A DNA stretch of 62,992 bases, the filler included, from Rhabdomonas costata (taxonomy: Eukaryota): NCBI GenBank assembly GCA_019059605.1. It is 53 parts of 53 records of this genome, joined end to end, with 100 filler letters (N's around TTAATTAATTAA, not from the genome) between each part and the next. Parts side by side here need not be neighbours in the genome. Positions count along the whole stretch, not along the records: positions 46,427 to 47,517 come from JAHMHO010029105.1; 52 more parts are not named here. One strand, 5' to 3'. Each line of letters starts with the position of its first letter. Positions within the stretch are counted from its first letter, which is position 1. A program made the translations under genes and the position numbers. Shown here piece after piece: positions 1 through 62,992 of this stretch. The notes below the pieces were generated by a model. That model made no database searches. It was not told where the DNA came from and saw only the letters and a list, made by a program, of their open reading frames with translations.

Positions 1-86
1 GGTGTGGGGTGAAGAAGGAATACTCCCCAGCGCGAGGCCGCAGCGGAGGGGTGCGATCCCTGCAATTCAGAGGATAGGAGGGGCTG

Positions 87-520
87 CTAGAGGATGGGAC
101 TGACATAAACACAGAAAGAGACCAACAAAGCAGGGCTAGCCTCTGTCCATGAAAGAGGATCGCACAGGACAACCAAAGATTGGCAAGATTGGCATCTCCG
201 ATCTGCTTTGGATCTGCTTTGACTGCTGAGCAGGGTTCCCCAACCGCTGCGCCTGAGATCGGACGGTGTCCCGGTGTGCGTGTGTGCGTTCTTGAGAGTC
301 CGGACTTTACCCATGGTAGCACTTTCCTCTCCTCTACTTCAGAAATGCCAAGGATCCCACAGATATCCTTGATGAACAAGAAATAGGGGGGGGGGTTGCG
401 AGGTTCGTCAAGACACTATCGTTCGGCTCTTGGATGGCTACTGCTTGGTTGGCAAGTTCTGGCACACAGACATGAAAATGCACAGTGAGATCCGCAAAAG
501 GCCAAATTGCAACGGACCGA
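87..520 (-). mobile_element. Possible degenerate tyrosine recombinase fragment (DIRS/Ngaro-type retroelement)
   Basis: Minus-strand peptides FGLLRIS (cf. FGxLRxSE) and, further on, RSKADRRCQ (cf. SKTDQ) in the expected order, separated by stops/frameshifts. Confidence 0.25.
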
Positions 521-1091
521 GTTGAGTTGGTGCATACGTCCTTTTGTTAGTAAAGTGAGCGTTGGTGGGCGTCCGGGGCTCAGGACGTGGATTCACGAGA
601 ACGGGAGGGGTAGGAGGGATCGCAAACCACTGTCCCCAGAGTCCGCGCTGAGGTGCCATTGGGGACCCAGTGGTCAAAGGCTTCGCCACCCCCTGCCCAT
701 CCCTGGCAGGAGACCTAGCCCAGAGAGGAGAGGAGCCAGAAAGAATAACAAGGAAGCGAGATGGGGAGCGTGGAAGACGGTAGAAGGGTACTTCCCGGCA
801 ACGAAGAGTGTTTTCCCTACAATCGCGCGCAAAAATTTTCAGAAGCTTTCAGAATCGGTGGACCCCGAAGCGGCAGTACCATCACAATTTTCGACAGGAT
901 CACCCACTGGTGGGTCCGCCACACGCTAAGTTTGCGAAGACCTCACGACCTAATCCTAACGCAACGCACAAAGCACCACACTGCTTCCTTTACTCTGACG
1001 GGACACTGCCCAATACAACCCGTATGTCCACCCCGTCCCGCCGAATGTCTCGGGAAAAAGGAGGGGAAGCAGTGGGAAGGGAAAGGGGGAC

Positions 1092-1191
1092 NNNNNNNNN
1101 NNNNNNNNNNNNNNNNNNNNNNNNNNNNNNNNNNNTTAATTAATTAANNNNNNNNNNNNNNNNNNNNNNNNNNNNNNNNNNNNNNNNNNNN
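1092..1191. other. Artificial contig linker N44-TTAATTAATTAA-N44 (first of 52, roughly every 1.19 kb; last at 61802-61901)
   Basis: Identical 100-nt spacer recurs throughout. TTAATTAATTAA gives stops in all six frames. Flanking contigs are all ~1075-1092 bp and unrelated to each other. Confidence 0.99.
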
Positions 1192-2667
1192 TGCAGAAGC
1201 ATAGCCAATTCCAGAAGTAGGCTATGCTTCTGCACCAAACAAACAAAATATTGCAGGCTTACAAAAAAAGAAGGTGAGAGAAATCTGAGGGGGAATGCAA
1301 AATACTGACTGAAACGGGAAAGAGAACTGCGAGATGGGGACTGGTACCAGAACTGGTCAAGTACCAGAACAGGGCTGAAGCCCCACAGGAAGGAAAATTG
1401 GAAAATTGCCCGAAGCCCATCCGCCAGAGCTGCTCCCAGTGCTCGGCTGGCAGCTGCTGGCCAATGGGCGGTCGGGGAACCCCAAGAGCTGCCCTGACTA
1501 CGCCGCGAGAAACGCTGGGATGTGGGCCTCCGGAAGGTTCATCACGCGCACCCTCTGCGTGAAGTGATGAAGTAGAGTGCCATGTTTGTCCGAGGGCGAC
1601 GACGGGATGGCCACGGAGGACCCATGGGTAGGGGGTGGAAGGGGAAATCGAAGGGGTTCGGGTCGCTGTGAAAAGCTCATACCGATCGCGAAAAAGGTCC
1701 CTGCACAATTTTCAGTGGGAGGAGGGACCGAAAAACAAAAGCAGAAAGGAAGCAAAGCGTTGACCAAAGATGCTGCGAAACGAAGAAAAATCGCAGACTC
1801 CGGAAGAAAAGACAACACCCTTCGTCTTGTAGCGTTCGAGGAATATCTCGCACAACAAAGATTTGCCCCACAAGGGGGGGGGGTTCCGAAGAACGCTTAT
1901 CTGGCAATGTACATACAAAGCCAGAAAAAGTTTCTCAAGTTCAAGTGGGATATTCCCTTCCTCCAGATATCAAGGTGAAGATAAGTTCTGTCAGTAACGC
2001 ACCGTTAAAGCCTTCTGGCACGCTCTCAGACCAAAGTGGGCTTGCAAAATAAACAAGTCATGCAACAACATTCGTGCCTTTCAGCGGTCCACGTGAGTGG
2101 TGCGTGCAATCGATGAGATGTGAGCAATGCAAAAAGGGTGACCGGTGCGCAGAGCGGACACCTATGTACAGTAGGCAGCACAGAAAAATACCACTCCAAA
2201 AGAATGCGGATACGACGGCAGAAGCACTGCCTTCAGACGGTAGTGCCAGCAAACAAAATCGCTTCACGCACAATGCAAAAAACNNNNNNNNNNNNNNNNN
2301 NNNNNNNNNNNNNNNNNNNNNNNNNNNTTAATTAATTAANNNNNNNNNNNNNNNNNNNNNNNNNNNNNNNNNNNNNNNNNNNNCGAGCTCCGTGTGTTTG
2401 TCTGGGGTGTGGTGTGGCTTGGCGTGGTCTCTATTTTGCGTTTTGCCTCTCATCCACACATGCTGGGCTTGCTTTGACTTGATGTCGATTATGCTGTCAA
2501 AGCTATGTGTGTATATGTGTGTATGTATGTTCGACCTTACTGCTGAGCGAAGCTTTAATTTGGTGTGAAGCAAGTTAGGGGTTAAGGGTGGCGAGAAAAA
2601 TAGAAACTTGAAAGGGGCCCACGTTTCCGTGCGTCCATGGGTTTCCGGTTGCCCTTACGGGACACAG

Positions 2668-2790
2668 GGGTCGTCGTCCTCCGCTGCTGCCCCCGAGGAG
2701 GTGACCACGGCCGAACTCCTGCAGGTGCTGCAGCAGATGCAGGAGGGGGATCAGCTCCTGTACGAGAATGGCGTGGTGTACATGCTGTAG
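2668..2790 (+). CDS. Terminal exon, MCM3-like C-terminal winged-helix
   Basis: cag| acceptor at 2667, GC3-rich codons. EVTTAELLQVLQQMQEGDQLLYENGVVYML* resembles the MCM3 C-terminus. Confidence 0.55.
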   Translation, partial: GSSSSAAAPEEVTTAELLQVLQQMQEGDQLLYENGVVYML

Positions 2791-5203
2791 TCGTGGCAAC
2801 TGTTGGGTTGGCTGAGTGGCCGCTGAGTCTCAGAGCTGTACCTCCAATGACGGGGGGAGAAGGTTCTGGTCTAGCGCTGCTAACTCTTCTTCTGTGCGCC
2901 CTGCAACTGACGCCGTGGCTGCGCGGTCCGCTGCGGAAGTGTATTATAGGACTCCATACTGGATGGTCACAAGGATTGGTGTGCTCGTTCGCGGAATCCT
3001 TTGAGTCCCATTCCTTGCCGAGAACACAGCTGGTTCCAGAGTGTACCCCTCTTACAAAGGCATGAAAAGGGAGCTACAAGGACTCTGTTCGAAGCGAGGA
3101 TAACAGTAGAAATTATAAAGCAGTTTCGTTTTAACCGGAGGCGCTAGTGCAAGGGAAGGAAAGCGAAAGCCAGCTCACAGAGCATTTATGCCTCCTCAAT
3201 TGGGTGGGCTCACTAGTGCCCCATCCTTTTTGAGGTGGGGCGCTAGTGCATTTATGGCACCCCTCCCCCCCCAGTAAGGTGGGTCCACCTTATTTGAGCT
3301 GTGAACTAGTGGTTTTGTGGGCCCCTTACTGAGTATGCAGGGGGTTAGGTGTCGATGCACGGAACGTTCCCCGGATCACAATAGAAGCTTTGCAGGGGTT
3401 TAGTTGTGATCCGGGGAACGTTCCGTGCATCGACACCTAACCCCCTGCATACTCAGTAAGGGGCCCACACAACCNNNNNNNNNNNNNNNNNNNNNNNNNN
3501 NNNNNNNNNNNNNNNNNNTTAATTAATTAANNNNNNNNNNNNNNNNNNNNNNNNNNNNNNNNNNNNNNNNNNNNGGTGTTGGGTGAAACCATAGACATAG
3601 ACAAAATAAAATCTTCTACAATTATTTTATTTTGTCTATGTCTATGGTTTCATCCAACTTCATTACAACGTAGTTCAGTGATTTTGGCCTCATTCTATAA
3701 CGTTAATATGAAACTCACATGGTAGCACTTTGTGCATATGATACTTAGCCTTTAATATGTATGTGGTAGACTATTGCTAGGAGCCATGTATGTTTGCATT
3801 TACCCATTGCTAGCCTGGTTGAAGAAATACACTTATGAACTAAAAATATCACTTTTTATATGCAAAACCAAAATGAATGGAGACTGATTCTTTGTAATCC
3901 GTTTTTTGAAGCATTGTCAAGGAAACTCAATTGCAACGAATGAAAAAGAGTGTCACTTTACCATCAGTTTCCATATGTGCATTTTCTACTCATTCCAGAT
4001 CTACTTCTAAAATCTGGCAAAAAGAGCACGCATCGTGAGAATCACCTTCAAAATGTGCAAGTAATAAATGCGGATTTAATGAATGATAGATTTGATGAGA
4101 TATAACCTATCCTACTCTGTTCTCTTATCTTTTCATACCGGTAGTAGAATTTATGTTTATCTTTATTTTCTGAAAATAACCGTTGGCAAAAAAAACAGGA
4201 AATTGCTGTGAAATTGTTTCGCTTATCGTTGCAAGTCCTTAGACGTTTTTCTGCCCAAATGGAGTCAAACATGGACTGATGGAAAATCACATAAAGATGA
4301 CCAACTAATCCAACGTAAGTATGCGTGTAGTAGCACAAACCTTTACTGGTAAATAATTTCACACGTTGTAACCATGGCCGACTACCGCACCGTTGAAGGA
4401 TAAATGGCACCAAAGCGCCGAATGGAACCTAAGTAGTGCGGGAATCATTGGTTGCCTTTTGCGCTTGTTGCCTTTTCGTCCGCTTGGCAGCGCAGCGCGT
4501 GAAGGTGGTAACAACGGAAGATAGAATATGCGGTGGACCTGAGGCCAAAGAAAAAGAAAGGCCGCTGGGGGTTGGTGGAAAGCACACAATGGATGCTGAA
4601 AAAGCACATTCTTTGATAGGAACTACACGAAAAATTCCAGAGAGAAGCGGGTGGCACACAAAGTANNNNNNNNNNNNNNNNNNNNNNNNNNNNNNNNNNN
4701 NNNNNNNNNTTAATTAATTAANNNNNNNNNNNNNNNNNNNNNNNNNNNNNNNNNNNNNNNNNNNNGTGTGTTTATCCGTTCTTGTGGGGTCTTGATTTAG
4801 GGATTTTCAGCCATTTCTCGGCTCAGAATTCGTACTCTGTGGTTGCTTTTTATTTTGCAGCGGCGGCTTTTCTGTTCCTAGTGCCTAATTGAATGTCAAG
4901 GAATTTCACTTTTGATGTGAAGCGGGTTAGAGGGAGGGAGGGAGTGGAGAGCTAGAGCTATGGGGGTCCCAACGGGTTTGATCCTATGTGTGTGCACCGC
5001 GTGTGGGGTTGTCAGGAGGTAGTGGGCGGAGGCCCCTTGGCTAGCGCTCCAGTATGTTTGCCCTTTCCCATTATTGCGGGTGCGCTTCAAATGAGATGTA
5101 TTTGGTGAGCTATGGTGTTTGCGGTTTCGTGCGCCACTGGAGGTTTGTCTGGTTAGTCCGGATTGTGTCCTTTAACGTCTCTGTCTGGTTACTGTTTGCT
5201 CAG

Positions 5204-5850
5204 ATTTGTTGACGAGGTGAGGATCTGGAAAGTGACGTTGAGCAAGGACATGATCCAAAACAACATGTATCGCCGGTAATCACGCACCGCATCATTGTCA
5301 CCCTCACCCCACGTTCACTGTACATTCATTCTTCACGGACCCCGACTCCCATTACCACCACCCCGAGTTTCCCTCTTCCTCCGCCACCTCTTCAACCGCT
5401 TCCATCTTACAATTCCAATGAGTGAGCGCGGTATTTTGTCTTCTTGTAGACTGTCAGCTTCCCTACAAAAAAGACAATACCTGACAACAACAAAGTCACA
5501 AGCCCCAGCGGAACATAGCCAAACGTCGTTGCCAGTCCACAATCCTCCCTCTGCAATTGGTGTGGCTTTTTGACCGTGTCCCTCCCGTTCGACCCCTTCT
5601 CGCAGAGCCCCGGAGGACGCCCCGGGGCTGCTGGCGCAGTGGCACTTCGACGACCTCCTGGACACCCCCGACGGCCTCCTGGCGGTGTCCGCGCAGAACC
5701 TCAGCCTGGCCCTCGTGGACACCACCAACCTCAAGGGCCGGGCCTGCGGCGGCGCCACGCGCCCCGTGCACTCCGCCGTGGCCGCGCCGCTGTGGCACAC
5801 CCAGCAGCCCTACACCGTGGTCAGCTACGTCCCCACCACCACCAAACACC
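5204..5850 (+). CDS. LamG/concanavalin A-like domain protein, two exons (5204-5275, 5606->5850)
   Basis: A GT-AG intron at 5276-5605 joins FVDEVRIWKVTLSKDMIQNNMYRR to APEDAPGLLAQWHFDD, the typical LamG-like DEVRIW...GLxAxWxFD pattern. Confidence 0.75.
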
Positions 5851-7717
5851 CCACACNNNNNNNNNNNNNNNNNNNNNNNNNNNNNNNNNNNNNNNNNNNN
5901 TTAATTAATTAANNNNNNNNNNNNNNNNNNNNNNNNNNNNNNNNNNNNNNNNNNNNTGTTTCCACGGGGTGCGGCCGGAGCGTGCGGCTGAGACGGGAGC
6001 GCGGCCTGCGGATGCCTTTAACGAATTTACATTGCATTATTGTTACCATTGGTAACCCCTGCCCCTCATCGTCGATTGCACCCCGTGGAAACTGCAAATC
6101 AAAATTGGATCTGAAGAGAGTGGGAGAGAAAGACGTTTTTATTGTGTAGTTGCAACCTCTTAACCGCCGTTGAATAGCAAAAGGATAACGCCAGGTCGCG
6201 AGGTTGTGGCCTCGGACCGGAACTTGATCCGCGGGTTTCACCACCACTGTAACCTGTAACTGGAGCGTTCTTGTCGAAGTTCTGTGTCTTGACTGTGTGG
6301 TTGGATGAGCGAATAAAGCGAATTGTTTTTGACACCTTAGTTTCTTGTTGCCCCGAATTTGATTTTTGGTTTACGGCGCGGTAATCTATCTTTTTCCGCA
6401 GCGTTCCTGTTCTGTCCTTTCCTTGCTTACACTCTGTGTGTTTCCCATTTTTGCCTATGGCAGACATTGAAAGAGGGAAACGGTTGTTTGAAGCCCGGGC
6501 TCTGCAGGTATGCACCCTTGAGCATCTTCTTCAGAATTGCCTGCCGCAAAGCTGCCCCAGAAAAGACGGACGGGCGAGCAGAAGATTCTACTGCAGACGA
6601 AGCTGAGAGGGACAGAACGTCGCAACGACGCCGCAAACAAAAGCTGTCAGCTATGGAGCATATAAAGTAATTTCTGGACCTCCAGGACAACCTTGAATCA
6701 TCAGCATACCCACCGCTCCTTCCCGCCGCGGGGCCCTCGGATTGTGCGTGACAAATGTTTAATGTTGTTCCTGTGCAGTGCCATTCCGTGAAGAAGGGCG
6801 AGCACCACATTGGACCTAGTCTGGTTGGAATAGTAGGCCGCCACGCCGCCTCCGCATCTGGCTACGAGTACTCCCCCGCCATGAAAGCCCAAGGTGTGTC
6901 GATGCCCTTCCCTCAGTGCAATAACTCATGTCCTTCATTTTCTGGGTCGAATTCGTTGGTGCAAGGGTATCTGCTCGTCCGCCACGTCCACACAACGGTC
7001 CAGGGAGGCCCCCCAAAACGTCAAATATGACCCAAAATGAGCCAAATNNNNNNNNNNNNNNNNNNNNNNNNNNNNNNNNNNNNNNNNNNNNTTAATTAAT
7101 TAANNNNNNNNNNNNNNNNNNNNNNNNNNNNNNNNNNNNNNNNNNNNGGTGGGTGGTGACATTGTTTCGCGTGGCTACCACTAGTGCAGTGTTACTGAGT
7201 GAACCATGCTGCTGCTACTTGGCACTTCAGTCTCCCTCTCTTGTGAGGGCCGGGGCTGAGTTGTTCCCTTCAGTCTGTACATGCCGGTGCCTTCGATGAC
7301 GACTTGGGAAGGGGGCGCAGTATCGTTGTGATTGAAAAGCGGTGCCTTGTTTTAGCATGTCTGAGGAAACTGGGAGCGGAGCTGTACGCTGGGACCAATC
7401 TGCAGCCTTTCTTTTTTGGTGAGCGTTCTTAGCGTCTTTTTTACATAAGCTTCACGAGTTTTTCCTCTATCCAGCCCTGAACCACAGTTGATAATGCGAG
7501 CGCAGGCTGAACAAGACAGGAACGTGTTGCTTTCGGGGCTTCTCCCTTTGAAAAGAGCATTAGCATTAGCATTTACCGGGTCTTTACATCCGGCAGGGTA
7601 ACTGTTACCTCTTCCGGTGTCCATCATTCCCCTGCATGTGATTTTGCTCTTTCGGATTCGTCGAAGGGAGTTGCGTTTTGGGACTACATCTGTGGTGAGT
7701 GAGGCTCCCTTAGCAAA

Positions 7718-7842
7718 ATGAGGGCCTGCCGCAGGCTGCTGACTACGATCTACCGCCGGGAGTCCTCCTACCTGGGCTTTGCCCCCGAGCAGGTCTACAG
7801 TGTGGTGGCGGACGTTGCGAACTATGGCAAATTCCTTCCCTG
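7718..7842 (+). CDS. COQ10: Coenzyme Q-binding protein COQ10 (START/polyketide cyclase family), first exon
   Basis: Short Arg-rich N-terminus, then LGFAPEQVYSVVADVANYGKFLPW matching the COQ10/RatA motif. GT donor at 7843. Confidence 0.8.
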
Positions 7843-8971
7843 GTCAGTGGGAGCCACCCCGCTCTCCTTCCTCACGTTCACGTTTTCGTCCCAGGTCAAG
7901 GGTGTTCAGGGTCCTGTTCAGGGTCCGAATAGCTCTCGCCTTTTTGCGTTGTGCACTCTGATGAATGAACTTGTAAATCACGTGTATCGTGCGCCCGTGC
8001 TGCGGAGATTCGAACGAAGAGTGGTTCAGAAATGCCACGAACCCATGGTGGAATTTGGGCAACTGCCTTGTTGTCCAGCACCAGTTCGGAAAAGGCTTGT
8101 TTCCAAAAGGTTCTTCCTTGCTGCCACTGTTTCCCGCATTGCGCCAGGGGGTGACCACTCAGCGCATTGTGCACGCATCCCGGGCGCACGATACACGTGA
8201 TTTACAAGTTCATTCATCAGAGTGCACAACCCAAAAAANNNNNNNNNNNNNNNNNNNNNNNNNNNNNNNNNNNNNNNNNNNNTTAATTAATTAANNNNNN
8301 NNNNNNNNNNNNNNNNNNNNNNNNNNNNNNNNNNNNNNGGGTTGTGGTGTCGTTCGGGGTTTGAGGGAGGGGAGCCTGACCTCTGGAAATGAGGACTCTT
8401 TTACAGGCTTACTCTGCTGAGGTCCGAAGAAGCAATGGAAAAATGGAGAGACGGGGTGTCCAAACTCCGGGAGCTGGATGCGCATTCGGTTGCTCAGTCA
8501 AACGTCTCCCATCTCTATTACCTTTTAGCTGAACACTGCTCTTTATCAAACGACCTTGTCGTTCATAATCCCATCCATGATCACAACAGATCATAAATTT
8601 TACTTTCAGAGTGGTTTTCATCCTATATTAGAGATAAGCCACAGGACAGAAGTGCTAAAAGCGTCCCAAGACCACCGCAACGTTCCAACATTGTTGCTCA
8701 TATCCATGAGTTCATTTGAGCAGAGGTTGTCGAAAATCGCCCCTCATTCAATTCAAAGGGGAGGAGGAGGAGGAAGGGGTAGAGGTATATCTCTGACTAC
8801 TGTAACGATGATCTCGGAAATATATTTTATAACTCCCCCTCCTCACATGCACCCTATCCCCGTGTCTCCAAATTGAGTTCCTGCAGAAATGCGTATTCCT
8901 AGGGAAACATAGTATGCCCTCCTGCGTTACCAGAGGTAGGGCACACATTCACAAGCCCGAGCCTGAACCAC

Positions 8972-9224
8972 GGCAACAACTGTACCGCCGCTGCCATCTC
9001 TGCGGAGCCCGAGTTCCTGCGCCACCCTCTCCAGCCAAGGCCACCGGTCCTCATCCGTGAGGGGAACCCCTGAGCTCATTTTCGCCCTGCTCTCCGCACT
9101 GTGCAAGGCATCAGAATCGGCGAAGCGATAGCCAAGGGAACGGGCCAGCAGCTCCCCTATCAAGCTCTTCCCAGCCCCTGAGACCCCCATGACTACAACC
9201 TGACTCACACTCCCGGTGGCCAGC
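8972..9224 (-). CDS. Gluconokinase (GntK/IdnK family) exon
   Basis: VVVMGVSGAGKS P-loop, DxDxLH, and KMSSGVPLTDEDRWPWL signature. Bounded by AG and a GT donor after VVA. Confidence 0.9.
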
Positions 9225-9608
9225 CTGAACACCGAAAGGGTACAGCCACAACCACTCAAGAAGAACCTACACGCTGCAATGACGACCAGAATCAGGGCCA
9301 CTGGGGCCTCTGGGCTCACAGGGTATCTCGCAGAAGGCTGACACACACCAATCCAACGAAGAAATGATAAATAAAAGCGCTGCTTTGAACCCAAGACCAA
9401 ATGCACTCCAAAATGGGTTTGCTCTTGGGNNNNNNNNNNNNNNNNNNNNNNNNNNNNNNNNNNNNNNNNNNNNTTAATTAATTAANNNNNNNNNNNNNNN
9501 NNNNNNNNNNNNNNNNNNNNNNNNNNNNNGTTTTTTTGTACCATTGATTTGGGTTAGGAACAGTGTATTGTCATGTTTGGGGTGATGCGCGTGTCTTTCC
9601 CACCACAG

Positions 9609-9713
9609 CGCGGGGATGTTGATCTGGGCAGGACTCTGCTGCAGAAGCTCTCCCCTCGGACGATTTTTGCGCAGGACGAGTTTGGGAACACCCCCTTGCA
9701 CGTTGCATGTGAG
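9609..9713 (+). CDS. Ankyrin-repeat exon
   Basis: cag|...QDEFGNTPLHVACE|gtgtgt. Confidence 0.8.
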
Positions 9714-11276
9714 GTGTGTCCGCGCGCCATGTTTGTTCCATGGAAATGTTTCAGACGGACGAAGCGGCAATAAATTTCTTCTTTTTACGTTTACATCCAT
9801 ACCACCCTTCACTCTTGAGTCATATGGCTCTGGGTTGGCTCTCACAGTCTGTTTATCCCTTCCTGTTTTGTTCGTATCCCCTCATTAGGTTCGTCTGGCG
9901 GATGAGGGATTACGCACATCCACAAATACATAAAGACACCCGAGCAACCATGCAGTAGCCCTTTTCCAGCTGCTACCCGCACCCTTCGGCGTCATTCGCT
10001 CCGAAGGTGTACTTCTCGCGAGCACCCGTGGCCAACAGCGCGTGCGCCCGTCAGTCCACAGTGGTCACCTACAGTCAATCAGGCAACAGCCAGCGCCCAA
10101 CACACACAAATACCTGTAAATGAGCTGTTGATACACTGGGGGCGCTGCCAGTTTGCTTACATGTACCAGCACATCAGAGTGACTTACGTACTTCGCCTGT
10201 TTTGGCGGGCGACCCAAAGGGCCCCAAAAGGGGCAAAAACCTTTAGTTGTGCTAAATAGACTCGGCCGAAAGGTTAGCCTCAGTATGCAGGCATGCAAAG
10301 GTCCAGGAATTCATCCGCTGGCCGAAATTGGAATTGAGAAAAGTCGCAAAGGTCCAGCAAAAACAGGGCTGGCAAACTGTCAGTAAAGTCAAGTCAAGAG
10401 CACTACCATACCACAAAGTATGAGCACCGGCTAGCTCAAGTTATGATGCCCGTGCTCCTCCAGCTCCGGCTCCCGGTGTTCCTCTTCTTTCTGTCCTCAG
10501 CGGGAGCAGGCTGAATTTGTGGCTCTTCTGCTGGAGGTTCTCCCTGCGCAGGCTCTGCTTTTGGAGAACGACTCAGGGTCGCTCCCTTTGCATCTTGCCG
10601 TTGCGGTGCGCACCCCCACACNNNNNNNNNNNNNNNNNNNNNNNNNNNNNNNNNNNNNNNNNNNNTTAATTAATTAANNNNNNNNNNNNNNNNNNNNNNN
10701 NNNNNNNNNNNNNNNNNNNNNGGTGGTGGTTGCGGGTCAAGGGATCGACCTATATATGCTATATGCTCACGGATGGTTTCGCCCATTCATGTAACGCCAG
10801 ATAACGCTGGACAATCCTTCCCGTCGTCACTTGAATGGGCGAAACCATCCGTGAGCATATAGCATATATAGGTCGATCCCTTGACCCACAACCGCCATGC
10901 AACCGTCCTTCAGCGCGTGCACGCACTCACTCGCTCGCTCGCTCAGGGTCGCGTACCGTTATCCCGTGTTGGACAGCGTACGTCCGTTCCTCCTTTTGGC
11001 TCGCGTATAAATCCTTGGTGAGGGAAGTTGGAAATTTAGATATGTTTACTTTTTCTTCTGAAGGAGATCTTTACACCATCATCCCCTACCCTGCACGATG
11101 CAGACACTGAAGTGGGGCACATCTCCGCCACTTGCATCAGTTGGAGTCGCGGCTCCATCGGCTGCCACAGTCCGGCGATTTCCAAAGGGAGTTGCAGTGT
11201 ACTGCAGTGATTGTGCCTTCACATCAAAAGCAAGCACTGAGCACATCCTCCTCCTCCGTTGTGTTCTTATCTTCAG

Positions 11277-11386
11277 GTGTCACTTTGATCACTCAGCTGA
11301 CGAGTGACCTGTGGGACCGAAGAGTGACGGGAAACAGCGTGTGGGCGGTGAACTTCTACGCTCCTTGGTGCGTTCACTGCCAGCAG
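11277..11386 (+). CDS. Protein disulfide isomerase/thioredoxin-domain exon
   Basis: cag|...VWAVNFYAPWCVHCQQ|gtgcgc, containing the WCxxC active-site motif. Confidence 0.85.
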
Positions 11387-13103
11387 GTGCGCCGCTCATT
11401 CCTATCTTTGCCACTGCCCAGCTAACTCCTCCCTCTTAAAGGATTCCTTTGACACGAAAACCCAGACCTTTTTCCGCCCTCTCAATAATCGCGCACACCT
11501 TTCATTGCTGTATCTTCAGATTTCCCGTCTTCTTCGGTAGGGCCGCTTTTTATCCTCTCAGTTTCTCGATCTCTTGCCCTTGTCTTCCACTTTGTGCTGC
11601 ACTCAGTTGTCCTCCTCAGCCGCATTTCTTTTCTATGTGCATGCTATAGTTAATTTGTGGTTAGCCGTGCTATCTCAACATTGCTCTGTCCGTTGGAATG
11701 TTGGAATTAGCTCATTAGATCACACCATCAATATGATAACACCTCGTGTGAGTCTGCAAAAAGAAGAGCTGTGTTACCGTCTGGGGTTCGAGTTGTGATT
11801 GGGGACCCCCACNNNNNNNNNNNNNNNNNNNNNNNNNNNNNNNNNNNNNNNNNNNNTTAATTAATTAANNNNNNNNNNNNNNNNNNNNNNNNNNNNNNNN
11901 NNNNNNNNNNNNTTTTTGTTGTCGCTGGTCTCAAAATTGTAGCGTAAGTGTAGATGTGCGAGACACATGGTCTGGCAGGCACCATACGGCTTTTTTTGGA
12001 GTAAAACTCCTGTCCTTTCAGACTTTTAGGTACTGAGTGCAAAAATCGAAGTTTCGGCGTGAAGAACAGTCCTTTTCGAGATGACAGGCTCTGTGTTTCT
12101 GGTGCGCGCCATGCACCTTCAACCCCAAACATCATGCGACGCACTGACTGCTCTGACTTTGTACTCCTCGCGCTAGAACGTGCGCTCTTACAAAAGTCTA
12201 AGTTTACGGTGGAGCCTACACATGATTTCTCCGATTTTATACACCAGAGATTTTTATCTTTGCAAAGATTAATAAATCCGAGTATCCCTCCCAGTGTGAA
12301 GCAATAACTGGCTTCTGCACTTGCCTATTCGACGGCTTTTAGGAGGGAAAATGGTATTGCGGTAATTTTGGCGGCCAGCACGACGTGTAGCAACGCCGCA
12401 CCAGAAAATACAAACAAACCTTCTGCACTTTTCACGAATAACTATGCGATGGATTTAATCCGAGCAAATTAGTGGCGAGGGCCCCTATGCAGGACCTGTC
12501 TTCGATTTGTTCCTTTTCCAACATGGCAAAGCCCGTGCCACGGCACTGGGCCCCCATTCACACACCCATGTACAGTGCGACCAAAAACGCACGAATACAT
12601 GCAAAGCCTTTTCTCAACCCTAGCAGTGAACCAGCCCACGGTGGGCTGCGTCCTTCCGTTTTCGGATTCCCACTCAGCTCATCAGTGGCCCAAATGGCGG
12701 CCGTTCCTCGTCACACAGCGCCCATCAGAACCGCATGCCGGGCGGCCAGCAGCTTCAGGGAGGGTATCTGAATGGCAAAGGTGTGGGTGTCACGGTGCCG
12801 CACCCACTCCCGGCTGCCCGGCTGGGCCATGCCCCCACCGTGGGCAACTACCAGCGGGTACGGCACGCCGGGCACCACCGTCCCACAGAGTCCGGCTCGG
12901 GGGCTCAGCCCTGGGACTTCGCCCAGGTCCCGCCACACCTTGGAAGAGAATGGAAGGATTGACCTTCGTAGAGGATTATGTGTTATATGGGGGGGGGGGG
13001 GAANNNNNNNNNNNNNNNNNNNNNNNNNNNNNNNNNNNNNNNNNNNNTTAATTAATTAANNNNNNNNNNNNNNNNNNNNNNNNNNNNNNNNNNNNNNNNN
13101 NNN

Positions 13104-13346
13104 TGTTGTTTGTGGTCTCATGACTGTGCTGGGCTAAGGGCGGAGCACATGCTGGGCCATGGTCGCGCTACTGTTGCTGACTGGAGTGCTCGGTTTCGGC
13201 AATATGTTATGAACTATGAGGCTTCCTGGGGTGCTGGAGTGATAGGTGGCCCTGATATGGAGGAGTTCCGGTGGAGAGCAAACTTGGATGGCAAAGACCC
13301 CTTTCTTTCGTTGATGGAGCACATTCGCAATGGACATTTCCAGTGA
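13104..13346 (+). mobile_element. Merlin/ISXO2-like transposase remnant with internal deletion
   Basis: TVADWSARFRQYV...IGGP (pre-catalytic region) is joined directly to EEFRWR...DPFLSLMEHI (C-terminal motif). The intervening VEIDES catalytic region is absent. Confidence 0.6.
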
Positions 13347-15765
13347 ATCTTCTAATATTTGATCTCGCAGGGGGTTAGGAAGCGATGCACATGTCCCCTA
13401 GTAAAAGGTTCACTGCTGAACGTATGCCGATTGTTCTTCAGGCCGAAACTTCGCCTTTTCACTGTACCTTAAATCTAACAGGACAGGAGATTACTCCTAA
13501 AAACGCTCGCACCTTTGGCGCGCAAGGCTTGTTTCCATACCGTATTTTGCTTCCCAGGCCAAACCCCCAACGATGGGCTGCGCTCATCTCCACGTACACT
13601 ACATTTTTGAGACCAGTGGCATAAAAATAGGGTAAAAAGACCTGTGTTCGCAATAATACAATGTTACAGACCAATCTCTCAGTTTGGGGTGGAGCTAGCC
13701 TTATCATAAAACTGGGTAAAGGCCCCCCAGGTCAACGGGGCCGTCTGGTCACGCTTCCCGACCTTTTGGGTCTCCTCCCTCCCGTTTAATCGTGTTTCCA
13801 GCTTCTCGAGTGGTTTTGCGAGCGGAGACCGAGCTTGTGCTGCCCCGCGGCGTCGCGCTCACGGTGCACTTCCCGCCAGCCTTCGCCAGCTCCATTCTTG
13901 GCTCTGCCACTTCCTCTTCGCTGGCGGAGCGGGAAGGGGACAAGCCCTTTGTCCCAAGGGCTGTTCTCCAGCGGGGCTTCCTCTGCCCAACCATCAGCTG
14001 CGCCAGTTCGTAATGGCTTGAGCTGGGGCTACGCCAAGCCGCGGTACTGTGCCGCCGCTCCGTTCCGGAAAAAACGATTTGGCGTACCTAAACTTGCCCG
14101 GTACACAGCAGAAGGCTGAACAAGACTTTGGAGCAGCCCGCACTCCATACTGGACCAAAAAAGCTCTCAACTTCTCCTCATCAGAACACAAAACCNNNNN
14201 NNNNNNNNNNNNNNNNNNNNNNNNNNNNNNNNNNNNNNNTTAATTAATTAANNNNNNNNNNNNNNNNNNNNNNNNNNNNNNNNNNNNNNNNNNNNGCTGC
14301 CGTGTGACGCATTTCGGCGGCGAACGGCCCTTGTGTTTTGTGTAAGTACGGGGAACTTTTTTGGGTTTTGGATGTGGATTTGCATGAGATTTTTGGGTCC
14401 GGGCTGTGGATTTCAGTCCGAACTCGAGGCTCCTCTCTCAACATCTTTTTGTAATTTGACTCTGATTTGGTTCGTGAAGCAAACAACGGGCCAACGCAGC
14501 TGCTAGAGTTACGCGCTCTGATTTGCGGGTCTGTCGGGAGCTCATTTTTCAAGCGAATTTCCTCAAAGCCGGTTAGACGCTGAAATACACAACAGTGCCT
14601 TATTGTTGTTTTTTTGGGCTTTTTTTTGAAAACATGCGATCACAACACCGCCGTTTTCACTTTCCCTCACTTTCCCAAATTTCGAAAAAGAATCTTTCGA
14701 TATATTGAGGGTACGGCGGCTGGCTTGCATGGCGCGTCGAAAGTGTGGTGGGATGTGATTCTCGGCTTGGGGTTTTTGAAAGGACCAAAGGGAACTTCTA
14801 TGAGCGCCGCAGTTCAACTCAAGGGCTCAGTCTTGCAAGTACTGCGACGTACGATACAACAACACAGCTCTTCATTCAAAATCCAAGCACGAAACCCCAT
14901 TGCACTGATTTCCAGAGATTCAAATACAACAGCTCATTGCACCACTTACCATCACCAAATAGAACGTGTAGGGGCTTTACTACCACCGAAAATTCGGAAG
15001 CCGCAATTAAGCTTTTTGATACCAACTTGCGGCCCTGGCAGCGTCTGAAGCAATACTATGGTTATGTTATGCCGCACGCTTGCGTCTGTGCTCGAACAAT
15101 AAGCGGGGCAGGGTGAAATGAATGAGCTCAGTAACGAGCCGACGCACTTCAATGAAGTGAGCAGGACGCGCAACGGTTTCAAATCCATAGCGATCACCCG
15201 CAGTCACTACACGCAGCGTGCACCTCAGCCACACACAGCAATTTGAACGCACTCGAAGCATCAGAGCAGTATCCACGCAGCGCTCTCTCTCCGCTTATCC
15301 CTCGTATACACAGGCCCCACAATGGCCCAAGCAAAGCCCAAAGGCCACCAAAGTCTATCCCATCACAGGCGGTGCCAGGCCCCCAACNNNNNNNNNNNNN
15401 NNNNNNNNNNNNNNNNNNNNNNNNNNNNNNNTTAATTAATTAANNNNNNNNNNNNNNNNNNNNNNNNNNNNNNNNNNNNNNNNNNNNGGGGTGGTGGTTT
15501 TGTCCTCTCTGCATTGCCAAGAAGTTCGAATGAGCCGGATTCGAGCAGAGAGGTCAGGTCTGCCCTAGATTTCGCCCGGTGCCGTTCTCATCTATTTATT
15601 CTAGTGGTAATTTCTACCTTATGTTGCCTAATGTTCGGTTTTTTTTTGCCATCAACGTTTCCGCCTTCCATTTTTCTTGTGCAGGTCGTCCGGAGGCTTT
15701 CGGGATTGCTTCGCGTTCTACCCGGCTGCTTGCTTGTGTGCTGACGGCTGTTTTTTTTCTCACAG

Positions 15766-15861
15766 ATTACTGTGATGTATGTTCGAGTGGTGAATTTTCT
15801 TGAGTTGCTGAGAGTCGACTTCATGGAAACCCTCATGGTGTACCGCAACCTGATCAAGGCG
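15766..15861 (+). CDS. Short exon, possibly the N-terminal strand/helix of a degenerate class III nucleotide cyclase domain
   Basis: Polypyrimidine-cag| ITVMYVRVVNFLELL resembles VTVLFxDIVGFT but lacks the metal-binding Asp. Confidence 0.35.
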
Positions 15862-17041
15862 GTTTGCCTGTGTGAACTCGTCTATGTTACCTCGTTGCTC
15901 GTTGTCTCGTTCCCCAAGAACCCCAGTGTCCCACGCAGCGAAAGGTATAACGGCAACACCCGCAACCCATTTAGGGCTTCACAGCTCAAGCGAGGGGCGC
16001 AAAAGAAGCTGCACAAAAGGGATACAGAAAAGCGGCCGCCAAGGGAACCGAGAGAATCCCCACTGACTGGCCACGCAGCGCGCACACAAAAGACTCCAGG
16101 CCTGTTTCGGCTTTGCCCTCAGGAAGTAGAAGGATGTTGTACTGAATCAGTCCCCCCGCCTCCATAAGCTCAGAGTCTTCAAAATAGTGTGTGTGTGTGT
16201 GGGGGGGGTACAGTCGGGTAGCAGTGGTACCCGTTTAAAGCCCGAAAATATTACGTGCTCCAGCGTTGAGTATCTAGAATCTTAGGCCGCGGAGCGCAGC
16301 GGAGCCGGTATCGGGTACCACCGGTACCGGGTCCCCACCACCACCACTACCAAACTACCTCACTAGAGCAGGGGTTTAGTGTGTAGTAGATGAAGTACTC
16401 CCTCTTAGTGTATAGCTAAGCATATGCCATGTGAACTGCTGCTTGATCCCTTGTTCCTTCTCTGCCCTGCCACAAGCGACTGTGGTAGGCCATTGCCATT
16501 GGGCCAGAGACCTGGCCGCGAGAGGCGGGGGGCCTGGCTTGTACCATTCTGATCCCAACCTCGCTCTCCACACACCACNNNNNNNNNNNNNNNNNNNNNN
16601 NNNNNNNNNNNNNNNNNNNNNNTTAATTAATTAANNNNNNNNNNNNNNNNNNNNNNNNNNNNNNNNNNNNNNNNNNNNGTTGTGTTTTTAAGGAGCATTG
16701 TCCTTCTCTGGCTTCTTCCTTTCGTGCACTTTCACCAGCCATGCGTGGCAGGTTATGGTTGGGGTTCGAATGCGGTAAACAGACTGGCTTGGAGCTGGTT
16801 TGTTGGCCGCTTTTTTTGTGGGGTCCCCATAATACCCGTACGCCGAAGGTTTTTTTAACCCGAAGGGGAAGTGTTTTAATTTTGGAAAAGAGAAAGAAGT
16901 CGAAGGTGCTGACGTATTCTGGCTCGGTCAGCAGTAGTAAAGTATCGCATTCCAGGCGTCAATGGCGGCACACATGGTGGCATCACCGTTTCAGCGGGCT
17001 GCATCTGGCGCCGCTCCGGGGGACTTTTTCCTTTACTGCAG

Positions 17042-17224
17042 GCCCTCGAGGGTCCGATCGCTCGTGCTCAGAAGCGGAAGGACGCGGAGAAGGCCCGCCG
17101 CAGCGCCATGGACGAGCTGACTCGCCAGAGCTGGCAGAGGTCCTTCATCATGAAGTTTTACCCCGTGGCCCCACCTGGCGTCCACCACAGCCCGTACATC
17201 AACCGCTACCTCGGCAAGGCCAAG
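17042..17224 (+). CDS. Internal exon of unknown protein
   Basis: tttttcctttactgcag| acceptor, then strongly GC3-biased ALEGPIARAQKRKDAEKARRSAMDEL...HHSPYINRYLGKAK. The 3' boundary is uncertain. Confidence 0.6.
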
Positions 17225-17964
17225 GCACCTCCCATCTCCTTCCCCAACCTTCTTTCACCCTTTCACCCGTATCCCGCCTTTCTTGGGGTGCATTGGGTTA
17301 GCGGCTCCCGCGGCATAAGAACTGATTTATTTTCCATCACTCCGGCACCCCGTTTCTGCGGCCTGCCCGTTGTATTTGACCCCTGCAAACTCTCTCTCGT
17401 TCACTACAGGATCCCATTCTCATTTCTGGCCCCGGGCCGCCGGATCGAATCACCGCCATCACCTCCAGCGGCACACCGGACGCTGTGGATCGTCGCTGAC
17501 CATCGTCATTTTGGCCATCATCATCAGACCACGCAATTTTTGTATCCTAAGACGGTCTCCTCCCCTTCTCCGACAGTAAGACGTTAACCTATCGGCCCTC
17601 CAGATCAGTTCCATCTGTCAACCTGTGATACTTTCTGGCATTTTTTGAGGCACGTTTCCCGGCCGCTTCAAAGGTTGTGCTGCCCGAGCAGCCCAAGGTG
17701 GCTTCCTCCTTCTTCCCTTCGTTCCCCTCCTTCCCGCCCGCTCCTGAACCCGTGGCGACCCCAAACCCCNNNNNNNNNNNNNNNNNNNNNNNNNNNNNNN
17801 NNNNNNNNNNNNNTTAATTAATTAANNNNNNNNNNNNNNNNNNNNNNNNNNNNNNNNNNNNNNNNNNNNTACTGGGTCTAACACCATTGTCTAGATCACT
17901 TGAATTGAACAATGAATGCGCTTTTCGTCGCATTTCCTTAATAATGTCTAACACAAATGTATTT

Positions 17965-18047
17965 TGCCCGTTTAACTTCAAAACTGAGAGGTGGAAAACC
18001 GTTTCCAAAAAAAGGAGACATTTCGGACTTACAGAGATTTGGAGGGG
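17965..18047 (+). repeat. Diverged dispersed repeat shared with 19115-19197
   Basis: Colinear blocks tgcccgttt, tcaaaact, ggaaaac, aaaaaa(g)gagac/aaaaaagac, ttacag and ttggagggg occur in two different contigs. Confidence 0.6.
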
Positions 18048-19942
18048 TGGTGGGTGTAAGTGTTCAATTTTTGCCCACATGGTCTGAATAAAATGCGCCT
18101 GTAAGTGTTTCATGAAGAATTTGGGTGGGTGAGTTGGGTGCCTTTTTTGAACCAGAGAAATAATTGCCGAAATTGTTGCTGGCAGTAGTTGCTTTAAGGC
18201 AACTTAAGTAAACTATTCATTTTGGTGTGCATTTTTCCTCGAAACAGGTCATATTTGTACATTATTCCGAATGGCAAACGGTTCCACGTCCTTTGGAATA
18301 CGTTTGCCTTGTGTGCTTCCAAAACTACCTTGGTTGTTTTTTTCCTCTTTCTGAGAAACAAAACATCTCGACCCACACTTAACTTGTAATCATCCCTCTT
18401 GGAAATGGCATATGATTCACCTTTTCCATCAAATGAATCCAGGATTTTCTTCCAAATTGCCTTCGTTCTATTGACCTAGTACATCACTAAAGCTCTCGAT
18501 GCTGTTCATATCATTCCAAAACACTTAATTATACATGTAGTTGATGTAACATTGACTTTACTCCGTGTTTGTAATGGGTTTATTGACCGCAATCTTCACC
18601 AACACCAAAATGTCCACAAATGTGCACCCTGATGATAATAAATCAATTCTGTCATCACCTATTTCATGGTATGTATTGTCCTTTCGACGCAAAGATCGTA
18701 TCTCTGTCGCTCACTATACATCTCGGCAACCACTGTACATATAAATGGCATAAATAAAAATGATGGGCCACAAGACAAAGGCTGAAGTCAAGAAGTAGTC
18801 ACGGGAAGAAACCTTCTAGTACACAATACAACACAACAACACAATGAAAGAATCAGCGTCATCAGGGAGGTTCTGACGCCACTGCAAATCCTTGACATTA
18901 GCCTCAAGATTGTTAGTCCTCTTGCTCTGAGGAAGGTCTTCAGCCTACCCCAACCCCCCNNNNNNNNNNNNNNNNNNNNNNNNNNNNNNNNNNNNNNNNN
19001 NNNTTAATTAATTAANNNNNNNNNNNNNNNNNNNNNNNNNNNNNNNNNNNNNNNNNNNNGGGTTTGGGTGTGTCCCATAGGACAAGATATTTCTTCTCAG
19101 CAGCGGCAATACAGTGCCCGTTTCACCTCAAAACTTGGGTTGGGAAAACATTTCTACAAAAAAAGACGTTTTGGAGTTACAGGGGTTTGGAGGGGGAGAT
19201 TTTCCCCTCCATTATCTAAATGTAATGCTTTGTGGCTGTTTTTTGAATTTGTGTTGGTGCCTTGCAACTTGTTGGGGTGCCCTTTTTCTAATTTAGAGAA
19301 TTTCCCATATTTTGATGATAGAGATTGCTCAAAGGAAATTGAAAAAATCGTGTAAATTGACGTTTATGTTTCTTCTGGGGTTTTGAGTGTTTGCTGTTTT
19401 CGTCAATTGCCCGTTTCCTTGTGGGTGGGAATTCATGAGGTTAGGGTTGGGTCTGGGTGCAAAGAGAATTGGTTCCCCATGACCCCTCATCACAGTGTGA
19501 CGTGCGGAGTCCTGCCTGGCGGTCATCAGATCCGACTTTTTCGAGACTGCGGGGAGCACTGTCACCGTCACCGGTGCTGTACTGTCGAGCGATGTTCGAT
19601 CGCTTCTTTACACGAAAATGGACCCATCACCCGATCGCCACGTTCCCAGACCTCGTGTTTCGGGGCTTTCTCTTGTGGGATTGGTTACAGGCAACAGTTC
19701 GCTCAAGAATTCCCAGGGTAATCCGCAGGATCTCTAACTTTAAACTGAAGACCTTACGAGACAGGTTCGCACCAAGGAAGGTGGGTAGCAGGATGAGGTC
19801 AATTGTCCTCGGGCCCGGCGCTCGCGGAATTTGGTTGAGGAAAAATGATAAACTGGCGGGCATAACAGCTAAGGAGACAACAACAGCACCGCGCACTGAT
19901 CAGTGCACAGTGGGCGGCGAAAACAGCTCAAAAACGGCATAC

Positions 19943-20150
19943 GTGGGGACAAACAGACGCGGAGCGCGGAGCTCAGCACGGCCGGGGGAAGCGGGTTGCT
20001 GCCTTCCCGCGATGGGCTGGCCGTGGCGAAGAGCCGGAAGTTGGGGTGCACCTCCCGCACATCCAGCCGCATGGCCTTGCAGACCTCCGGGGTCAGGTTG
20101 CCTTCCATTGCGGGCCGAAGGTAGCTCAGCACGAGGGGCGGGGCGAGGTT
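19943..20150 (-). CDS. Midasin/dynein-related AAA+ domain exon
   Basis: VHPNFRLFATASPSREGSNPLPPAVLS matches the MoxR/midasin-type HPNFRLFATxNP...LxxAL sensor-1 region. gtatgc donor. Confidence 0.6.
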
Positions 20151-20592
20151 NNNNNNNNNNNNNNNNNNNNNNNNNNNNNNNNNNNNNNNNNNNNTTAATT
20201 AATTAANNNNNNNNNNNNNNNNNNNNNNNNNNNNNNNNNNNNNNNNNNNNTGTGTTGGGTGTGGGTGGTGTTTGGGGGAGCAAGCGTTTATCCCGCAAGC
20301 ATTCAGATTATCGAGAGCAAGAGTGTGCCAAGACCGTGAGAGTGTGCAATGCATATGTGAGTTGCGAAAATACAGCAGAAACAATGGACTTGCAGCCACA
20401 ACGGTGGGGGCATGAGCCCACTGGCTCAATATCAACAACACGGAGGAAAACCCACCAACACCCAACACCGAACTCGCCACTGATTGCAGCGCTGCGCGCG
20501 CCCACAAAATACTCCTCGCACCCCTTCATTCCTTGGAACCTCACAAAGACATGCACTCAAACAGCCGCAAAGAAACAGACGAGGGTTCTTCA

Positions 20593-20797
20593 TCACTTCA
20601 TTCCGAAGCGCTGCAGGAGCTGCTGCTCCAAGCGCTCAATCTCGAGGTCGTCCAGCTCGGCCTGAGTGAGGGGACGCTCTGGCAGGGACGGCGAGGCCGC
20701 CGCGGCGTCGCCCCCACAGCCATCCTCTTGAACTACGGGCACGTCTGCCTTGTGGGCATCTGCCGGGGGCGCAGGGTCCACATCCGAGTCCACGAAA
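20593..20797 (-). CDS. Terminal exon of unknown acidic protein
   Basis: ctcag| acceptor, GC3-rich frame ending LTQAELDDLEIERLEQQLLQRFGMK*. Confidence 0.55.
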
Positions 20798-23289
20798 TCT
20801 GAGCAGAGAAAGCAAATGCAGAATCACCGCACAGGATAAAAAGGACAGCACACTCATAAAACGTAGACTTGGGAGATGGGAGACTAGGGAGACCTCTATC
20901 AACAACCACGGTGACTCGAGGCAAGCTCAGGTCGGACGCACGAACAGAAGGCCAACACCCTTTCCAAGAGGTCAAAAGACTGCAGCTGACCCACCCGTGT
21001 AGCTGGTAAGCCATCGGGTCAAAGCATCATAAATATGCTCCTTTAGTCAGCACAGACCTTCTTGAGGGGGTTCCACCGGAGCTGGGTCCGGCCTTGCTAC
21101 GGCCTTCGGGCAGGACAGCTGGTGCAGCCGAAGGTTTTTAGCGGTGACCGGGGCCCCGCACTGCGGGCATTCCACGGGGCGGTACACACAGTGTTGTAGG
21201 TGGGCCTCGGACTGCGCTCGGGACTCAAAGCCGTGGCCACAGTACGGACAGTCCGTCTGAAAGCCAAAAACCTTATCTGCGAATAATGAGTTTCATGGGG
21301 AGCTCGCAATGCTTTTGTACGTACCAGTGGCCCCAAACCTTNNNNNNNNNNNNNNNNNNNNNNNNNNNNNNNNNNNNNNNNNNNNTTAATTAATTAANNN
21401 NNNNNNNNNNNNNNNNNNNNNNNNNNNNNNNNNNNNNNNNNCACTGCTCGCCGCGATTGCGGACCCTGACGACACCGCAGTTGAGGGGGTGCCCTTGAGC
21501 GGCCTGCTGAATCCATTCCTGTTCAACAGCCCTGTCGGGATCGGCTTCATTGGGGGTGCGATGCCCACGCGCCACACACTCACACACATGCTCGTAGTTC
21601 CGGTCCTCCACCACACTTATGGTTTTCCCCATACTCACAAGCCACACATCGTCGCACGCAACCACAGAGGGTTCTGAGCGTTTCCGGGTTGGAATAGCCC
21701 CAAATTGAATAGTAAATATCTCCTTAAGGCATGTTTCGTGTACAGGCAACCAAATTGCGGAGCCACCCAAGCGAAGTACTCATATATCATCAAACGCTTT
21801 TTGCTTTGATCGGGGATATTGAACGACCGCGCACCGCCCCTCAGGCCTGTTAGTCCTAATGCACATTTTCTGTTCTGCAACAGCTGATTTGTGTGCTTGT
21901 CGCACCAGTGGTTCACGGGGGGCAGAGTGCTGTGCCTCGCATGTGTATGATGCTTGATGCTTGAGTTCTCTCGAGGACCTCTGCAAGAGCGGTGGACATG
22001 GGAAGCCGGAAGCGCAAAGTTCTTGTGCGACCCCTCCTGGATGACCGCTCCACCAAATCTCCTCCGCATATTGCAGAGGGAGAGGGTGGAAATGATCTGG
22101 TCGTGCGTACAAGCCTGCGCACCCCGACATTAATTCGAGATCACTGCGCATGCCCCCTTACCCCGCATTTGTGTTTTCTATTACATACCCCAGACACAAG
22201 CGTTGTCTTATTCTCTGATTCGCAGGTGCCGCCAATCAGCAGGATTGTGAGCTGACCTTCCGCCATGTCTCCCGCTCCCCGACCCTCATGTACACTTTAC
22301 TGCAGTGCCGAGCTCTGCTGCAGAATGGAAATGGGGCGGGCTCCGAGACGGAGACCAGCCTCACTGAGCAAGAGATGCTATGCTTCCGGGGGCTCGCAGC
22401 GTGTCCTAGGCATGCGCTTATCTCCGTCGTCCCGTGCCAGTCTGTGTGGGTGTGGGTGTTCTAAACAGACTGGGCTCAATGTTGGAGCTCCGTAACACCA
22501 CGGTGGAATGCGTCGTTGCCATTGAGGTTTCCNNNNNNNNNNNNNNNNNNNNNNNNNNNNNNNNNNNNNNNNNNNNTTAATTAATTAANNNNNNNNNNNN
22601 NNNNNNNNNNNNNNNNNNNNNNNNNNNNNNNNGTTTTGTGGTGAGCCAAACGTATTCCCTGATTCCCTGGTAGCCAGGGAGGTTCGTCCTTTTTCCGCCA
22701 TTCAGCGAACATTACACTCCCGCTGTGATGTGATTGCAAAATTTGGACACAACGCGGGGTGGTCATTTCAAATTATGAGTCCCTTAAATACTGGACTCTG
22801 GGCAATGTGACAGGCAGTCTGCTAGAGGTCTTCCGGTAAGTGAAAAAATCCCTTAAGGTTTGAGGTTCCCTTTCTTTTCCAAGATGATGGGGCAAGAAAT
22901 GCAGAGATTACCCGTTTTTCAGGGACACAGTTCAATGTCGATTGGCCTCAACAGGTGACTGAATTCGATTTTGCATTTTGCTTACGGGTGAATTCCTCGT
23001 CTTCTTGCTTTATTCACGGACATTTGATCACGGCACTGCGAATTCTTCCCATCGCTCCACACCCCCCTCTCTGTTTTGCTATTTGTTTTTGGTGCTATGG
23101 TTTGGCTTTGGGGTGCGAGGAGGCTAGGTCAGCGATAACTGGAGCTTCGGTTGCCGGGATGTGGGACTTGGGCACTTCCATAAGACACGAATCGAAATAT
23201 GCGGTGATATGTTCTCGGTGTTCACAGACGTTTTGGCCCATCTTGCTGTGCTGACATCTCGCGCACTTTTTCATTTATTCTCCATTCCA

Positions 23290-23574
23290 ATGGTAAATCT
23301 TCGGATTGCGGTATTGGCCGCAACTGCTCTCTTGGCTGCGGTGCACGTAGTTCGTACTCCACAGGCCCGAGTCCCTCCGGAACCGTTTCCGGAGACCGAT
23401 GAATGCCTCAAAGCCATCTCCGCCGTCGCCGCGTACGACGAGCGGTTTGAAAATCGGTTAGCCCACAAGGTATCACTGGCCGCCAAGGCCCGCACCGCGA
23501 AGGAGTTCGACGAGCTCATGCAGCAGCAGCAAGAGAATGGTACGAAGTTCGGCTGCATCTATGCCATGGGCTGG
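23290..23574 (+). CDS. First exon of a secreted or type II membrane protein of unknown function
   Basis: MVNLRIAVLAATALLAAVHVV hydrophobic N-terminus, GC3-rich codons, gtgtct donor at 23575. Confidence 0.55.
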
Positions 23575-24202
23575 GTGTCTGAGGTCTTTGAGGGACTGCA
23601 GCGGCAGTGGCTGGTATTGTCTTGCCCCATTGCTCTTTTTGAACACAGGGAAAGGCCTTAAAAGAATGCTCCTTTCCTTCTCGGCCACCGTCTCTTGTCT
23701 CTCTAATTTGACCACCCCACCCCNNNNNNNNNNNNNNNNNNNNNNNNNNNNNNNNNNNNNNNNNNNNTTAATTAATTAANNNNNNNNNNNNNNNNNNNNN
23801 NNNNNNNNNNNNNNNNNNNNNNNTTTTTCTGGGGATGAAACCAACTTGAAAATTTGGTTCCGGCAACGCGGCCACATTGTACTGCAACGTCTGCCCCAAT
23901 CGCAATTCGTTTCGCCAAGCAAATTTTCCCACACAGTGCTCGAGGAAACCCGAACACACCACCAAGCACACATACTGGTTGCACTGAGCAGAAAAAAAAC
24001 GAAAAGGGGAGTCGCAGATCGGCTGGCCAGAGCTGTAACGCCCCTTTCCGGTTCAGCTAAATATGGACTCCAATTCCCTCTTTACAAAGAGAAAAACAAC
24101 AAACAAAAGCAAGAAAAGGGTTATAGCAGAACATAGATTATAGCAGGTGACGGCAACAGATGTCGAGCACCCCCATCAAGGGCAGGGGCCAATTCGCTGA
24201 AG

Positions 24203-24694
24203 CTATGGCTCCTCCAGGAAGGCATCCGCTGAGCAATGGGAGTGTGACCGAGGTCCTGGGCCTGACAAGTCCGTCAGCTCGACGACTGTTATGATGGATT
24301 CAGGACTGGGGCTGGACGCGCAGCAGGTTCCCGGGAGATTCCCTGTTTGTCCCTTTTGTGCCGCGGTGGGGGAAAGGGCCGAGAGGTTGGAGAGGGACAC
24401 TTCTTGAGGGGAGGGGCGCACAGCGTTGCGGCCGCGGCTGGCGTAACTGTGCACGCTGCCGGAACGGTGGGAGGTGCGAAAGCTGTGGAGGGCGGAGGTC
24501 GGTGCGCCGCTGCGCCGGCGAGAGGAGCCCAGGTTGGACCTGAGCGCGGGTTGTTGGCCCACGTCGGCGTCGCACTTTGGGCAGGACAGGGCCATCTGGC
24601 ACCGGTCGCAGCACAGGTCTTTGGGAAGGGGAAAGCTCCGCGCTGATAGCTCGTGGGGGAGGATGTGCACAAGGTGCACCAAGCCCGATAGACC
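24203..24694 (-). CDS. Terminal exon, likely the end of a class III adenylate cyclase domain plus a Ser-rich tail
   Basis: ttccag|GLSGLVHLVHILPHELSARSFP resembles the LxGxxxxVxLxQxxPxxLxxRxFP end of euglenozoan receptor cyclases. Followed by CCDRC..CPKC and a low-complexity tail. Confidence 0.5.
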   Translation of the reverse strand, partial: GLSGLVHLVHILPHELSARSFPLPKDLCCDRCQMALSCPKCDADVGQQPALRSNLGSSRRRSGAPTSALHSFRTSHRSGSVHSYASRGRNAVRPSPQEVSLSNLSALSPTAAQKGQTGNLPGTCCASSPSPESIITVVELTDLSGPGPRSHSHCSADAFLEEP

Positions 24695-26514
24695 TGGAAG
24701 ACCCCCCCCCCCCAATTTCCCAAGGAAACAAAGCAAACAAGGCCGCAGAGAGGGCACACTTAATCAGAGCGAACGGCAATATCCATGGCGATAGGACGGG
24801 ACCGGGAAGTAGGACAAAAACAAAAACAAAAACAAAAGCAAAAACAAAACACAGCTTCCACATGTCAACAGCCTGCGGCGCACATAAATTACAGGCATAC
24901 TCACACATACACATNNNNNNNNNNNNNNNNNNNNNNNNNNNNNNNNNNNNNNNNNNNNTTAATTAATTAANNNNNNNNNNNNNNNNNNNNNNNNNNNNNN
25001 NNNNNNNNNNNNNNGTTGGTTTTGTCAATTACTTTTCCAGTGCGGAAAGTAGCTAACAGAAAAAGCAGCGATTCTTTCCCAACAATGGCCTTGCAAGGTG
25101 GTGCTCGAAATCTGCGGCCACTGAAGTTGCCTGTGACGTCCACTCTTTTTTCAGAGCTTCCGTGTCTCTCCCGGGTTCTCCTTTCGGAGGCCTCCCTCGT
25201 CGGCCATCTCGCCGGTCACGACGCCGATGATGATTCCTGCGGGCGAGGTTCCGGTGGGGGTTGCTTTTTTGCTACGAACGAGTGACACCGTGAGATTGGG
25301 GTGCATGGTGGTGCCTTCGACGCGGGCAAGTACTGGCACACTGGCGTAAACCAAATGGGCCGGAACCGCATATTTTTTTTTCAAGATTTATGGAGATCAA
25401 GAATATTTTCCCAGCGGTAATATATACTTTCAGCGGTAGTATCGAACCCCCGGGCATCAGGTCAGAAAGGAGAGAACCCGGAACCCTTGTTGGATTTTTG
25501 AACTTGCTTTGTTCCAAACCTTGTTACGTTTAAGTAAGCTGCAACACAACACGTGGCTGGGTTCAAAGCCCAATAATACGCACTTCACCAAGACCTGGCG
25601 TAACCAGATGCAAACTCGCTTCAAAACTCAACAATGAGAAATCTCCCGAGAAAAAACTTCGCCTTTGGCGCCCACGGCACTTTGCAGCACTCCGTTTCTA
25701 ACTGTTTAATCTGTGATAACTGTGTAACCCTCTCTTAAAACGATAAAAAATGTTTTTAACTGTTTAACTGAACATTTTTCGGGTTCAATGGAAAGCATGT
25801 TCCCATACAAGGGCATTTCTATAGGGTAAAAAATATTTTGGTTGGAAACCCGTTAAATACCATGTTTTGAGCTTTCGGTTTGAACTTACCTTTATTGTCA
25901 TATCAACCACGTACTATATAGGGCTACTTTTGGACCCGCCCTCGCCCTCGCAACACTCGCGAAAGGCAGTGCTGCGGCTCCGTTTGGGGTGCAGGGGTGC
26001 GGCATGGATGGGAGTTGAGTTGGATTGGGTCGTGTTATTCCTGAAGGGCTTCCGACCCCCGGCGGGACTGGCGGGCGCCTCCCCGAACAGCCTGACCCCC
26101 AAAACNNNNNNNNNNNNNNNNNNNNNNNNNNNNNNNNNNNNNNNNNNNNTTAATTAATTAANNNNNNNNNNNNNNNNNNNNNNNNNNNNNNNNNNNNNNN
26201 NNNNNGGGGTGGGTATGGCAACTGCCATGGAGGTACTCCTTTGCCCAACCCACCCACTCTCTCACGGAAACGTTTCTGTTTTTCCTTTGAGGAAAAATAT
26301 ATACATCGTTTTTGTGTGCCCTCTTGCCGAAAGGAGATGCAAAGTACGGATTCGGCTAAGTAGTGGACCACAAGGACGGAGGGACCCTCCCCGAAAAGAG
26401 ACCAGTACGACTGCGGCCACAACTTAAGCAGATCAGGAGAAATGTTGGTACGCTGGACCGGCGGACAAGTCCTTCTGTTTTTTTTTTTGCTTTTGTGCGA
26501 TGCTGGCTCGGCAG

Positions 26515-26653
26515 GTTCTGCTGCGAGTGGCGCGGTACCGCGACGTGCTCTTCCTGGAGAAGGACTGGCAGGTGCCCCTGGAGGTGCTCACCGGAGTGGC
26601 GGTGCGGCAGGCTCTGGGGGAGGCCAGGACACTTTTGGAGCCCCCCGTCAGGC
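26515..26653 (+). CDS. Internal exon of unknown protein
   Basis: cag|VLLRVARYRDVLFLEKDWQVPLEVLTG..., GC3-rich, gtgcgc donor. Confidence 0.5.
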
Positions 26654-27564
26654 GTGCGCCCACACCTTGGGGTTGTGTCCCTCATTCTGGCCTATTGTAT
26701 TTGTGGAGGGGGGGGCGTTAAACGTTCAACACTGTTCTCAAAACACAACTCGTCATCAAGGGGGCGCTGAGACAGTATACCCAACCCTCGGAAATAACTT
26801 TTTGCCAAACAGGAAATTTGAAATGTCGAAAAATGTTAAAAGTCAAATTTTTGATACCCCCCCCCCCATCTCTACGGCTCTATGGCAAGTCCCGGCTCAT
26901 CCGTTCCAGTCCCTAAACGTTCATGCCGCTCATCGTTTGCCCGCACACACACACTCGTACACCCAAAACAAATTCAGCTGTTCCCCTAATTCTGCAATTT
27001 TGGTAAGTCTCTGCCTGAGGAGAACCATCTAATCCATCCACTGACAGATCATTCAGGATCAGATGGCCTTCAGATAGAATCGTTAAAAAGAAACTCTCCG
27101 CCACCTCACCCCCTATCACGGCTAAGCTGACCCATTTGCTGGCACTACAGATAGTTGTCGATTGGCAAGCCCCGTGCAACCTGCCGTCGGCTACATGGTT
27201 AGCTGCACCTTGTCCTTCTACTAGGGCTGTGGTGGTGTACTTTCGGCGGTATGAGCCGGACCCCCCGGCAAGCTTCAGCGGCTCATACCCACAAAANNNN
27301 NNNNNNNNNNNNNNNNNNNNNNNNNNNNNNNNNNNNNNNNTTAATTAATTAANNNNNNNNNNNNNNNNNNNNNNNNNNNNNNNNNNNNNNNNNNNNGTGT
27401 GGGTGTGTTTGGGGGGTTTTGGACTTGGGTATTGGTACTGCTTGTGATTCCTTTTTAGTCATCGACATTTTTATTGGTCTGCTTTCCTCTTTGGGGGATT
27501 TTCCTCTTTCCCTTATCACTGGCTTCTGCCTTACTGTGTGAGTCGATTCCTGGGGTCACGTGAA

Positions 27565-28420
27565 ATGGGACAGGATGAAGCCACAGAGAAGAGAAAATCT
27601 GCAGCTGGTTTCAGTAAGGTTGTTGCGCTTCCCTCTGACGTGTGGGGCGCTGTGCTTGCCCGTCTCCGCTCCAAAGAGGTGATGCAAGCTGGGGTGCTCC
27701 TTTGCGCAGGGCCGAAGTGCCCATGCCCATGGGTGGCGAGCCTGGTCGCGGAGGAGCTGTGGTCTCGACCCCAAACGTTCGCTTGCCACGTGCAGATTTT
27801 TGGCTGCGCAGTTTCCCCCGAAGGTCTGGTGCCGTTGGACGTGTTGTTGGTTTTTTTTTGTGGTTAGGATTCCCGTCCTTTCTCAATTGTCATATCAACA
27901 CCGCCGGCAGTTGGTATTCAGTGAACAGCAACGTTTGGTAAAACATCCGGGTGAAGTCGTTTTCGTCGTTACGGGGCCAGAAGGCATCGCACACTCCGGA
28001 AAACTTTTCCAGTATTCCTTTCATTCGATCAATCTTCCCCCTTTTTGTCAAGATTAAATTTCAGACTACTTTGTGACTTCTTTGGTTTTTTACTTACCCT
28101 CTTTCGGTTGCTGTGGTTTTATCACCGCAAAACCATCTCTTCGTCCAATCCTGCAGTTCTGGTGCACATATGATTGGAATGCATCATCAACAGGGGACCG
28201 CGTCGCGGCAGCGCTGGAAAAGGGCAGTGTGTCTGTGTGGAGCCTTACCACATGGAAAGAGCTGCCGAGGCTCACCACCCACGGCAATCATCGAGTCTTG
28301 CGCGTGCGCTTCAGCCCAGATGGTGGCCACCTCCTTAGCGGAAGCGAGGATGGCACTGCTGTTCTGAGTGACTCACTCAGTGGGGCCGCTGTGGTCACCT
28401 ACAGGGGCCACACCAGCGCG
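27565..28420 (+). CDS. F-box/WD40 protein fragment (exons ~27565-27693 and 28157-28420)
   Basis: LPSDVWGAVLARL F-box-like helix. WD40 motifs RVRFSPDGGHLLSGSEDGT and YRGHTSA. AG/GT boundaries present. Confidence 0.7.
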
Positions 28421-28833
28421 GTACTGCTTCAAAATCGATTTTTATGTACATGACTAAACTACCGCGGACCATGTCTTGGAACAGACTNNNNNNNNNNNNN
28501 NNNNNNNNNNNNNNNNNNNNNNNNNNNNNNNTTAATTAATTAANNNNNNNNNNNNNNNNNNNNNNNNNNNNNNNNNNNNNNNNNNNNGTTGGTGGGGGGG
28601 TGGAGAGCGTCGACGTTCACAGCGCTGCGCAGGCACGTGTGGAACAGGCTGCTGACTATTTGTTGTACCTGTATATGGGGTGGAAAACGTTTTGCATGTG
28701 CTTTGTCGTTGTGTTTAACGTTGAGGTGAGACAGCTTGAAAAGGAATTTGCATCTGTAAAACTGTAAAACGAAGCGAAATGAAACATGAAGCACATACAA
28801 GAACCCCCCCCCCACGGACTTTTTTCGATGCAG

Positions 28834-29678
28834 ATCATTATCGCTGTTGCAACACTGGGTTTTCCTGACCCCTCCCGATTGGGCATATTTGAGCTACTGG
28901 TGATGCATCATCATGCTCAGCTCAGGACAGATGAGCTGGTGGACTGTGTCTGCGGGTTCTTCGAGGCCGGGCTGACTCGACCCATGCTCTGGAGCACCCT
29001 TGCCTCCGCTATAGCTGCAAAGGCGGGGGAAATGAGTGCGCGCCAGCTTGCATTGTGCGCTCGGGCTTTTGCTTTGACTCCAGCAAGTGTCCCTGTTAAG
29101 CTCTGGGACTCAATTATCCCTGCTGTCTTGGTGTATGCTGAGCGTCTGTGTGCAGCAGACGTCGGATTATGTGTTTTGGCTTTCTCCAAAGTGGAAAAGG
29201 AAACTGGAGGTGACCCTTTGGTGGAGTTGTGGACAAAACTGCAGAACCGAGCTGTAACTACCATGGATTCACTTGTTGTTGCAGATGTCGGGCGATGCGC
29301 CGTAGGGTTCCGCAACATTGCCAAAGAAAAGAGTGCTCTGTGGCAGGGCCTATGCAAGGCCTGTGTCAGGTGTGATGTTCCGATCAGCGCGGAAACTCTC
29401 GGTCAATGCGTCCTGGGCTTCTCTAATGTCCCTTCCCTATTAACCGATGGGCAGCTTTGGCAGCTCCTTGCCCAGGCCACTGTGAATTGCGTGCACGGCA
29501 AGGGGATGACTATGGTAGACGGCAGCTTTGCCGACTGCGTCGAGGGTTGGGCGCAGGTCAGCACTGCCAAAAGCCTGCCTGAACTGTGGCAATCCCTGGT
29601 CGCCGTGGTCCGTTTAACCTTGGTATCTGCAGTCCTTTCAGAGAGGGGCCTGGGGCTCAGCCAACACTCCACCACAAC
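28834..29678 (+). CDS. Helical-repeat protein (HPR/OPR/FASTK-like)
   Basis: About six ~37-42 aa repeats of the form LW..L...........(V/L)..C..(A/G)F in one long open frame after a cag acceptor. Confidence 0.65.
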
Positions 29679-30302
29679 NNNNNNNNNNNNNNNNNNNNNN
29701 NNNNNNNNNNNNNNNNNNNNNNTTAATTAATTAANNNNNNNNNNNNNNNNNNNNNNNNNNNNNNNNNNNNNNNNNNNNGGGTTTTTGGTAAGCTGGTTTA
29801 CTTCTTCGACTCGTACGACAAAAGAGGTCCGTAAAACTTAGGTGCGTAGCGGAATGCTGCTGTCGAGAGTGGGGACTTCTCTGAATTTTGCTGTTGTTAT
29901 ATGTTCTGTTGCTAGTGTGACGACATATTGCATCATCATCACTTACGAATTAAAATCTACTACATCTTCAACACTTCTATCACTCTGGCACAAAGGATAA
30001 GTCTGCGTAGCAGGAGCCATCCGCAGTAGTAGTAGTCATGCATGTACGCTTACAGGCCTTCTACCCTGCGTGGCACCGACGCTTACATGCGGATTTCATC
30101 TTCATAGGGTAAAGCAACGAAGGTGCATCCGTATCATCTGCAGTCACGAAGTGGTGCATCAGTAATAGAAGGAACAAAGCGTAGCGGAGTAGAACATAGA
30201 GACATTTCAACATGAATACACCTGGTGGTAATGCTCACACTCAACCCCTCACATGCTCAACACTACCCCTCCAACACCACTTCACTCCAACACACAAGCA
30301 CC

Positions 30303-30869
30303 TTAGAAGCTCAAGCCAGCATCACCATACGCACCAACATCTACCATACCGCTAGAAACAGAGACAGCATCAACCCAAACATCCACGCCCTGAACCAACA
30401 CCGTACATTTAGAAGCATAAATACCAGCATGCAACACTACGCGAACACTGGAAGCATGAATCCTGACACCCTCAACCTCCACAGAAACAGAAACCGAGTC
30501 CTCTACCACCACATGAATACGCAACATACCAACATCACCAAACATGCACCGAACCACTCTATCCATAATGCCTCCAACCATGCTACTAACACGAGATCCA
30601 GGAATACGCAACATGCCATCACTGCCAACGCCATCACCCTCACCATCCATATTCAACCTAGCATCAACCTCCACAAACACACCATCAGAGTCAAGAACAC
30701 CAACAGAAACCATCACTTCAGCATCATCACCATCAAGCACTACAGGAACGCTACCACACAACTCTACAACTACAGAAGGAACGCAACCAACAACACCCAA
30801 AACGACAAGAAGACCAGCAGCATCAACATAACACGCAACAAGCACTACAGTAAGAACGCTAACACAAAC
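30303..30869 (-). CDS. Compositionally biased V/G/D/S-rich ORF of unknown nature (open to contig end)
   Basis: At least 180 codons, dominated by G-starting/T-ending codons, in an extremely strand-skewed contig. Internal repeats GMLRI x2 and RIH x2. Confidence 0.3.
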   Translation of the reverse strand, partial: VCVSVLTVVLVACYVDAAGLLVVLGVVGCVPSVVVELCGSVPVVLDGDDAEVMVSVGVLDSDGVFVEVDARLNMDGEGDGVGSDGMLRIPGSRVSSMVGGIMDRVVRCMFGDVGMLRIHVVVEDSVSVSVEVEGVRIHASSVRVVLHAGIYASKCTVLVQGVDVWVDAVSVSSGMVDVGAYGDAGLSF

Positions 30870-31077
30870 NNNNNNNNNNNNNNNNNNNNNNNNNNNNNNN
30901 NNNNNNNNNNNNNTTAATTAATTAANNNNNNNNNNNNNNNNNNNNNNNNNNNNNNNNNNNNNNNNNNNNCTTCCACTCTCCAAAGAGCCCCTGCCTTCCC
31001 CTCCGCGCACGCGGAGCAGCCTTTTGCCGAAAAAAAAGGCACTGCCATCTGGTGTTCGAGATCCAAAAGGAAAGGCA

Positions 31078-31229
31078 CCCGTTGCTGGGCTCAACTTCTG
31101 CGCCACGGCCTTGGCCTGGTCCACCGTCATAAAGCTGGCGAGCACAGAGGTGGCCTTGCAGCCCGTCAGGGGGGCCTTCAAGGTCGAAGGAGTGTCGGGC
31201 TGCACCACGCCGACAACGAAGAAGAAGGC
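31078..31229 (-). CDS. Internal exon of unknown protein
   Basis: tacag|AFFFVVGVVQPDTPSTLKAPLTGCKATSVLASFMTVDQAKAVAQKLSPAT|gtgcc, GC3-rich. Boundaries approximate. Confidence 0.5.
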
Positions 31230-32164
31230 CTGTAGCCATTGCAAGAGCAGAAAAAACCGAATCGAAGCCGCTTAACAAACTGAGAACCCCAAGGCAGAAC
31301 CGCAAACCTATTAGGTGTACGGGGGGGGGACAAAAACCAGCAGGGTGTTTGAAGATTTCCGGGTGGGCGCCCTTTCGAAAGTAAAGTTAAAGATGAAGAA
31401 CACAAAAACTGCGATCACTTCAAGCACAAGGAGATGTTCTCCCAAACATGACACCCGTTCCCTAAAGATGCTGTGCACTCGCGAACACACGAATGAACAC
31501 CCCAGAACAGCAGAAAAACAATCCGGAAGTGTGCAGTCTGTACAAAATAAAACAAAAAACGCTGAGTTTACAGCCAGAGTCAGAGATTCCCTTTCCTGGA
31601 AGGTAGAATTGAGTGGGCTGATCCACCCATGGCACCATTCACCACGTCCGAAAACACAAGAAGAGTGGGAAGACAAATGAAACCCCCTTGCCGAGGAGCA
31701 TGGGGGGGGGGGCAGCGTACAGCGTACGATGAGATCAGAAATTACAACCCAGAGGTACAAACAGAAGGGTCATGACATCTGCCAACCACGCAAACCTTCC
31801 AGCAGTTTGGTTCCTTGGGACTTGCCCTGTTCCCTAAAGATGGTTGCGCGCATTGGGAGCACCCACGAATACCCGAACAAGCGCTTCGCCCCAAAACAGC
31901 GCCACGGTCATCCACACGGACACTGCGGCGCTCAGCAGGACGGACCGCAGGCAGCCCTGTCTACAGCTAAGAACTGCAGGAAAAGTCATCCCCAAGAAGC
32001 TGAACCGATGTCCAGGAGAGGGACTGAACAAATCTCAACACCCACGATAAACCACCACNNNNNNNNNNNNNNNNNNNNNNNNNNNNNNNNNNNNNNNNNN
32101 NNTTAATTAATTAANNNNNNNNNNNNNNNNNNNNNNNNNNNNNNNNNNNNNNNNNNNNGGGGGG

Positions 32165-33249
32165 TTGGGTGCTACGGGACCTCCACCATAGAGGTGGAGA
32201 GCTCCTGCTGCAGGGAGCTGAGGGTCATGGCGCGGCCAACGGAGCGCCGAGTAGAGAGGTTCGAGCTGACCGCTTCAAGCTCCTCGCTGCGCTCCTCCAC
32301 AGTGCTGGGACTTTCCGCGGGTCCACTGCAGGACAGGTCCACCTGGGCAACCTGAGAAACCGCAGGCCACTCGCGGCAACACGCAAAAAAGGGTGGGCTG
32401 ACCAGTTATTACCACGGCACAAAGGAAACCTGAGGCACAAGCAACGGAAGGAGGGAGGAAGCTTCGTGTTTGCGGGCGGCTTAAAGGTGGAAATTATTGC
32501 GTAAAAAAAGCCTGAGAGGAATCTGGCGAGGAAGAAAGAAAAGTGGGCGCGGTGGTAGAGTGAGGGTCAGGATGGCAGGGCGCGACTGAAAAGAAAAAAA
32601 GGAAGGGGAGCAGTGCTACCCATGCCTGCTTCCAATAAATATAGCTGTCAACTGTCCTCCATGCCAGGACGCAGCTCGCAGCGCAAGAAATGATGACACG
32701 CTGGTCAAGAAGCGAACCATAGAAGTGATACCGCAGGCAGAGAAAGGAAAAGATCAAGCAACATACTATCTGTGCTACAAATTGGCCCTTCACGTCCCGC
32801 CACGTGTTCGAGCTGATCAGAATGTCCGTGCCCAGAAAGCAGTTCAGCTTGCACAGCGCGCTGGTCACAAGCATCACCGGACCAACAATGCTGAAGCTCA
32901 GGTGGGCCTTGCTCCCGATGTTCCCGACCTGAGCCGAGCCTGTGCCCACGGCGACCTTCACCCGCACCGAATTGACTTCGCTGTGCTCGGCAAAGGTGTC
33001 TCGCAGCATCAGCGCCGCACGGCAGGCCTGGACAGGATGGTATCCGAAACAGAAAAGAAGGGATGGGAGACCTCCACGTCTGCAGACCAAAGGAAAGCAA
33101 AAATGCACAACCTAACGCTTCCTTTATGGCTGAAAGTAGACGACGTATACATCATGAGATAGTGCGAAAAAAAAATACGCACATGGTGACCTCCGACGCG
33201 TGGGCCGCCACCGCAGAGGCTGCATTCCAGCTCAGAATCACACACCCCC
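32165..33249 (-). CDS. Class III adenylate/guanylate cyclase-like domain, three exons (33249-33191, 33027-32767, 32351-~32175)
   Basis: Spliced VILSWNAASAVAAHASE|ACRAALMLRD...VKVAVGTGSAQVGNIGS...FSIVGPV...GTDILIS...FVAQI|VAQVDL. Both introns are GT-AG and preserve frame. Confidence 0.85.
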
Positions 33250-33719
33250 NNNNNNNNNNNNNNNNNNNNNNNNNNNNNNNNNNNNNNNNNNNNTTAATTA
33301 ATTAANNNNNNNNNNNNNNNNNNNNNNNNNNNNNNNNNNNNNNNNNNNNTGTGGTTTGGGGCCATATAGCATTAGACGTAAAGTAAAGCTGAGCCGCAAC
33401 CCTCCGTTTCACAAATGGCCTTGACCGGATTCAGACAGGTTGCAAGGCCCAAGAACTCCAATGGGGAGAGCCCTAAAAATAGAACGATGAAAGATGCACA
33501 TTCACAGACTCCAACCAAAGAGTGCTCATTAGAAGTAGTTGGTAATACTCGATAGGCGAATCAGGACTCCAAACACCTCTTCAGAAGGAATGACAACGAG
33601 TTTCTGGATCACGTAACTCAAACATAAGTTATTCTTTTCATAATAATAACGAACAACAAAAGCAAGAACGTCCACCCCGAAAGACTTCGGGAACCACCAC
33701 GGAAAAGAGAAACTTCGCA

Positions 33720-34440
33720 CACATACAGGTGGATATCTTCATGTGCATGATGTGGCTGGACGTCGAAGTGTGCTCCGCCGCGGCGGACAGCCATCCAGTG
33801 CCACCAGCCAGAGATTGTCCGGAGACTGCGCTGACGGCCAGTGTTGAGGCATCCACTGCCACGACCTGGGGCGAGGTCACCCGGTTCAGCGGAGTTGAAT
33901 CAGACACACCATGCGCATGGGCATCAGGTGTCGCAGTAACCACTTTTGCCGACACAACTGGCTTCTCCGATGTTGGTGCGGGAGGAGAAGTGCGGGCTGC
34001 GGGCTTGGGAAAGTTGGTAGGCGAAGAATTTTCCGCAAGTCCAGGGGCTGAGTGATAGGTCCTTCCAGAGCGCTGAGCTGGAGCCGCCACACACACACCC
34101 TTCGGCTCAGCCCTTCCCTCAGAATGGGAAAAAGAAGGACGGGATATGTCAGCCGCCACGGTCGGATTGTCTACAGGGGCTGAAGGCAACCTCATCGCCT
34201 GAGAATCCAAAGAGACTGTGGCTTTCTGCTTCCCCAGCTCAACAGGCGCAGGAGTGGGGAGCGAGGGCGAAGCTCGCTGCTCGGGCGGAGCTGGCCTCTC
34301 CGGGCGGCGGCGAGTGTCAAGAGCAGGCTTGGGGATTTCCTCTGGGTCATCATCCCCAAGCCATTTTTCACGAGAAGGCACGGCGGACGGCTGGCCACTG
34401 CGGTCTTCGTCTCCACTGCGCCGGGACTCCCACCCCCAAC
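33720..34440 (-). CDS. Long Pro/Ala/Ser-rich low-complexity exon
   Basis: Open frame of more than 230 codons with disordered composition. No recognisable domain. Confidence 0.4.
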
Positions 34441-34548
34441 NNNNNNNNNNNNNNNNNNNNNNNNNNNNNNNNNNNNNNNNNNNNTTAATTAATTAANNNN
34501 NNNNNNNNNNNNNNNNNNNNNNNNNNNNNNNNNNNNNNNNTGTGTTTC

Positions 34549-34697
34549 GGAGAGCGCCTTCACGAAGTCCGCAGTGGCCGAGTTGCAGCGCAGAACCAAT
34601 CTGACCGTGGACCAGATCTCGCAGCTGCAGTCTGTCTACCTGCAGATGTCCGGGGGGAAGAAACGCAAGAGCCTTACTTTGAAAAAGATGCTCAAAG
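34549..34697 (+). CDS. Exon of a possible EF-hand/calcium-sensor-like protein
   Basis: AELQRRTNLTVDQISQLQSVYLQMS resembles the N-terminal helices of NCS/calcineurin B-like proteins. GT donor near 34698. Confidence 0.35.
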
Positions 34698-35835
34698 GTG
34701 GCGGGCCTCGCCGGCTCTGCTTTTTTACCCTTTTTTTCTCGGGGGAGGGGGTGTTGATTTCCTGGCCCAATGCCTGTTCTGCAAAAAAAAATTTTTTTCG
34801 AGTGTTTCTCACCTGTGGTTGATGTGTTGGGGGTGCCGGAATTTTTTATCGGCCGAGGTTGAGCTTCAAGTTCTTGATTCCCCTGGTTTGAAAAAGCGAA
34901 GGTGTTATCCTTTACCTCCCGGCGGTGGCTTGACACCCACGGGCAAACTGGTGACCCTGAGGAAGAAAAGGCTCGCTCGAACCCGAAGTTATCTCCGTCG
35001 TATGATCTCATTTAGCGTCCCGTTGGTTCTTTCGTATATGCGAGTACCCCAAGTTTGCCGGGGCAAAGCGGCGATGCGCCTAACGCCCAAACAACTCGCT
35101 GATCACTCTGCTCATCCTGGTCTCCTTCTTCAGGTTCTTTGAAGTATTCTGTGGTGAGGACGAGTTTGCTCAGCACCAGTGGTGCCCCCAGGAAGCACAT
35201 TTTTCAGGATATTGTATAACAAGGGAATAGTGGGTGACACACTAGTTCAACCAAGAGATTACCAACTTTAGCTGTACTTTTCACCCGCATCTTAAGTCGA
35301 TAATCTCGCATCACCGATGCTGCCGCGAGCGTTCATTCAGGTAACAGCTAGCATCCCGCCGCTTTAGCCCAAATTTTTTTCCGTGTCAAGTATCCTGTCT
35401 TGACACAACACAGATTGCTTTGCGCCCAGCGCTGCTTCTCTTGCACAGGTTGTGTGGAAGCGGGGATGTCCGAGGCCGAGATGGACTCCCTCCGTGCTCT
35501 TTTTCCGGTTCTTTTATAACACCACAAACACCCCCCCCCCGGCCTCAACACACAAGAATACACCAGTACACACGAACGGAGAGGGATCATCAGCCAGCCA
35601 CAGGATTGTGGCAGCCTTGGAACAAAACCACNNNNNNNNNNNNNNNNNNNNNNNNNNNNNNNNNNNNNNNNNNNNTTAATTAATTAANNNNNNNNNNNNN
35701 NNNNNNNNNNNNNNNNNNNNNNNNNNNNNNNTGGGAGGGCATGTACTGAGTTAATGGTGCAGCACATGAAACTCAAACTGACTGGGGTTTCTGCAGAGAA
35801 GCATGAGAGCATTTTCTTCTGCCCCGCCTCGCCAG

Positions 35836-36483
35836 GATCTATACCGTCGCCACCACGACGTACATCTGCGGTGGCGGGGACAACTACGCCATCCATTTTG
35901 TGCCGGGGACTGCCCCCCTGAGGACATCCACGGAAATTCACGGAGCAGCGCTGCAGGTGGTGCACCAGCGAGGCAGCCTGGACTGCCCCTCTCTGCTTGG
36001 CACCCTGAACATAACCTCGTCGACCACCTCGCTGATCATGGTGCATCAGACTCAGGTGGCGGCTGGGGGTTATGTTCTGATAACAAACTGAAGATTGGCT
36101 TGCTAGGGCATTTTTTCTTTTGTGCCGCTGCTTTGTGAGAAGGACCCTTGACTGGACGTTTGTTTTGAGTGCAGAGCAGGCAGATCGCCGTTGCAAGAAT
36201 CTGTCTGGGTTTTCCGTTTTTCCGTGCCAACGAAACTGGTGGCTTCGGCTGAGCTTTTCTTGCTGAAAAGTGTGTGTGTGTATGATCGTGTGGTTGGCGA
36301 TTGGCGCAGGCTAGCTGTGTGACTAACACGTACTGGGAGCCCAGCGAGCTTGCCTGCCTGTCCTGTCCCGTGGGGACCTCCAACAGCGGCCCAGGTCTGA
36401 CGACGTGCTACCCGATTCCGGGGCCTTCCTCAGTCAACATCACCGTCCCGCTCATCGTTGGGCTGGGAGGCGGCTGCCTTCTG
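35836..36483 (+). CDS. Membrane protein fragment: 5'-nucleotidase C-terminal-like segment, Cys-rich module and start of a TM helix (exons 35836-36055, 36310-36483)
   Basis: YTVATTTYICGGGDNY matches the 5'-nucleotidase C-domain YxVATxxYxxxGGDxY. It splices in frame to C..CLSCPVGT..C and VPLIVGLGGGCLL. Confidence 0.65.
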
Positions 36484-37562
36484 GTGCGCTGCTTGTAAAT
36501 TGCAACGTTACTTGCCCCCCAGATTTTTCTGAATCGTGACTCGGGACGGAAAAAAACGTTCGATGCATGTCGGGGGCAGACACCATTCGGGCCATTTCAG
36601 ATGGATGCCTGAGGGGTTTGGGTGCAGGCCCTTGAACCCAGTTGGGAGGTTATTGTATTGGGGCCGGGGGGATCTAAGCGTTTAGTATTTCTAAGCGGTA
36701 AAAATCCTACTCCTTCTTTCGGCATGTGTTCACTAGGGGGCACGAGAACGGTGTATTTAACCCCCTTTTGCTAAACCAAATGTATCCAGAGCTCCTCAAC
36801 GCATCTGAACTGACCCACAACCNNNNNNNNNNNNNNNNNNNNNNNNNNNNNNNNNNNNNNNNNNNNTTAATTAATTAANNNNNNNNNNNNNNNNNNNNNN
36901 NNNNNNNNNNNNNNNNNNNNNNGTGGGGTTGGACCAGGGAAGTTAGGGGGGGGGGGTCACTGGCCTGTCAGTCCTCCATAGATGATGATTATTGCCTAGC
37001 AGCTGAAAAGTACTGCCGGCCAAAGATTCACCAATGGCTGGGATACGGCCGGATTAATAGGACAAAATCTGCTTGGCTAGGGCACGGTCGTGACCTGCGC
37101 GGCGTGTAGCGAATACGCTCCATATAAAACACCGTTACCCCCGTTAACCCTCACCCCCAATCCAACTTCCAGAGCACCTAAAGCGCCGCAACAGCCCAAC
37201 GCCCAACCTCCGTTCTAAAAGCACCCGATCCCAGTCGTCCTTCACCACACATTTCTGAAAGGGAGAATATCATCATCGCAAAAATGTTTCCCAACCCTCT
37301 CCAGTTCTGTGAAGTTCTCTGGACTCCTAGAGCACATGGTGGAGGATATAAACCAACGCAGCAATCCGTCGACGAGCACGCAGTGCTCGCACAGGAGGTT
37401 TTGTGGGGCACCAGGACATGTCCAAGGTTGGTGCATGCAGACGTGGCGAAGTTGCAGCACAGCTGAGCTGAGAACGCGAAAAAATGTGGTCCCTCTCTAC
37501 ACAACCTCTGTGCAAAAATCCATGACCCAAAATAACCGGAACCAAGTCTTGTGGGTACTGAA

Positions 37563-37799
37563 TCAGAAGGTTTTGGTTGTGTGGTCTGCCCAGAGGATGA
37601 CTGTCTTATCATGTCTTATCATTCGACAGTTATTGTCAGAGCACCGAAAAACAGCCTTGCCTCTATAGTTGTCAGCCTTCAAAACAGCTCCACAAGAGGG
37701 GCACCCATCACAGCCAGGATGAATCCCATACTTCTGCATCCATTTTCTTCGCTTAGAATCATTCCCAGCGATTTCCAGAACATCGTAGAGCGTCAACAT
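37563..37799 (-). mobile_element. Possible N-terminal zinc ribbon of a Merlin/IS1595-family-like transposase (truncated)
   Basis: WMQKYGI...CPSCGAVL...FRCSDNNCR (CxxC...RCxxxxC), intronless, followed by stops. Confidence 0.4.
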
Positions 37800-38502
37800 G
37801 TCAAAAAGAAAACAAAGAAAAAAAAAAGAGATGAATCCTGGGCACAATAGTAAAGTAACGCCAAAGGTTCACATCATTTCGAACCGCTGCGGGCACGCCG
37901 GATACGCAGAGGTCGCAGGAACCGCTGCACGCGGAACCGCTGCACGCGCGCCGGGGATTCAAACCCAGATGGCCTCCCATCCCCATCCCCAACACCNNNN
38001 NNNNNNNNNNNNNNNNNNNNNNNNNNNNNNNNNNNNNNNNTTAATTAATTAANNNNNNNNNNNNNNNNNNNNNNNNNNNNNNNNNNNNNNNNNNNNGTTT
38101 GTTGGGATTGGGGGGCAGCAGAAAACACCTCACTATGCAAGCCATGGCGGCATAGTTGCTTCAAATGCACAAGAAGCAACTATGCCGTCATGGCTTGCAT
38201 AGTGAGGTGTTTTCTGCTGCCCCCCAATCCCCGCAACTCGAAAAGTCCGACAGGATCGTCGAAAGGGTGCAACTTTTACGGTGGCATGACTTTTACGGTT
38301 TTACGGTGGCATGGCACCTTACACAAAATGACGTACATGGGTATTACCGTGCATCAGAATCTTAGTCGGAAAAGTCCAAATGTCACCCAACGGAAATCGA
38401 GCGTACAGGCAAAAGCGCAGCAGAGCTCTCGCTTGCTCCACGATGTTCCTAATCCCTCTGAGAAAATCAAAAACGCGAGGCGAGAATGGCGGTGGCGGAA
38501 CC

Positions 38503-38684
38503 ATTGCACAGAGCATGCTCTGGGCAGTCCATGCATTGCGTGGTGCCAGTGACGGCGTACTTCTGGGCCTGAGGGAGGCAGGGCTGGATCGTGATTGCCT
38601 CGGACACCACGAAGAGCCCAGGGAAGCTTCCCAGGCTGAAGTTGATCCGGTAAACCTGGTCGTTGTTTCCGACCAGCACCATCC
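38503..38684 (-). CDS. Exon of a Cys-rich surface/membrane protein
   Basis: gtgcag|...ITIQPC...YAVTGTTQCMDCPEHALCNG, a CxxCPxxAxCxG module typical of large protist membrane proteins. Confidence 0.6.
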
Positions 38685-40913
38685 CTGCACAAGAGACAAA
38701 AGAAAGCAGAGGCCATCTTGGTTATCAAAACTTTCGGTCTATCGCTTTCAGGTCGAAATTTAACTTCGTCGTCAAAATCATCTTGGAGTTTGGCAGAGCT
38801 TACCCCCGTGCCCGGAAAACAACATAGAAATTTTTTTGAAAAACGCTTTGCCCGAAGCTACCGGCGATCAATTTGCGGCATTTCATCTTACTTGATCGAA
38901 AGCGTCCGAATGCGTGCAAACTGCTGTGGGCTATCCACTCCAATCGAAGGCACAGCCATCAACACCTGATGGCCTCCGTCTACACTGGTCAGATGTTCCA
39001 CCAAAAGCAGAAGCGAAACCCGCCGACACCCGGGCTCATGTCCAGGCTTATTGGCACGCTGAAGAGTTTTTTTTTGCGGTTGAGGTGAAAATACCACTGA
39101 ACGCGAACAGCCCTCCAGAGGGGCTGCGGGAGGTCCACTGGAGGGCTGTTCGCGTTCAGTGGTATTTTCACCTCAACCCCAAAAAANNNNNNNNNNNNNN
39201 NNNNNNNNNNNNNNNNNNNNNNNNNNNNNNTTAATTAATTAANNNNNNNNNNNNNNNNNNNNNNNNNNNNNNNNNNNNNNNNNNNNGGTTTGGTGTAATT
39301 GAGTTGAGTGTTGAAAACTGTGGGATACTATAAGGGAAGGTTGGTTTCTGTGCAGGGGTGCGACTTGTAGTGAGTCGCATTATCTGATTTGCATCCATCA
39401 AAACCGCTAAGACTGTTTTCGCGAACGCCAGTGCGAAAGCGGCAACGCACAAAGTATTTGCCTCAATTAAGGAGGTGACGCCCAGTAACCTGGAGGTATT
39501 GGCAATGAGACCAGCTCACCTGTACCAAAATTATGGTAGTGTCTCAACAATAAACGTGAGCGCGCTTCTGGATAGGTCTGATGCATCTTTGCGATACAGC
39601 ATAGAGCGAGCCAAAATTTCTGTTTACCAAAATGGAGAAGACGAAAATATGGAATTTTCAAATAAAGGTTCAGCGTGTTGCTCAAAACGTCTGGATTGAA
39701 GCGATGACATTCAGAACCAGAAAGCCACACACGGGTTTTCTTTTGCAAAAGCAGCGCCATGTTTCGAGAGTGAGTTGTTGTTGCCATGGAGCACAGTGAC
39801 AGAAAGAACTGTCACACCTGTGCACCATTGTTGCAAGAGAAATGACAACAAAAGCAGTTGGGAAATCATTCCTCTTCCACACTATTTCAAAACCCAGATA
39901 ATCTCGTCGCTGGTGAGCTGGCGGTCGGAAGAAGAAAGAGAACGTTTCGGGCAATGCTGAACTTATGTTACATTTCGCAACCTATGAAGAAAACACAAAA
40001 AAACAGTGGAATTGCTTGCCATGCAAGAAATGAAAAACCATGTGTAGCAAACCCTGTCGTACAGTCTTTTCAACTGGGGAGCATGTGCTGAGCATGGGAG
40101 GAGTAACTCAAACTACGAAGGTTGACACCAAATAAAAATGGAAAAAGCAACACGGAGAGAGAGCAAGCAGGTTTTGCATACTTCACCTAATACTGAGCTC
40201 GATCCTCACGTCCAATGAATGAAAGGCAAAAAAAAAAGAATGGAGGTGTCAGTAAAACACAAAACTATGAACGCTGCATATCAACACATGTCTACCTGAA
40301 TAGGGGGTTTCCAGTTGTACGATTGGCATAGGGTGTGGAAATGATAAAGAGAGGCAACGCGGGGAGGACAACAACAANNNNNNNNNNNNNNNNNNNNNNN
40401 NNNNNNNNNNNNNNNNNNNNNTTAATTAATTAANNNNNNNNNNNNNNNNNNNNNNNNNNNNNNNNNNNNNNNNNNNNGGGGTGGGTTACTGATACCCTTT
40501 TAGAGATGCGACCATTGGCGCGCATGTGAGGTAGTGAACTATGTAAGGGGGGTGCTATGACGTGGGGTCTGGTGAATTGCAGTCACAGGGGCTTCCTTTC
40601 GGGGAACCCCCTCGGCTGTCAAACTGCACGAAGGCACAACTTCTTTGGTTGGGAAGAGAGCTAAACTGTGGACCAAAGTCTTCATAGTTCAAGCTGATGG
40701 GAGAACATCTCAGATCCGTACAAATAGAAAAGAGGTAGCTCTTGCGAGCGATGGGGTGCAGGGTGGAAATGAGTAAAGAGCAGCCGTGTGCGATGAGGTG
40801 GTTGGGAATAAAAAGGCATTTCGATGTTTGATTTGGCTGTACAGACTCTACCACCGCGAAGGTTGGGAGACGGTTGCTGGAGGATGGCAAGAGCAGAGAA
40901 GATAAGAAGAGAC

Positions 40914-40944
40914 CTTGACAGCTGTCGCAAGTAAAGGACGGCAT
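40914..40944 (-). CDS. Micro first exon MPSFTCDSCQ, LYAR-type C2HC zinc finger start
   Basis: Matches the MxxFxCxxC N-terminus of LYAR-like proteins. GT donor follows. Only 10 codons are visible. Confidence 0.45.
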
Positions 40945-41699
40945 TTCCTGCTTGCTGGAATAAGCCAAAAGACACACGGAAGAGGCGCGGATGAAGGGAG
41001 GACGAAACAAAAGCAACAACACAACACAAATTAAAAACGGAGCCTGCGAGGGAACCACACCCAATACCAATACTCACTCACCACTCCAGAAATTGCGCAC
41101 CAAAGTTATGATCCCCATCTTTTCAACATCGCTGGCAAAACACGTGACGAAGGAAGGCCCAGCAGTGTCAGCGGGAGATGCTTACCCAACCAACCAGCAG
41201 TTAACCCAAGCGTGACTTCCAGAACACTGGCGTTCGAGGAGTTGCGAAAGGGTTGTGGTTTCGGAGCTGATTCGCGGTCGCAGCAAAAATTGCCCTTCTT
41301 CTTTCTTTCACAGCTCAGTCGTTGCCGTGAAGGCCACAATCCAGTCTCTGACATGGAGAGAAACACCAAAATTTGCTGAGTTATGAGAACAAGCCAATGG
41401 GGGACGACAGCACTTGAGGGAAAGCATGTCCTTTTGTCCTTTGCCTCGGACCGCGGTCTCGGGATACAGACTCTTTTTTTGAAAGGTGAAGGCCCCAAAG
41501 CTCCAAGCTCACCACATACACACTATACAAACTGTTGTCTACAAGAGTGAGAGACAGTCCCACACAACNNNNNNNNNNNNNNNNNNNNNNNNNNNNNNNN
41601 NNNNNNNNNNNNTTAATTAATTAANNNNNNNNNNNNNNNNNNNNNNNNNNNNNNNNNNNNNNNNNNNNGGGGTGGGTTTCCTGGAAAAGGTGGAACCTC

Positions 41700-41987
41700 T
41701 TTGCTGACACGGCGGACAACGGTCTGGAGGCTGTATCGATGTGCAGCATGCACCGCTACGACGCGGTGTTTATGGACTGTCATATGCCGCTGTGTAACGG
41801 CTTTGAGGCCACGCGGCGGATCCGCCAGCTGGAGGGCTATCACGCCATTCCCATCATCGCCCTCACCGCGGCTACCGCGGTGGAGGACCAGGACGCCTGT
41901 GTGCAGTGCGGGATGACCCACTTTCTGCCCAAGCCTGTAACCCTGGCTTCCCTGCAGCCTGTGCTCGCCCAGGCAGCTTTAATCTGA
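41700..41987 (+). CDS. C-terminal receiver (REC) domain, hybrid histidine kinase type
   Basis: ADNGLEAV...YDAVFMDCHMPLCNGFEATRRIR...PIIALTA...GMTHFLPKP with the phosphoacceptor Asp, Thr and Lys all intact. Confidence 0.9.
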   Translation, partial: FADTADNGLEAVSMCSMHRYDAVFMDCHMPLCNGFEATRRIRQLEGYHAIPIIALTAATAVEDQDACVQCGMTHFLPKPVTLASLQPVLAQAALI

Positions 41988-43820
41988 TTCGTACCGTGTC
42001 CCCGCACTTTGTTTTCGCTCCCTTCTTCTTCTTCACCCACCCATCCTTCTCTCGTCCGAACCTCTTTCCGTTTTCTTTGCGTCCAGTTTTCGTTGCGGCC
42101 CGTCACCGGAGTTTCGTGTACGGCTCGACACAGTGTGTTATGCTTGTTCAGGGTCTCACTTCGTCCTTCTGCGGTCTCTGGGTTTTCGCCTGACCTGGTC
42201 TGGCCGTTACATAATGCTGCACAGTCACCCATTGGTGCATGATGGTATGGTTTTGCTGGGGCAAAAGTCTAAGAACTTTGCCTCCCAAAACCACAACCGG
42301 GGGCTGGCAGTTCTTTCTCAACTCACGTTCCCCTCTCAGTGGGATTCCATCGTAGCTTGCGAGGCCCATGGAATAGTGAATATGTGTTAAGCCTAGGCTT
42401 CAGTGCTTTGCGAATGTGAGTGTTCCGGCTTTTTCAGCTTGTTCTGTACTATGTGTGCCTTGGGTTGACAGCAATGAACCTCCATTGTGTAGGTGGTGCT
42501 ATGTCCTCTTGTTCTCTGGGACATTAGGAAAAGGGAAGGGGTCATGACCCACCTGTTACCGCGTCTTGGTTAAAAATCCTTGCCCTAATCTCGCAAAGCC
42601 TGCTTCTGAGCTAGCGGTTGAGCGTGTTGCTGTTGGACGGGCGATCGAAATCTAGCCGTTGGAGTGAAAATTACACGGTCGATTCTCGTTTCTGGGATAT
42701 CAGAAGGGACCTTTGCAGACCGGGCTTGTTTCCGAGGTTTCTGCCTCCACAACNNNNNNNNNNNNNNNNNNNNNNNNNNNNNNNNNNNNNNNNNNNNTTA
42801 ATTAATTAANNNNNNNNNNNNNNNNNNNNNNNNNNNNNNNNNNNNNNNNNNNNGAAGTACGTGAGATTGCAATGCGACAATGCAATGGGTTTATATATAC
42901 TCTGAGTTTTGCGGCGCACAGTGAGCGCAAGCCTGGAGAAAGGGTCGTGTGGCCTCGGAAAAAACCCAAAACGCGTGTGTGGAAGATTGTGCCATTTTAT
43001 TTTTCTTGCCCCCACTAGAACACAGCAAACTAATTGGTCACCCCACACAGACTTTCTCTCGCATGTTCTCACTCGGCCACACATAAACGCTTAGGAAAGG
43101 GAGATAACGGCTACCGATGGTTGCACACCATTAAATTCCCCACATACAAAAAGGAAGCCAGTGTCTCCTTTTCCCTTCTGGCGTAGTCCAAACCCCACAA
43201 GCAAAACCGCCACCGGCCAAAGCCGCCCCAACCTGAGGCGAAAATGTAAGTCTGCCCAATGCCCCGATCCGGCATCCCAACGTCAGCGGGGAGCGCAGTG
43301 CCCATGCCTTGTGTCAGCTGGGAGTGGTCCCATCCTCACGCAACTGTACTCATGACTAGGTCCAAGAAGGAAAATGTTACGAATGCCTGCAACCCTTTCT
43401 TCGCACCCTTTCTTTGCCTGGGTCTTGACACCACCGCGAAGAAGACAGCGGAGCTCCGGTTCCTTCGGGGAAATCCACCGGCTTGCTCAACTGGTAGCGC
43501 CATCAGGTTCCGGTGCTGCCTCAGAAGCCTCAGAAGCCCTAATTTACGGCTTCTCTGCTTGACTCTAAGAAGGGGTCCCCGACTCAGGCACCACCTGCTG
43601 CAATGCCCGAGAGATCTCCCGGAGCTTCAGCGCGGTCCCCGCAGGGTCTACGATGAAACCAGCCAAGGAAACGCGACCGAAAATTGACAGGGGTTCCCTC
43701 ACCAGTAAGTCTGTGGTGTTCGGGCGGCGGCGCGTGGGGATGCAACAGCAGACTGAAGGCGTTCGAACAAGGACGAGGCGATATTATCGACCGATACTAA
43801 CTGAAACGTGCCTTCAGCGG

Positions 43821-43844
43821 GGAGAGAGAGAGAGAGAGAGAGAG
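43821..43844 (+). repeat. (GA)n microsatellite
   Basis: About 12 GA units seen directly. Confidence 0.9.
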
Positions 43845-45779
43845 ATGAACCCGGAACCAAAGAACAGAACAAGGGTGCTGTGCATGTCAACATCTGTGTA
43901 CAAGCGCGTAGGGGCGCAACACCAGTCCTGAGGGTAAAAAACAANNNNNNNNNNNNNNNNNNNNNNNNNNNNNNNNNNNNNNNNNNNNTTAATTAATTAA
44001 NNNNNNNNNNNNNNNNNNNNNNNNNNNNNNNNNNNNNNNNNNNNCATTCCTAGTAGTAGATGTGAAGAGGGTTTGTTTTACTCAAGATGGGCAAATTTTT
44101 CTGTTAGTGTTGAAATTTGACCATGTAGCACTTCACCACCATTAATGTAATAGTTCCATATTTCCCACACTGACAGCATAGCTTTACTTCCATTTAATGA
44201 TCAAAATCGCTCCCTCGTAGCTTTTTATGTCATAGTATCCAGTCATCTGCACATAATTGTCCCGTTTTGTGTCTGGATGTGACTGCGCAGTGTCTTTGTG
44301 TGCCCGTCTTTCATGAATTCCGGTGCTATCAAGCGCCTGATATGCATCCCGTGACCGGAAATACCTTCCCTCACCACCGGTGATGCCCCATAATAGGCAC
44401 GTGTTCGGCAAGGTTAATAAAGTTTCGGCGAGTGTTGTTTTGCGGCATAATTATTCCCAAAAGCCAGCCCATTTACCAATCTTGATACGAGACAAAAATA
44501 CCGCCAAACAAAAGTGTGGTTGTAGGGACAGTGGTGATGACACACATTGGAAGAGATTTTGTCTTATTTTGTCTATCTTTTTTGAGCTTTGTGTGCTATT
44601 GTTCCTCAGGCTCGGATCTACTTCCGCTTATGTATGCTGTGCCTAATGTCTTGATAGCCGAGCCCAACCAAGTGCTGATAAACGCTTCATAAATTTCTTT
44701 TTCTCTAACGTCTATCGCATTTTATATAAGAATTGCTCCACTTTCACTACGGCATTCAGCTTCGTGGTTTCCTCGTGCAAAACATTTGCTTGCCTTTGAA
44801 TGATTATGTGGAAGGAGTCGACTTGAGTTATACTCAGAATTATTTTGGAACTTCTATAGTAACAGCAGAGACCTGACATCCTTGTCATTTTTTGATTCAC
44901 ATCACCAAGAATTTGTGATTAGCATCATGCTATAGATTTGCTTTTTTTATGTCTTTTTTGTTGCCGCTATCATCCAACAAGAACTAAATAGGAGGAACTG
45001 TGTGGCAAATAGTACAATTGCGTTTATGATTAGTTGTGCTTTTGTGTGCTGTGCGTTTAAACCACACACGTTTCTACCAATGTTACTAGTTCTACCAATG
45101 GTACTAGGGCGTTCGATCATTGCACTAAAAGGACCNNNNNNNNNNNNNNNNNNNNNNNNNNNNNNNNNNNNNNNNNNNNTTAATTAATTAANNNNNNNNN
45201 NNNNNNNNNNNNNNNNNNNNNNNNNNNNNNNNNNNTGGGGGGAGGGGAACCGTCCAGCACTTTGATTGAACCCTGAGGATTTGTGAGGTGGGGAATGAAA
45301 TAGCTGTACTACTGAAGGACGGCTTGTGCAGTGTGGTCTTTTGTTTCAGGCAACTGAAAATGGCCTATGATCTTTTCGTTCTGGCCATTGAGACATTTCT
45401 GCTCGGCATTCCTGTATTCCTGTGGGGAGAAGGGGTTGTCCCTTTCCCTGCGGCTGCATTTTGTTGAGTTTGGTTTGACGTTTTGGAAGTACCTTGTATT
45501 TCGGGAGCGATGCTGTTTTTCATTGATTGTTCCCTCACAAGCAATCCAAAGAGACATCGAACTATCATATTATTGTGTACAAATCTGCTTGTGATCCAAA
45601 CCCTTTGAAAATGAAATCCTGTGAAGATCAAAACTCCACTTTCGGTTTGCGCTCCCGTGTCCCATTTCTGCTCTGTATGACCAGATCAACTGTTGTTTCT
45701 CCCTTCTTTTTCTCCCTGTTTTGTGTTTTGTTCTGTGCGCCTTTGTCTTTGGCGAGCACTCTTACCCAAGCACTTTGCA

Positions 45780-46326
45780 AGAAGTGAAACCACCACCACC
45801 ACCACCGCGAGTACTAGTACTGCTACTCTTTCCGGCTCAGAGGAAGAGGAGAGATGCTTCGCCTTGCGCGACGCCCCGCCGACCGCAGGAAAGACACCCC
45901 CGACACTCCCAGGGGCGAGACATGAAAGCCGCAGCCGAAAGCAGGTGGAAGACGAGCACGCGTGCCCCAGGAGTGCGATACTGGCACGGGATATCATGCA
46001 AGTTCCAAAGGTGTCCGTTTGTGCACCCGAGGGAGGAGCACATAGAGCAGACCCGCGCAGAGACGAACCCAGTGCGCAGAAATACAAGCGGACCATCGAG
46101 TTTCGCAAGAAATCAAAGCCCCTATGCTAGGGCCAACGGGAAGCCAAAGTATTCGCAGACGCACCAGGGCAAAGAGTCAGTGAGGCAGCCTCGAGGTACC
46201 GGAGGCTCAGCGGACGAGGTCAGGAATAGCTCGTACCGCAAAGACAGAGCGAAGTGCTGGCACGGCGACGCCTGCAGATACCGGTGCTGCCCGTTTACCC
46301 ATCCGAAAGAAAAGCTCCAAGGGCCG
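45780..46326 (+). CDS. Basic low-complexity protein with two CCCH-type zinc-finger-like motifs
   Basis: YWHGISCKFQRCPFVHP (first Cys replaced by Tyr) and CWHGDACRYRCCPFTHP in one intronless frame. Confidence 0.5.
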
Positions 46327-46528
46327 NNNNNNNNNNNNNNNNNNNNNNNNNNNNNNNNNNNNNNNNNNNNTTAATTAATTAANNNNNNNNNNNNNNNNNN
46401 NNNNNNNNNNNNNNNNNNNNNNNNNNGTTTTTGTTGTAAAATAATTTAATGCATATACACATAATACAATATTTATCATTATTATGTGTATATGCATTAA
46501 ATTATTTTACAACAAAATATCAATGATT

Positions 46529-46565
46529 ATAATTAGCATCGATATTATATATCGATGGTAATAAT
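46529..46565 (-). terminator. Candidate Mimiviridae-type polyadenylation hairpin
   Basis: catcgatat-tat-atatcgatg forms a perfect 9-bp stem (46537-46557), extendable to about 15 pairs with two mismatches, about 50 nt downstream of the stop of the viral-like gene. Confidence 0.45.
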
Positions 46566-46615
46566 TAAAAAAAATTACTAAAACATGGTTTTATTTGTTA
46601 CGAATAAAAATCAAG

Positions 46616-47517
46616 TTATTTATGTTCAAATTGTTTAAAAATGAATCGTTCAGTATCTATAATTGGTGCACCTGTAGTATCTCTGAAATTGTGAATAAGA
46701 TTAATTTTTTTACCAGTGGGAATATAGCGAAATCTTTTTCTACGTTTATCTTTTTTTTGTTCATTTTTAAGAGATTCGATTAGCATATCATGAGTTTCAC
46801 CAATACATCTAATAATAAATTCTTGAAATATTGTTTTATCGAAAATTGTTTTTTCATATGTTTCTAAATACATTCTTCTAAAGACCAACAAATGATATAT
46901 TATAGTTGTAAATATGTCACATTTATCACGATTATATAATTTATAATATATAAAATTTGTTAATAAGAACAAAATATTAACACTAAAAGTTCCGACATTA
47001 ATAAAATCATCTTTTTTTATCTTAATGTTTGGAAATATATCAGGGATCATTTCGATTTTACAAACAGGAATACATTTATCTTTATGATCGTAAATATGTA
47101 AGATTTCAATATCTTTTAAAAAGAAGAAGACAGAACGTCCATGATATTGAAAAAAAGGGAAAAACTCACGAATGGAGATTTGATCTTGATATAATTCATT
47201 TAGTTTTGTAAAAATATTACGAACATCTTTTTTAAAATCGCTAGATATAAGTTGTATAGGTGCATTTTTAAATAATTTATATTTTTTGTCATTAATATTT
47301 GAATACAGTAAATATATGTTATAAACATAAAAACCAACTAAAATAACACTTTTTTTTGTTAATATAATCATAAATAGTTTGATAAACATTGGAAGGAATG
47401 ATTTGTTTTTCATAAAAATTAATATTTTTAACGTTGTAATGTTCGCCATAAATATGAAAATCTTTCGTTTTTTGAAGAATAAAAAATCTATTAAAATGTT
47501 TATTTAATCTCCAAAAC
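46616..47517 (-). CDS. Giant-virus (NCLDV, Mimiviridae-like) poly(A) polymerase catalytic subunit, C-terminal part, with one frameshift at 47350-47357
   Basis: Very AT-rich and intronless. Ordered motifs FWRL.K.F.RF..LQK, VGFYVYN, EFFPFFQYHG, IYD...KCIP, GTF, R..YL....KTIFD.TIFQEFII.CIGET recalled as characteristic of Mimiviridae poly(A) polymerases. Confidence 0.8.
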
Positions 47518-48119
47518 NNNNNNNNNNNNNNNNNNNNNNNNNNNNNNNNNNNNNNNNNNNNTTAATTAATTAANNNNNNNNNNNNNNNNNNNNNNNNNNN
47601 NNNNNNNNNNNNNNNNNGGGGGTGGGGTTGAGTGAAGGCATTGCACCATCACCCATCGCCACTTACCTCAATCACTTCCCTCGTGTGGGTTGAGTGGGTT
47701 GATTATCCCCTATGCATGGCTTCGCAGGCCATACACAGGTCGACCTTGGGTCACCTACCCAGCACTACTACCACATGCTTGACGTGGGTTCATGTCCACT
47801 ACTGGAGGCCAAGCTGACATACCCTACGCGTGGTAAGGGCATCAACCTAGCTCACCTCCAGCCACTACTAACGTACAACCTCAGGTGTTGGGATACGCGC
47901 TACGTTGCATAGGCTCACCGTCGTACCTGCGTCATCACGTGTTTCGTGTTAGCTCGGTCAGTCAGAGAAACGATGCCAACCCAGACGTTGAACTTCGGGA
48001 CGACCACTCCGTACTACTCGCGGCTACTGGGGACTATCGTCGATATAAGGAAGGCCCATCGGATCCGTTGCTGAGGTGATTCACCCTTACGCGTAGAGAT
48101 ATCCCGAGGGACATCAGCG

Positions 48120-48390
48120 CAACCGAAACCAAAAGCAAACCTCCGAAGAGGGAACCCGAATACCGAATGCCGATACCTAACCCTAAGACACGAACTACGA
48201 CACCGAACTCCAACAGCCAAACTCCGACACCGAACCCAGAACCCCAACTCAGAAGCAAAGACCGAATACCGAAAGCCAACTCTGAGACCGAACCCTGAAC
48301 CCCAACCCCAACCCAAAGACCGAAATCCGAGACAGAACCCCAAACCCTGAAGCTGAGACAGAAAGAGAGATCGAAGGCTGAGACCAAAGG
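48120..48390 (+). repeat. Degenerate tandem array of ccgaa-core motifs (accgaaacc/ccgaatacc/ccgaaccc)
   Basis: More than ten imperfect copies in an A/C-rich tract, upstream of a short coiled-coil-like ORF (48484-48708). Confidence 0.55.
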
Positions 48391-48808
48391 CTGCTAAAAA
48401 AAACGTTTTGTATCCCGACGCGAACTTAAATACCGAAAGAGAAATTACGGCACCAGCCTCGGTACCATCACCCAAATGCATAAATGTTGAGACTGAACCC
48501 AAAGGAAAAACGCTTGAATCGCTTGGCTGTGGTCACGAGACCTACTCCCAATGGCTTCTCTGCTCAGCAAGCGGAGGAGGTGCATCAGCTGATGGAGATC
48601 ACCCAGAGGGCCCTGACCAATCTTGTCGCCCAGGTGGAACTTCAGCAGCGTCTGGACGCGGTATGCGGTGCAGGCCCCACCACCCCGACCACCTCCCAAT
48701 GGTCCTGTNNNNNNNNNNNNNNNNNNNNNNNNNNNNNNNNNNNNNNNNNNNNTTAATTAATTAANNNNNNNNNNNNNNNNNNNNNNNNNNNNNNNNNNNN
48801 NNNNNNNN

Positions 48809-49807
48809 TTGTGTGTTTTGGACGGGGCCACACGTGGGGCAGTCAGCAGAGTGCACAAGTTTTCCTTCGTCAATCTGCTTGATGATGTCGTCAAGTGCAG
48901 TGGTTTTGGGCTGGGAGAGGATGACCGTGTGCAAGGTCTCCGTTCGACGGGGAACCAATCTGGAGCAGCGCGGGCAAGTGAATGTCAGCGCCTTTTGTAC
49001 TGCGCAGCACAGGGGCTGATACTGTGCGCCCAGTGCACCCCAAAGAAGCCTGGCATCTTCTTCGTCATCTTGTCGGTCAGCGTGGGTTGTGAAGAGCTTT
49101 TTCAGGTCCCGAAGGAGCTGCGTGAGAAGCTCCGTGGTGGGTGATATTCCGCCGGCTAGCTGAGCGAGTGCGGTCTTCAAGGCAACCGCGGCATCGAAGT
49201 TGCCATACTTCGAAATGCACTTCACCTGTGGAGGTGCTGTGGAGATAATCTGAGAAAACCAATGAAAAATGTTTCTTATCCGAAAACACAGCACATAACA
49301 GAGCGTGTGTAAATGGGGACGTCAAAGGGCGCGAAAATGGATACCTGCAGAATGGCGTTTAGACTGCAGAGTGTGTGCCGAGGATTGGGACACCCAGCTG
49401 GTTGACGGTTGGGATCAGCGGGTTCGTCAGTCATTCGTAGAATTCCAGAGAGCGTCCTCTGGAGATCTTCAAACTTTGCTGGCTCTGGTGGTGGAACTGG
49501 CCAGTTTGTGTTTCCGTGAGGCTGGAACATGGCAACGTGGATGCCGGTGTTTCTCCCCAGGTGGACCTCTGTTGTCTCCTGGAACCTAGCCCAGGCAAAG
49601 ATGTCCCAGCAGCTTCCCTTAGGGAATCGCTCGCGGAGCTTGCGGTTGATGGCCATTGCGGTGGGCAGGTCCTCCAGCCTGAGTGCCCAAGCTTCGCAGA
49701 CGAACTTCAGAGCAGAACGCCCCGCAAATATGAAGTCGTTCTGGTCGCCGTCCTCCGTTTGCATCTTAATGACGAATTCAATGAATTTTTGCTCCGAGGA
49801 GGTGATT
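48809..49807 (-). CDS. USP/UCH (peptidase C19)-like cysteine protease, two exons (49807-49345, 49249-contig end)
   Basis: Cys box GCPNPRHTLCSLNAILQ, a 95-nt GT-AG intron, an EEDA (QEDA-like) box, and CPRC/CPTC zinc-ribbon pairs. Confidence 0.65.
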
Positions 49808-50874
49808 CTGAAAAGGGATTTAGAGAGCAAATTGCACTAAATTATGTTCGAGTAGAAGAAAGGAAAGGCCACTGAAAATAAAACGGTTTACCCAACACAN
49901 NNNNNNNNNNNNNNNNNNNNNNNNNNNNNNNNNNNNNNNNNNNTTAATTAATTAANNNNNNNNNNNNNNNNNNNNNNNNNNNNNNNNNNNNNNNNNNNNT
50001 TTTGGTTTGATGTCGGTTGTGCTGTCACTGCTTTTGCCGCGGCTGGGCCGCCTTTTGATCATCTCAGAGGCACACTGCACATTCCTCGAGCTCCTTCCGC
50101 TGTCGGCTGTGTCCACTGCGCTGAAGAGGGTGCACTGGAGCTGCTGCCGTCACTTTGGTCTTAATCCCCTGTTGCCTTATCCGCAGGGTGCCGAGCTGCC
50201 TTTTCTGTAACTTCCGTTTGGACTCCAGTGCGCATGAAGCCAATGGTTAGACGGCTAGGGTTCAGTTCAGGGACCGGTGAGTCCCACCGCGCTTTTCGAA
50301 GCATTGCTTCTGGTGCAGGCCCTGTCAGTCTCTTCACCTTAAAGTGGCGGCGCTCTTCACCTACACAGTGGCTCGAACTTTATACAAACTTTTTGCTTAT
50401 AAAGGAGGACGAAGTGTTGGTAGCAAAATGGTTTTCTGCTGAGACGAAGGTCCTGGGGCACAAACGTGAAAGCAGGGTTCAACCCAAACACGTCGCAAGG
50501 CCGATTTGCTAAATGATATTTTCACCGTTGCCAAATTCGGCTGAAAAGTGCTCGAGTGTTTTTTCCATTGTGGAAGCTCGATTTTTTGTGTGGAGTTTTG
50601 GGGGCCTGGTGCTGGGGGAAAAACCAGTAGCAGGCTCGAACCGCAACCATCGCAAAAGCAATGTGGTGAGCATGGGGTTCGGGCTTCGATCACCGGTCGG
50701 ATTGGTGCACGGGTAAAGTACTGGGTTCCCGCAAAGAAGTTAGGAGCTAGGGTTATTGGCAATGCTTTTGATTAATACTGGATTCGGGCGAGGTTGGAGT
50801 TCCAGGGGTTCAGGCTAGTATTGGTTTAAGGTTGGAGGATTGGTAAGCAAAGGGTACAGTGGGGAGGAGTCCAC

Positions 50875-51048
50875 CTTGAACTCATTATAGCTGAATGTCC
50901 CATCGCCGTCCAGGTCCACCGCTGCGGCAAAGGGGCGGAGGTCGTTCAGGCTAAACTGCTTTCCCCACTGCGCCAACCTCGCCATCCCCACCCCCCCGCT
51001 GCCGTCCTCTAGCCCCCCTAGCGCCACAAAGCTGTCCAGCACACTGGC
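50875..51048 (-). CDS. EF-hand protein exon
   Basis: ctgcag|...VDLDGDGTFSYNEFK|gtgg, a canonical EF-hand loop. Confidence 0.8.
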
Positions 51049-51300
51049 CTGCAGGTCAAAGGGGCAGTCCGACAGGGGAGGGGCGCGGTANNNNNNNNNN
51101 NNNNNNNNNNNNNNNNNNNNNNNNNNNNNNNNNNTTAATTAATTAANNNNNNNNNNNNNNNNNNNNNNNNNNNNNNNNNNNNNNNNNNNNTGTGGTGGGG
51201 GGGAGGAGCATATCCTCTTCCACCACGAAATGCTCCTCCCCCCCTACCAAACGCCGGTCTCCTCTCTGGCGAGGGGGTTCGAGTTGCGTTCACCTGCATC

Positions 51301-52270
51301 TCAGTGGGCGGTGAACATCACCGCTCTTGCTGGGACTGTGGCCGCCAAAGTTGGTGGTGCTGACACCGCAAACAATCCAGCACTCCGGCTCACAGTCGCT
51401 GAACTTGACCCCCCTCCGAACACATGTCGATGGGGCACATTTACCGATTCACCTTTATCTCCCGAAGTCAGAAACGCTGTGCTTCCAGAAAACGGTGTAT
51501 ATCCGTAACATATAGCATCTAAATCCATAGAAGAGCCACCAGCTGCGACAGTTCTGTGTAGCTGACCTTCCGGAACTGCCAATATAACTTGGGGCGGGGG
51601 TCTTGGTTTCCGAAAATACTCCCACGCTAATTCCATGACATCGTGCAGCGTCCGCGGGTGCTTGGACATCAATTTAGCTTGTATATCTCTTTCCAAGCCT
51701 CGAATGAACAAATACTGCTGCAACGGCTCGTTGTCAAACATCGTGCCATTTAGCAGGTTGATTCCCGTCACAAACTGCTGGTGGTAGAACTGGAAATTCC
51801 CGTCCGTCATCTTTAGCTGTTCCAGCCTCCACACTACGTTGTAATCCCAAGTCTGATGACACAGCCTTTTCTTTAGCGTTTCCACAAAATCTTTCCAGTC
51901 CACAAAGGTCTGGCCTGGCGCCACTATACCTTTTGCGAAGGAGCCGAGTGCTCCCGTGGCGTAAACTATAGCAACTTGATCTGGCAACCTCCGGACATCT
52001 TTTAGCTCTTCGACGCTAATCAACCAAGGCAAGAAATTGGCTGCGTTCCCGTCGTATTTTGGGAACTACGGGTCTTTTTCTTGAAGCTTCCGCAACACGC
52101 CTCCAATTGGGTCTGTCTGTCCAGCTGCCGCCGCTGGTGCTGGTGCAGAGGAACTGCTCGGCAATCCTGCAGTCACCCTCTGCAGTAACTCTTGCGTCAG
52201 CTGATGATTCGCACGCTGCTGTTGCTCCATCTGCTGGAAGAAGGACACCATCTATACCAAAAACGTGGCC
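51301..52270 (-). mobile_element. LTR retrotransposon gag (Ty3/gypsy-type capsid) with an in-frame TAG at 52066-52068
   Basis: Intronless. PKYDG...FLPWL, W.DF...LKKR, LEQLKM, YHQQF, FIRGL..DI, PRTLHDVMELA and MDLDAI are typical retrotransposon gag motifs. ORFs 52066-52251 and 51301-52032 share one frame. Confidence 0.85.
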
Positions 52271-52751
52271 TCCAATGGCTGNNNNNNNNNNNNNNNNNNN
52301 NNNNNNNNNNNNNNNNNNNNNNNNNTTAATTAATTAANNNNNNNNNNNNNNNNNNNNNNNNNNNNNNNNNNNNNNNNNNNNCACATTTTTGTACGTGCTT
52401 CCGAACTGCGAGACATTTGACCGAAAAACGTTGAGTATATTGCCAACAAGAAGGCGGTTGAGGACAGCAATAAGCGAAGACCAGCAGCTGGGTGAACCAG
52501 CATCAAAAATAATCTCGAAGATAACCACACGCACACGCCACCACAAAAGGCAGCGCGAACTAACTCGTACCTTGGGCTCTGGAGAGGGCCATCGGGCCAA
52601 TCGGATCTGTTTTTTTATCTTCGGATCTTTTTCCAGCAATGACATGACCGGATCCCTACGAATCGATTAGACGACGCTAACGAATGATCTGGCCAGTTGC
52701 TCACCCCCTGCAACCCACGGCCCCTCACCCTATGACCTCGCCTCCGCACAG

Positions 52752-52951
52752 CGTACCTCCCGGAGATTCCCGCGGGCAGTGTGCTGCTGTCGACGGACGT
52801 GGACATCTGGCCGATCAACCCCGGGCTGTTCGCGTTTGCCCGCCCTCAGCTCACTCGGGTCAGGGTGGTCGACGCCTTCGCGTTCTCCGCGTTTGTAGTG
52901 CAGTACCGCACCGCGGCCAACGGGCAGCCCTACAAGTGCGTTGCGCAGTGG
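52752..52951 (+). CDS. Exon with DxD motif, possible GT-A glycosyltransferase-like protein
   Basis: cacag|...VLLSTDVDIWPINP, a hydrophobic strand followed by DVD, GC3-rich. Confidence 0.4.
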
Positions 52952-53704
52952 GTGGTGGGATGTGTGAGGGAGGGATCCCGGCCCATGGCACCAAATGGGG
53001 TCCCGTGTCTCTCGGTAGCATGCCCTGCTGTCGAGTTTCACCCTCAGCGACCGAATCTCCCACAGCTCGGCCTCGAAGTAGTGAATGTTTCCAATTGCGG
53101 AGTGCGCAAGTGGTTTTTTGTGACGTTCAATTGGTTCATGGAAAAGTGGGAAGTGAGGTTCACTGCATTTTAGGAAAGCTCGCCACTGCGAACGTTGATG
53201 GAAATCCTCTCCCCATTATCATCACTCACCTCTCTTTGCGCTTTGTTTTTTCCTGTCGTTCCACGTCCGCCACCACAGTGGTGATGGGGAACTGCAGGTA
53301 CCGCCGCCCGACAATATCTGTGCTGTGCCGATGCACGCTCTTGAAGTACCTGTGCCACAAGGGAGCGCGGTTGTTAGCCGATGCTATGGGACAGCACCTC
53401 ACCTCTCCACCGACAACCGATGCCAACGAAAGTGGAACGACAGGAAAAAACAAAAACAAAAACAAACAACANNNNNNNNNNNNNNNNNNNNNNNNNNNNN
53501 NNNNNNNNNNNNNNNTTAATTAATTAANNNNNNNNNNNNNNNNNNNNNNNNNNNNNNNNNNNNNNNNNNNNGTGTGTGTGGGCGAATCCCGGAAACCACC
53601 ACTTTCAAAATTACCGCTCACACTCGAAAAGGCCGGCCAATGAGGAACATTGCCACCACTTTCCCAAGGGTCAGTGTTAGCGGTCGATTTGGGGATTCAC
53701 CTAC

Positions 53705-54214
53705 CTGCACCACAACGTAGTCCAAGCCGTCCCCGGAGAGAATGTCTGAGGCAATGAAGTACTCCCGCCCGTCCCCCAGCCTGGTTCGAAGGTTGGCCAT
53801 GCCGTACCCCCCGGGCAGCTTGCTCAGCACCATTGCGCTGTCCCGCACCACCAGGTCGTCGCTCTGCATCGGGGACATCGGCTCCGGGCGCGACCCCACA
53901 AGGAAGCTCACCACGCCCTGGCTGGAAGCCAGCAAGTAGCCGTGCCCCGAGCGCTCCACGACGTACAGCCGCTGCCCCTCGCTGAGGTTCACCCGGAGCT
54001 GCTCCGAGAACTCATCCGTGCGCACTCCGTTGGCGAACACCACCAAGGGGGTGGTGTTGGGGGCGTTCTTGCGGATCGCGATTGTAGCCAGGAGGTAGGG
54101 AACCGAGGAGGCCTCGCTGTAGTACACCGGCTCGAAGAGCGCCTCGTCCAGCCGGGCGTTGGTGAACCACGGCAGGCCCACGGTCTGGTAGGCCGTGGAG
54201 GTGGGAGGCAAAAC
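53705..54214 (-). CDS. Cache-like extracellular sensor domain exon (receptor cyclase/kinase type)
   Basis: PWF...FEPVY...LYVVERSG.GYLLASS...GLDYVVV pattern resembles dCache domains. cag/gtaggt boundaries. Confidence 0.6.
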
Positions 54215-54881
54215 CTGGAAGTGTTTATGTTTCGAGGTCTGCAAAGACATCCAAATGGCAGGGAAAGAAAATTACCAGAACATAGCGTTGCCAATGCATA
54301 CAACACAACGGGATAGTGCAGAATATAAGACGAGACCAAAAACAACTGAGGAAAAAAGCCCTGCAATGCTTTCTTTTCGCGCAGAGAAAAAATGAGACAG
54401 GGGCATGTAATGAAGAGGCACACAGCGCAGGGCGAAAGGGAAACCGTAGCTTTGTCGAACGTGCACGGAAACTCAGCAACCTGAACATACCCAAAATTGA
54501 GAGCAGCGATGGGCGGAAGAAGTCACAGCAAAATATCATTCTCCTGCAAAAGGAACGGCTTCACACAGGATCGCAGATGCCCTAACCGGTTCCCGTGATC
54601 AACCCTGCCCAACCCCTCCTTTCATGAATGAATCTACTCAGGATCCTTCGATGAGAAGACTNNNNNNNNNNNNNNNNNNNNNNNNNNNNNNNNNNNNNNN
54701 NNNNNTTAATTAATTAANNNNNNNNNNNNNNNNNNNNNNNNNNNNNNNNNNNNNNNNNNNNGGTGTTTGGTGCCTGCAAAATAATATTTTCATTATCTAT
54801 CCCGTGATCCTGCAGAGTTTTTATACTAGGTAGCTGATGAATCTGTTTGATTGTAGTTTGATTGTGTGGCTTGTCTCCCAG

Positions 54882-55847
54882 GCGGCTGAGCTGGAGGCCC
54901 TGAGGATTGAGGTGAAGAAGATGGAGAAGAGGCACGAGAAGACCCTGGCCGAGAAGGACGCCCAACTCGATGACGTGCTGAAGAAGTACAAGGCAGAGGA
55001 GAGGAAGCGGCGGCAGCTTTTCAATGAGCTGCAGGAGCTCCGGGGCAACCTCCGCGTGTATTGCCGTTGCAAGCCTCCGGTAGTTCGCGGCAGATTCTTG
55101 GCCCCCCCCCCCACATACATACCTACACTTTTGCACGTTTGTCCTTCGTAGAAGCGATTTTACTGGTAAGGGGGTGCGTTGACCCTTGAACGGTTGGGAT
55201 ATATATGATTCGGATGGTTTGGAAATTGCTAAGGCAAAGTTCATTCGGACGACGGTGGCCGGAGCGTGGGGCTGAGATGGGACGCTCAGGGGGAGGCATG
55301 AACGCTTGAGCAACGTCACGCACCCAGCTGCGATAAAAACGAACAAGGCATTTGCTTTATGTTCGTTTTTATTGATGCCAGCCCTCCTTAAATGAAGTTG
55401 GCTTGACGCTTGTCATCGCCCCATGCGGTTCCCTTAGCCCCATAATAAAGGAAAGGTTTGCTCTTCGAATACAGCGTATTTGTCTCAGCATCCAGTCATA
55501 TTTGGCAACTGTTGCTTCGTGACCCTTGTTTGTCAAACATTTGTTGGATTCTTGCTGAGCCCGTAGATTAGGTCTGTGGTCTTCGCACCACTCTGCGCTA
55601 CGTCTGTCCGTTCCCCAGGCAGCCGCAATGCACACTGTCGTGCAAGGCATCCATGGGCACAGCTTTGGAGCACAAGTTGTTTCTACTTGCGCTCAGGACG
55701 AGGGCCTGCAGGTTGCCGTGCAGGTGGAGGACGGCCTGGTGGTGAACGTCCGGGACGAAGAGAGTGGAAAGGCCCACACCTTCGAGTTCGACGCCTCGTT
55801 CGGGCCCTACTCTACTCAGGAAGAGATCTTCGCGGATGTCAAGCCCC
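54882..55847 (+). CDS. Kinesin-14 (C-terminal motor) neck and motor start, exons 54882-55079 and 55697->55847
   Basis: Coiled coil then RRQLFNELQELRGNLRVYCRCKP neck motif, spliced in frame to ...HTFEFDASFGPYSTQEEIFADVKP. Confidence 0.9.
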
Positions 55848-56404
55848 CCACNNNNNNNNNNNNNNNNNNNNNNNNNNNNNNNNNNNNNNNNNNNNTTAAT
55901 TAATTAANNNNNNNNNNNNNNNNNNNNNNNNNNNNNNNNNNNNNNNNNNNNTTTGTTCCGGTGGACCTTATGCTGCGCGGTGCGTGAGCTGGAAGCCGTT
56001 TGTGTGTGGTCACCATTTGGTCACCACATAAAGAAGAAGGTCCAATATGGTTTTTTCGCACGGTGCTTCTTCCGGACCAAAAAATCCTCCAGCTGCTGGT
56101 TTAAACAATGTTACGAACAACAGGGTGTTCTCAGAAGGGTTTGAGTTGGTTAGAAGGAAACGAAAGCAGACATTTACTTTTCTGTGCTGTACTCGTGTTC
56201 TCCCAAACCACAGCTGTCCTTAAGGTTTCAAGTGAAGCTTCGGTGTCAGCAGATGTGGCTCTGCGACTGCAGCCAATACTTCCGTGAATGCTGGTGATCC
56301 GCGCCATCCGTCTCACTCACAGGCCGGTTATTTCCATTACTGTCAGAACATTACTCTCCCCTCCATCGCGTCGTCCACTCCGACACTCGCAGCGCGGCGC
56401 CAAA

Positions 56405-56721
56405 ATGAAGCCATCGCTTCTTTCTCTCCTGTTGTTCTTTGCGGCAAGCCACAGTGCCCACGCTCTGGTCCACCACCGCAGCCCCGTCGATGGCTTCCAC
56501 CCCGTTGCCCTTGAGGATAATGACGAGCTTCGGGTTGTGCTGCAGGCCAACCCCTCCACAGGGTACTCCTGGGAGGCTCACTTCAACGACAAGGTTCTGG
56601 CATTGAAGAGCTTGTCGTGCATCTACCCCAGCTCCTCGGGAAACATGGTGGGCCAGCCCTGTGAAATGGAGCTGTGGTTTGTCGGGTTGGCGGCACACCA
56701 GAAGGACAACATCACCTTGCG
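56405..56721 (+). CDS. Chagasin-family (I42) cysteine peptidase inhibitor with signal peptide, first exon
   Basis: Hydrophobic N-terminus, LQANPSTGYSW (NPxTGYxW loop) and GNMVGQP (xxVGxG-like loop). gtgtgc donor. Confidence 0.85.
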
Positions 56722-57379
56722 GTGTGCGTGTGCATCTCTACGTTTCAGGCAACGAAGAATTGGAGCGCTGCTTGCTTTCTCTCTTTTCGAGTTGCCCACG
56801 TCCAACCTGGAAACCTGACGGCCTCGGAGGGAGAAGGTGCACCACCGGCGCCGTTGTGGCAGGTGTGATTTACCGCAGCTGTGACATGGAAAAGCTGAGC
56901 GGGCATTATATGGATTTAAGAAGCAGAGAGGAGGGCAGCTAGAGAAGCGAAAATTCAGCGGTATAGCCGAAAATGGGTGCTCAAAAGCGGAGGCCCCAAT
57001 AACGCCCTGCCGGCACGCGGTTTAAACCGTCACACCACAACNNNNNNNNNNNNNNNNNNNNNNNNNNNNNNNNNNNNNNNNNNNNTTAATTAATTAANNN
57101 NNNNNNNNNNNNNNNNNNNNNNNNNNNNNNNNNNNNNNNNNGGTGTGGTTGCACGAGCTCGCGGAAGTTTTTTGTCGTCCATCTGATGTAAATCTCTTTT
57201 TTTTTGTTGTTGTAAAGGGAGGGGTTCTGATAGGTTTATCCGTGGGTTACTCCAGTCATCTTGGCAGGTGGCCACCATCACCGGAATTTCTTTCTTCCGA
57301 CACAACATCATGCATCATGTTAGCACGCGTGTGGCATGTATTGCGCCTGTTGTGTGCCTCCTTTGGCCCGATCTCGCAG

Positions 57380-58186
57380 CTCTTTCTGGGGGCCCGCGAG
57401 GAAGAGGCCCGGAGGGAGATGGCCCGTGACGTCAGCGACTACCGCCAAACCTACCAGAAGAAGGAAGGAGCTCGGGTGTGCATAGAAACTTCTATTTCTG
57501 CCATCCCACAAAAAGAGACACCTGTCCTCTATGTTTGTGCGATGTTTGTAGACCGTGACGACAATTACCTTTTTTTGGTGTTATCCACAGCTTTTTGCCC
57601 CTCGCAGCGGAGCGTTTTACGACAGCACCCACAGCGTATTTACAAAAGAACGTCCCACCCCTCACCCCACGCCGAACTGGAGCCAGGCAAATATCTGCAG
57701 GCCGCCTGAGCCCCCCAAACTCACTCAGTTTGAAGAACCAGGGGCAGCGTGGCAACCCCTCCAGGTGATCTCCCCAGATATCTCGCACCGAACCGGAAAT
57801 GTCGCTGTGTGGGTTTGTCTGGTTCCTTACACCCGCTCCTGTGTTTCTATGGCATGCAGAACAGGACTGCTGACAGCAGCGTAGGAAGGATTTTGAACTT
57901 TTCACAGGAGTGGGACCTGAACGACCCTGCCCGGGTTCGCGGTGGGCTGCCCGCCCGTGTGGGCGACGCCGACCCCCGCTGCGGGGCCTCCTCTATGCAG
58001 CGCTTTTACGGAGAGGTGTGTGGTCTCCTCTCTTATCTCTGTGCTTGTATTGTCACCGGTTTGTCGCGTGATTGGAATTAGAGCATTAGTAGAAGAAATA
58101 ATCCCCCCTTTCTCAATTCTATTTGCAGGACCTGGATGCCCCAGACCGCAAAAGGCGCCAGCAAGAGCAGATGCGGAAGTGGCTTG
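57380..58186 (+). CDS. RIB43A: RIB43A flagellar protofilament ribbon protein, exons 57380-57475, 57908-58015, 58129->58186
   Basis: Spliced ...R|EWDLNDPARVRGGLPARVGDADPRCGASSMQRFYGE|DL...RQQEQMRKWL matches the RIB43A core. All introns are GT-AG. Confidence 0.85.
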
Positions 58187-60711
58187 AGAAAGGGGGGATT
58201 ATTTCTTCTACTAATGCTCTAATTCCAACCANNNNNNNNNNNNNNNNNNNNNNNNNNNNNNNNNNNNNNNNNNNNTTAATTAATTAANNNNNNNNNNNNN
58301 NNNNNNNNNNNNNNNNNNNNNNNNNNNNNNNGGGGTTGGGGGGTCCACCGCATGTGGAACGTTCGGCGGTGAGCCGGTATCCCACGGCACCGTTGGTACC
58401 TCTCGCGAGCACCCGTTTGGCCAACAGTGCGTGCCCCCGTCAACCAACAGCCAACCAGGCAGCAGCCAGACAGGCACAGCCAGTACGCTGTGCAGCAGCG
58501 GCAGGGCGATATGAGTTTCGCGTGAGCCATGCGTGACCCGCGGCCATGCCACACACACACACGAATACAGACAGCACGCAGGGAACTGATGGCAGTTGGG
58601 GTCCGATGACGGGAGGATGGGAGGGCGATTGCAAAAAAGAATCGATTCCACTAACCAGAGGTTAAGAAGTTATGTCTACTTCAGTGCTTGGGTGCTGCAT
58701 GGAAAATCAGGCGCAAAAGGTGGCACACCCAGTCACTGGTGTGAAGACAGCGCTGCAGCGCAGCGCAGCGCCGACGTTGATCACGTACGTATTACAGCGG
58801 TAGAGGAGAAGCGGCATTTCTGCCTCAGTCAAAGTGTCTCCTCACTTGTCCAGTTCACTCACCCAAGGGCATCTGCGCCTCCTTCTGCTGGCGACCATCA
58901 TTACAGAGACGGCCGAATGATCGGATGCCTTTGCCACCGTAGCCAAAGGGGTAATATATCCGCTCAGTTCTGGAGCTCTGCGCGGCGTTCTTTGCACCCC
59001 AGGCTTGCGCCACGGGGGAACTGCCCGTGGGAAAAACACACCAGTGGCAGGCGGGTGGCGGCAAGGCGTGTAAGTGCCGGCCTGTGTTCAAGCCGGGGCC
59101 TTTCCCCCGGTGGGCCCAGAGTCCTTCTGGGGGCTCCCGCGGGTGGGTGCGCTGGGCCGTAGCAAGGGGAGGCGCTCCTTCACCCACAGGCAGGTCATTC
59201 CTATCGAAAAATACCCCAACAACCAAAAAGCTGTCATCCCTCTCTGAGACAACACCAATAACGGAAACCAATACAAAGGGTTCATTCTATGACAACACCA
59301 ACCTAGAAGAACTTTGCCCTATCCAACACCAACGGCTCTGATCAGGTTGTGAAACAGAAAGGGGGGGGGGCATACCGGTTTTCAGCCCGCGCTTCCACGA
59401 GTAAAACAACACACCACCACANNNNNNNNNNNNNNNNNNNNNNNNNNNNNNNNNNNNNNNNNNNNTTAATTAATTAANNNNNNNNNNNNNNNNNNNNNNN
59501 NNNNNNNNNNNNNNNNNNNNNTGTTGATCACGCGCTTAGAATAATCACCACCTCGCAAAGTGCGGGCCATCCTCAACACATCATTTCCCCAGAAATCTGT
59601 TGACCCTCCTGTCACTTCTCGAGAAAAAATGTCAGCTTACCGATTCACCCTTTCCGGGGCCCGCTTCCATATCGGGGAAGAAGTCTCAAGCACAAATTGG
59701 AGCACCAACCATGAAGAGCCATCCACACTATCCTTTAGCCAAAATACCGCAGGAGAAGAAACGCCGGTGGGGGCACCGGAGGACGACACCACAGTGGAAG
59801 CCATCCAGGAAGCTATTTCTCCGCTGTACACCACACGGGTTGTCCAACCCAACAAAGAGGTGACAACGTATATTTACAGCAGTGAGGAAAAAAGACAGGA
59901 ATTCGCCACACATTAATACCTAAACGCGAGGGGACCGCCCGCCATCGAAAAAAACAAACGAAAAGGCGAATGGAAACACAACAGAGACGTGTGCAAAGGG
60001 CTCTCCTCTGGCCTTCTGCAAAACAGCAGAAAACGTGGCAGCCCGACCGGCACGGAAAAACACACCACTGGATTCTCTAATCAGTGATGAAGAACCCACA
60101 GCGACCCACATAAACAAAGGGAAAGCCCAAAGCTTGGGACTTTACCCATCCCACTTAACGCGCTGCGGTACTAGGTCCTGCTCCATGCTGAGATGAAGGC
60201 TCAAATTTAGCACGCTCATGGAGGTGTCGGTTTCGGCGGAGGGCGCCGGAACGGGCAACACACCGGGAGACTTGAAGGTGGAGCTTGGCTGACAACAGAT
60301 GCAATACCGCAGCCTTACAAATTTCGGAACCACGAGGTGGAAAGAAGAACGATCCTATTAGCATTCTTGGATGTTATCAAAGTCAAATCTGCCAGTATTC
60401 TCGACTGCTCATGAGACAGCAAGGCATCTGAACAATCCCGTTTCCTTAGAATAGGGGTCAAGAAAAAAACACAACAGGCCCACCTCTTTTCCTTCACCAC
60501 ATTGGTGCAAAGGGGTAATCCAACAACGGGCAAGGTGACTCGGAGTCTAGCGACTTTTAGCGATGCATAAAATAACAAAAAAATGGGACGCATTTCCAAA
60601 CAGATGATCAGNNNNNNNNNNNNNNNNNNNNNNNNNNNNNNNNNNNNNNNNNNNNTTAATTAATTAANNNNNNNNNNNNNNNNNNNNNNNNNNNNNNNNN
60701 NNNNNNNNNNN

Positions 60712-60963
60712 TTTTAGGCGGGCCCGCACCGCATCCCAGTCGTGGTTCTTTAGCCCAGGCTGGTTGTGGTGGTACGGTAAGGGCTCAGTCACCAAAGGCT
60801 CAATGGGAATGGGTTGTGCCCGGGTAAGGTATTTGCAGAAGGGCTCGGGAGAGGCAGCAGTAGCAGACTGGGAAAGCACAAAGCCCTTCTCTGCAGGAGC
60901 AGCCTCGGGGAAGCCACACACCACGCTGAGGCTCCACGCAAAACCAAGTGCCCAGCACCACAT
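60712..60963 (-). CDS. 5' end of a predicted secreted protein
   Basis: MWCWALGFAWSLSVVCG signal-like N-terminus, frame open to contig end. Confidence 0.4.
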
Positions 60964-61524
60964 CTTATCCAAAACCGTAGAAGGGGCCACTCTCGACTTC
61001 AGAACGACATGGCGAACTACCCAAAATTACAGCAATAAGAACAAAAAACGGGAGGCAGCGGAAGTACAGCCGCTGGAAAAAAACGGGGTCATGCCCTATA
61101 CCACGAAACGGGAAAATGATGAGTTGGAGCAGCCACCACAGAAGTAGACAGGGGTTGATCTTCACTCCTAATAGAAGAAGTATATCCACCATCAACGTTC
61201 GGGTTGGCAGCCGTGAGAGTGTAAATGGAGTGGCCACAGTTTATTTCAACAAAGGATTTAAATGCGTCTGTAATATGTAATTATAGTCAGGGGGTCTGTA
61301 ACTTTTTTTTTTTGCAAACGAGGTATCCTCCCCTTTTTATTCCTCAAGGGGGGTCAGAGTCAACATGGAAGCCGTTTCCCATCAACGATTACTGTCTACC
61401 ATGGCAAAGGCAGAGGCCATTTCATTCCCCTCTTCTCGAAACCATAAGCAGCTAATGTGCGAAAGTTGACAAGGCGGAACCTATAGTACAGCAAAGCCCG
61501 CACTGAATGTCTCGAGAGGGCCTG

Positions 61525-61670
61525 CTAGGACGGCTGTAACCTGAGACGGGGTACAATGTTCATCGCAATCAGCTCCTGAAACAGGAGCTTGCAGGCGTAC
61601 GGAAGCTTCACCTGAGTAACCTGCTCGCGGCTCTTGCAGTGCTGGCACCAACCCAGGTACCCCATAAACC
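61525..61670 (-). CDS. RPC2: RNA polymerase III second-largest subunit, terminal exon
   Basis: [14 protein letters not shown]...[23 protein letters not shown]. The compact GYxGWCxxCKS zinc loop is RPC2-like rather than RPB2-like. Confidence 0.85.
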
Positions 61671-62193
61671 CTGTTTTTGTGGTAGCGCAAACCCATAAAG
61701 AAGTATTACGATGTGAACAAGAGGAGCAATGGGTGCGCTCTTGGCTTCGGCTATTGAAAAACGCACTCTCCTTTTTGAGACCACCATACAATCACCAGCC
61801 CNNNNNNNNNNNNNNNNNNNNNNNNNNNNNNNNNNNNNNNNNNNNTTAATTAATTAANNNNNNNNNNNNNNNNNNNNNNNNNNNNNNNNNNNNNNNNNNN
61901 NTCTCCTTGCCACCTGCTTATGTATTTGTCGTGCTGATCAGTCTCATGGAGTAGCCCTCCGTTCTTTGCACTAAATGCATAGAGACCACTGTTTGCATCG
62001 GCTATGGCTGTGTCTGTTTCTATTCCGATGTTTAAGTCCACCCCACCCGAAAAAAAGTGAAATTGTCCCATGATGTGTTTGTGTGTGTCACTATAAGAGG
62101 CCATTTTGTATTTTGTGTGATTGGGTGCGGCCCCCGTCATCAACACGCCGATTCCAGGTTTGCACCATTTGTGTCTGTTTTGTTTTTGTGCAG

Positions 62194-62331
62194 GATTCCT
62201 CGGGACGCACCCCTTTCGACATTGCGGTGGAGCAGGCAAAAAATCTGTTGAAGTGGCGGCACGCCCCCCCGGCGACCGCTGAGTTGGTGAAGGCCCTTCG
62301 GGAGTCGGGGGTGGCGGTGTACGCCGTGGAG
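62194..62331 (+). CDS. Ankyrin-like exon
   Basis: tttttgtgcag|DSSGRTPFDIAVEQAK...|gtcacc. Confidence 0.55.
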
Positions 62332-62992
62332 GTCACCCTGCATCCCTCTCTCTTTCTTTCTATTCTGTCTCTCTCCTCCCATTTCCGTTTCCACGCACAT
62401 TTCCTCTCTGAACAACTGGCCACCCCCTTCCGTCGAAACTGCGAACACTGAACGGAAAAATGTCGTAACTTCTAAAAGTGGGGGCTATTACGCAGTGCCT
62501 TGGAAACCAGAAGGTGTAGGTCTAGTTCTGCGGCATGGCGGCGGCGTAGAGGCAACAGAAAGAAAGGGAGCAACTTAGATCAACAAGAACGCCTAACCTC
62601 ATAGGTTTTTACCAATCTCCTGAAACGCTGCGTGGCCGGTCCTTGCACCCTCAGGCCGAAACCCACCCGTGCCTCTTGGCGGCTCTTCCTTTTTTATGTT
62701 GTGTGGCTTGTTTCCCCATCGCAGCAGCGGAGGGTTTATCGACGGCATCCGCAACGTATGTACAAAAAATCCACCCACCTGTATACCCGCTGAGAGGGGG
62801 CCAGAAATATGGCTCTCCCCCGCCCGTTGCCTGCCAAAATCACACGGTTGATACTGCGGTGGTTGGCGCCCTTGTCACCACCTGCCCGCGCCACGTGGTG
62901 CTTTGGGTTTTGGGTAACTGGCTGTTTCCTCACTGGCCCATGGTCGTCGACTCGCCTTAAAGAGCCTTTGCTCATGCGAGTTCAACATCGAT

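What the first reader, a model, noticed from the sequence alone, without database searches (positions are those of the whole stretch)
46427..47517. Giant-virus-type poly(A) polymerase contig inside a probable euglenozoan single-cell assembly
Seen: this is the only extremely AT-rich contig (by eye about 20% GC, versus about 50% for host contigs). It is intronless and almost fully coding. Knowledge: its ordered motifs (FWRLxK, VGFYxYN, PFFQ, KCIP, KTIFD..FQEFI..CIGET) match my recollection of the Mimiviridae poly(A) polymerase, and Bodo saltans virus shows that euglenozoans can host such viruses. Inference: the amplified cell carried an infecting, ingested or endogenised giant virus. This could be a new virus-host pair, since I know of no characterised giant virus of euglenids.
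Basis: partly seen in the sequence, partly recalled or inferred. Interest (0 to 1): 0.75.

Follow-up and report, generated by a model that had tools for sequence, protein, structure and literature searches.

The report
Giant-virus poly(A) polymerase gene fragment
One very AT-rich 1.1-kb contig among GC-balanced eukaryote-like contigs carries the back two-thirds of a Mimivirus-type poly(A) polymerase gene, so giant-virus DNA was in the sample, but nothing here shows which cell the virus belongs to.

Summary
Contig 46427-47517 has 21.4% GC; the other 52 contigs have 38.6-58.1%. Its minus strand encodes the C-terminal ~300 residues of a Mimivirus-type viral poly(A) polymerase. Support: Pfam PF21649 at E 1.2e-26; PDB Mimivirus and Megavirus chains; AlphaFold model pLDDT 92 with TM 0.79/0.77 to 4wse/4p37, against 0.37 for vaccinia VP55.

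- The gene changes frame at an A8 run.
- The catalytic N-terminal domain lies beyond the contig end.
- The 38-bp perfect hairpin at the contig end belongs to a technical class. Six host-like contigs carry the same end fold-back. It is therefore not evidence for a Mimivirus terminator.

Relatives number 350 at E<=0.001 among 1.84 billion representatives, and the best alignment is 43% identical. They sit on AT-rich giant-virus contigs of up to 527 kb, next to TFIIS and RNase III genes. Asfarvirus-type polymerases match far worse. The fragment is therefore not of the Asfuvirales kind reported as endogenous elements in Euglena gracilis (PMC12455990).

Host identity and any virus-host link could not be tested. 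No genome is held and no read data were available. This is a new member of a known kind, of modest interest.

The parts
46427..47517 (.). AT-rich contig (1091 nt, 21.4% GC), bounded on both sides by N/TTAATTAATTAA linkers
47349..47516 (-). Poly(A) polymerase, first reading frame (56 aa, FWRLNK...INKKK). This is the end of catalytic domain D2 and the linker. It is open at the contig end, so the N-terminal ~190 aa are missing.
   Evidence: It aligns to residues 192-240 of the 491-aa relative P0001 (E 4e-5). It matches the family consensus SYWRxxKxFxRFxxLQK.
47350..47357 (-). A8 homopolymer at which the reading frame shifts by one base
   Evidence: The two frames are collinear on P0001 (192-240, then 236-486).
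46619..47350 (-). Poly(A) polymerase, second reading frame (244 aa, SVILVGF...FEHK). It holds the duplicated pseudo-nucleotidyltransferase domain D3 and the basic D4 tail.
   Evidence: PF21649 E 1.2e-26. PDB 4wse E 1.1e-13. Model pLDDT 92.1 with TM 0.79 to 4wse. D4-like tail pI 9.84.
46616..46618 (-). TAA stop codon. The C-terminus ends level with the closest relatives.
46537..46557 (-). Small hairpin (9-bp stem, 3-nt loop) 59-79 nt downstream of the stop. It is a weak candidate for a Mimiviridae-type terminator hairpin.
   Evidence: 3' region alone: z -2.08, 5 of 200 shuffles fold as well. Comparable stems occur downstream of relatives' genes.
46429..46517 (.). 38-bp perfect inverted repeat with a 13-nt loop, 2 nt from the contig end. 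Most likely an amplification or assembly fold-back; the outer arm 46429-46466 is the copy.
   Evidence: Six other contigs carry the same end structure.

Best explanation
The contig is a fragment of the poly(A) polymerase gene of an uncultured AT-rich giant virus of the Mimivirus order (Imitervirales).

What the intact protein does is taken from the Mimivirus and Megavirus enzymes in PMC4402537, not shown here. It is a homodimeric, self-processive enzyme that adds poly(A) tails to viral mRNAs in the cytoplasmic virus factory, after an RNase III-like enzyme cuts a 3' hairpin.

The contig holds only the non-catalytic part:
- the end of domain D2;
- the duplicated pseudo-nucleotidyltransferase domain D3;
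- the basic, RNA-binding D4 tail.
The dimerisation helix (D1) and the catalytic centre (D2) lie beyond the contig end.

I read the one-base frame change at an A8 run and the 38-bp palindrome at the contig end as products of whole-genome amplification or assembly. Neither needs a biological explanation.

The viral DNA was most likely amplified together with the eukaryote-like DNA. The cause could be an infection, an attached or ingested particle, or a co-sorted particle. Which of these applies, and whether the eukaryote is a euglenozoan, is not resolved.
For: Shown:
- GC 0.214 against 0.386-0.581 for the other 52 contigs. GC3 is 0.139.
- PF21649 E 1.2e-26, 93.8 bits against a cut-off of 27.
- PDB sequence matches to 4wse at 1.1e-13 and 4p37 at 1.4e-07.
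- AlphaFold model pLDDT 92.1, pTM 0.86. Foldseek top four chains are Mimivirus and Megavirus polyadenylate synthase at TMq 0.76-0.79. The next hit is at TMq 0.35, and vaccinia VP55 at 0.37.
- In BFVD the best hit is the Bodo saltans virus polymerase: TMq 0.81, 26% identity. ASFV and abalone asfa-like virus reach 0.47-0.52 at 12-18% identity.
- 350 relatives at E<=1e-3 among 1.84 billion representatives. All 8 of 8 top relatives carry PF19244 plus PF21649.
- The two frames are collinear on the relative P0001.
- Both cysteines of the D3-D4 disulfide described for Mg561 (PMC4402537) are kept. They sit in the KCIP and RCIGET motifs and are conserved across the family (C93 and C182 nearly invariant in 62 sequences).
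- IMG/VR holds 111 relatives, and 80 loci were kept. Their contigs reach 527 kb and many are named GVMAG. Their GC is 0.167-0.355, median 0.245.
- Of the 149 nearest-neighbour ORFs in those loci, 37 are TFIIS and 22 are RNase III. The RNase III neighbours match the Mimivirus R341-R343 cluster (PMC4402537).
- A ~995-aa MutS_V ORF is present in 2 of 4 searched records that hold relatives from the same 41-row clade. MutS7 is described as the Mimiviridae signature (PMC6163669).
- Only 1 relative appeared in a scan of the prokaryote genome collection (one genome per species, 185,579 by the tool's description). It lies on a 2.1-kb contig of a MAG.
- Fold-back artefact: all 7 of 7 perfect hairpins with stem >=15 in the window lie within 12 nt of a contig end, and 6 of them are on host-like contigs.
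Against: - The frame change could be real, meaning a pseudogene or an endogenous copy.
- Three of five near-invariant residues of the family's NxSGN motif in the D4 tail are replaced, giving D-T-T-G-A. That would fit relaxed constraint.
- The palindrome ends 2 nt before the contig end and those 2 nt do not match. A native long hairpin is therefore not excluded. Perfect stems up to 33 bp occur in relatives' genomes: 14 stems of >=20 bp in 1.30 Mb.
- The order-level assignment rests on relatives at <=43% identity and on unnamed metagenomic contigs. No tree with named reference viruses could be built.
- Nothing in the window links the contig to the other contigs.
Confidence: 0.8

Rival explanations
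1. The contig is part of a giant endogenous viral element integrated in the eukaryote's nuclear genome, and the polymerase gene is decaying.
For: - A frame change inside the gene.
- Substitutions at the near-invariant NxSGN motif.
- Endogenous giant-virus elements exist in a euglenid, Euglena gracilis (PMC12455990).
- A Ty3-type retroelement capsid on another contig shows a repeat-bearing eukaryotic genome.
Against: - There is no host-like flank or composition change within the 1.09 kb.
- GC is 21.4% and GC3 13.9%, with no sign of amelioration.
- There is only one lesion, and it sits in a homopolymer. The family's invariant residues E, G, P, G and both near-invariant disulfide cysteines are kept. 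The C-terminus ends where relatives end.
- The known Euglena elements are Asfuvirales at 25-35% GC. This gene matches asfarvirus polymerases poorly: TMq 0.47-0.52, 12-18% identity.
Confidence: 0.15
2. The viral DNA has nothing to do with the sorted cell. It could be a free or prey-associated virion from the water, cross-well or index carry-over, or a reagent contaminant amplified alongside.
For: - It is a single 1.1-kb viral contig among 53 in the window.
- Relatives of this gene are common in environmental assemblies: 111 in IMG/VR and 33 loci in JGI metagenomes.
- Whole-genome amplification picks up trace DNA (general knowledge).
Against: - No protein more than 43% identical was found among the 150 best hits of 1.84 billion cluster representatives, nor in the word-index search of 5.8 billion clusters with a family profile. 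It is therefore not a widespread recurrent contaminant.
- The contig carries the same end fold-back as host-like contigs. This suggests it went through the same amplification and assembly.
Confidence: 0.25
3. The gene is cellular. It would belong to an AT-rich bacterium, organelle or protist, not to a virus.
For: One relative lies on a contig binned into a bacterial MAG.
Against: - That contig is only 2,150 nt, and it is the only relative found in a scan of the prokaryote genome collection (one genome per species, 185,579 by the tool's description).
- All 80 of 80 IMG/VR loci are AT-rich viral contigs. Their neighbours include TFIIS and RNase III, and their contigs reach 527 kb.
- The best solved and predicted structures are all giant-virus enzymes.
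Confidence: 0.03

Closest known systems
Mimivirus R341 and Megavirus chilensis Mg561 poly(A) polymerases (PDB 4wse, 4p37; PMC4402537)
   Same: - The D3 (pseudo-nucleotidyltransferase) and D4 architecture: TMq 0.79 and 0.77.
- Sequence match over ~185 residues.
- Both disulfide cysteines are kept, and the D4-like tail is basic at pI 9.84.
- The FWRLNKHFNR stretch has the R-x2-K-x3-R spacing of the R189-K192-R196 tunnel-lining residues the paper describes. This is my pattern comparison, not an alignment to the structure.
   Different: - Only 22-25% identical in the structural alignment.
- D1 and the catalytic part of D2 are not on the contig.
- The frame breaks at an A8 run.
- It lacks the 12-residue D3 insertion and the acidic D5 extension of R341. 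The protein ends ~60 residues after the second cysteine (PMC4402537).
- The NxSGN motif is altered.
Unnamed metagenomic clade P0170/P0168/P0001/P0169/P0174/P0002 (Logan/ENA assemblies; P0170 on a 490-kb contig)
   Same: - It groups with the query at SH-aLRT 100 in a 131-row tree.
- The C-terminus is the same, and 34 columns are invariant across the seven sequences.
   Different: - At most 43% identity over 233 columns.
- These proteins are full length (461-545 aa) with both Pfam domains.
- Their genomic context could not be fetched.
Bodo saltans virus putative poly(A) polymerase (UniProt A0A2H4UUV8), from the only isolated giant virus of a euglenozoan
   Same: It is the best structural match in BFVD: E 5.7e-17, TMq 0.81.
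   Different: - Only 26% identical, no closer than Mimivirus at 24-25%.
- BFVD holds cluster representatives. Ranking first is therefore no evidence of a special relationship to BsV or of a shared host group.
Asfuvirales polymerases (ASFV, abalone asfa-like virus) and the Asfuvirales endogenous elements of Euglena gracilis (PMC12455990)
   Same: They share the general viral poly(A) polymerase fold, and both cases are low-GC DNA set against a GC-balanced host.
   Different: - TMq is only 0.47-0.52 at 12-18% identity.
- The Euglena elements have 25-35% GC, against 21.4% here.
- PMC4402537 states that sequence similarity in D3/D4 is confined to mimiviruses and CroV.
Mimiviridae 'hairpin rule' terminators (PMC4402537; PMC6163669)
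   Same: A palindrome lies downstream of the stop codon, in an AT-rich 3' region.
   Different: - The 38-bp palindrome sits 2 nt from the contig end, and six host-like contigs have equivalent end fold-backs.
- In 78 relatives the longest perfect stem within 250 nt downstream is 17 bp.
- Only the 9-bp hairpin at 46537-46557 remains as a weak candidate.

Membership tests
Mimivirus-type viral poly(A) polymerase (PF19244 + PF21649; R341/Mg561) | C-terminal D3-D4 region recognisable by sequence (PF21649) | tested here: met
   E 1.2e-26, 93.8 bits against a cut-off of 27, profile positions 21-260 of 294. PDB 4wse E 1.1e-13.
Mimivirus-type viral poly(A) polymerase (PF19244 + PF21649; R341/Mg561) | D3-D4 fold as in the crystal structures | tested here: met
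   Model pLDDT 92.1. TMq 0.79 to 4wse and 0.77 to 4p37. The next unrelated hit is at 0.35.
Mimivirus-type viral poly(A) polymerase (PF19244 + PF21649; R341/Mg561) | Conserved cysteine pair forming the D3-D4 disulfide (C350-C426 of Mg561) | tested here: met
   The KCIP and RCIGET cysteines align to the two cysteines in 4wse and 4p37 (numbering by my count against PMC4402537). They are nearly invariant in 62 sequences. Disulfide formation itself was not tested.
Mimivirus-type viral poly(A) polymerase (PF19244 + PF21649; R341/Mg561) | Strongly basic D4 domain (paper: pI >10) | tested here: inconclusive
   The tail from the second cysteine to the end has pI 9.84. Six clade relatives have 9.92-10.11. 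My domain boundary is approximate.
Mimivirus-type viral poly(A) polymerase (PF19244 + PF21649; R341/Mg561) | Catalytic nucleotidyltransferase signature hG[G/S]x23Dh[D/E]h in D2 (PF19244) | not testable with these tools
   That part of the gene lies beyond the contig end at 47517. No whole genome is held.
Mimivirus-type viral poly(A) polymerase (PF19244 + PF21649; R341/Mg561) | N-terminal dimerisation helix D1 | not testable with these tools
   It lies off the contig.
Mimivirus-type viral poly(A) polymerase (PF19244 + PF21649; R341/Mg561) | Uninterrupted reading frame | tested here: not met
   The frame changes by one base at the A8 run 47350-47357. All 80 of 80 IMG/VR relatives have an ORF of >=420 aa.
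Mimivirus-type viral poly(A) polymerase (PF19244 + PF21649; R341/Mg561) | Near-invariant NxSGN motif in the C-terminal tail | tested here: not met
   The query has D-T-T-G-A. N, S and N are each >=90% conserved in 26 and in 62 sequences.
Imitervirales (Mimiviridae in the broad sense) genome | AT-rich composition like the genomes that carry this gene | tested here: met
   0.214 here. The 80 related loci range 0.167-0.355, median 0.245.
Imitervirales (Mimiviridae in the broad sense) genome | Polymerase next to RNase III, as in the R341-R343 cluster. The TFIIS neighbour is my recollection for Mimivirus. | not testable with these tools
   The contig has no neighbouring gene. In relatives, TFIIS accounts for 37 and RNase III for 22 of 149 nearest ORFs.
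Imitervirales (Mimiviridae in the broad sense) genome | MutS7 and hallmark genes (MCP, PolB, A32, VLTF3) in the same genome | not testable with these tools
   No assembly is held. A MutS_V ORF of 992 or 998 aa occurs in 2 of 4 records that hold relatives. It was not shown to be the MutS7 subtype.
Imitervirales (Mimiviridae in the broad sense) genome | AAAATTGA early promoter upstream of genes | not testable with these tools
   The 5' end of the gene and its upstream region are off the contig.
Imitervirales (Mimiviridae in the broad sense) genome | Hairpin-forming terminator downstream of the gene | tested here: inconclusive
   The 38-bp palindrome is of the end fold-back class. The remaining 3' region folds at z -2.08.
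Asfuvirales (including the Euglena gracilis endogenous elements) | Polymerase most similar to asfarvirus enzymes | tested here: not met
   ASFV and abalone asfa-like virus give TMq 0.47-0.52 at 12-18% identity. BsV, Mimivirus and Megavirus give 0.77-0.81 at 22-26%.

The most novel reading that the evidence does not exclude
The contig could be the first trace of an Imitervirales virus that infects, or has recently integrated into, a euglenozoan other than Bodo saltans. Its lineage would have a polymerase at most 43% identical to any relative the searches of the ~15-billion-protein collection returned. Euglenozoans would then host giant viruses of two orders: Imitervirales, and the Asfuvirales seen as endogenous elements in Euglena gracilis.
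Probability: 0.15. Interest if true: 0.6.

Novelty: new member of a known kind. Interest (0 to 1): 0.3.

Why it matters
Only one giant virus of a member of Discoba has been isolated (Bodo saltans virus). Euglenids have so far yielded only eroded Asfuvirales insertions (PMC12455990). A demonstrated Mimivirus-order virus tied to another euglenozoan cell would widen the known host range. It would also give a handle on viruses of a large, poorly sampled protist group.

As it stands, the window gives a 1.1-kb fragment of a gene family that is abundant in environmental giant-virus assemblies, with no link to any host. Its value is as a pointer to re-examine the full assembly.

A practical point also follows. 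Seven of the 53 contigs end in fold-back palindromes. Hairpins at contig ends in this assembly should therefore not be read as biology.

Tried and rejected
- **Hairpin rule.** I first read the 38-bp perfect hairpin (whole 3' region including it: MFE -60.6 kcal/mol, z -10.7) as a Mimivirus-type polyadenylation hairpin. I rejected this after a control over all 53 contigs. Every perfect hairpin with stem >=15 (7 of 7) lies within 12 nt of a contig end, and six are on GC-balanced contigs. Downstream hairpins in 78 relatives never exceed 17 bp.
- **Whole-genome binning of low-GC contigs.** Not possible, because no genome is held.
- **Searches with the single protein.** The word-index search for longer proteins found nothing. 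The IMG/VR pattern scan found nothing. Profile-based searches then succeeded.
- **Organism names for relatives.** Cluster look-up and the profile search gave only 'hypothetical protein' or no name. No tree with named Mimivirus, Klosneuvirus or BsV references could be built. Supplementary tables that classify GVMAG bins are closed.
- **JGI metagenome scan for closer relatives.** 33 loci were found, with a best identity of 36-37%.
- **Host identity.**
  - Rfam found nothing in the window.
  - Tandem Repeats Finder reported no arrays in the window at score >=80.
  - Pfam hit 4 of 34 longest ORFs: Ty3 capsid, chagasin-family inhibitor, P-loop kinase, START-like. None is diagnostic.
  - The protein-atlas look-up of the chagasin-like ORF returned only bacterial clusters below the 0.9 score.
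- **Other viral contigs in the window.** The four next-lowest-GC contigs (38.6-44.0%) gave no Pfam hit.
- **Wrong frame in the first tree.** The tree used the wrong frame of the query through my slip. It was discarded and redone.
- **Byrne et al. 2009 (hairpin rule).** The paper is not held. The rule is cited from PMC4402537 and PMC6163669 instead.
Full report
**What the window is.** The 62,992 bases are 53 separate contigs of 1074-1092 nt, joined by runs of N around a TTAATTAATTAA linker. The finding is one whole contig, 46427-47517. Its GC content is 0.214. The other 52 contigs range from 0.386 to 0.581.

**The gene.**
- On the minus strand one frame is open from the contig end: 47516 down to 47349, 56 residues beginning FWRLNK.
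- A second frame, shifted by one base, runs from the A8 run at 47350-47357 to a TAA stop at 46616-46618.
- The first piece aligns to residues 192-240 of the 491-residue relative P0001 (E 4e-5). The second aligns to residues 236-486 (E 1e-55).
- This is therefore one gene with a one-base frame change in a homopolymer.
- The gene continues beyond the contig end. About 190 N-terminal residues are missing.

**Identity.**
- The second piece matches Pfam PF21649, the C-terminal domain of the Mimivirus poly(A) polymerase, at E 1.2e-26 and 93.8 bits against a cut-off of 27.
- It matches two PDB chains by sequence: 4wse at E 1.1e-13 and 4p37 at 1.4e-07.
- An AlphaFold model built from a 62-sequence alignment has mean pLDDT 92.1 and pTM 0.86.
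- Foldseek against the PDB puts the Mimivirus (4wse) and Megavirus (4p37) polyadenylate synthases first, at TMq 0.76-0.79 and E 1.8e-14 to 5.7e-11. The next hit is at TMq 0.35, and vaccinia VP55 at 0.37.
- Against predicted viral structures the first hit is the Bodo saltans virus enzyme at TMq 0.81 and 26% identity. African swine fever virus and abalone asfa-like virus reach only 0.47-0.52 at 12-18% identity.
- BFVD holds cluster representatives, and the identity to BsV is no higher than to Mimivirus. The BsV hit therefore says nothing about a shared host group.

**What part of the enzyme this is.** I read the abstract and passages of PMC4402537. The Mimivirus and Megavirus enzymes are homodimeric and self-processive, with four domains:
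- D1 is an N-terminal dimerisation helix.
- D2 is the catalytic nucleotidyltransferase domain.
- D3 is a duplicated, non-catalytic copy of that fold.
- D4 is a basic tail proposed to bind RNA, tied to D3 by a disulfide (C350-C426 in Mg561).

The contig carries the end of D2, then D3 and D4.
- Its two cysteines, in KCIP and RCIGET, align with the disulfide pair (my residue count). They are conserved across the family.
- The tail has pI 9.84, against 9.92-10.11 in six close relatives.
- The first-frame stretch FWRLNKHFNRFFILQK fits the family consensus SYWRxxKxFxRFxxLQK.
- The catalytic signature and D1 cannot be examined.
- One deviation stands out. In the family's near-invariant NxSGN motif the contig has D-T-T-G-A.

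**Relatives and their context.**
- HMMER against 1.84 billion cluster representatives found 350 proteins at E<=1e-3 and 194 at <=1e-10. The best was 3.8e-44 at 38% identity.
- All 8 of 8 top hits carry both PF19244 and PF21649.
- A profile scan of IMG/VR confirmed 111 relatives. Eighty loci were kept, on contigs of up to 527 kb, many named GVMAG.
- These loci have 16.7-35.5% GC, median 24.5%. All 80 hold a polymerase ORF of at least 420 residues.
- I took the nearest ORF of >=120 aa on each side of the gene, 149 ORFs in all. Of these, 37 carry a TFIIS zinc ribbon and 22 carry RNase III domains.
- PMC4402537 describes the polymerase / unknown / RNase III cluster R341-R343 in Mimivirus. That TFIIS lies nearby in Mimivirus is my recollection.
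- In an IQ-TREE quick tree of 131 rows, the query sits in a 7-row clade with SH-aLRT 100. The other members are P0170, P0168, P0001, P0169, P0174 and P0002, all from Logan or ENA assemblies. P0170 lies on a 490-kb contig. The highest identity is 43% over 233 columns.
- That clade lies within a 41-row set (support 98) that includes IMG/VR loci.
- Of four records behind such loci that could be searched, the two large bins (951 kb and 584 kb) each hold a MutS_V ORF of about 995 residues.
- PMC6163669 calls MutS7 the one protein unique to, and universal in, Mimiviridae. I did not show that these ORFs are of the MutS7 subtype.
- A scan of JGI metagenome contigs found 33 more relatives, none above 36-37% identity.
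- A scan of the prokaryote genome collection (one genome per species, 185,579 by the tool's description) found one relative. It lies on a 2,150-nt contig binned into a MAG.
- PMC4402537 also states that D3/D4 sequence similarity is confined to mimiviruses and CroV, and that other NCLDV polymerases share only D2.

Together these results support an origin in an Imitervirales-type giant virus. They argue against a cellular gene and against an Asfuvirales gene.

**The hairpin: a reading I dropped.**
- Downstream of the stop there is a 38-bp perfect inverted repeat with a 13-nt loop, at 46429-46517. The 3' region that contains it folds at -60.6 kcal/mol, z -10.7.
- This looked like the Mimiviridae hairpin rule (PMC4402537; PMC6163669).
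- Two controls speak against that reading.
  - In 78 relatives the longest perfect stem within 250 nt downstream of the gene is 17 bp. Stems of >=12 bp occur in 11 of 78 downstream, against 2 of 78 inside the coding end.
  - In the window, 7 of 53 contigs have a perfect hairpin with stem >=15: 15, 66, 29, 56, 43, 38 and 15 bp. All seven lie within 12 nt of a contig end. Six are on GC-balanced contigs, and in several the repeat runs on to the contig end with a few mismatches. The other 46 contigs have stems of 6-13 bp.
- This is the signature of inverted chimeras from multiple displacement amplification, or of assembly fold-backs (general knowledge, recalled).
- I therefore treat 46427-46466 as a probable artefact.
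- The case is not closed. The last 2 nt do not match. Perfect stems up to 33 bp occur in the 1.30 Mb of related viral DNA, where there are 258 stems of >=12 bp and 14 of >=20 bp.
- Without the palindrome, the 3' region folds at z -2.08, and 5 of 200 shuffles fold as well. It holds a 9-bp hairpin at 46537-46557, which is only a weak terminator candidate.

**The frame change.**
- It sits in an A8 run, and it is the only lesion in about 300 codons.
- The family's invariant residues and the native C-terminus are kept.
- In an assembly that shows amplification artefacts, a homopolymer miscount is the simplest reading.
- A real, recent mutation cannot be excluded without reads. The altered NxSGN motif keeps that option open.

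**Host and link to the host.** Nothing in the window bears on this beyond the following.
- The contig has no GC-balanced flank.
- Rfam found no RNA gene in the window.
- Of the longest ORFs of 34 of the 52 other contigs, 4 hit Pfam: Ty3 capsid, a chagasin-family inhibitor, a P-loop kinase fragment and a START-like domain. This fits a gene-sparse eukaryotic genome but not specifically a euglenozoan one.
- An atlas look-up of the chagasin-like ORF was uninformative.
- The four next-lowest-GC contigs gave no hit. In total 34 of the other 52 contigs were examined, and none looked viral.
- No whole genome is held.

**Literature.**
- PMC12455990 (abstract and passages) reports eight endogenous giant-virus elements in Euglena gracilis. 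They belong to Asfuvirales and have 25-35% GC. The paper states that BsV is the only giant virus isolated from Discoba.
- PMC8061765 (passages) says that viruses of euglenids, diplonemids and symbiontids have not been verified experimentally.
- My searches were 'giant virus' + 'euglenid' (17 papers) and 'Nucleocytoviricota' + 'Euglenozoa' + 'single-cell' (4 papers). Their listings show no isolated euglenid giant virus and no Imitervirales sequence tied to a euglenid. I did not read those papers beyond the ones named.
Tables that classify GVMAG bins might have named the relatives.

**Verdict.**
- The fragment is non-catalytic, frame-broken and ends in a probable artefact.
- It belongs to a divergent but ordinary branch of a gene family that is abundant in environmental giant-virus assemblies.
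- The interesting claim, a new virus-host pair in Euglenozoa, is neither supported nor refuted by anything that could be run here.

Noticed in passing
window 1192-1234, 3316-3469, 3584-3652, 10734-10887, 38104-38231, 51197-51244: Six GC-balanced contigs end in perfect fold-back palindromes, with stems of 15, 66, 29, 56, 43 and 15 bp, all within 12 nt of a contig end. This is most likely a signature of amplification chimeras or assembly fold-backs. Hairpins at contig ends in this assembly should not be read as biology.
   Followed up: yes
window 51304-52065 (-): An ORF with a Ty3 transposon capsid-like domain (PF19259, E 9.6e-08). It points to an LTR retroelement, and so to a eukaryotic source for the GC-balanced contigs.
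   Followed up: no
window 56288-56815 (+): An ORF with a chagasin-family peptidase inhibitor I42 domain (PF09394, E 5.9e-08). The atlas look-up gave only bacterial clusters below the 0.9 score. This does not tell whether the contig is eukaryotic or bacterial.
   Followed up: partly
window 8930-9427 (-) and 7703-8197 (+): A fragment of a P-loop kinase (shikimate/cytidylate kinase-like, E 1.5e-06) and a START/polyketide-cyclase-like domain (E 1.3e-05). Together with the Ty3 capsid and chagasin hits, these were the only Pfam hits among 34 longest ORFs of the other contigs.
   Followed up: no
L001-L080 (IMG/VR loci), around position 10001 in most: Synteny around the polymerase recurs across many uncultured giant-virus contigs. 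The upstream neighbour is often a divergently oriented TFIIS zinc-ribbon gene (37 of 149 nearest ORFs). The downstream neighbour is often RNase III with a dsRNA-binding motif (22 and 15 of 149).
   Followed up: partly
L114:883-1695: A relative of the polymerase lies on a 2,150-nt contig binned into a bacterial MAG. This is probably a mis-binned giant-virus contig.
   Followed up: no
window 46640-46670 (-), protein tail ...NFRDTTGAPIID...: The family's near-invariant NxSGN motif reads D-T-T-G-A in this contig. This could be lineage-specific change or relaxed constraint. Its role in the solved structures was not examined.
   Followed up: partly
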